From positions 1 through 35,894 of IMG/VR virus record IMGVR_UViG_3300048856_000028: a DNA stretch of 35,894 nucleotides; one strand, written 5' to 3'. The translations under genes were made by a program, and so were the position numbers. Under the pieces are notes generated by a model that was given only the letters and a program-made list of their open reading frames with translations, was not told the origin of the DNA and did no database searches. Positions 1-35,894 of this stretch are shown one piece after another. Source of the stretch: a virus (lineage: Duplodnaviria > Caudoviricetes). The first letter of the stretch is position 1. The number at the start of each line of letters is the position of its first letter.

Positions 1-609
1 CAATAGTCCTTGGGCTAACAGGCCGCTGGTCAGCTTGCCGGCATCCGCGAGACTCCGGAGTTGGTCCACGCTGGTACCGAAGGCTTGCGCGATTGCTTGG
101 GCCAGTCCGGGTGCCTGCTTGATAATCGCGTCGACCCCCTCGCCGTCGAGGCGGCCAGCGGCCATCGCCTGGCCCACCTGCTCCGCCGCGGCTTGGCGTG
201 CCGCGGGATCGCCACCGCCGATAGCAGCCGCCTTGCCAATGAGTTCGGTGAGCTTGAGCGAGTCGCGCAGTTCGAGCCCGAGCCCCTTGGCCCCGCGTTG
301 AACGAGTTGGAAGACGTCGGCGACGCCGGCGTATTCCTGTCGCGCCCGCTGGGCGATCTGGAAGATCTCGTTCAGCGCCGCCTGCTGCTCCTGGAGGCTG
401 TTGGTCGCGAGGCCGACTCGCGTTTGCACGGCCGTCCATTCGTCCGCAATCTTGGCGGCGGCAATGACGGACACATTGGCGGCGATCTGACGCGCAAGCC
501 CAGCGATGGCAAGGTATCCCTTGCCGATCTGCTGGACCTGCTGCATCTGTTGCACCTGTTGGACCACCTGCAAGCGCAGGACCGCGACCACTTGCGAAAT
601 GTTTGTCAT
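1..609 (-). CDS. Tape measure protein, N-terminal part (runs off window start; not in ORF track)
   Basis: Manual translation from ATG 609: MTNISQVVAVLRLQVVQQVQQMQQVQQIGKG...IADEWTAVQTRVGLATNSLQEQQAALNEIFQIAQRARQ...QVGQAMAAGRLDGEGVDAIIKQAPGLAQAIAQAFG, a typical tape-measure domain. Open to base 1; ATGA overlap with the upstream stop. Confidence 0.85.
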   Translation of the reverse strand, partial: MTNISQVVAVLRLQVVQQVQQMQQVQQIGKGYLAIAGLARQIAANVSVIAAAKIADEWTAVQTRVGLATNSLQEQQAALNEIFQIAQRARQEYAGVADVFQLVQRGAKGLGLELRDSLKLTELIGKAAAIGGGDPAARQAAAEQVGQAMAAGRLDGEGVDAIIKQAPGLAQAIAQAFGTSVDQLRSLADAGKLTSGLLAQGLL

Positions 610-854
610 TTTTTTCCCGCCATGCTGTTGGCCGCCTTTTGCTGCGCGGCCTCCTGCGCATCCATCAGCGCGTTCAGTTTCAGGATGTCAACCAGGTCCA
701 CGCAGCCGCCCCTGATCTCGCTCACGCTGATGTGCCCCGCGATGACGGGGCGCCAGATCACGAGTTCCGCGTCGAAGTCGGGACGGAATCGCCCGACAGC
801 TTCGCCGCGAGGCCTTGGACCGAGCCAAAACGGCCGGCCCAGCGCAGAAAAAAA
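606..854 (-). CDS. gpT-like -1 frameshift extension of the tail assembly chaperone
   Basis: The -1 frame is open from slippery T TTT TTT (854-848) to TGA 608-606: ...FRPDFDAELVIWRPVIAGHISVSEIRGGCVDLVDILKLNALMDAQEAAQQKAANSMAGKK*. It lies between chaperone and tape measure. Confidence 0.7.
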   Translation of the reverse strand, partial: FFSALGRPFWLGPRPRGEAVGRFRPDFDAELVIWRPVIAGHISVSEIRGGCVDLVDILKLNALMDAQEAAQQKAANSMAGKK

Positions 855-1249
855 TCGGCGAAGTTGAAACGGATGATCTGGAACATCAGCTCCAGGATGT
901 CGCCCGCGTCGCGGAATGCCAGCGTGCGCATTTCCTTGGTGAGCTTGGACTCGCGACCGTTGATCGAGACCGCGACGAATTCCGGATCGAGGAGCCGGTT
1001 TGCCCAGGACTCCAACGAAGCGCCGTCGAGCTTGCCCGACAGCTCCCGAACCGCCTCGGAGAACGTGGTATCGGGCGTGGCGTTGGCCTGGTCACCCGGC
1101 CCGCCGGCGAAAGCACCTTCGAGCAGATGGCCCACCGCCGGCAGAATGTCGCGCTGCAGATCGCCGAAGATTCGCAGGGCAACGAACGGATCGATCTTGC
1201 GGATCATGAATTCGGCGTCGCCGATCGTGACGTTGGTAACGAGACTCAT
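758..1249 (-). CDS. Phage tail assembly chaperone (gpG-like)
   Basis: 163 aa between tube and tape measure; C-terminal ...NFADFF on a T7 run. Confidence 0.8.
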   Translation of the reverse strand: MSLVTNVTIGDAEFMIRKIDPFVALRIFGDLQRDILPAVGHLLEGAFAGGPGDQANATPDTTFSEAVRELSGKLDGASLESWANRLLDPEFVAVSINGRESKLTKEMRTLAFRDAGDILELMFQIIRFNFADFFLRWAGRFGSVQGLAAKLSGDSVPTSTRNS

Positions 1250-1677
1250 GCGGCATTACCTCCCACGAAGAACGCGCTGTTGCCCGTCTCGATGGTCCAC
1301 TCGCGGGTGCCCAACTCGGCGGCGAACTCGGCAGTCGGGTACTTCACGACCCAGGCCTCGGACGAGGTGAACACGGTGCGGCCGCGCAGGTCCGACACGG
1401 CGATCGGAAACAGGCCCGCGCCGCCGCTGAGGCGGTCGGCTTGCAGCAGGGCCGACAGCACGTCGTTGCCTGCGCTGGTCTGCTGCAGCGTAATGGTGAC
1501 GCGGCACCGGCGATCCGACGACATGGCGCGTGCCACCTCGCCGTCCGCGCCGACCACGGACGTCACGCCGTCGCCAACTTCCTCGATGCTGATAAAGGTG
1601 TCCTCGGCGAAGCCGCTCAGGGTCGCCGCGCCGACGGTGACGTTGACGCGGGACGGATCATAGGTACGAGTTGTCAT
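1246..1677 (-). CDS. Contractile tail tube protein (DUF3277-like)
   Basis: TYDPSRVNVTVG...GFAEDTFI...VGADGE...ITLQQTS...REWTI motifs; follows the sheath gene. Confidence 0.85.
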   Translation of the reverse strand: MTTRTYDPSRVNVTVGAATLSGFAEDTFISIEEVGDGVTSVVGADGEVARAMSSDRRCRVTITLQQTSAGNDVLSALLQADRLSGGAGLFPIAVSDLRGRTVFTSSEAWVVKYPTAEFAAELGTREWTIETGNSAFFVGGNAA

Positions 1678-1689
1678 GGAAAGCTCCGA

Positions 1690-3045
1690 TTAGAGGGCGT
1701 AGGTCAGGTTGCCGCGGATCGTCACGGCGTGGATGGCGCCGGCCAGGCGCGCGGTAAACGACACGTCGTTCAGCACGCGGTTCGCCTTGTCGTTGAACGG
1801 GACGCTGGCGGCAAGCGGGGCGCTGATGGTGTAGGACGGAATCTTGCGGCCGTCTTCGCCCAGCTCCTCCGGCGCGATGCCGCCGCGCGACACTCCAAGG
1901 TCCAGTGCCTTGCGCATGGCGGTGGTGATGATCTGGATGCCGCCATCGGTGTAGGGCACCTTGCCGTTGGCGTTGACCAGCGCGGATACGACGTTGATCT
2001 TGACTTGCTCGGCGAGCCAATCGCGGAAGCGGATCACATCGATCCATTCGCCCGCCGCGACCTTGCCACCTTGCGTGATAGCGAAGTTCCGGAACGGCTC
2101 AAACGTATTGGCGTTCTTGTTGCGCGCCGCGATCGATTGCCCCTCGCTGAGGTTGTCGAACGAGATGCCGGCGAGCCGCAGGTTGGCCCACGTCTCGCCC
2201 CCCGGGTAGAAGGTGAAGCGATTGCCGGCCACGGCGGCCTCCAGCCATTCCGATGCAGCGGCCGCGTGGTACCAGACGGCGGTCCGGAAGAACTGCTTCT
2301 GTTGCAGCTTCGATGCCAGGTCGGTCTCCGACCCGCCGTCGATGATGCCGGCCTGGCCCGACGACACGCCCATCAGCTTGGCGTTCGACTCGACCCATTC
2401 GGCGGCCGCAAGAATGTCGGCCTCCGCGCGGCTGGCGAGGACGACGCCATACCAGTCGTCGTTCTCGGCGCGGCAGGCCGCCAGCGCGTCGACAACGGGT
2501 TCTGTGGCTTCCAGCGGCTGGAGCGCAAGGTTGCCTTGGAGTGCCACCGCGATCGCCGCGCCGTCCACGTCTGCCGCGACGGTGACGGTCGAGCCCACAG
2601 CCGTCGTGGTGACCGGCGCGGCAGTTGCATTGATCGCCGTTGCCAACGCTTGAGCGATCGTCGTGGCACTGTCAGCCGGGGTGGCCGCATAGCTCGCCGT
2701 CACGCTTTGCGGTGCCCCGCTGGCGTCGTTCCACTGCAACGTGACGTCGTACGCCGAGTCGGATGCACGGGTCACTGCCACATCGAAACTGTCGGCAGCC
2801 TGCCGGCCGATAAAGCAGCGGTAGATGGTGGGAATCTGCTTGAACACGTCACGCACCGCCATGTACAGCGGCGACGAGCTGGACAGGCCCAATTCGAGCA
2901 GCTCGTTGGCCGACGTCACGGCCATCACGCGGCCGAGGCCGAGCGTGTGTGGGCCGACGACGAGCAGGTCGGAGAAGGACTGTTCCTTGATTGCGGTGGT
3001 GTTCAGGTTGATCTGAACGTTGACGATACGGTCGAGTGTTGCCAT
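1690..3045 (-). CDS. Contractile tail sheath protein (DUF3383-like)
   Basis: Start MATLDRIVNVQI at 3045 after a GGAG RBS; GEWIDVIRFRDWL, KVPYTDGG, ARLAGAIHAVTIRG motifs. Confidence 0.88.
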   Translation of the reverse strand: MATLDRIVNVQINLNTTAIKEQSFSDLLVVGPHTLGLGRVMAVTSANELLELGLSSSSPLYMAVRDVFKQIPTIYRCFIGRQAADSFDVAVTRASDSAYDVTLQWNDASGAPQSVTASYAATPADSATTIAQALATAINATAAPVTTTAVGSTVTVAADVDGAAIAVALQGNLALQPLEATEPVVDALAACRAENDDWYGVVLASRAEADILAAAEWVESNAKLMGVSSGQAGIIDGGSETDLASKLQQKQFFRTAVWYHAAAASEWLEAAVAGNRFTFYPGGETWANLRLAGISFDNLSEGQSIAARNKNANTFEPFRNFAITQGGKVAAGEWIDVIRFRDWLAEQVKINVVSALVNANGKVPYTDGGIQIITTAMRKALDLGVSRGGIAPEELGEDGRKIPSYTISAPLAASVPFNDKANRVLNDVSFTARLAGAIHAVTIRGNLTYAL

Positions 3046-3055
3046 ACAAGGCTCC

Positions 3056-3085
3056 AAAAAAAATAGCCGCCCGAGGGCGGCTTTG
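3056..3085 (-). terminator. Intrinsic terminator inside the late operon
   Basis: Minus strand AGCCGCCC-TC-GGGCGGCT followed by ATTTTTTT. Confidence 0.65.
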
Positions 3086-3123
3086 GTCTTCCAGTCCACG
3101 GTTGTGTGGACCGTGATCAGCGG

Positions 3124-3603
3124 TCAGGGGCGAGCCCCGTCGTCTGTGATCCCATCTGCGTTCACCGTTTCGATCAGACCGACTTCTTCGTTGAGCGTGA
3201 CGGTGTAGCGGGCGCTTAGCGCGAGCTGCGTGCGGGGCTCGTACGTCGCGTCCTCCAGCAGCAGGGGCACCTGTTGGGTCTGGCCGATGGCGAAGATGGC
3301 CAGGTCGAGCGCTTCGGCGTGGAGCAGCGCCTTCTCCATCTGCAGACGCTGCGCCAGGGTGTCCATGGCGTCCATGCCGCCGGCGCCGAAGTACGTCAAT
3401 TCGAGCTGTGCATCGCGATGGCTGCTGACGGCCCGTACGCCATCCGGCGCAACGGGCCCAAGATGCAGCGGCAAACGGCTGGACTCCTGCAGTTTCAGCG
3501 CGATATAGGGCTTGGTCGGCGGCACTGCATCCTGCTCGGCAAATATCACGGGCACAGTGGCTTCGGCCGAGATCAGTTCGTGAAGGGCCTGTTCGGGTGT
3601 CAT
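3124..3603 (-). CDS. Tail terminator / neck-completion protein
   Basis: 159 aa immediately upstream of the sheath; PVIFAEQDAVPPTKPYIAL N-terminus typical of myovirus tail terminators. Confidence 0.65.
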   Translation of the reverse strand: MTPEQALHELISAEATVPVIFAEQDAVPPTKPYIALKLQESSRLPLHLGPVAPDGVRAVSSHRDAQLELTYFGAGGMDAMDTLAQRLQMEKALLHAEALDLAIFAIGQTQQVPLLLEDATYEPRTQLALSARYTVTLNEEVGLIETVNADGITDDGARP

Positions 3604-3716
3604 GGTTCACTCTTTTGGAAGGCTGCGCATCGCATGGGATTGCAGCGGACTGCCACAGGTCCTTGCGCGCATCGCGAGAAGCCGCGCCATGCGAATGAAG
3701 CGCGCCGGCGAGAAGC

Positions 3717-3748
3717 AAAAAAGCCCGCTCGATAGCATCGGCGGGCTT
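3717..3748 (-). terminator. Intrinsic terminator in the late leader
   Basis: Minus strand AAGCCCGCCGATGCTATCGAGCGGGCTTTTTT. Confidence 0.7.
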
Positions 3749-3865
3749 GGTGCACATCAGCGGTACATCGGAATATCTGTAGACGCTGCATGCCGCGCGG
3801 GCTGCGCCGCATGACTCATGGGTATGCGGCCTTGGCAGAACGGCATCAATAAAAACTCTCGCCGG

Positions 3866-3898
3866 AAATGCAGAAGCCCCCAACCAGTGGGGGCCTCA
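3866..3898 (-). terminator. tR'-like terminator just downstream of the late promoter
   Basis: GCCCCCA/TGGGGGC stem (3876-3894) followed on the minus strand by TTCTGCATTT. Confidence 0.55.
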
Positions 3899-3924
3899 GA
3901 TACATTGACTGCGAGTCTGGGAGA

Positions 3925-3953
3925 AATATACAAGGCTTGTCGCAAAGGCGCAA
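3925..3953 (-). promoter_or_regulatory. pR'-like sigma70 late promoter
   Basis: Minus strand TTGCGC-N17-TATATT directly after the Q-like stop codon; GCGACAA direct repeat in the spacer and upstream of -35. Confidence 0.6.
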
Positions 3954-3968
3954 GCTTTTTCTTTGTCG

Positions 3969-4604
3969 CTATGCGTGGACGGCCGCCACCATCGGTGGCT
4001 CGTACTCGGTCGCTTCCGCAACGAGCCCGTGCGCGATGAACATCGGCTCCAGGCGGGATAGCGCAAGATTTTCCAACGCGCGGAAATTTGCCTCCATCCA
4101 CTTGGCCGCACGGAATATCTTGTCCTTGCTGACCTTGTGCTTTTCGCCCAGGGCCCGTACGGTCATGCCCTCACGCTGCTCGCGCGGTAGGTAATGACGC
4201 GCGGCCAGCTCCAGCAGCAGCGTGCCCGAGGTCAATCCCGACGAGCGCCGTGCATACAACGCCAGCCGCTTGCACCCGTCCAACTTCTCCGGACCAACCG
4301 CGAAACGCGCCAGTACGGCCGCCATCTCCTGGCTCGGCAGGCGATCCCGCGCGGCAGCCGTCACCATGCTGCACTGAGCCCTGACTTCGTTGGGCGCGAG
4401 ACCGCCGAAGTTGACGGTGCCGCTCCCTCCGTTCTCGCGTAACCGCTCCAGCCACGCTTGTTGCTGCCCCGTGGGCCGCTCGAGGTCTTCCAGCAGCCGA
4501 ACCAGCATATTTCGAAATGGCTGCCCGTGCCGGGGCGGCATGGACAGGATCAGATAGGACACGCGCAGCGCTTGTTCGGTGCTTGTGAAAATAGCTTCAG
4601 TCAT
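3969..4604 (-). CDS. Late gene regulator, Q-antiterminator-like DNA-binding protein
   Basis: Last early gene before the late promoter; C-terminal HTH-like TVRALGEKHKVSKDKIFRAAKWM. ATG 4604 has a GGGGA RBS; longer starts to 4709 are possible. Confidence 0.6.
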   Translation of the reverse strand: MTEAIFTSTEQALRVSYLILSMPPRHGQPFRNMLVRLLEDLERPTGQQQAWLERLRENGGSGTVNFGGLAPNEVRAQCSMVTAAARDRLPSQEMAAVLARFAVGPEKLDGCKRLALYARRSSGLTSGTLLLELAARHYLPREQREGMTVRALGEKHKVSKDKIFRAAKWMEANFRALENLALSRLEPMFIAHGLVAEATEYEPPMVAAVHA

Positions 4605-4712
4605 TGTTTCGTTTCCCCGTGGAACTGTCATGGCTTTACGTGATTCCTCCGCGTGCCGTTCAGCAGCGCGTTCGTCCAAACCGTGTTGCAGCCGATACCC
4701 GCTCGTCACTCT

Positions 4713-6107
4713 TCATAAATCCGCGACAACGTCGCGCCTGCGTGCCACCGCGCCGGCATTGAGAAACGGCAGCGGGCCGGTCCATTCGTCGAACCGGGTC
4801 ACCGCCCCGCGGTACCGCAGTGGCACGTCGCCGAGCGCACCGTTACGCTGCTTGCGGATCATCACTTCGGCGTAGCCCCTGGACGCCGGGTCTGCTGGCT
4901 GGTACATCTCCGCACGGTGCACCAGCAGCACCACGTCGGCGTCCTGCTCGATATCGCCGGAATCTCGCAGATCCGCCAACTGCGGCTTCTTGTCAGGTCG
5001 TTCTTCGCTCTTGCGGCTCAGTTGCGAGAGCACGATCACGGCGGCGTTGAGCTCCTTGGCCAAGGCCTTCAATCCGCGCGAGTACGCGCCAATTTGCTGC
5101 GTGCGCTGCTTCTCCTCGCCACCAGTCATCAAGCCGAGGTAGTCGACGACAAGCACATCCAGACCGTATTTGCGCTGGTGTGCCTTGGCTTTCATCCGGA
5201 CATCAATGAGTGTCAGTGCGGGCGTATCGTCGACCGCGAAGTTCAGCGTCTCGATCGCGGCGAACGCGGACTTCATCCCGCTCAACGCGCCGTCGTCGTG
5301 CTGGTTCAGCCGGCCAAGCAACTTGGACAAGGCCACCTCGCCCCGGGTCGCCACAGCGCGGGCGACGATTTCCTGATCCGCCATTTCCATCGACAGCAAC
5401 AGCACGCTGTAGTTGGTGGCCATGTTCAAACCGATGTTCGTCGTGAGAGCGGTCTTGCCCATCGACGGCCTGCCCGCGACGACCACCAGATTGCCGCGAC
5501 GAACACCGCCGTTCAGTGCTTTGTCCAGGGACGGCAGACCCGTCGGGATTGCCGATTCCCCCGTGCCCGCGATGCGCTCGTCCACCGTCTGCGCAAACGC
5601 CGGCAGCAAGTCGCGCAGCATCCTCGGCTCCTTGCGCACGCCCGTCTGCGCAAGGCGAGCCAGCATGGTCTGCGCCCAGTCCAGTATCTCGGCGCCCTTC
5701 ATCGCGCTGGGTGTTTCCACCAGTTCCTGCACCCTTCGCACTGTGGCCAACGTCTCGCGGAGCAAGGCGTGCTCGCGTACGGTCTCCGCATAGCGGGCGA
5801 TGTTGGCCGCGCTGGGCGTGCTGTGCGCCAAGTCGGTGAGATAGGCCAAGCCGCCCACATCCGCTGCCCTGCCCCGTTCCTGCAGCGCCTCGAATACGGT
5901 AACGACGTCGGCCGGTTTACCGGCAACGATAAGGCCGAGAATGCGGGAGTAGATTTGCCGGTGGTCGTGTCGGTAAAAGTGCGCTGGCTCCAAGCCCCCG
6001 ATGCGGTCGAACGCGTTGTTGTCGAGCAGCAAGCCACCCAGCACGGCCTGCTCGGACTCCACGCTCCACAGTGCCCGGCCCAGTGCAATATGGTCGGACG
6101 CGGTCAT
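4713..6107 (-). CDS. Phage replicative DNA helicase, DnaB family
   Basis: SVESEQAVLGGLL, Walker A GRPSMGKT, VVDYLGL, LSQLSR, DLRDSGDIEQDAD, KQRNG; full length. Confidence 0.95.
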   Translation of the reverse strand: MTASDHIALGRALWSVESEQAVLGGLLLDNNAFDRIGGLEPAHFYRHDHRQIYSRILGLIVAGKPADVVTVFEALQERGRAADVGGLAYLTDLAHSTPSAANIARYAETVREHALLRETLATVRRVQELVETPSAMKGAEILDWAQTMLARLAQTGVRKEPRMLRDLLPAFAQTVDERIAGTGESAIPTGLPSLDKALNGGVRRGNLVVVAGRPSMGKTALTTNIGLNMATNYSVLLLSMEMADQEIVARAVATRGEVALSKLLGRLNQHDDGALSGMKSAFAAIETLNFAVDDTPALTLIDVRMKAKAHQRKYGLDVLVVDYLGLMTGGEEKQRTQQIGAYSRGLKALAKELNAAVIVLSQLSRKSEERPDKKPQLADLRDSGDIEQDADVVLLVHRAEMYQPADPASRGYAEVMIRKQRNGALGDVPLRYRGAVTRFDEWTGPLPFLNAGAVARRRDVVADL

Positions 6108-6922
6108 GCGGTCACCTGGCCGTGATAGCGGCCTTCGCGGATCTTCGCGAAATTCTCGGCCTTGATCATCCAGTCGAGGCTGGCAACGAAGGGCTTGCGG
6201 CCATCGGCGATCTTGGCGCGGCCGGTAAGGAATTCCGACTCGGCGACATAGTTAAAAAACCTGCGCCAGTAATCTAGCTCCTGGCGCTTCGCATCCTCGT
6301 TCCAACGCGCTCGAAGCGCCTGGGCACGGGTCGGCGTCCAATCGCGAATACCAGGGCACATGGGCAGCAGTTCGTGGTACAGCGCAACAATGGCCTGATG
6401 CGGGCAAGTCAACCTGCTGGGCTTCGGGGCTGCGGCGCAGAGCGCCACGGCGGAGCCGGCGCCGCCGTCAGCGACCACCACGTCAGTGGTGGTTATGGTC
6501 TCTTCTGGCTGATGGCTCATGGTTGATGGCTCATGGCTTAGGTTTTCTTCGCTTTGCGTATCAGTACCCGACGCTAACCCAATCGGTTTTTCCTCCGTTT
6601 CGTTTCGCTTTGGCCTGCCACCGCGTTTGCCGTTGGCCCGGTTTGCTTCGCTCTGCGCGCTGGCGATTTCGATTTCGCGCTCGCATCGCGCTTGTCTCCA
6701 TGTGTCACCGTCAAGGTTGAAGAACTCGGACAACACCGCTTCGACAGCGTGTAGTTCTTCCTCGGCGCGCGCACCGATGAGGCGGGCCGCCTGATTGGCC
6801 GGTATGCCGCCTTCGCGCGAGTAGTAGACGTCCATCAACCGTGCGTACACGCCGTGCTCGAGAAGCGACAGATGCGCGGCGTCCTTGATGTAGTCGCCGA
6901 TATGGCGCTTGTAGAAATTCAT
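6104..6922 (-). CDS. Phage replication initiator, YdaU/DUF1376 family (O-like)
   Basis: MNFYKRHIGDYIKDAAHLSLLEHGVYARLMDVYY, NGKRGGRP, C-terminal SLDWMIKAENFAKIREGRY; overlaps the DnaB start. Confidence 0.9.
   Translation of the reverse strand: MNFYKRHIGDYIKDAAHLSLLEHGVYARLMDVYYSREGGIPANQAARLIGARAEEELHAVEAVLSEFFNLDGDTWRQARCEREIEIASAQSEANRANGKRGGRPKRNETEEKPIGLASGTDTQSEENLSHEPSTMSHQPEETITTTDVVVADGGAGSAVALCAAAPKPSRLTCPHQAIVALYHELLPMCPGIRDWTPTRAQALRARWNEDAKRQELDYWRRFFNYVAESEFLTGRAKIADGRKPFVASLDWMIKAENFAKIREGRYHGQVTA
6506..6655. repeat. Putative replication origin repeats within the initiator gene
   Basis: Five tandem 7-mers TGGCTGA TGGCTCA TGGTTGA TGGCTCA TGGCTTA (6506-6540); three iteron-like 16-mers at 6541-6556, 6597-6612 and 6640-6655. 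Confidence 0.55.
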
Positions 6923-7011
6923 TCACTGCTCCGTGCGGTAGATCGGACCACTAGCAGCCCCGCCGTCTCCCGCTTCCATTCAGTTCTGGGGCCTCCGTGC
7001 GATCGATTGTA

Positions 7012-7076
7012 TGACCATATCGGTAACACATCAACGAAAATTTGTTACCATATCGGTCTATTTACCTTTTTGGTCA
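7012..7076. promoter_or_regulatory. Three repressor operator sites (OR-like)
   Basis: TGACCATATCGGTAA (7012-7026), TTACCATATCGGTCT (7045-7059), TTACCTTTTTGGTCA (7062-7076): ACC-N5-GGT palindromes between divergent genes. Confidence 0.75.
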
Positions 7077-7087
7077 GTACAGGTCCA

Positions 7088-8005
7088 ATGGCGCCCATGA
7101 AATCAATCAAGGAAATCCGCCGGGAGAAGCTCGCGGTGGCGATACGGGACAAGTGCGAAGGCAATCAGTCGCGAGCCGCGGAAGGGCTCGGCTATTCCAC
7201 GCCGTCGCTGGTGAATCGCTATTTGAACGGCGCCAAGGACATCGGCGACCGCACGGCGCGCAAGATCGAAGAAGTGTTCGGCTATCCGACGTACTGGATG
7301 GACTCTGAGGCCGCGCCCGCGGTACCGGAGGATCAGGCCTTGGAAATGGCAGCGCGAGCCGCGCTTCTATTCCGGCAAACTGCTTCCACTCCCGCCGCGA
7401 TTGCCGCGTTGGTGAAGATGCCCGTCAGCGACGTTGAGGAATGGGCCCAGGGGCTGCGTAAGCCCACGCTCGATCAGGCCATCGCCATCCAGGAGCGGTA
7501 TCAGATCAATGCCGTATGGCTCATGACAGGCAAAGGCCTGCCCTCTCCCACCATTGCCCACAACGACGACTGGAACCCGATTCCGATTCCTCAGCACGCT
7601 TACAAAAAGATTGCGGTAGTAGCAATGGCTCAGCTTGGCGACAACGGAAATTTCTGCGACCTCGAGTATCCCGTCGGCCATGGCGACGGCTACCTGCACT
7701 TCATCAGCGCCGACCCGGATGCCTACGGATTACGTTGCGCCGGCCAGTCGATGGAGCCTCGCATCAAAGACGGCGAGTTCGTCGTCGTCGCACCCAACCA
7801 TCCGGTCACGAATGGCGACGAAGTTTTGGTGAAGTCCCGCGACGGACGGGTCATGGTCAAGGTGCTCGGCTACGCCAGAGACGGGTACACGACGCTGCTG
7901 TCGGTAAACCAGACGCATAAGCCGATCCGGATCGTGTCCGCAGACATCGAGCGAATGTCTTTCATCGAGGCGATCGTGAAGCCGTCGGCCTGGCGCCCGG
8001 ACTGA
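7088..8005 (+). CDS. CI-like repressor with two tandem HTH domains and an S24 autopeptidase domain
   Basis: HTH1 (NQSRAAEGLGYSTPSLVNRYLNG...IGDRTARKIEE..WMD), HTH2 (PAAIAALVKMPVSDVEEWAQGLRKP...AVWLMTGKG), catalytic GQSMEP and VMVK. Start 7088 or 7097. Confidence 0.9.
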   Translation: MAPMKSIKEIRREKLAVAIRDKCEGNQSRAAEGLGYSTPSLVNRYLNGAKDIGDRTARKIEEVFGYPTYWMDSEAAPAVPEDQALEMAARAALLFRQTASTPAAIAALVKMPVSDVEEWAQGLRKPTLDQAIAIQERYQINAVWLMTGKGLPSPTIAHNDDWNPIPIPQHAYKKIAVVAMAQLGDNGNFCDLEYPVGHGDGYLHFISADPDAYGLRCAGQSMEPRIKDGEFVVVAPNHPVTNGDEVLVKSRDGRVMVKVLGYARDGYTTLLSVNQTHKPIRIVSADIERMSFIEAIVKPSAWRPD

Positions 8006-8157
8006 TCGGGCAGGTAGGAATTCCGTAGTCTCTTGACGGATATCTCAACCGGGGCGCGCCATTGAGCTCTGGCGATCCGGGTTCTTGATATTTACGTCAA
8101 CCTAAAAATCGGCAGCCGGTGTTGGAGCGGCTTGCACAGAAGGCCCGCCACGATATA

Positions 8158-8173
8158 CTGTACATCCATACAG
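8158..8173. promoter_or_regulatory. LexA (SOS) box
   Basis: CTGTACATCCATACAG matches CTGT-N8-ACAG; overlaps the -10 of TTGCAC-N16-TATACT. Confidence 0.85.
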
Positions 8174-8189
8174 TATTCATGAGCGCACG

Positions 8190-8453
8190 ATGCCAGCCAC
8201 CTTCCCCGCTAAGTCCGTCTCTCTCGAAATCCAATTCTTCGGAGATCTCCGGGACGAATTCCATGTGCCCTGCGATGCCGTGACCGTCCACACGAACACG
8301 ATAACAGTGCGAGGCTCTCAGGCGTGGCGCTTGGCCTCTGTCGGTTGGACGCCGGATTCCCTCTGCTTCCATTGCTACGAGCAAAGCCACCGATTCCCGG
8401 TTGGCCGTCCGACAATAGTGGACGATCGGACAGCGCGTTTTCCCTTGCTATGA
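8190..8453 (+). CDS. Small SOS-regulated hypothetical protein
   Basis: 87 aa ORF directly downstream of the LexA box and promoter. Confidence 0.55.
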   Translation: MPATFPAKSVSLEIQFFGDLRDEFHVPCDAVTVHTNTITVRGSQAWRLASVGWTPDSLCFHCYEQSHRFPVGRPTIVDDRTARFPLL

Positions 8454-8541
8454 ATGCCATGGCAATTGCGCTGGTAGCAGGTTGCGCCTTTAGACGACGC
8501 ACTTTCGCTAAAGTCGTCGCGACAACCAGACTTGCAACCTA

Positions 8542-9069
8542 ATGACAGAAATAAAACTTGCGACGGAACGAGATTTGGGCAGGCTAAGTGAGATAGAGAA
8601 ATCGGCCGCGCAAGCCTTTCTGCAAATTCCGGAATTGTCACGGCTGGCTGCTGGAGAGGTTCAGTCAATCCAACGCCACCGTGAACTCATGCTTTTAGGC
8701 TCGAACTGGGTCGCGCTTACTGATCGCAATATCTCAGTCGGCTTTCTCAGCGCTGAACGGCTGGGCGATGAGCTTCACATATGGGAATTGTCGGTTCATC
8801 GCAACCATCACGGTGCAGGGATCGGGAAAGCGCTGATGAAGCGTGCCATTCAGGAAGCGCGCGTTTGGGGTCTGCGGGCTGTGACACTGACAACGTTTCG
8901 GGACGTGCCGTGGAACGCCCCGTTTTACCAGCGTCTAGGTTTTGAAATCTTGAGTCCGGAGGAAACGGACGAGAGACTGTGCCGTGCACTTCGGCATGAG
9001 CGGGCATCCGGATTGCCAGCGGAGCGGCGTTGCGCAATGCGCTTGCTTCTCTCCAAAGTCAGCGGCTAG
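8542..9069 (+). CDS. GNAT family N-acetyltransferase
   Basis: ELSVHRNHHGAGIGKAL acetyl-CoA motif; TLTTFRDVPWNAPFYQRLGF. Confidence 0.9.
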   Translation: MTEIKLATERDLGRLSEIEKSAAQAFLQIPELSRLAAGEVQSIQRHRELMLLGSNWVALTDRNISVGFLSAERLGDELHIWELSVHRNHHGAGIGKALMKRAIQEARVWGLRAVTLTTFRDVPWNAPFYQRLGFEILSPEETDERLCRALRHERASGLPAERRCAMRLLLSKVSG

Positions 9070-9189
9070 TGGGGAGATCGCCGCCGTGCTGCGCGACCAA
9101 AGGCGCTACGACGCCAAGCGAAGGTCGGCGCCCGGCCGACGGCTTGGTGAACCGAGTATTCGTCTTAGACCCGGGTTCGCCAAAAGACA

Positions 9190-9221
9190 AAGCCCGCATG
9201 ATCTTGCAATCATGCGGGCTT
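9190..9221 (-). terminator. Terminator downstream of the tRNA-Pro 3' end
   Basis: 13-bp perfect stem AAGCCCGCATGAT/ATCATGCGGGCTT followed on the minus strand by TGTCTTTT. Confidence 0.85.
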
Positions 9222-9224
9222 CAA

Positions 9225-9272
<48 letters not shown>

Positions 9273-9291
9273 TATCTGCGCATGTGATCTA

Positions 9292-9386
9292 GATCAAGCA
9301 CTTAGCGTATTTTGTCTAACTTGGCGCCTAAAAACTAGGCACCAAGGCATGCGGCTTTCCGAGCGGTTTGGCTATCAAGTTAGACA
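9292..9386. promoter_or_regulatory. Putative att arm region (IHF-like site plus inverted arm-type repeats)
   Basis: GATCAAGCACTTA (9292-9304) is near the IHF consensus; TGTCTAACTTG (9313-9323) / CAAGTTAGACA (9376-9386) is a perfect inverted repeat. Confidence 0.55.
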
Positions 9387-9415
9387 CCTTTCCTGGCAGC
9401 CCGGCACTCGATATA

Positions 9416-9431
9416 CTGTACATCCATACAG
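9416..9431. promoter_or_regulatory. LexA (SOS) box
   Basis: CTGTACATCCATACAG, identical to 8158-8173. Confidence 0.85.
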
Positions 9432-9449
9432 TATGTTTACGAATGCATC

Positions 9450-9758
9450 ATGGGCAACAGCAAACTGGCCAACGGCTGCCAAGCCGCTTCCCATCCCGGG
9501 GCTCTGGCCGACCCTTCCCTTAACGGCATCCTTCCCCAAGTGCCAGGCGACTGCATTGCCGAGGCGAGCCTCCAATTGGCGCAGCCGACCCTGGCCGGCC
9601 CACTCCACCAGGAAGTCGAAATCGACGCCGGCCATGTCGGCCGCGTGCGTCTGTTCTTCGAACGGAAGACGGCCCGCCGCGGCAGGCATTCGCATCAGTT
9701 CTGGGCGGCGTACCGGGCAGAGCCTGTGTATGGGTCGTGGGATTCGGACGTGTCGTAG
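9450..9758 (+). CDS. SOS-regulated hypothetical protein
   Basis: 102 aa ORF after the LexA box and upstream of SRAP. Confidence 0.6.
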   Translation: MGNSKLANGCQAASHPGALADPSLNGILPQVPGDCIAEASLQLAQPTLAGPLHQEVEIDAGHVGRVRLFFERKTARRGRHSHQFWAAYRAEPVYGSWDSDVS

Positions 9759-9784
9759 ACTGGGGCGTCCAAGGAGACAGGCCC

Positions 9785-10450
9785 ATGTGCGTCAACTACA
9801 CCCCGCTTCAGCGGAAGATTTTGCGCGACATCTTCGGCGTCGAGCCGCCGCCGGGCGAATACCCGCCCGAAACGTGGCCGGACTACTTGGCGCCGATCGT
9901 GCGCGCCGACTCGGAGGGCAACCGCGCCAGCGTGCTGGCCAACTTCCAGTTCATCCCGAAGAAGCGAATACCACCAGGCGGCCGGAAGATCGACACGACA
10001 AATGCCCGATCGGAGACGGTAGGTCAGCTCAAGACGTTCAGCGGGCCGTGGAAGAGCGGGCAACTCTGCCTCATACTGATGCACAGCTTCTTCGAGCCGA
10101 ACTACGAGGCGGGGCCGAAATCGGTCCGGTACCGGATCTGGCTCAAAGATGAGCCGTCCTTCGCCGTAGCCGGACTGTGGAGGGACTGGCCCGACGGACT
10201 GGTCTCGTTCACCATGCTGACCGCCAACGCAGACAAGCACCCGCTCATGAGCCGCATGCACGCGCCTGGCACTGAGAAGCGGTCTGTCGTGATCGTGCCG
10301 CGGGACGGATGGGATGACTGGCTGACGTGCCGGGATCCGGAAACGGCGCGGACCTTCATGGGCCTGTATCCGGCCCAGGCGATGGACAGCGAGCCTGCGC
10401 CGGTACCACCGCGATCAGTACCCTCAGACGGTTCGCTGCCGCTGTTCTGA
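9785..10450 (+). CDS. SOS response-associated peptidase (SRAP/YedK/HMCES family)
   Basis: N-terminal Met-Cys (MCVNY) after AAGGAG; NARSET, FFEP, AGLW, MH..KRSVVI motifs. Confidence 0.92.
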   Translation: MCVNYTPLQRKILRDIFGVEPPPGEYPPETWPDYLAPIVRADSEGNRASVLANFQFIPKKRIPPGGRKIDTTNARSETVGQLKTFSGPWKSGQLCLILMHSFFEPNYEAGPKSVRYRIWLKDEPSFAVAGLWRDWPDGLVSFTMLTANADKHPLMSRMHAPGTEKRSVVIVPRDGWDDWLTCRDPETARTFMGLYPAQAMDSEPAPVPPRSVPSDGSLPLF

Positions 10451-10738
10451 ACCCACGGCTTAGTACGCTCGTTCGCAAGCTTCCGGCTCCCTGAGCCTCG
10501 GATTGGAAGGGATGGTGGGGAAGCGGCTGGAGCGCATACCAGTGCGGGAAGCGCCCGTTGGAGAAATAACACGCGGGCCGCAAAAAAAATTTGCGCCCCA
10601 AAAAGTGTAAAAAAGGGGCGAAAAATGATGAAAAAAGCTGCTTTTTCCGATTTCACGACCCGTTCCGCGCCAAAAAACCAGCTTGTCAAGACTGGTCAAG
10701 ACAATTCATTTCACTATACTCGGTTCATCTTTTCGTTA

Positions 10739-10760
10739 TGACCACTACATCTAGTGGTCA
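10739..10760. promoter_or_regulatory. Palindromic operator resembling an NrdR box
   Basis: TGACCACTA-CATC-TAGTGGTCA; core CACTACATCTAGTG; degenerate partner CACTATACTCGGTT 31 bp upstream. Confidence 0.45.
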
Positions 10761-11105
10761 CCGCAGGACACTATGCAGACAAGAACTGAAGGCCCTCGAT
10801 AGCCGAATCGAGTGGCCGACAAAAACAAAGGCCCTCACAGCGCTCTACTTTGGCGAGCGGACGCTGTAAGGGCCTCCAGGCACAGAGCCTCGAACCGGAA
10901 CGAGCATCAGCTTGCGCTGGGGCCCGCCCCTATTCGTGAAAAACGATGCGCTACTGCCGTTTTGCCGCGGCAAGCCTCGCGAACGTTCTTCGAGGCTCAA
11001 TTCTATGCATTGCAATGTGTTCGCGCCAATAGAACTTCGTAATTTGACGAACTGGCGCGGACGTGTTTAGTCAATTGAGCCGCCACGCGCGGCAAGGAGT
11101 CTACC

Positions 11106-11396
11106 GTGCAATACCTAGCACGAATCACCATTCATGACGGCAACTATGCCGAGTACAAGGACCTGCACGATCGCATGCAGGGTATTGGCTTCCAACGGTT
11201 TATTAAGAGCGATGGCGGAAGGTACTACCTGCTACCGGATGCCACGTATGTTGGCGAGAGTAGCGGGAATCCCATAGCTCTTCGCGACCTGATGTCGAAC
11301 CTCGCAGCTGCGGCAGCACCGTCCAAAGACGCCCCAGAGGTCCTGCTCTCTCAGAGGAGTTCGACATACTGGTCTGGCCTTAAGGAACTGACGTAG
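11106..11396 (+). CDS. DUF2622 / GhoS-like putative endoribonuclease
   Basis: YLARITIHD...YKDLHDRMQGIGFQRFIKSDGGRYYLLPDATY pattern; AAGGAG RBS, GTG start. Confidence 0.7.
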   Translation: MQYLARITIHDGNYAEYKDLHDRMQGIGFQRFIKSDGGRYYLLPDATYVGESSGNPIALRDLMSNLAAAAAPSKDAPEVLLSQRSSTYWSGLKELT

Positions 11397-11401
11397 TAAC
11401 T

Positions 11402-11429
11402 GCATGGCCGGGCATCAACCCGGCCATGC
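11402..11429 (+). terminator. Hairpin, probable terminator
   Basis: 11-bp perfect stem GCATGGCCGGG/CCCGGCCATGC right after the stop codon. Confidence 0.6.
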
Positions 11430-11548
11430 TTCCAACGTCTTCCGGTGCCGCCGCAAACCAGTTCCTAGAGCGCGCAACACCCCACTTTGTGGGGATGATT
11501 CTATGCACCAAACTGGTACGATCGGTGGCAGAAAAATAAGGAAGAACG

Positions 11549-11890
11549 ATGGAATATAAGGGTCGGGTCTTTGCCGCCGCTGCCGGCATTTTCTTTACCG
11601 CGGCCGTGGACGCTGCCACCACGACACGCTGCGTAATGTCGCCGCCGGAATACCCGGCTAGTGCGCTGCGCTCGTGGGAACAAGGGGAAGCAAGCGTCCT
11701 GATGTCACTGGCGCCGACCGGTGAAGTCGAATGGGTACGAGTAGACCGGCCGAGCGGAAATTCGGCGCTTGATGAGGCCGCCGCGGCCGCTGCATGGAAG
11801 GCGAAGTGTGCCCCCGGCCCAGCCGAACGAGTGATGTGGCCGGTGGACTACAGGATCGTCACAAAGAAGGGCCCGCAGCTGTTCCCGTAA
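11549..11890 (+). CDS. Stand-alone TonB C-terminal domain protein with signal peptide
   Basis: Signal-like N-terminus, then PPEYPASALRSWEQGEASVLMSLAPTGEVEWVRVDRPSGNSALDEAAAAAAWK; no proline-rich linker. Confidence 0.85.
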   Translation: MEYKGRVFAAAAGIFFTAAVDAATTTRCVMSPPEYPASALRSWEQGEASVLMSLAPTGEVEWVRVDRPSGNSALDEAAAAAAWKAKCAPGPAERVMWPVDYRIVTKKGPQLFP

Positions 11891-11911
11891 TCGCAGGCGC
11901 AACGGCCGTGC

Positions 11912-12157
11912 TCATCTCGGCCACACCTCCACGGTTTTCCTGTGCCGCGCCGCGCAGTCTCCAAGCGCCCCAAGAACCGTTACCACCCAGTCCTGCCACA
12001 CGTCATAGTCCTTGACCGTCGGCGCATCCGGCACCACGCATGGCGCCGCCAGCGCGCTATCTAGCGGAGGCGGCTTGCTTGGCAGCATCGACGGCATCGG
12101 AGAGCTTGCGCATCCGGAAATCGTCAGGGCGGCAATCCACAGGCAGAGGCTTCGCAT
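11912..12157 (-). CDS. Rz1-like outer-membrane spanin lipoprotein
   Basis: Lipobox ISG-C, proline-rich; overlaps the 3' end of the Rz-like gene. Confidence 0.8.
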   Translation of the reverse strand: MRSLCLWIAALTISGCASSPMPSMLPSKPPPLDSALAAPCVVPDAPTVKDYDVWQDWVVTVLGALGDCAARHRKTVEVWPR

Positions 12158-12437
12158 TCTTCATGTCCTTCCGTATCGCAGCGAGCTCGGTATGCATCGT
12201 CGTTTGGATGCCGCGGAACTCGTCAGCCTTTTCTCGGATCGTGGCACCGGCCGCTACCAGATCAGTGAGAGCAAGATTCGCGGACTTGAGATCGGCCTGA
12301 GCCCGGACCGCAGTGAGCTCGGCTATCTCCGCGTCCTTCCGCCAACCGTTGACCTGCCAGCCGGCGGCGAAGAGGCACGCAGCGAGCGCGAGGGCGGCCA
12401 TAGACCGCCACGGCACGAGAGAGAGGGTCGGCATCAT
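12057..12437 (-). CDS. Rz-like inner-membrane spanin
   Basis: N-terminal TM plus coiled coil; C-terminal PLPVDC; follows the endolysin. Confidence 0.8.
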   Translation of the reverse strand: MMPTLSLVPWRSMAALALAACLFAAGWQVNGWRKDAEIAELTAVRAQADLKSANLALTDLVAAGATIREKADEFRGIQTTMHTELAAIRKDMKNAKPLPVDCRPDDFRMRKLSDAVDAAKQAASAR

Positions 12438-12940
12438 TGGGCATCCATGCATTTGCGGTGCCGCTCGAGCTGGCGCGTCCAGACGCCGGCGCAGCGCTTA
12501 TTGCCCGGGGTGGAGCAGTCATAGCCGGCGGCGTACTTGTAGAGCAGCAGCGCATCGCACGCCGGGCCATAGTCCTTTGCAAGCAGTCGCCGGCGCATGG
12601 ACGATTTCAGCCAGTTGCCAATCCCGTACTGTCCGACGAAATCCATATACAGGTCGAACTCGTCCTGGCTCAGTTCCACCCCCGGGAGGCTCGCGGCAAA
12701 TCGCTTCTCGTCCTGCGTCAGGAGGTTCCTGGCCAGCACCGCAGCTCGCTGCGGCGTGATGCGGTCGGTCATCAGAACCGGACGGCCATCCTCGTACCGC
12801 GTCGAGCCATGCCCGATAGTTGGCACGTCGCCCCTGGTCGGGATAACGGCTCTGTCGGTAAAGCCTTCTGATGCTTGCCACCCCGAGAACCCAGCCGCCG
12901 ACATCGTCAGGAGCGCCACGGCGACCCGCTTCTTACTCAT
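12434..12940 (-). CDS. Endolysin, GH24 lysozyme with SAR-like N-terminus
   Basis: MSKKRVAVALLTMSAAGFSG then EG...DVPTIGHG catalytic E-D-T pattern; GVWTRQLERH. Confidence 0.9.
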   Translation of the reverse strand: MSKKRVAVALLTMSAAGFSGWQASEGFTDRAVIPTRGDVPTIGHGSTRYEDGRPVLMTDRITPQRAAVLARNLLTQDEKRFAASLPGVELSQDEFDLYMDFVGQYGIGNWLKSSMRRRLLAKDYGPACDALLLYKYAAGYDCSTPGNKRCAGVWTRQLERHRKCMDAQ

Positions 12941-13151
12941 GGCTGGGCATCCCCAAAGCGCGCAATCGCGCCGCATGTTCCTCCGACTCGCGCCTGTCCT
13001 TTCGACGCATAAAGACGGCATTGAGCACGAAGGTTGCGACGCCGAAGATGATGCCCAGAATCACGCCAATATCGTTGAGCGTGAGCGACGACAGCACGGC
13101 CACTATGCTGCCGGCGTAGCTGGATACTTCTGCGGGATTGGTTTGCCGCAT
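12933..13151 (-). CDS. Holin
   Basis: 72 aa, hydrophobic segments, charged C-terminus; overlaps the endolysin start. Confidence 0.8.
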   Translation of the reverse strand: MRQTNPAEVSSYAGSIVAVLSSLTLNDIGVILGIIFGVATFVLNAVFMRRKDRRESEEHAARLRALGMPSHE

Positions 13152-13162
13152 GGAGGGACCCC

Positions 13163-13191
13163 AAAAAGAAAAAGCCCGCTCTGAGGCGGGC
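13163..13191 (-). terminator. Intrinsic terminator between tail and lysis genes
   Basis: Minus strand GCCCGCCTCAGAGCGGGC followed by TTTTTCTTTTT. Confidence 0.7.
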
Positions 13192-13212
13192 GCGGTACTG
13201 TGGGAATCAGTC

Positions 13213-13890
13213 TTACTGACTGGTGAAGTCGAGCACAAGGTAGGCCCCATAGTCGGAGCCCCCTTCGAACATGTTGTACTGCGGGTCCGGGTTCGGACCT
13301 ATCACTTGGATGTTTGCGTAGGTGGTCCGCACGACGCCACCTGAAGCGCTGGCGAACGTGGAGTCATAGGTGTACAGCCATTGGAAAGGTGGACTGGATC
13401 CTATGGGGCCCTCCCGGGCGCGCCACTGGCGACGTGCTTGCACTACCGCGACACGTCGTCCATAGTCGAAATTCACCCCTGCAACATTCTCACCCTGAAT
13501 GAAATCGACAATGCGCATATACGGCATCAGTGCATCAAATACCAACTCGCCGGCCGCATTGAATACCTGCATGCCGTATGTGCTTCCCGATGGCGGGGAG
13601 ACACGGAACACCACAATGTTTATGGTGCCCGGCCCACCTATCTTGAAAAAGCGATAGCGAACTGTCGAACCAGATACCGATAACACCGAATGGCATGCGA
13701 AGTCCGAGTCCACGTAGCCAATGAAGGCATCGACCCCGTAAGGGAGATCCACGTCAGCGTAACAAGCGTTCGAGACTTGCGTGTTGCAACTGATCGCTCG
13801 CGTCTCGTACATCAGGTAGTTCTTGTAGTTTTGATCTATCTGCAGGAAGTCGTTTTGGTTCCACACCTGAATCCCGGCTGTCGGCATCAA
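13213..13890 (-). CDS. Tail tip accessory / putative receptor-binding protein
   Basis: AGIQVWN...LQIDQNY and YGMQVFNAAGELVFD repeats, typical of genes after J. Confidence 0.65.
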   Translation of the reverse strand: MMPTAGIQVWNQNDFLQIDQNYKNYLMYETRAISCNTQVSNACYADVDLPYGVDAFIGYVDSDFACHSVLSVSGSTVRYRFFKIGGPGTINIVVFRVSPPSGSTYGMQVFNAAGELVFDALMPYMRIVDFIQGENVAGVNFDYGRRVAVVQARRQWRAREGPIGSSPPFQWLYTYDSTFASASGGVVRTTYANIQVIGPNPDPQYNMFEGGSDYGAYLVLDFTSQ

Positions 13891-14180
13891 AAAACCCCAT
13901 ATGCGATAAAGATGGGCAGCCTAGAAATGGGGGCCAGCCCGCCAAAGCTCCATGAAAGCGTGGTCCCAGAGATGGACACGGAGGGCTCGGCTTTTGCTAC
14001 GTTTGCGCCATCGCCATTAGGCGTCACAAGAAACCAAGGCTCACCAAGAGCCAATGCAGGGTCGCTAATCGCGCCATCAGCCGTTCCGGTGTACTGCGTC
14101 CCGATGTACCGTGTGATTCGGTCGGTAAGGCTGAGCCGCAACACGCCGGACGCGTTATAAACCTCCAGGCCGGCCGCCAT
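13887..14180 (-). CDS. Small tail tip accessory protein
   Basis: MAAGLEVYNASGVLRLSLTDRITR...IAYGVF; directly after J. Confidence 0.65.
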   Translation of the reverse strand: MAAGLEVYNASGVLRLSLTDRITRYIGTQYTGTADGAISDPALALGEPWFLVTPNGDGANVAKAEPSVSISGTTLSWSFGGLAPISRLPIFIAYGVF

Positions 14181-17100
14181 TACGCCCAGATCCCCATACG
14201 AACGCGCAGGACTCCATTACCGTCATAGACCCGGATCTGGGAATCGTCCACGGTCAGGTACCCGGCTCCCACGTTTGGGCCATTCATGGTCAGCGTTCCG
14301 TTTTTGTCGAGCCTCCAACGCGGTTGCCCGTTTGCACCCAAGGTATTGGACTCGATGAAGTTGCCGATCTTGGCGTTCGTGATCCACCCGTCGCCAATGA
14401 AGGCCTGACTGATGAAGGTCTGGCCGTTTTGGATGACAAATGGCGTGGTGACGGCTCCGTTAGCCACGTTGAGGAGCGCAAAGCGGTCAGCCTGGAATAG
14501 CACCTGAGATTGCGCGATGCCCGATTCATTGCTGATGCCAATCGCCATGCCGGCGCCGTAGTACTTCCCGTCCTCCGTGATGCCGACCTTGATCGTGTAA
14601 GCCGCCGACATCTTGCCGTTGAGCATTGAAATGGCTTCGGCGTTGGTCTGGACTGCGGCAGTGTTCTGCCCAACACTGGCCTGCACGGTCGTGATCTGGC
14701 TCGCTAACGCTCCATCGGCGTCCGCACGCGCCTGCGTTTCCTGCCGGATGAGCGCCTCTACTGGCCCGAAGTCGATGTTCTCGACCGCGGCGGCAACCGT
14801 ATCCACGCGCTGACCGAGCGCCATGTCGGCTTCCGCTCGTGCGGACTGCTCCGACCAGACGCCTGCATAGGTTGTGTTGTCTCCGGCGTATGTGGTGTCG
14901 TCGCCAGCCATCGGCGGGTCGAAGCGAGCAAAGATGCCCTCCATCGAGTCCACCTGTTGCTCGACGGTCTCAAGGCTCTCCGTGATCTCGTCTAGCGTCG
15001 CACCGATGCCCTCGACGCTATCGATTGCTTGGAGCAGGCCATCGGACAGTTGCGTCTTTGTGATCTGACCGTTGAGGTAGTCAAGCACTTCGTCAGCATC
15101 CGCACTGCTCTGGCCGACGACCCCGATGCCCGTCGGATACCAAGCGCCAATGTTCCCGCTCTTGTCGACCAGGCGTGCCCAGAAGAAGAACGTCACGCCG
15201 GCAGCCAATCCCATCATCGTGTGCGTGTTCTGCGGAAAGGCAAAGTCCGCCAGCTTTATGGCCGTCTCTCGGTCGCTCGTTTGGCTGTACCAGATTTCCG
15301 TCCGTTCAACGTCCAGCGGCCCCGCCGGGAAGGCCCAGTCCAGCCGGATGCCGAAAACGAGGCCAGTCGTTGTGAAGCTGCTGACCACCGGCGGCGGCGA
15401 CGTCTTGCCCTCCAGCACCGTCTCAGGCGAGTAAGCCGGGATCGAGGCGACATCCAGCGCATTGATGGCGCGCACCCGCGCAACATAGGTGCCCGCATAG
15501 ATGCCGCGCACCTCGATGTTCAGCGAACCCGTCCGCCCCGCCCGCACCCATTCGCCGTTGTCCCGGCGCCAGTCCACCTCGTAGGCGATCGCCTTCTGAG
15601 CGGCGTCCCACTGGATCACCATGGCCGTCGACGCGATACCCTGCTCGATGACCCAATAGGTGGAAAAGCCCACGTTGGCCGGAGGCGGCTGCACTGAGGG
15701 CGGAATCACCGATATAGGCCGCGAGTCGATACGGGTGCCGTTGTCAATCGCCCCGAACTTCCCCGGCTCATGCTTCAGTGCCGTGATTTGGCACGTCAGT
15801 CCATCAGCCTCGGTCACGGAGAGAACACGGAACAGTTGCGTCTTCAGCTCCGAGCTTTCGACCGCCCAGACGGCTTGGGGCTGGATGTCCTCGGTCCAGT
15901 CATCCGAGACCGTGACGCTATCACCCACAACCCCGAATACACTGCGGGTCTGGGCGACGCCGGAGGGGAGGATGACAGTCAACGTATCGCCAGCCGCAAC
16001 TTGGTCGGCTTTGTCCAGCACCACGGTTCGCCCGTCCGCGCTGCGCACGCGCCCGCCGATGCGCCGCCCGGCGCGAGATGGATCGGCAACGCGGATGATG
16101 CTTCCGGGTGCGACCAGGGCGGCATCCAATCCGACCTGGAAGCTGACGGTCTCGGTCTCCAATCGGCTCGTCAGCAGGATCCACTGCCCGGCCCGTTGAG
16201 CTTGTCCTTGCGATGTGCAGCCGAACGCCGAAATCTCCGACTCTTGCACACCATAGCGCGCAATACCCTCGTCGTCCGGCACGTATTCGACCTTGGCACG
16301 ATAGAAGTCGTCCGGGTCGTTCCAGCTAACCAGCGCAACGGTGTAGCGAGACTTTCGCGGGCTCCCCGCATAGATAAACCGGCCATCAACAACGTTTGCC
16401 GCGGTGAACGTGTAGACCGGGTCCGCCGGCATGTCTGCCACTGCCATGACGTTGCCGGACGCCCAGTAAGCCATGCCTCGGAAGATCGAGGCCAAGTCCT
16501 GCAGAACCTTGTACGCATCGGCACGCGATTGCAGATAGCAGTTGCATGTGAAACGCGGCTCTTGCCCGCCCTTTCCGTCAGGGACAAGCTGGTCGCAGTA
16601 CTGGCCGATTTGGTAAAGGGACCACTTGTCGACCATGGCAGCGTTGACCCGGTCGCCGAGGCCGTAGCGGGGATGGAGCACCAGGTCATAGAACACCCAT
16701 GCCGGGTTGTTCGTCCAGGCTACCTTGAACGTGCCATCCCAGATGCCTATGTACGCCCGGGACTCCGGATCATAGTTGCTCGGGACTCTGATGACGCGCC
16801 CCCGCATGTGGTAGGACCGCGTCGGAATATTGTTGAATTGGCGTGCGTCGATCTGGATGCCTACAACAGCACTGTTGGGGTAGCGCAGTTTCGCATCGAT
16901 GATTTCGGTGAAAGACTCGACTAGCGTCGTGTCGGCAACAGTGCTGCTGTTCGCGTTCGGCGTGAGCCTGCGCACACGCACAGTCCAACCGTTGACGGCC
17001 GGCGGTAGGTTGACGCGTTCGCTTCGCTCATACTTCGTGGTCGTCTTCCCGTCGAAGGCGGAAGCCAACACCTGCTCGAAGCTCCCGCCGTCGGTCGCCA

Positions 17101-17566
17101 CATCAATCGCGTACTCGACCCGGTAGCCACCGATGTCGCCCGTGCTCGTGTTTGCCTTTGAGAGCGCTGGCACCGAGAGCCGCACCCGAACAGCGGATAG
17201 TTGCGTGTTCGTAACGGAGCGACTCCACGGTGCCGCATTAGTGAGTTCGACACCCACCGCCGACTCGCTCTCTACTGCCGGGAATCCCGGAATGTAGTCC
17301 TGATCCTGCGTACCAAGTCGGTAGTCCACCGAGACGTTCTGAAAGTTGAAGGTGCCATCGTCGTTGGTCAACGGCGTACCGTCTAGGTAGATGCTCCGCA
17401 ACCCGTTGACCAGACCGGCGATCTCCCCCTCCGATACCAAGTCCAGCACACGTGCGAAGGCAATCGAATGGAGGCTATCGGGACTCTCCGTGGGCGCCGA
17501 TCCACCTCCGCCACCCTTACCGCCTCCGCCGTAGCCGATGATGTTGCGCATGTTCCGATGTACCAA
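14180..17566 (-). CDS. Tail tip / host specificity protein J
   Basis: DLVSEGEIAGL, WTNNPAW, FGCTSQGQAQRAG, FN3-like region, C-terminal DUF1983-like segment. Confidence 0.93.
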   Translation of the reverse strand: MVHRNMRNIIGYGGGGKGGGGGSAPTESPDSLHSIAFARVLDLVSEGEIAGLVNGLRSIYLDGTPLTNDDGTFNFQNVSVDYRLGTQDQDYIPGFPAVESESAVGVELTNAAPWSRSVTNTQLSAVRVRLSVPALSKANTSTGDIGGYRVEYAIDVATDGGSFEQVLASAFDGKTTTKYERSERVNLPPAVNGWTVRVRRLTPNANSSTVADTTLVESFTEIIDAKLRYPNSAVVGIQIDARQFNNIPTRSYHMRGRVIRVPSNYDPESRAYIGIWDGTFKVAWTNNPAWVFYDLVLHPRYGLGDRVNAAMVDKWSLYQIGQYCDQLVPDGKGGQEPRFTCNCYLQSRADAYKVLQDLASIFRGMAYWASGNVMAVADMPADPVYTFTAANVVDGRFIYAGSPRKSRYTVALVSWNDPDDFYRAKVEYVPDDEGIARYGVQESEISAFGCTSQGQAQRAGQWILLTSRLETETVSFQVGLDAALVAPGSIIRVADPSRAGRRIGGRVRSADGRTVVLDKADQVAAGDTLTVILPSGVAQTRSVFGVVGDSVTVSDDWTEDIQPQAVWAVESSELKTQLFRVLSVTEADGLTCQITALKHEPGKFGAIDNGTRIDSRPISVIPPSVQPPPANVGFSTYWVIEQGIASTAMVIQWDAAQKAIAYEVDWRRDNGEWVRAGRTGSLNIEVRGIYAGTYVARVRAINALDVASIPAYSPETVLEGKTSPPPVVSSFTTTGLVFGIRLDWAFPAGPLDVERTEIWYSQTSDRETAIKLADFAFPQNTHTMMGLAAGVTFFFWARLVDKSGNIGAWYPTGIGVVGQSSADADEVLDYLNGQITKTQLSDGLLQAIDSVEGIGATLDEITESLETVEQQVDSMEGIFARFDPPMAGDDTTYAGDNTTYAGVWSEQSARAEADMALGQRVDTVAAAVENIDFGPVEALIRQETQARADADGALASQITTVQASVGQNTAAVQTNAEAISMLNGKMSAAYTIKVGITEDGKYYGAGMAIGISNESGIAQSQVLFQADRFALLNVANGAVTTPFVIQNGQTFISQAFIGDGWITNAKIGNFIESNTLGANGQPRWRLDKNGTLTMNGPNVGAGYLTVDDSQIRVYDGNGVLRVRMGIWA

Positions 17567-17620
17567 TGAAAAAGCCCCGCGATTGCAGGGCTTTGAATAG
17601 GAATAGGAGGTTCGAATTTG

Positions 17621-18220
17621 TTAGGCTTGGTCTTCTGCGTAGATGCCGGCGGAGATCACTGCGCTTCCGACGATCATGTCGCCGTATAGCACTGGCGCAG
17701 GGTTACCCTGCGCCGTGGTGTTCACCGGCCCATTGAAGTTGTAGCTTGCGCCATTCTCGGGCCCGTCTTTTGCTGAAAGGCCGCGCTGCTGTGGCGATAG
17801 CATTTGGACGACTCCACCTAGAGCCATTGCAGCGCCTAGCTGCATCATCGGCACACCGATGCCAGACAGGCTACCCGCGCTGAAGTAGCTGATCGCCGCG
17901 CCAGCCACTATAAGAACCGCGCCAACGATCGTCTGCAAGAGGCCTCCGCGCTTACTACCTTGAAGCACTGGCGCAATTCGGATGTCGTCGCCGCCGGGTG
18001 GCGCGTAGAGCTCGTCGGCCGCCAAATTCTGCTTGCCGACAAATACAGCATAGGCAATGCCGCGGTCCTTGCTGCTGGTCAGATCCTGTTTGAAGCCGGG
18101 CAGCAGCACGCACAGCGCGCGAACCGCCTCGGCCGCGCTGGCGACGGCAAGCCGGTGGACGCGGCCAAAGCGCGCCCCCAACGTCCCGTACAGCCGAATG
18201 GTGCGAATCTTCTCTGTCAT
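17621..18220 (-). CDS. Tail assembly protein I
   Basis: IRLYGTLGARFGR; GPVNTTAQGNPAPVLYG. Confidence 0.9.
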   Translation of the reverse strand: MTEKIRTIRLYGTLGARFGRVHRLAVASAAEAVRALCVLLPGFKQDLTSSKDRGIAYAVFVGKQNLAADELYAPPGGDDIRIAPVLQGSKRGGLLQTIVGAVLIVAGAAISYFSAGSLSGIGVPMMQLGAAMALGGVVQMLSPQQRGLSAKDGPENGASYNFNGPVNTTAQGNPAPVLYGDMIVGSAVISAGIYAEDQA

Positions 18221-18927
18221 CCCTGGTACCTCAGCACGCAACGCGTGATTTCCTGCCAGTAGCCTCCGTAAACATCGCGAGAGGACAGCCGGCCGTGGAG
18301 ATGCTGCAGGATCTTCCCGTCGCCGATGTACACCGCCGCATGGTTCGGAACCGGTGCGCGCAACTGCATCAGGATGACGTCCCCCACCCGCTCAGGGCTG
18401 TCCTGCGACACCGCCACGAAACCCGCATCGGCATAGTGGCGCATGTATAGGTCTTCGCCATGCTTCCACCAGTCGTCCCGCCTCGAGAAGTCTTGCAACT
18501 CGATGCCTCGCTCGCGCTGATACCAATCCCGGACCAGCGTGTAGCAGTCCAGCACGCCATGAGAAAATTGCCGGCCGACAAGAGGGGCCTCGTATCCCCT
18601 TGGCTCAATCGTCCGGAGGTCGTCAGCCGGCCAGGACAGGATGTGCCACGGCAGGCCGGACGCCTCACACCCGACAAGGTCCGCCTCGCTTGGCGCCGCT
18701 GGCACGTCGGGATGACTGTGCACAACGGCCACCACTTCGCCAATGTCTTCTGCAGCCGCGTAGTCCTCAGCTGGAAGGATGAAATGCTCGTCGCCCTGTG
18801 CGACGTTGCGGCAAGGCACGTAGCGCTCTTTGCCCCTTTCCACCACCACCAGCCCACAGCACTCACGCGGGTATTCTGCTGCGGCGTGTGCGCGCACCGC
18901 GGCCAACGTGTCTTTGTTCACGATCAT
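18217..18927 (-). CDS. Tail assembly protein K (JAB/MPN plus NlpC/P60)
   Basis: YPRECCG, VHSHP, DCYTLVRDWY, NHAAVY. Confidence 0.92.
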   Translation of the reverse strand: MIVNKDTLAAVRAHAAAEYPRECCGLVVVERGKERYVPCRNVAQGDEHFILPAEDYAAAEDIGEVVAVVHSHPDVPAAPSEADLVGCEASGLPWHILSWPADDLRTIEPRGYEAPLVGRQFSHGVLDCYTLVRDWYQRERGIELQDFSRRDDWWKHGEDLYMRHYADAGFVAVSQDSPERVGDVILMQLRAPVPNHAAVYIGDGKILQHLHGRLSSRDVYGGYWQEITRCVLRYQG

Positions 18928-19625
18928 CCCCGGATCAGATCGGCTGCCGGAAAGGAGCCGTACGGCAGCGGGTTGTTTTCCCCGAACCTACGTTTGCATG
19001 ACGTCAGCCGCCCCCCGCAGCGATCTAGCGCGGGGTCGGCCACTGGGTTGTCGTCCCTGTCGAAGTAGGCACTGCCGGTGTAGCCGCAGTACGGGCCGCG
19101 GTAGCCGCCAAACGTCAGCCAGCTGCAGACGTTCGCCACAATCTGTCGGCGCGGCAGCTGCGTGCCGTTGAAGTCAAGCGCGCTGGCCAGCTCGAACGTC
19201 ACCGTCTCGTTGGTCTCCTCCGTCTTCTGCTCGATGTACCAGAGTTCAGGCGGCAACTGCTCTTCCGGGTCCGCAGAAGGGTTGCCGTCGGGGAAGTTGG
19301 CTGCGTCCAGGTATTTGCCGAGCGTCCGCATGCGGGACAGCTTTGCGCCCACCATGTCGTCCAGGTAAAGGCACAGCGCGGTGATCGATCCCTCGACATT
19401 CCCGACCGACAGCGTCGGCGTGGGCTGTTGCCCTTCACCGGTCCGCGCGAATCCCTCAGTCTGGATTGGCCAGCCGGAATACTCGTTACCTTGCCACCAG
19501 ATCGAACCCACCTGCGTGTGGCCGTGGAATCGAAGGATGTCGCCGCCCTGCTGCGTCGCATCGAGTTCGAACAACTCGACCAGCTCACCGGGCTCCAGCG
19601 TCTGGATGTCGTAACGGATCCTCAT
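18924..19625 (-). CDS. Minor tail protein L
   Basis: YLDAANF; conserved Cys for Fe-S cluster (CSW, CGY, DRCG, SCKRRF); GSFP. Confidence 0.92.
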   Translation of the reverse strand: MRIRYDIQTLEPGELVELFELDATQQGGDILRFHGHTQVGSIWWQGNEYSGWPIQTEGFARTGEGQQPTPTLSVGNVEGSITALCLYLDDMVGAKLSRMRTLGKYLDAANFPDGNPSADPEEQLPPELWYIEQKTEETNETVTFELASALDFNGTQLPRRQIVANVCSWLTFGGYRGPYCGYTGSAYFDRDDNPVADPALDRCGGRLTSCKRRFGENNPLPYGSFPAADLIRG

Positions 19626-20128
19626 GCTGCGTTCTCCGCAAGCGCGGAACTGTCATGCCCCCACGGATGTGGCCACGGCGGCCCGCCCTGTACCCATACG
19701 CCGCCGATCCGCTGCAGCAGGCACGCCAGGTTGTTGGGCTCGAAGCGGTGCGGCTCGGGAACGCCGCACGCAGCACCGACCGCCTCATTGCAGAAATAGC
19801 CGCCCGCGGTGTTACCGACTGGCAGCAGGAAGCTGATCAGCCCCCGCACATCGTAGGGCTGGCCCTCGCGCGCCCTGAACCAAGCTTCGACGGCCGCGGG
19901 CTCGATGCCGGGGACCTCGATCACGTCCCAACGGTCGGCGCGCAGCGCGATGTCCTTGAAGCGCACCCCACCGTCGCTGAACGATGCCGACGCGCAGCAG
20001 CTGGTGCCGGGCGCCTCGCCATTCCCGAGCACGGCCTCGACGTGGGAATAGGGCCCGCTCATCTTCCAGGACACGAGCCAGTTGAACGGCTTGCCGCGGT
20101 ATTTGTAGAAGGCAACGCGAATTGTCAT
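19622..20128 (-). CDS. Permuted papain-like (NlpC/P60) peptidase/amidase
   Basis: YSHVE (His) precedes YFCNE (Cys); GQPYD motif. Confidence 0.7.
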   Translation of the reverse strand: MTIRVAFYKYRGKPFNWLVSWKMSGPYSHVEAVLGNGEAPGTSCCASASFSDGGVRFKDIALRADRWDVIEVPGIEPAAVEAWFRAREGQPYDVRGLISFLLPVGNTAGGYFCNEAVGAACGVPEPHRFEPNNLACLLQRIGGVWVQGGPPWPHPWGHDSSALAENAA

Positions 20129-20697
20129 TGCGTGACTCCCGCAACCGCCGCGTTGATTTGGGAGATCGCCGCATCTGTAGCAGCCTGCGCGTCGCCAGCA
20201 GTCAGCGCGCTACGCACGGCCTCCTTTGCCTTCAGGCGAATATCCCGCAGCGAGTACAGCGCAGCATTCCACGCCGCAGCAACCGCCAGGATGTCGTCTG
20301 CCGCCTGTTGTCCGGTCCAGCCTTTGGCCTCGGCCCAACTCTGTACACTAGGCGGCACGGCCCCGGCATAGTTAGCATCCTTGTACGCCTTCGCCTCGTT
20401 CTCTGCGACTTGATATTCGACCGCGCGCAGGGAATCGCCAGCCACAGTGAGGCGCGCAGCATCGGCGGCGTCGTCAATTGCCTTCAGGTGCATGGTTTTC
20501 AGCGCGTCGAGCGAAGGGGCCGTAGGGTCGGCCAGCACCGGCATACCGTCCGGCCCAGCCTCAATCTTCTTCCCGTTCGACTGGCCCGCCAACAAGGCCG
20601 CATAGTGCTCGGCCGTGATTTCGACCGCATCGGCAGGTATCGTGTCGCCGTGGATGGTACGGCGATAGAAACCACCAGTGCTTTTTGAATAGAACAT
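20125..20697 (-). CDS. Tail fiber assembly-like protein
   Basis: MFYSKSTGGFY...IPADAVEITAEHYAALLAGQSNGKKI...GMPVLADP; start at 20697. Confidence 0.75.
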   Translation of the reverse strand: MFYSKSTGGFYRRTIHGDTIPADAVEITAEHYAALLAGQSNGKKIEAGPDGMPVLADPTAPSLDALKTMHLKAIDDAADAARLTVAGDSLRAVEYQVAENEAKAYKDANYAGAVPPSVQSWAEAKGWTGQQAADDILAVAAAWNAALYSLRDIRLKAKEAVRSALTAGDAQAATDAAISQINAAVAGVTQ

Positions 20698-20711
20698 GAT
20701 GCTGCGCCTCG

Positions 20712-21893
20712 TCAGTAGCCAATGGCGATATAGGTGACCCCCACCGCGCCGCCATGAGCACAATTTGCGTAGACCGTTGTTTTCGCAACGGACGCTGCTG
20801 TAATGGCGGATGTGGGAGCGCCGCCCCCGTTGTGTACTGCACTGGCGGCAACCCCGGCATTGGGAAACGCGATAGGGAGATTTGCCGTCGCCCCTACGTT
20901 GTTCCCCGGCAAGCTGAAGCTGCCCCACTGAATAATCAAGCCACCCAGCCAAGTCGGGAATGCGAGGTACCCATTAACACCCAGCGAAATCGAGAACCCC
21001 ATCCGGCACCACGCGGTGGTGGCGCCTTTGCGCGAGTTTTCCGTCGCGGCTGGCGTGTCGAAGGTCGCTGCGCCAGTTACCTGCAACCTAGCCCCCGAGC
21101 CGTCGTCCGCGGCAGTCCCCAGGCGAAGTTGCCCGTTGTGGTAGCTGGGCGCCGTCCCATCCGAATAGATGTTCCACTTGTTCGTGCCGGCCGACATCCG
21201 AAGGCGCATGCCGGCGACGCGGACTGGCGTGCCAGAGAGGGAGGCATCGAAAGCCGCGAAGGCATCGTAGTTCGTGACCGTCGCTTGAGCCCCGATAGTT
21301 GGAGTGCCAGCCACAACGCCGTAGAGGTTCGACATCGTGAAAGGAGCATCCTTCACCCGGGGAACGGCGCTGAACGCGTATCCGTTCGCAGTGGCGGCCT
21401 CGTTGAACTCCCCGTTCATGTAGACGCCCCATTGCGAGGTGCCGGTGCCTACCGATACGCCGCGCACGAACAACTGGGTGTTGGCAGACAGCACTCCTCC
21501 GATTGCCATGTACCCATCGGCGTGCAAGTTGATGCCTGGGGTCTTCCAGACCCCATCCCCGGCCGTGTCGTTCTCCAGGAATAACGTCCCGGAATTTTGA
21601 CGGAACCGGGTGTTCGTAGAGCCCGGCGTGCGGTCGATGAACTGGATCAGCGGTTGGTACGACTCGATGGCAAGACCGCCGCTGGTGCCGCTAAAGACGT
21701 CCACCACACGCAGGGTCGGCGCATTGATTGCGGCCCACCCCGTCGACTGATTACCGACGACGCCACCCGTGTTAGACAGCTTGACGGAGTACAGCTCAGT
21801 GAAGTTCGCCTGGGCCTTCGCCAGCGCTGCCCGCGTGGTGTCCCCGTCAACGCCAGTCGGCGGAGTGCCGAGATTGATGTTTTGCTGGGCCAT
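20712..21893 (-). CDS. Side tail fiber protein
   Basis: N-terminal [30 protein letters not shown] anchor; C-terminal [18 protein letters not shown]...PIAFPN...YIAIGY fiber tip. Confidence 0.85.
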
Positions 21894-21896
21894 GAA

Positions 21897-22235
21897 TTAG
21901 GGTGCGAAGGATTGAACGAAGGTAGCTGACAGGGTGTAGATGCCGCCCTTATCGGCCACTGGTGAGTACTCAGGCACGCGGTATAGCCCTTGCACTCCTA
22001 ACGGCGGGGTCCAGTAGAACGACTTGTAACCTTTGTGCCGGTCGAGGAAATCCTGGATGGCCAGAATCTCTGCTTGGCGGCCCGCGAACTGCAGTGGCCA
22101 GCTCTGGACCTTGTTGTTCAGTCCATCCCCCGCAGCCTGGCTATAGCCGTCCCCGAACTGTGCCGACAGGGTGCGCAGTGTGACTTGCCCGGCCGCGGTA
22201 TTGACGGCGCGCCATGTGAACGTTTCGGTTGCCAT
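21897..22235 (-). CDS. Minor tail protein M
   Basis: AQFGDGYSQ, FLDRHKGYKSFYWTPP. Confidence 0.9.
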   Translation of the reverse strand: MATETFTWRAVNTAAGQVTLRTLSAQFGDGYSQAAGDGLNNKVQSWPLQFAGRQAEILAIQDFLDRHKGYKSFYWTPPLGVQGLYRVPEYSPVADKGGIYTLSATFVQSFAP

Positions 22236-25100
22236 TTATGCCTGTCCGTTGCGCATCTTCCAGAGCAGGCCGCCCTGGCGCATTTGCCGGGAGATCTGCT
22301 CTGTGACCGCGGCATTTACCATGTTCCCGAGCTGCTTGCCCAGGTCGCTGTCGCTGGTGCTCTGCGACTGTGCTCCGCTGCTGTCGACGACTACCTGCGT
22401 GCTGACGTTGATGTCGCCCCCGCCAAGGGCGTGATTCGGCACGATGCTGCCCGACCGATTCGGCGTGAATAGCTCGGGACCACGCTCACCGACCAGGTAG
22501 GTGCTGCCTCCCGCTACTGGGCCGCCGGCTGCGCGCGCGCCGCTGACGAATACCCCGCTGAGTCCGTTGCCGAATGTCCCCGTAGCAGTGGTGCCCGTGT
22601 AACCGGTTGTGGCTGGGCCGGTGCTGAACCCGCTCCATGCAGATCCCCCGGTGGATGCGGTACCCGCCCCGGCCGCGAATAGGCTGCCAACGAGCTGAAT
22701 GCCCATCTGCGCAAGGCCGGAGATCGCTGCGCGCGCTTGGATGCGAGCCAGATCGGCAATGACCGCCTTTGCGAAGTCGCCAAAGCTTGCTTTGCCGGTC
22801 ATCGCGAAGTTGACCACCGAATCCTCGAGGCCTTGGAACATGCCGCCAAACAGTCGGCCGGTCTGGTCTGCCACGTTGGCGGCATAGTCGCGATAGTCCG
22901 ACATCGCGGCCATTGCGCCGTACTTCCAGTCGCTCTGCTTCGTTCGCAGTTCTGCGTAGTACTGGCCGACTTGCTCCAACGCAGCCTGCTGGGCGTCTCG
23001 GATGCGGTTAATCTGGTCCGTGTAGACATCGGTGCCAACCAAGCCCTTGTCGGACATGGTTTTGATCCAGTCCGTCCGGATCCGGTCGAATTCGCGATAG
23101 ACGGCCCTCTGGCTGTTCATCTGCTCCTGGGCTTGGCTCCCAAGGCCGAAGACGGAGAGCTGCCGATCGTATTGCTCTGCGCGCGCTGCCGCGCCTTCAC
23201 GGATGCGAACGTTGACGCCCTCGGCCTGCGTCTGGGCTTCCTTCAGCAGCTTCGCCTGACGCTCGAGCTCCTTAGTTTCAGCCTTCTTCGACTCGACGGC
23301 ATTCTGAGCGGCGACGTTCAGGTCCAGTTGGGCCCTGATCTCGGCCTGGCGGGCCAGAAGACTCTTCTGGTCAGCGGTCAGGACCTTCTTGGTCTTGATG
23401 TCGGCCAGTTGCTGCTCGAACTCAACGCGCGCCTTTTCCGCGGCGGTCAGCTTGTCCGTGTCGGCCAACTGCGCACGCAGCGACGCCTCGGTCTGGCGTA
23501 GCTGGTCAAGGTACCGCGTGCCCGCATCCTCGGTGTACGCCTTTCCCCTCGGGCCCTTCGGATCCTTGTATTTGTCTTCGATCGCAGCGACGCGCCTGTT
23601 GTATTCCTCTGCGGCCAGCCCGACCGTGGCTGCGTCGCGCTTCAGCTGCTCAATTTCCTCGCGGCGCTGCTCGGCGCGGCTGCGCGTGGCCTTGGCCTGG
23701 GCGGCGAGCCGATCGCGGGCTGCGATACGCTCGTCGTCCTGCCGCTGCCGGTTGGCATCCGCCGCAGCCTTCACCGAGGCCGCTTCCAACGGGGCGGCCT
23801 GCGCTTGCAGGTCGGCCAGTTGCCTGCGCAACTGTGTCAGCGCGGCGCCAGAGCGGCCACCGAACGCAGCGCCGTTGGCGTTATTGCCGAAGGCATTGCC
23901 AGACTCGATGCTAGCGATTTGGTTCTGGACGGCGACCATCTTGCTGCGGATGTCGTCCAGCGTCGCGGCGCGGCCGAGACCCAGCATGTTGTCCCATGCC
24001 TTCTTCGCCGCCCCCGACACGGTATCCCAAGCACGCTCAAGGAATCCGAGGCTTGCGCGGATCTCCTCGCCGCGAGACTGCAACGCTCGCGCGTAGGTTT
24101 GCTGCGCCAGCGCCGCCGCTTCATCTTTCCGCCCCTGCTCCTCCAGCGCGCGGATCTGCTCATAGACTGACGCCGTCAGGTAGTGATACTGCTCGTTCAA
24201 CTGGGCGGATGCCTTTGTCGGCTCCTCACCTAAGCGTACGAACTGCGCAATTGTGTCGTCGACGGCCGCGCCGGTCGCCTTCTGCCAGGTCAATGCTGCA
24301 GATGTCAGACCCCCGTACTGCTCGGCCGCGATGCGACCGCTGCTTGCGAGCTTGGTCAGAGCCTCCGCTGCAGCCGCGTGGGTGCCCACCGACTCGCTCA
24401 CACGGGCGGCGGTGCTCTGCAACTGGTCAGCCGTTTTGCCGGCATAGTTGCCAGTGGAGATCAGCGCCTTGGTGAATGCGACGGATTCCTGTGAGCCCTT
24501 ATAGATGCCCAGCGCAAAAATCCCGGCCGCGGCCCCCGCCAATGTGAACGGATTGATCAGCCCGGCAACATACGTGCCGAAGCCGCGAATAGCCGGGCCG
24601 ATGCCGCCGAACATATCCTTCAGCTGGCCACCCTGCTGCGTGAGAATCAGCAGCGGATTTTGCCCGCCGGCCAGCTGCGTGACGATGTCGGTCATTTGCG
24701 CCGGCACCATGCGCATTGCCGCGGCGGTCTGCCGGGCCGACATGCCCACGTCCTGAAACTGGGTCTCGGCAGCGCGCAAGCGCTCAATCATCGGTGCCGC
24801 GGCCTCCGCGACCCCCAACTGCTGCGCGCGGAAGGCGGCGTACTCGGCAGCCGTCTTGCCGGCTCTGTCCGCTTGACGCTCAAGCGACTGAAGGAACCGC
24901 CGGGAAGCGGCCTCCGTCCGTGCGGCAGCATCAGCAGCCGCGTCGCCCACGCTGCGCACGTTGCGGGCAGTATTGCGGCCAGCCGTGTTACTCGTGCGCT
25001 CCAGGCCTATGATCGACCGCTCGGCCTCCGCAAAGCCGGCTTTGACGCCCGAGACATCAGCGCCAACTTCCAGTGTGGCCTTGCCGACTACGTCGCTCAT
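22236..25100 (-). CDS. Tape measure protein, lambda family
   Basis: VPAQMTDIVTQLAGGQNPLLILTQQGGQLKDMFGG; C-terminal GERGPELFTP. Confidence 0.93.
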   Translation of the reverse strand: MSDVVGKATLEVGADVSGVKAGFAEAERSIIGLERTSNTAGRNTARNVRSVGDAAADAAARTEAASRRFLQSLERQADRAGKTAAEYAAFRAQQLGVAEAAAPMIERLRAAETQFQDVGMSARQTAAAMRMVPAQMTDIVTQLAGGQNPLLILTQQGGQLKDMFGGIGPAIRGFGTYVAGLINPFTLAGAAAGIFALGIYKGSQESVAFTKALISTGNYAGKTADQLQSTAARVSESVGTHAAAAEALTKLASSGRIAAEQYGGLTSAALTWQKATGAAVDDTIAQFVRLGEEPTKASAQLNEQYHYLTASVYEQIRALEEQGRKDEAAALAQQTYARALQSRGEEIRASLGFLERAWDTVSGAAKKAWDNMLGLGRAATLDDIRSKMVAVQNQIASIESGNAFGNNANGAAFGGRSGAALTQLRRQLADLQAQAAPLEAASVKAAADANRQRQDDERIAARDRLAAQAKATRSRAEQRREEIEQLKRDAATVGLAAEEYNRRVAAIEDKYKDPKGPRGKAYTEDAGTRYLDQLRQTEASLRAQLADTDKLTAAEKARVEFEQQLADIKTKKVLTADQKSLLARQAEIRAQLDLNVAAQNAVESKKAETKELERQAKLLKEAQTQAEGVNVRIREGAAARAEQYDRQLSVFGLGSQAQEQMNSQRAVYREFDRIRTDWIKTMSDKGLVGTDVYTDQINRIRDAQQAALEQVGQYYAELRTKQSDWKYGAMAAMSDYRDYAANVADQTGRLFGGMFQGLEDSVVNFAMTGKASFGDFAKAVIADLARIQARAAISGLAQMGIQLVGSLFAAGAGTASTGGSAWSGFSTGPATTGYTGTTATGTFGNGLSGVFVSGARAAGGPVAGGSTYLVGERGPELFTPNRSGSIVPNHALGGGDINVSTQVVVDSSGAQSQSTSDSDLGKQLGNMVNAAVTEQISRQMRQGGLLWKMRNGQA

Positions 25101-25101
25101 G

Positions 25102-25419
25102 TCAATCCTCGTTCATCGCGTCGAGTGCCGCGTTCTCCATGACGCGGATCGACTCGAAGTACTCCGGCCACTCAGCGCGCGGCACGCGGTTCATGCGCAG
25201 CACGAAAGGCAGGGTGTTGTAGTCGAGCCCGATCGGGCCGCGCCCCCCAATGCGCCACTGCGTCACGAGTTGCGCGAACACCTCGAAGATGCCTGCGTTA
25301 TCGGGCCAGAGGTCGACAGGCGGCGGTGCCACGTCCGCAACGGTGAGGCACAGCCCGGCAAGTTCCGACTCGTTCGGCGGGCGCCAATACAGCCGGCGCG
25401 CCGCCGCGATCAGTTTCCC
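25102..25419 (-). CDS. gpT-like -1 frameshift product (DUF1799-like)
   Basis: The -1 frame is open from G GGA AAC (25419-25413) through LWPDN...TQWRIG...GLDY...MENAAL. Confidence 0.75.
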   Translation of the reverse strand, partial: GKLIAAARRLYWRPPNESELAGLCLTVADVAPPPVDLWPDNAGIFEVFAQLVTQWRIGGRGPIGLDYNTLPFVLRMNRVPRAEWPEYFESIRVMENAALDAMNED

Positions 25420-25724
25420 TTGCGCGCCTGCGTCAACTCATCCATGTAGGCCTGAAAGATGGCTTGGGCGGCGTTGTGATAGTTCTGCAGTAGCCTCTCG
25501 AGCGCCTCGACGGAGAACGGCGAATCGACGTCCTCCCAGCCGGCGACGATCTGAAGCAGTTGAACGGCTTCCTTCTCGTCGGACGTGGCCGCGTCCTTGA
25601 AGAACGCAGCCGCTTCGTCCTTGGTCTTGTGCTTGAAGACCATTTTCAGCGTCGCCGCCGGCTTGCCGGGAACAGCGATAGTGACTGGCGCGACGAAGGT
25701 GGGTGCAGGATTCAGGGAGAACAT
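25410..25724 (-). CDS. Tail assembly chaperone (gpG-like)
   Basis: MFSLNPAPTF...ARKGN* ending on a slippery heptamer. Confidence 0.85.
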   Translation of the reverse strand: MFSLNPAPTFVAPVTIAVPGKPAATLKMVFKHKTKDEAAAFFKDAATSDEKEAVQLLQIVAGWEDVDSPFSVEALERLLQNYHNAAQAIFQAYMDELTQARKGN

Positions 25725-26383
25725 CAGGCTTGCGCTCCGCTGTAACGAGTCGGTTGGCCGGTCAGCGACAGGGTGACCGTCTGCGTCATGGCCTCGTTCT
25801 TGGTAGTGGACGGCATGTCGGTCATGGAAACATACGCGCGGAAAAGGATGAAGGCGCCGCTCGGAAGTTGGAACCGGATGGCCCGCGGCTCTCGGTCATC
25901 GCTAGCGGCCTTCAGCACCGGGTAATGCGGCAGCGTGTCATCGTCCGCGATGGTCAGCGTCACCGACCGCGCGCTGCGGGTCGTGGGGATTTGGCGCTCG
26001 TCGCCCACGTCTTCGAGGAACGAGTAGTTGTAGAACTGCTGCTCGCCACCCGATCCACCCGACTCGAGTACCTGCGAGATCTGGGTCCACGCGGTGATTT
26101 CACGCACCGAGCCGATGCCGGAACCGACCGGGAAACGCTTCGTGTCCGTGGTGTCGAGTCCCTCCAGGTCGAAGGTGTCTTCGGTGGCTCCGTCGACGCG
26201 AGCCACCCGCCCGTCCAAGCTGGTCCAACCGGAAGCCACTTCGACCAGAGCTGCATCGGCCAAGCCATGGGCGACGGCTGTGAGTACCGGCGGCTTCGCG
26301 TTGGTCGCCGCGGTCACCGGCTTCGCGGTGCCGTAGGTCGACGCGATCGAAAAGATGGCGCCGTTCGGCAAACGTACTGTCAT
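25724..26383 (-). CDS. Major tail tube protein
   Basis: RLPNGA, SGWTSLDGRV, GGEQQF, IPTTRS motifs. Confidence 0.88.
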   Translation of the reverse strand: MTVRLPNGAIFSIASTYGTAKPVTAATNAKPPVLTAVAHGLADAALVEVASGWTSLDGRVARVDGATEDTFDLEGLDTTDTKRFPVGSGIGSVREITAWTQISQVLESGGSGGEQQFYNYSFLEDVGDERQIPTTRSARSVTLTIADDDTLPHYPVLKAASDDREPRAIRFQLPSGAFILFRAYVSMTDMPSTTKNEAMTQTVTLSLTGQPTRYSGAQA

Positions 26384-26446
26384 GTTTCGCTCCCAGAAAT
26401 AGGAAAGCCCGCCGAAGCGGGCCGATAATGAATGCCCGAACGGGCG

Positions 26447-26800
26447 CTACTCAGTGAACCAGATGGAGAAATCCTGCGACGCGCCGTAGAGCCCCACCTC
26501 CTGATCGTGCTGCGACAGCGCGCCATTCAGCGTCTGCGCAAACAGAGAAGGATGTAGTCGCAGATCATCTTCGGCTTTGCGAATCAGCGCCGCGGCCTCC
26601 TTGCGCGTCGTCGCCCACACGTTGACCTGGAACCTGCCATTTTTCTTGTCCGGGACCCCGGCCAAGTAATTGAGAGGGGTCCCGCCAACCTGCTGGTAGA
26701 CAATGAACGGTGCCTCCGTGTTTGCCGGTGCCGTGTCCGGAAAAGCCCGGCCGCCCACTAGACGCTCCAGCACGCTGAAGATGTCAGCCTCTACTGTCAT
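26447..26800 (-). CDS. Tail completion/terminator protein (DUF3168-like)
   Basis: GRAFPDTAP, PFIVYQQVGG, RFQVNVWA. Confidence 0.85.
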   Translation of the reverse strand: MTVEADIFSVLERLVGGRAFPDTAPANTEAPFIVYQQVGGTPLNYLAGVPDKKNGRFQVNVWATTRKEAAALIRKAEDDLRLHPSLFAQTLNGALSQHDQEVGLYGASQDFSIWFTE

Positions 26801-27323
26801 TCGGTACCTCTATCTCATCGCCGAAATCGTCCACAACGGTTTTCGATAGCACCTCCTGCATGCGCTCTGCCGCACGAGTGCTCATCGCTTCCACAGCCGC
26901 TTGCGCACGATCGAAGGCCCGCCGGATGAACGGTATGGCCGGCACCCATACAGGCGTCGGGAGACGCTCAGACGTCGCCACCCAGCTCCCATTGATCTGG
27001 TATGTCCGATTCACGCGCCAGTGGCCGCGCTCAATCAGATGTCCATGCGGCGCCTTGGTAGCGTTCCAACTGACCTGGTAGATGGCTTCCGTATCGCTTG
27101 ATCGTGCCTCGGAAAATACCCGGTAGATCGCGTTTCGTAGCTGTCCCGGCTTGACACCCTTCTTGGCCGGCCCGTCGTAAACGGGCGCGAGCGTCCGCGC
27201 CTCCTCGTAGAGCACAACCGCACCCGCGTGGGCGGCCGGCCTCAGCACGCTGCGCTGGATCTCGGCATCTAGCTTGTCCAGGTCGCCAATCAAGTCGCCC
27301 TTGAACGCGAGATCGATCTTCAT
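26784..27323 (-). CDS. HK97 gp10-like neck protein
   Basis: GQLRNAI, HLIERG, PFIRRAFD. Confidence 0.85.
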   Translation of the reverse strand: MKIDLAFKGDLIGDLDKLDAEIQRSVLRPAAHAGAVVLYEEARTLAPVYDGPAKKGVKPGQLRNAIYRVFSEARSSDTEAIYQVSWNATKAPHGHLIERGHWRVNRTYQINGSWVATSERLPTPVWVPAIPFIRRAFDRAQAAVEAMSTRAAERMQEVLSKTVVDDFGDEIEVPNDSRG

Positions 27324-27646
27324 GGCTGCCGCGCTCCGGTCTCGCAGACCAAGTCAGCAAACTCGCGCCCTGCAGCGTCCGGCATCACCGCCAGCACCTG
27401 GTACACCGTGGCGCCATGGAAGACTCGCATGGTCGCGTCAATGTCCGTCCGGTACCGGATCCGGATGCTGGCGCGGACAGAAGATACCGGCGCATCGGCC
27501 CGGATTGTCTCGATCCCGCTCTTGTGCACGATGTTGGCCCAGACCGTGGCGACGTTTAGCCACTCATCGATGGGCTGACCGACCTCGTCACGCCCTGGAC
27601 CCGGCCTCTGGATGGTGACGAGGCGGTTTAGCTTGCCAGCGCGCAT
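27320..27646 (-). CDS. Head closure protein
   Basis: MRAGKLNRLVTIQ, IRIRYRTDI. Confidence 0.88.
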   Translation of the reverse strand: MRAGKLNRLVTIQRPGPGRDEVGQPIDEWLNVATVWANIVHKSGIETIRADAPVSSVRASIRIRYRTDIDATMRVFHGATVYQVLAVMPDAAGREFADLVCETGARQP

Positions 27647-27647
27647 G

Positions 27648-27992
27648 TCAGACTCCAGGCACGATGCGGTGGGGCCTCAGCAGCCTGCGCGCCGACAACG
27701 GAAGCTCAACGGCGGTCGCGCCGATCACAGAATCCTCCCGATTCGCATAGAGATCGCCAAGCGTCTTCAGGATCGCGGCTTTAACAGCAGAATTGGCGAC
27801 CATGGGAAGCTCACCGGCCGTACCGGCGGCCTCTGCCGCCTCGAGCTCTTCCTGCGTAGCGAACACCTTCCGGTTCAGGTAGTCGATTGCCGCCTGTTGC
27901 GCGCCGTCAAGGTACAGCTGGATCAGCTCGTCCTCGGCACCGACGTCAGTCCGAAGATGCCCGACCGCGAGCTCGAAAGAGACCAACGCCAT
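27648..27992 (-). CDS. Head-tail connector protein (gp6-like)
   Basis: HLRTD, YLNRK, AAIL...LYANRE. Confidence 0.88.
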   Translation of the reverse strand: MALVSFELAVGHLRTDVGAEDELIQLYLDGAQQAAIDYLNRKVFATQEELEAAEAAGTAGELPMVANSAVKAAILKTLGDLYANREDSVIGATAVELPLSARRLLRPHRIVPGV

Positions 27993-27995
27993 GCC

Positions 27996-28292
27996 CTACT
28001 CCGCTGCCTGGTCGCCGGCACCGGAATCGGCGTTGGAAAGCAACGCGGCAAGATCGGCCTTTTTCATGCCCGCCTTGTATTGGATGCCCTTGGCATCGAG
28101 TGCGGTGCGCATCTGCGCGACTGTCAGAGAACCCGGGGCGTCGTCCTGCTCATCATCGGTATCCTCGTCCAGTGCACCGACGGACTTAGCGCCATCGATC
28201 AACTCGGGCGGGCAATCGTCCCCCTGCAGGAACTGGCGCGGATAGATCTCGCCTTCCGGCACACCGAGGAACGCTTTGATCAGCTTCGGCAT
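27996..28292 (-). CDS. Small protein with HeH/Rho-N-like domain after the capsid gene
   Basis: LTVAQMRTALDAKGIQYKAGMKKADLAALL; AGGAGG RBS. Confidence 0.7.
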   Translation of the reverse strand: MPKLIKAFLGVPEGEIYPRQFLQGDDCPPELIDGAKSVGALDEDTDDEQDDAPGSLTVAQMRTALDAKGIQYKAGMKKADLAALLSNADSGAGDQAAE

Positions 28293-28354
28293 GTCTGCCT
28301 CCTTGAAAGAAGATGAGAGCGCCGATCGGCGCCCCCATGTGGAAGCCGTGGCGA

Positions 28355-29593
28355 TCAGACCGCAGCAGCTACCTTCAGCGCGCGCATCGGCTCCGGGTTG
28401 TGCACGCCACCGCCTACACGCTTGGTCGTGTAGAACAGGACGTAAGGCTTGGCGGTGAAGGGATCGCGTAGCACGCGGACGCCGACGCGGTCGAACACGG
28501 TGTAGGTACGCTTGAAGTCGCCAAACAAGACCGGCAGCGCGTTGGCAGCGACGTCCGGCATATCAGGCGCTTCGGTCACCGGGAAGCCGACCACGGTGGC
28601 CGGCTGGCCCGCTACGTACGACGGCTGCCACAGATAGTTGCCCTGGCCGTCCTTGAGCTTGCGGATCACACCCTGCGTCTTCCGGTTCATGGAGAACCTG
28701 GCATTACCGGTGAAAGCCGAAGGCAGGTCATAGACCAAGTCCAGGATGCCGTCCGCCGTGATGGCAGCGGCGTCGCCGCTGTTGACCGCCTTGATTGCGC
28801 CGAAGGGATGCTTGGCCGCATTGGCCCCGCCGGTAACGTAGGTGAGGATGCCGAACGGCTTGTTCGCGCCATCACCACTGAAGAACGCCGCCCCCTCCTG
28901 CTTCGCGAACTCCGTTTCGACCTCTCCGGCCAGCCACGCCTCCAGATTGATTGCAGAGTCGTCCAGGATCTGCTGGGTGGCCGCCGGATTGGCGTAGATC
29001 TCGCCCCAACCGAAGCCGAGGGAGGCAAATGTTCCAGTGTTCGTCTGCGGGCGCGCGGCGGTCTCCCCCACCCAACCCGACGCGGTACCGCCCAGATTGA
29101 ACAGCTTGGTCAGCCCAGCACCGGAAACCGGCGTGACCGTGGCCAGCTGTCGCATCGGGGATACCAGGACCAGCTTGTCGGTGATGGTGCGGTCCCATTC
29201 GACCGGAGCCAGGTATCCGCCTTCGTTGTCGGCACCTTTGTTCAGCGCGGCCTGAACGTCCCCCTTCTTGAAGTGCGACTGGAAGGCGTCGGTGTACTCG
29301 GCGTCCTTCAGTTGCCTGCCGCCGACACCCATCTGCGCTGCCGCCATCTTGACGGTGGCATCGTCGACCGCCTTCTGCAGCTCGGCGACGTGGGCATCGA
29401 TCTTCTCGACCTTGGCCGTGATGTCCGCAGTCGGGATTCCGGCCTTAATGGCGTCCAGTTGCTTGGTGTGCTCCGCCTTGAACGCCTCGAATGCCTTGTT
29501 GACGTTCTCGACCAGCGCTTTGATTTCGGGCGTAGCGGCGCCCTCCGCACGAACAGCCATGATGCCGCGCGGCACTCGAATTGTTTGACTCAT
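28355..29593 (-). CDS. Major capsid protein, HK97 fold
   Basis: GGYLAP, GWVGE, LKDGQGNYLWQP, FGDF, KRVGG; start MSQTIRV at 29593. Confidence 0.93.
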   Translation of the reverse strand: MSQTIRVPRGIMAVRAEGAATPEIKALVENVNKAFEAFKAEHTKQLDAIKAGIPTADITAKVEKIDAHVAELQKAVDDATVKMAAAQMGVGGRQLKDAEYTDAFQSHFKKGDVQAALNKGADNEGGYLAPVEWDRTITDKLVLVSPMRQLATVTPVSGAGLTKLFNLGGTASGWVGETAARPQTNTGTFASLGFGWGEIYANPAATQQILDDSAINLEAWLAGEVETEFAKQEGAAFFSGDGANKPFGILTYVTGGANAAKHPFGAIKAVNSGDAAAITADGILDLVYDLPSAFTGNARFSMNRKTQGVIRKLKDGQGNYLWQPSYVAGQPATVVGFPVTEAPDMPDVAANALPVLFGDFKRTYTVFDRVGVRVLRDPFTAKPYVLFYTTKRVGGGVHNPEPMRALKVAAAV

Positions 29594-29603
29594 TTTTTTC
29601 GTC

Positions 29604-30440
29604 CTAGAAGTTGAGAAAGTTGCTTGCGACCCAATCAATGTCGCTGGTGCCAGCGCGCGGCGTGGCAGGGTCTCCGGCAGCGCCCGGCTTGCCGGAAAAA
29701 AGAGCCTTGAATGCATCCCGGCGAGCCGATCGCGAGTAGCCGGACTTGGCCATCGATGCCTCGATCATCGCCATCGCCCGGCGTTCGCCGGACGCGCTCG
29801 TTACGCGTTCGATTTCAGCGCTGTCGACCAGGCCGCTAGCGAATCCGATCTCAACCGCTTCGTCAGCACCAATCCAAGTCTCCTTGTCCATCATCGCGGC
29901 CGCTTCGGCTTGCGCGATCCCGGCACGCTGCGAGTACACCTTCGCCATCGCAGCGTCGAATGGCTCCAGGATCTCGGCGGTTGCCGCCATGTCGTGCCGG
30001 TTGCCGATCGCGACAGCCCACGCGTTGTGGATCATCAGGAACGCACCGTCGCCCATAAGGATCTCGTCGCCCGCCATCGCAATGACCGAGGCGGCGGAGG
30101 CCGCCAGACCCATCACACGAACCGTGACCTTTGCCTTGTGCTCGCGCAGCAGGTTGTAGATCGCGACGCCCTCAAAGAAGTCGCCACCTGGCGAGTTCAC
30201 GTTGACGGTAACGTCGCGAGCACCAATGCTGCGGAGCGCCGCGCTGATGCGCTTGGTGGTAACGCCCGTCCCTTCCCAGTTCTCGCCGATCGCGTCGTAG
30301 ATGGAAATCGTCGCCTCGTCGTCGCCCTTGGCGGCGCGCACCTCCGGATGCCACTTGTCGACTGCATCGGGGCGAAGGTCGAATTGCGCGCCGTTCAGCC
30401 GATGGTCGGCTCGAATCTCAGGCAGTTGCAGGAGGCTCAT
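29604..30440 (-). CDS. Head maturation protease, ClpP-like
   Basis: NSPGGD, AASAASVIAMAGD, MIHNAW, ETWI. Confidence 0.93.
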   Translation of the reverse strand: MSLLQLPEIRADHRLNGAQFDLRPDAVDKWHPEVRAAKGDDEATISIYDAIGENWEGTGVTTKRISAALRSIGARDVTVNVNSPGGDFFEGVAIYNLLREHKAKVTVRVMGLAASAASVIAMAGDEILMGDGAFLMIHNAWAVAIGNRHDMAATAEILEPFDAAMAKVYSQRAGIAQAEAAAMMDKETWIGADEAVEIGFASGLVDSAEIERVTSASGERRAMAMIEASMAKSGYSRSARRDAFKALFSGKPGAAGDPATPRAGTSDIDWVASNFLNF

Positions 30441-31692
30441 TGCGATTACCTTTCTGGGTGAGCGGGTTGCGCAGGTCGTCTGCTTCAGGGTCGTCGGATC
30501 GCGGCAGGTCCAGGGCGTCGCGAACCTCGTTCTGTTTCATCCATGGCTTCTGGCCTCCCGCGCCAAGCGCCTTTGCAAAGAACTCGGCCTGGTCCTTCGA
30601 CGTGCCGCGCATGAGCGCCTTTTCATTGAACTTGTACTGGTACTGCTCCAACTCGCGCTCATCCAGCAGCACACGAGCAGCCGCCTGCTCCCAGGCGGTG
30701 AACCACGGTGCGAGGGTGTACTGGACGAAGAAGATCGTCAGTTGCTCGATACCGCTACCCCAACTCGTGTCATCCATCATCAGGAGGGGGCGCGGAACGC
30801 CATACATGCGTGCGACTTCCTCAATCTGGTGGTCGCGGTTCTCGACCTGCTGGGCATCGGCGGCTGTGGCCGACCATTTATTGGCTTTGGCGCCCTCTTC
30901 CAGGACCATCCATTTGCCGGCGTTCTCCGCGCCCGAGTACCCTTGCTCGAGGGAATCTTTCATTCGTCCATACGCAGAATCAGACAGCTCGTTCGGCACT
31001 TCGATAGCACCGCCAGCCATCACGCCGGTGCGGAACGTCCTCGACGCCGCCCGTTCTGCTTGGCTTGCCAGCTCGAGCGCTTCGCGGGCCAACTTCACAC
31101 GAGACAGCCCATTGACACCGTCGAGGGACATATCTCGGAGGTGAAAGACTTCTCGCGAGGGCAGCGTGATTTGCCCACCATCCGGCCTGGTATAGTCGTA
31201 GACCATCTGCCACGCGTCGGTCAGCCGGGGCTTACACGATCCGCGCTCGAGCGGTACAAGACGGATGGGCCGGTTGCCAGACCAGATCACCCGAGCGAAT
31301 CCCTGCCCGTCGAGCAGCGTGTGCAACTGGATGAGGCTCTTGAATTCCAACGGCGTCTGCCAGTCGTTCGGCTTCAGCTTCAGCAGCCGATACGCCGGGT
31401 GACTCATGGCCAGCGCCTTGTCGGGCGTGTTCTTCATGAGGTTGAACGGCAGCATGCCGATCGAACCGGAAATGAGCGTCACGCAGCGAAGGACTGCCAT
31501 ATTGCGCAGGCTCCTTGCCTTGCCCTCCAAGCCAGAGTCGATATTGCCGCGCATGTACTCATACAGCGCAGGGTCGTCCAAGCCGTTGAAGGGGAGGCCC
31601 GCAGGGATCTCTGCCCGCGGCATAGAGGCATTAGATGGGCGACCCTGGGCCTCCCGCGTGCTCCCACGCCGGAAGAAATCGAGAACACTCAT
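30418..31692 (-). CDS. Portal protein, HK97 family
   Basis: KPNDWQT, EVFHLR, EEVARMYGVP, NEVR. Confidence 0.93.
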   Translation of the reverse strand: MSVLDFFRRGSTREAQGRPSNASMPRAEIPAGLPFNGLDDPALYEYMRGNIDSGLEGKARSLRNMAVLRCVTLISGSIGMLPFNLMKNTPDKALAMSHPAYRLLKLKPNDWQTPLEFKSLIQLHTLLDGQGFARVIWSGNRPIRLVPLERGSCKPRLTDAWQMVYDYTRPDGGQITLPSREVFHLRDMSLDGVNGLSRVKLAREALELASQAERAASRTFRTGVMAGGAIEVPNELSDSAYGRMKDSLEQGYSGAENAGKWMVLEEGAKANKWSATAADAQQVENRDHQIEEVARMYGVPRPLLMMDDTSWGSGIEQLTIFFVQYTLAPWFTAWEQAAARVLLDERELEQYQYKFNEKALMRGTSKDQAEFFAKALGAGGQKPWMKQNEVRDALDLPRSDDPEADDLRNPLTQKGNRNEPPATA

Positions 31693-31698
31693 AGAACC

Positions 31699-33369
31699 TC
31701 AAAGGAAACGGATACCGCGCGATTCGTAGACGGAGGCCTTCTTGCCTGCCGGATTCAGGGACAACAGGGCCACGGCATTGAATAGCGCCATCAATGGGTC
31801 GATCTTGGCCGTGCCGCTCGCCTGCTTCGTGATGAGAATGGCGTTCCCACGGGGCTCCACCTTGGCGTTGCCAACGCTCCACGCCATCATCGGGCTACCG
31901 CCGTGCCACAGAGCGCCCTCGGCCAGCTTGCGCTCGGTTGTCTTGATCGTGCCGCCCAGCTTCCAACCCTGCGAGATGCCGATGACCACGTCCTCAGGGA
32001 TGCCGGCCGCAACGAGCGCGTCCAGGACGGCGCCGATGCCGCTAGGGTCGACGCCAACCTTGTCCAGCAGCCCAGCCTCGTGAATCTGGAGCACATCCTG
32101 TGCGAGTTCCGCCACGTCGTCGCCGATTTTCTCGACGATGACCAGGTCGCCATCCCTCGCAAAGTCGAGCAGCCGCGGCGCCTCGGCTTTGCGGCGCTCC
32201 AGTACGGCCGGATGGGCCCACGCCTTGCACCAAGCAAGCCACTCCCCGCTCTCCCTGTCGCGGCCCGCGGCCGAGAGCCCCAACAGATCGTCTAGGCCAC
32301 CGCCGTCGATTCCGACGTCGATCACTTCGCAGCGCCGGATCAGCTCCTGCAGCGTAAGGCCCGCCCGTGCCTGCTGCTCCCAGAACAGCGCACCCGCCCA
32401 GTTGTCGGAGCGCAGCGCCAGGCCGATCTCGACGTTGAGGTGTTTGGCCAGGAACTGTTGGAACGCACCGTCGGTCTTGTGGCTGACCTTCTTGAGCTGG
32501 TCCTCAAGCCACTCCGCGCTGACGGATCGTCCAAGGTTCGGGTTCGTGACATGGAAGTTCGCCGCGTCAAGGTAGGCTTGCGCAGCCACCATCTTGGGCG
32601 GGAACTCGTACAGCACGCCAAGGGACTTCGGGTCGCAGATCTTGCCGTCCCGCACGTCGCGGAAGTAGCGCAGCTTTTCCTTGAAGACACCCGCCGGCGG
32701 CGCGTCGCTCTGCGTAGTCAGGTAGATGACCCACCCCTCCTCGCGCGACACCTGGCCGCCGGTCGCCTCCATGAACATGCTTTCAGCGTTCGCTCGGGTG
32801 CCGAAGAGCCAATGCTCGTCCACCAGAATCCGACCCGACTTTTTTCCCGATACCGTGTCGGTGTCGGCCGCCACCACCTTTAGACTCGCCCGCGATACGC
32901 GGTGCGTGATCGTGCGGATATGGTCCTGAATGTGGAACAGGGATGACAGCTCTTCATCCGCCCGGATCATGCCCGCCGCTGGCTTGAAGCTGTTGTCGGC
33001 AACCTCCTTGGTCGGCGCCAGGATCAGGTGCTCTTCTTCCTCGCGCCAGCACAGAATGACTGCCGTCAGCATGATGCCGGCGGCGATGGTCGACTTCGTG
33101 TTCTTCTTGCTGATCAGCAAGTAGAACTCGCGGATGAGCTGCTTGCCGATTTCGGCGTCATATGCGCCGAAGATGGCCGCGACGAAATCGAAGACCCATG
33201 GCTCACTGCACTCGCCGAACGTCGGCTTGCCAGGTAGATCGACGACGCGCAGTTCCTTGAAGATCGTCAGCGCCTGCTCAGCCTGGTCGGGAAAGATCGG
33301 CGGCGGAATGATCGAACGCCGTGAAATCAGGCGTTGCTCCCAGTCCGGGCATGCTGTCGACCATTCCAT
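31699..33369 (-). CDS. terL: Terminase large subunit
   Basis: ISKKNTKST Walker A, LVDEHW Walker B, GIDGGGLDDL, KIDPLMA. Confidence 0.93.
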   Translation of the reverse strand: MEWSTACPDWEQRLISRRSIIPPPIFPDQAEQALTIFKELRVVDLPGKPTFGECSEPWVFDFVAAIFGAYDAEIGKQLIREFYLLISKKNTKSTIAAGIMLTAVILCWREEEEHLILAPTKEVADNSFKPAAGMIRADEELSSLFHIQDHIRTITHRVSRASLKVVAADTDTVSGKKSGRILVDEHWLFGTRANAESMFMEATGGQVSREEGWVIYLTTQSDAPPAGVFKEKLRYFRDVRDGKICDPKSLGVLYEFPPKMVAAQAYLDAANFHVTNPNLGRSVSAEWLEDQLKKVSHKTDGAFQQFLAKHLNVEIGLALRSDNWAGALFWEQQARAGLTLQELIRRCEVIDVGIDGGGLDDLLGLSAAGRDRESGEWLAWCKAWAHPAVLERRKAEAPRLLDFARDGDLVIVEKIGDDVAELAQDVLQIHEAGLLDKVGVDPSGIGAVLDALVAAGIPEDVVIGISQGWKLGGTIKTTERKLAEGALWHGGSPMMAWSVGNAKVEPRGNAILITKQASGTAKIDPLMALFNAVALLSLNPAGKKASVYESRGIRFL

Positions 33370-33373
33370 AGAT

Positions 33374-33880
33374 TCACTTCACAGCGCGCAGTGGCGGGGC
33401 TGCGGCAGAAAACCGCCCCGTCGCCACCTTCTTGGCTTCGTCCTGACGCTCCACCTTCTTTCCGGTGTCACCGAGCTTGCGGTGGAAATACGGCATCAGC
33501 TCCTTGGCTGCAAAGACCCGCAGCTTCGGCTCGGTCTCTACGTCGTTCATTACAGCCTTCAGAAATGCCTTCGGGTCTGCGAACTGGGTCGCCTGCCCCC
33601 AATCGAAGGCCGCCTTCTCGGCCTCCTCGTCCAGAGCAGCCGGCTCAGTTGCCGGGACGGGCTTCGCCGGCGTTGCCTTGGCTGTTGCGGAAGGCTTCTT
33701 CGCTGATTTGGATTTCGCCTTGCGCCCAAGGTGCGCCAGTACGTCGGGATCCTTGGCCAGGCGCGAGCCCGCCGCTGCAGCAGAGTTCGGACTGTAGCCC
33801 GCCGCTATCGCCGCATCCTTATTCGACAGGCCGCGCGCCTTGGCCTCGGCAAATTTCTGCTTCTTGCCGGTCAGCGCCAT
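33374..33880 (-). CDS. terS: Terminase small subunit
   Basis: LTGKKQKFAE...AAIAAGYS...GSRL HTH; upstream of terL. Confidence 0.88.
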   Translation of the reverse strand: MALTGKKQKFAEAKARGLSNKDAAIAAGYSPNSAAAAGSRLAKDPDVLAHLGRKAKSKSAKKPSATAKATPAKPVPATEPAALDEEAEKAAFDWGQATQFADPKAFLKAVMNDVETEPKLRVFAAKELMPYFHRKLGDTGKKVERQDEAKKVATGRFSAAAPPLRAVK

Positions 33881-33909
33881 GTCAAACCCCGCGAAAGGCG
33901 GTCCTATTT

Positions 33910-34085
33910 TTTAACACTCCACGTGGCAAAGAGCCCCGAAGAATCAATGGCTTGCACCCAGTTGTTCAAGCACGCGCAGTGTTAAACGATTAACAAATTT
34001 CGTACGAGGGGAAATTTTCTGCGCGTGAGGGAACGGGTGGTCTAGAAGCAGCCGCCTGCGCAGACTTTCAACCCACCCTCCCCTC
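33910..34085 (-). promoter_or_regulatory. Putative cos packaging region (cosB with IHF site, plus cosN)
   Basis: TTTAACACT (33910-33918) and AGTGTTAAA (33978-33986) are centred on a perfect IHF consensus AATCAATGGCTTG (33942-33954); GTCT...AGAC dyad at 34040-34065; upstream of terS. Confidence 0.65.
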
Positions 34086-34087
34086 AA

Positions 34088-34564
34088 TCACACCACGCAG
34101 ATCAGCCGCGCCATCCCTACGACGAAAGCGACAATGGATGCGCCAACCGCGATCCACTGAATGGCCATCGCAGCGAAAAGCCACCAACTCGGCTGCATGG
34201 CACTTGCTCGCGCAACGCCGAACAGAAAGGACGACAGCCTTCGCTGGTACCACACGCCGAAAACGAAGGAGACAACAAAAATCAACGCCATAACTACAAT
34301 CGCCAAGAGCAACCCCACCAAGAACGGGGCCACCGCGCTAACCGCCGCGGCTTTTGTCGGCGACGCGGCAAGCGCGGTAGCGCCCGCCAGCCCCGCTGCG
34401 TTGATGATTGCGACGTGCTTCACCACCTCCAACCCCCAGTTGATGATGGCCTGGGTGAGCATGCCGCTGAGGCCCTGCAGCATCTGCGACATTTGCGTTC
34501 GGGCCGGCTCTGAGAGCTCGTGAATGAAAGGATCGGGATTGTTATTTTGCGAGGAGGGTTCCAT
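34088..34564 (-). CDS. Multi-pass membrane protein (moron)
   Basis: 158 aa, about 3-4 hydrophobic helices, GGAG RBS; inserted between HNH and cos. Confidence 0.7.
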   Translation of the reverse strand: MEPSSQNNNPDPFIHELSEPARTQMSQMLQGLSGMLTQAIINWGLEVVKHVAIINAAGLAGATALAASPTKAAAVSAVAPFLVGLLLAIVVMALIFVVSFVFGVWYQRRLSSFLFGVARASAMQPSWWLFAAMAIQWIAVGASIVAFVVGMARLICVV

Positions 34565-34612
34565 TACTTTTCTCTCCGAAATGGTTCGGACGGAATGGTA
34601 GCCTGTCGTCGA

Positions 34613-35029
34613 TCAATCAACGACAGATGAAACCTCTTCCCGCTGTTTGTCTCGACTGTGATGCATGGCGCAGAGCGTCTGCCAGTTGGACTGATCCCAG
34701 AACAATGCAGCATCACCACGGTGCGCGACGATGTGGTCCACCACGTTGCCGTAGGGAACCGCAAGACCGCGCGCCGCGCACTCTAGGATCGCGTCGGCCA
34801 CGGTGGACGCCGCGACGCCTATTTCGCGCAGGCAGTACACGCACAGCGGATGCTCGCGGAGATAGGCTTCCCTCGCCCTCTGCCAGCGATAGTCATAACC
34901 GCGCTGCGCTGCGTTCTGCTTGTCGGTGCGCCAAGAGCCCGGCTGCATCGTCGGTGCACGGCCAGCAACATGCCCCACGCGCGCCGGCAGCATCGGCAGT
35001 TTCCGCCGCACACCATCTCCTTGTGCCAT
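34613..35029 (-). CDS. Terminase-associated HNH endonuclease (HK97 gp74-like)
   Basis: RGYDYRWQRAR, HPLCVYC, VVDHIVAHRGD..LFWDQSNWQTLC..HH. Confidence 0.9.
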   Translation of the reverse strand: MAQGDGVRRKLPMLPARVGHVAGRAPTMQPGSWRTDKQNAAQRGYDYRWQRAREAYLREHPLCVYCLREIGVAASTVADAILECAARGLAVPYGNVVDHIVAHRGDAALFWDQSNWQTLCAMHHSRDKQREEVSSVVD

Positions 35030-35087
35030 CGCTTTGTTGGTCCGATGCTACCGGACCCGACCAGATCGGCGTAACTACAAAAACCCC

Positions 35088-35119
35088 TTGCCATCCGATG
35101 TTATTGTAACTACAATAAC
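35088..35119 (+). promoter_or_regulatory. brnTA promoter with palindromic operator
   Basis: TTGCCA-N17-TACAAT overlapped by GTTATTGTA-AC-TACAATAAC (35100-35119). Confidence 0.75.
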
Positions 35120-35122
35120 TGC

Positions 35123-35392
35123 ATGGAAATCACTTTCGACCCCAGCAAGGACGCCACCAACAGCACCAAGCACGGCATCTCGCTGGCCATGGCCTGTGAG
35201 ATCGACTGGTCGGACGTGATGGTCAAGCCGGATACCCGTAACGACTATCGCGAACTGCGCGAAATCGGATTCGGCTTTATCGGGGACCGTCTCTATTGCG
35301 TGGTGTTCACGCAGCGGGGGGATTCCCTCCACGTCATCAGCCTGCGCAAGGCGAACGCACGAGAGGTAAAGGAATATGCCGCAAGCTATTAA
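35123..35392 (+). CDS. brnT: BrnT family ribonuclease toxin
   Basis: FDPSKDATNSTKHGISL, YRELREIG, VVFTQRG, VISLRKANAREVK. Confidence 0.92.
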   Translation: MEITFDPSKDATNSTKHGISLAMACEIDWSDVMVKPDTRNDYRELREIGFGFIGDRLYCVVFTQRGDSLHVISLRKANAREVKEYAASY

Positions 35393-35678
35393 GACCCGGT
35401 CGGGTCGCACCGTCATCCTACCGACGCCCGAGGAGGACGCGGAAATCAACCGCGGCATCGCTGCGGACCCGGACACCTATGAGGTCAGCGCCGAGGAAAT
35501 GAAGCAGATGCAACCGCTCAAAAGCCGGGGCGGTCGGCCCAGGCTGGCAAATCCAAAAGAGCCGGTCACCATCCGCTACGACGCGGACGTGTTGGCTGCC
35601 TTCCGCTCCAGCGGCGATGGATGGCAGACCAAGATGAATGACGCGTTGAAAGATTGGCTCCGGACGCATCGTCCTTGA
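35376..35678 (+). CDS. brnA: BrnA family antitoxin
   Basis: GRP...KEPVTIRYDADVLAAFRSSGDGWQTKMNDAL RHH domain; overlaps brnT. Confidence 0.92.
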   Translation: MPQAIKTRSGRTVILPTPEEDAEINRGIAADPDTYEVSAEEMKQMQPLKSRGGRPRLANPKEPVTIRYDADVLAAFRSSGDGWQTKMNDALKDWLRTHRP

Positions 35679-35702
35679 TCGCGGCCCGGAGCTCAAAAGC
35701 AA

Positions 35703-35730
35703 GAAGCCCCGCGGCGGACCGGCGGGGCTC
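35703..35730. terminator. Hairpin terminator between brnA and the tRNA-like element
   Basis: AGCCCCGC/GCGGGGCT stem; minus strand followed by TCTTGCTTTT. Confidence 0.6.
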
Positions 35731-35739
35731 ATGATCGGG

Positions 35740-35846
35740 TGGTTCTGCGGTGGGATTCGGACCCACGAGCAAGGTGGTATTGCCTGCAGCGGCACCACCC
35801 TGCTTGTAGCTGCGTCACCTTTCGTCCGCTCAGGCACGCAGAACCA
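35740..35846 (-). ncRNA. tRNA-like RNA / pseudo-tRNA lacking a canonical anticodon arm
   Basis: Acceptor TTCTGCG/CGCAGAA, D-arm CCTGAGCGGACGAAAGG, long 12-bp stem, T-arm GTGGG-TCCGAAT-CCCAC. Confidence 0.55.
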
Positions 35847-35847
35847 A

Positions 35848-35882
35848 TGAAAAGCCCGCAGGGCGCGGACCGTGCGGGCTTT
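35848..35882 (-). terminator. Intrinsic terminator-like hairpin upstream of the tRNA-like element
   Basis: AAAGCCCGCA/TGCGGGCTTT stem; minus strand followed by TCATT. Confidence 0.6.
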
Positions 35883-35894
35883 GGTGGCATTTCT

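Follow-up and report, generated by a model that had tools for sequence, protein, structure and literature searches.

A headless contractile-tail locus of Cupriavidus with a retained replication module, a likely R-type tailocin predicted to amplify itself in place

Descriptions of tailocins usually state that replication has been lost. A published counterexample is rhizoviticin of Allorhizobium vitis, for which deletion of the initiator or DnaB gene abolishes antagonism and late transcription (PMC10811719). According to the sections of that paper at hand, induction is recA-dependent, initiator and helicase are needed for late expression and killing, and the locus has an F-type tail, a sigma-like late factor, an integrase remnant and an early region that is nearly intact; it is interpreted as an early transitional stage, the mechanism is left open, and amplification is not proposed. 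In Bartonella, the domesticated BaROR region replicates in situ from an origin within the O-like gene of a lambda-like initiator-helicase module, is under core-gene-like selection, and provides the DNA for a gene transfer agent that has a capsid and is encoded at another locus, as far as the available parts of PMC3610622 describe it. The damage-induced AlpA of Pseudomonas aeruginosa binds within a promoter and enables read-through of intrinsic terminators into lysis genes, in a system that comprises neither tail nor replication genes in the available description (PMC7969949). The accessible text of further open-licence sources (PMC9836290, PMC4374763, PMC11524443, PMC10299305 and the PhageTAILor preprint) nowhere states that tailocins amplify themselves, and full-text searches of the open-licence literature retrieved no tailocin described for Cupriavidus, Achromobacter or Alcaligenes.

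The locus analyzed here occupies one end of a 35,894-nt stretch of viral DNA (IMG/VR record IMGVR_UViG_3300048856_000028, here called the window). It is a conserved, headless prophage derivative, and on the basis of its sequence we consider it somewhat probable that it encodes an R-type (contractile) tailocin that amplifies itself in place. With rhizoviticin, as far as described, it has in common a headless locus at a tRNA gene, a CI-like repressor, and a retained initiator and DnaB-like helicase; it differs in its contractile DUF3383 tail, in an early region of only three genes, and in that retention has been long-lived and repeated. Like R-type pyocins and R-tailocins it has a contractile operon that begins with the terminator/collar gene, a lysis cassette, a repressor with a late regulator, and variable fibre tips. 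Unlike the P2- or Mu-derived R-type pyocins, its tail is of DUF3383/DUF3277 ancestry, and the intact initiator, DnaB and origin-like site run counter to the absence of phage replication genes that typifies the classical pyocins. The likeness to BaROR extends to the lambda-like module with its origin, here a predicted one, in the O-like gene; in contrast to what is described for BaROR, no capsid cognate to the tail was detected, and tail and module form a single operon.

The gene order within positions 1-8005 is cI, initiator, DnaB, AlpA-type antiterminator and late promoter, followed by the tail genes, all on the minus strand except where noted. The CI-like repressor (7088-8005, plus strand; dN/dS 0.06-0.08) combines a helix-turn-helix with an S24 autopeptidase domain. 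It is accompanied by three operator-like palindromes (TKACC-N5-GGTH; 7012-7075, at 7012, 7045 and 7062), which are kept in all three copies of the locus, and by an early promoter-like site that overlaps the first of them (7006-7034). Two such promoter-like sites were found compared to 2.5 expected by chance, and therefore this call rests on position and conservation. On the other side of cI follow, on the plus strand, a palindrome that we take to be LexA-box-like (8156-8175) and an 87-aa open reading frame (8190-8453), which is 93-97% identical in the orthologues and has no Pfam, PHROG or Atlas match. The 3' remnant of a tRNA-Pro(GGG) gene (9226-9272, minus strand), the att site of a neighbouring prophage, forms the right boundary of the region. 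ARAGORN predicted no tRNA in the window, and the remnant was recognized by alignment; the same core of 46-47 nt is present in the orthologous loci G001 and G004, and in G001 an intact tRNA-Pro gene lies beside the pheT cluster.

The early genes encode an O-like replication initiator of the DUF1376 type, assigned by family matches (6104-6922; dN/dS 0.12-0.20), a DnaB-like replicative helicase with intact motifs (4713-6107; PF00772 and PF03796; dN/dS 0.11-0.17), and an AlpA/Q-type antiterminator (3969-4604; dN/dS 0.04-0.05), which matches the AlpA profile 7XYA (E 2.4e-11) and, in Foldseek, the structure 7XYB (E 1.8e-5, TM 0.59/0.72). The late promoter-like site (3925-3953, TTGCGC-17-TATATT) was read by eye and not flagged by a consensus scan; a headed prophage of Cupriavidus shows 77-80% homology to it in its own late-promoter region. 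Alignment of the copies places a promoter-proximal, tR'-like hairpin (3876-3894) and, in 3/3 copies, a leader hairpin with a T-run (3716-3747) downstream of it. The late operon opens directly with the tail terminator gene (3124-3603; PF23961, phrog_7975), which is separated by an intrinsic terminator-like hairpin (3065-3082) from the DUF3383 contractile sheath gene (1690-3045; phrog_205 tail sheath, E 4e-104). Then follow the DUF3277/KPP10 Orf10-type gene (1246-1677; PF11681; dN/dS 0.04-0.06), whose product is presumably the tail tube from its position and family, the tail assembly chaperone gene (758-1249; PF21822), a small open reading frame called in the window, G004 and G001 (606-761), which is probably a second chaperone segment, and the 5' part of the tape measure gene (1-609; PF20155, E 1e-36). 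The contig ends within the latter, which encodes 598-625 aa in the orthologues.

Gene order, family matches and orthologues bear out an earlier note on this DNA, which had recognized a headless contractile-tail cluster with its own replication module. The roughly 365 non-coding bp it saw in place of the head genes are exactly the gap 3604-3968, in which no remnant of 11 cognate head and neck proteins was detected (best tblastn E 0.47), and, again as it had stated, no cro/cII, nin or integrase gene was found between cI and the tRNA-Pro remnant. It had also counted the lysis genes as missing upstream, which was mistaken: in the headed DUF3383 prophage family the lysis cassette comes after the tail fibre gene, and therefore lysis genes are not missing from the locus. 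In G001 and G004 this cassette encodes an endolysin (phrog_90), a putative holin of 110 aa, for which no family match was found, and a DUF2514 spanin-like protein, at sites corresponding to positions left of the window's contig end. The check to the left that the note had called for could be made on the complete orthologous loci. These contain baseplate, fibre and lysis genes, and the search for head, terminase, portal or head-tail adaptor genes, or for an integrase gene next to them, was negative. In G135 an integrase gene still adjoins the headless locus.

The headed DUF3383 prophages of Cupriavidus, Achromobacter and Bordetella (L022, L024, L128 and L140) have collinear tail, baseplate and lysis genes and sheaths up to 77% identical to that of the window, and carry terS, terL, portal, protease, capsid, adaptor, neck and closure genes; the two that were fully mapped add cro/cII, nin genes and a left arm. 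Set against these prophages, the locus lacks four separate blocks: an integrase-bearing left arm, cro/cII, the RusA/nin genes, and everything from terS to head closure. Two of these losses border the genes for initiator and helicase, which were themselves retained.

The retention of the head-docking terminator, and the headed prophages that adjoin the locus in some genomes, could indicate that tails are made for the heads of others, either as a split gene transfer agent or as a donor to helper phages or capsid-forming satellites. This is very unlikely. The adaptor, neck and closure genes are absent, and a genome-wide search with one query for the cognate capsid was negative in nine of the ten carriers, the match in the tenth belonging to a separate full prophage; capsid, portal and terminase genes of its own, which define a gene transfer agent, were likewise not found with that one capsid query and in the loci. 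The neighbour in the window, from which the head genes at 28-34 kb come, is a separate siphoprophage of the lambda/HK97 type with a different neck family. Hallmarks of eCIS (Afp/PVC/MAC) are an AAA+ ATPase, an Afp16-type cap and cargo effector genes, and gene calling in the G001 and G004 loci yielded none of these. Of the two particles the earlier note had considered, the tailocin is thus supported by gene content, and nothing indicates an effector-injecting eCIS.

The orthologues of the window, in Cupriavidus respiraculi (80% nucleotide identity) and in a provirus record (87%), extend past the tape measure into the baseplate, fibre and lysis genes, and across the window, G001 and G004 the contractile set of sheath, tube, tape measure, baseplate, fibre and chaperone is complete. 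The junctions are the same in all three and in contigs of the sequencing runs X2 and X4 (nine runs, all represented by assembled contigs from uninduced metagenomes; X1, which may be where the window itself comes from, was left out of the count). In G001 and G004 the chromosomal site is constant, with tRNA-Pro on one side and DUF2188/DUF1232 on the other. The fibres share an N-terminal anchor and diverge in their distal parts. Carriers make up 1/78 Cupriavidus, 15/62 Achromobacter and 4/14 Alcaligenes species genomes. In the latter two genera the headless plan is the same and the replication modules differ from that of Cupriavidus; the same host gene lies downstream in 5/5 Achromobacter loci checked, and in Alcaligenes R- or F-type tails occupy one site. 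Among 397 scored genomes of the wider Burkholderiaceae the sheath occurs in five, of which only G001 is headless. A metagenome scan with the antiterminator alignment yielded three loci (59-63% identity), blastn against 50,697 phage records returned nothing beyond DnaB and sheath pieces of 3% cover, and when the 78 Cupriavidus genomes were searched with the host flanks, neither an empty site nor a closely related sister species emerged (highest non-self identity about 80-86%).

All genes of the Cupriavidus copies are under purifying selection, including initiator and DnaB (dN/dS 0.11-0.20 at dS 0.45-1.08). The initiator and P-like loader of Achromobacter are intact in 15/15 loci (median dS 0.95 and 0.90, dN/dS 0.16 and 0.09, respectively), and O and P of Alcaligenes in 5/5 loci (dN/dS 0.07 and 0.05). 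On the sheath tree the headless label takes three changes, forced by the starred branches, and this phylogenetic pattern shows that the head was lost three separate times. With the aim of detecting relaxed selection on the head-facing side of the terminator, its dN was compared to that of the sheath; the ratios overlap, at 2.9-6.5 in headless Cupriavidus, about 2.9 in Achromobacter, and 0.6-3.5 in headed prophages (24 informative of 25 pairs). It is extremely unlikely that the locus is a recently grounded, decaying prophage in which replication genes are a transitional leftover, which is how the rhizoviticin authors view their own locus in the available text (PMC10811719). The distribution is indeed patchy, and decay was seen in G390, where the initiator is truncated and the tail gone, and in G277. 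However, the copies have accumulated a dS of about 1 since the shared deletions and every frame is still intact, no remnants of the 11 head and neck proteins were detected in the gap, the origin-like DNA is constrained, and three parallel outcomes were reached. Decay is therefore largely refuted as an explanation, also in the strain-specific form that the earlier note had named, in view of the shared junctions and purifying dN/dS across copies.

The predicted replication origin lies within the initiator gene (6479-6568, minus strand), where 7-bp repeats and a hairpin coincide with a valley of synonymous change, close to the 6.5 kb guessed earlier. Such a valley is present in all three lineages in the linker of the initiator gene, where lambdoid origins sit, with scan-level permutation p values of 0.024, <0.0005 and 0.005 for sequence pairs that are not independent. 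Degeneracy-matched variable columns number 2 versus 12.6, 2 versus 16.1, and 1 versus 15.9, for valley limits set post hoc. The collapse of synonymous change in three lineages indicates that selection acts on the origin-like DNA as such, and these alignments demonstrate a DNA-level constraint at the predicted origin. The repeat finder detected no family of more than two copies nearby, and thus the evidence for an origin is conservation, not the number of repeats. The same hairpin is present in the initiator gene of the headed prophage G027, and GC skew was uninformative for the window.

Initiator, helicase and origin-like site might alternatively switch the regulatory cascade of a tailocin, via origin binding or limited replication, with no role for copy number. 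The rhizoviticin deletions reduce late transcripts, which its authors, in the sections available, read as regulation (PMC10811719), and as the Cupriavidus locus has lost cro/cII, binding of the initiator within its own gene could provide the sole negative feedback. We regard this as rather unlikely, because a purely regulatory role needs neither an intact ATPase helicase nor a lambda-P-type loader, and because four unrelated initiator/loader pairs occupy the replication slot.

Self-amplification of a tailocin, the reading we favour, would proceed as follows. DNA damage would lead to RecA-dependent self-cleavage of CI, and the early promoter would then produce a transcript of initiator, DnaB and antiterminator only. 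The initiator would bind the repeats within its own gene and load the helicase, resulting in run-off replication of the non-excising locus. The AlpA/Q-type protein would carry polymerase past the terminators of the leader into the late operon (terminator, sheath, tube, baseplate, fibre and lysis genes), whose copy number would by then have risen, and terminator-capped tails would be freed by lysis and kill related bacteria, with targets set by the fibre tip. The features seen for damage control are a CI with S24 domain, operator-like sites and an AlpA-type antiterminator, and those of a run-off module, at the sequence level, an initiator-helicase pair, an origin-like site in the initiator gene, and no excision. 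Bulk amplification, replication-coupled use and regulatory use are all compatible with the purifying selection and with the conservation of the origin-like site. Points against self-amplification are the patchy distribution of the element, the integrase gene in G135, the decay in G390, and the cost of additional forks at an origin that does not excise, which classical pyocins do without. Alternatively, replication might be under selection for amplification of the flanking DNA, to be released by lysis or packaged by neighbouring prophages, the tail being a second, independent benefit. The Cupriavidus element occupies a hotspot at tRNA-Pro and in the window and G001 has headed prophages next to it, and Bartonella retains an O/helicase module for flanking-DNA amplification, according to the available parts of PMC3610622. 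This is quite improbable, as the neighbouring prophages differ among all three Cupriavidus copies, and replication genes and tail are under one operon and repressor in three lineages.

A replication-bearing tailocin, as the earlier note proposed, is supported by the intact module and is not without precedent, replication genes in a tailocin locus being already known from rhizoviticin as far as it is described (PMC10811719); the contractile, long-retained and repeated version is the new part. There is about an even chance that self-amplifying tailocins form a recurrent convergent class, with at least three origins in the Burkholderiales, in which head, neck and excision genes were lost while origin, initiator and helicase or loader were kept as an onion-skin amplifier of gene dosage for weapon production. 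In this class the amplifier would be useful enough to persist while the tail (R or F), and even the family of the initiator, is exchanged at one and the same site. The loci reveal long-term, repeated retention of replication genes together with selection on origin-like DNA, and they add predicted tailocins of further phage ancestry in three genera. The carriers include drug-resistant opportunists (Achromobacter), and the fibre tips represent a natural library.

Scans of the 44 ORFs of the window, a single virus record of 35,894 bases, against Pfam and PHROG bore out the gene order that the earlier note had read at positions 1-8005. A CI-like repressor (7088-8005, plus strand) is followed on the minus strand by a DUF1376 initiator (6104-6922), DnaB (4713-6107) and an antiterminator-like ORF of 211 aa (3969-4604). 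3' of this ORF, also on the minus strand, lie 365 non-coding bases and then the tail terminator, DUF3383 sheath, tube, chaperone and, running off the end of the contig, tape measure. A 3' remnant of tRNA-Pro (9226-9272) bounds the neighbouring siphoprophage, and the window from 9.4 kb rightwards belongs to this unrelated lambda/HK97-type phage, which has its own head. The siphoprophage (9400-35894) occupies a tRNA-Pro(GGG) integration site and extends past the contig end, where its early region lies. It encodes terminase, portal, ClpP protease, capsid, lambda-like tail, holin, lysozyme, spanin and SRAP. One of its morons (11549-11890) encodes a TonB C-terminal domain standing alone, and the N-terminus of this protein is signal-like. 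Two identical LexA-box-like palindromes, in 8156-8453 and 9414-9758, each precede a small ORF (87 and 102 aa, no assigned function); several Cupriavidus prophages have homologues at their att-proximal end, and within the headless element conservation of the 87-aa ORF is 93-97%.

The sheath-based scans yielded 20 viral and 10 genome loci, some of them duplicates. Head or neck genes lie upstream of the sheath in 24 of the 30, the upstream sequence is too short to score in two, and no such genes are present upstream in four (L010, L021, L014 and L016). L021, in Cupriavidus respiraculi LMG 21510 (G001), and L010, in the provirus record G004, have 80% nucleotide identity and 87% identity to the window, respectively, and are collinear with it at every junction. 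Past the point where the window stops, both encode tape measure, hub, spike, wedge proteins, fibre and fibre chaperone, then endolysin, a putative holin, a spanin-like gene and DUF1232/DUF2188, after which host genes come in G001. No head genes and no adjacent integrase were found in either locus. Of four sequencing runs, X2 and X4 have contigs with the same arrangement (roughly 88-95% identity), X3 has it in fragments, and X1 may itself be where the window comes from. From these orthologues the host of the window would be a Cupriavidus close to C. respiraculi; the locus is present in 1 of 78 Cupriavidus species genomes. The cargo between element and tRNA remnant differs among the Cupriavidus copies: a GNAT acetyltransferase in the window (8542-9069), a remnant lysis cassette followed by a gene for a 774-aa membrane protein in G001 (L062 12334-14658) and a 520-aa tail-spike-like gene in G004 (L066 627-2189).

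Headed prophages of the same family, namely a second prophage of G001 and G002, served as comparators. Their early order is cI, cro, cII, initiator, DnaB, RusA and nin-like genes, Q and late promoter, where the cro, cII, RusA and nin labels are putative, assigned from position. Their late order is terS, terL, portal, morphogenesis protein, protease, decoration protein, capsid, adaptor, neck, closure and terminator. Four separate blocks are missing from the Cupriavidus headless element, which has kept the intervening genes. Past its Q-like gene, the first 100 bases align at 77-80% with the late-promoter region of G002; no head remnants were found in the remainder of the 365-base gap. The earlier note had placed lysis genes among those that normally sit in this gap; they were not deleted, because their position in the family is after the fibre.

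In pairwise Nei-Gojobori-type estimates for the three Cupriavidus copies (dS 0.2-1.1), tube, sheath, antiterminator and CI have a dN/dS of 0.04-0.08, DnaB and initiator 0.11-0.20, and the terminator 0.22-0.47. As the junctions are common to all three copies, this divergence probably arose after head loss. The 211-aa protein is an AlpA homologue, judged from a profile search (E 2.4e-11; AlpA is the sole match at E<=1 among 177,635 PDB sequences) and from its predicted fold (pLDDT 84; Foldseek match to AlpA, E 1.8e-5). AlpA is described as binding within a promoter, whereupon RNA polymerase passes intrinsic terminators (PMC7969949). A promoter-like site (3925-3953) and two leader hairpins are kept in all three copies, whose intervening spacer has drifted, and three operator-like sites are conserved. 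Since CI carries an S24 domain, induction would proceed via its RecA-driven cleavage.

L014 and L016 led to a second lineage, in Alcaligenes (14 species genomes), with the order cI, cro, O-like gene, lambda-P-like loader, two small genes, terminator and tail. At the Alcaligenes site the cI-cro-O-P block precedes a headless tail that is contractile in G084 (L123) and lambda-like and non-contractile in G316 (L141 3338-9093) and G333 (L143): R- and F-type tails are swapped at a single site while the replication module stays the same. The cluster to which the F-type tube belongs numbers 49 members. The contractile headless tail of G135 (L124, 10022-15486), at this site too, is accompanied by another initiator family, a DUF6475 loader, an integrase and a short repressor that lacks a peptidase domain; this locus is possibly a younger or re-supplied version. 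The G390 and G277 loci are decayed. A 401-genome family sample gave 21 matches, 18 of them retrieved, and a third lineage, Achromobacter, with the order cI, cro, DUF1376 initiator, P-like loader, two small genes, terminator and sheath. Of 62 Achromobacter species genomes, 15 have the complete headless locus. Each of the nine genes tested is intact in all 15, and capsid and closure control queries had no match in these loci. Median dS and dN/dS are 0.95 and 0.16 for the initiator and 0.90 and 0.09 for the loader. Loci with DUF3383 tail, initiator and P-like loader are L129, L130, L132, L134-L136 and L156-L165; their fibres have about 470-815 aa and differ in the tips. The small genes of the two lineages are akin to each other, not to the antiterminator of the window, and are under strong purifying selection; their position, that of Q, makes them candidate late regulators. 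The pair (L130 8743-9323; L014 4181-4806) consists of a gene of about 100-126 aa and phrog_20616 (82-93 aa).

In the sheath tree (41 rows: 13 headless, 27 headed, one outgroup, after removal of duplicates, of partial or distant rows and of nine Achromobacter copies), the headless state requires three changes, forced by the starred branches, and the closest neighbours of every headless clade are headed prophages. The tree by itself does not separate gain from loss of the head; three losses are favoured because helicase/loader and late-regulator families differ.

Lambda-type origins sit within the O gene (PMC3610622). In the initiator linker of all three lineages synonymous differences are near zero while amino acids vary. 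The lowest-window permutation p values are 0.024 (3 sequences), <0.0005 (15) and 0.005 (5), and these scan-level values are the fair ones, as the limits for the degeneracy-matched variable columns (observed versus expected 2 vs 12.6, 2 vs 16.1 and 1 vs 15.9) were set after the scan. In the window the valley (6479-6568) contains 7-bp repeats and a hairpin, which recurs in the initiator of the headed prophage G027, and is a predicted origin. This valley is the strongest sign suggesting that replication initiation itself, beyond the proteins, is being kept; it is no gauge of amplification.

At the sequence level the headless-tailocin interpretation of the earlier note is upheld. The locus probably represents a tailocin. 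Consistent with this, fibre anchors are conserved and tips exchanged, the site is fixed, a lysis cassette is present, and a search with one capsid query found no cognate capsid in 9 of 10 carrier genomes. The ATPase, cap and cargo genes of an eCIS were not seen among the genes called in the G001 and G004 loci. The portions of the literature covered contain no description of these loci among tailocins of Cupriavidus, Achromobacter and Alcaligenes and, where tailocins are paired with replication, none of tailocin self-amplification. A published parallel is rhizoviticin, a headless tailocin layout with initiator and DnaB. There a comparable layout yields an SOS-induced tailocin and both initiator and DnaB are required; its authors regard the locus as being at an early stage of transition and do not settle the mechanism (PMC10811719). 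Replication-coupled regulation is a possible reason for retention of the replication module, and so is amplification of flanking DNA. In-situ amplification is more likely than either, at moderate confidence, and it would account for both the rhizoviticin result and the pattern in these loci.
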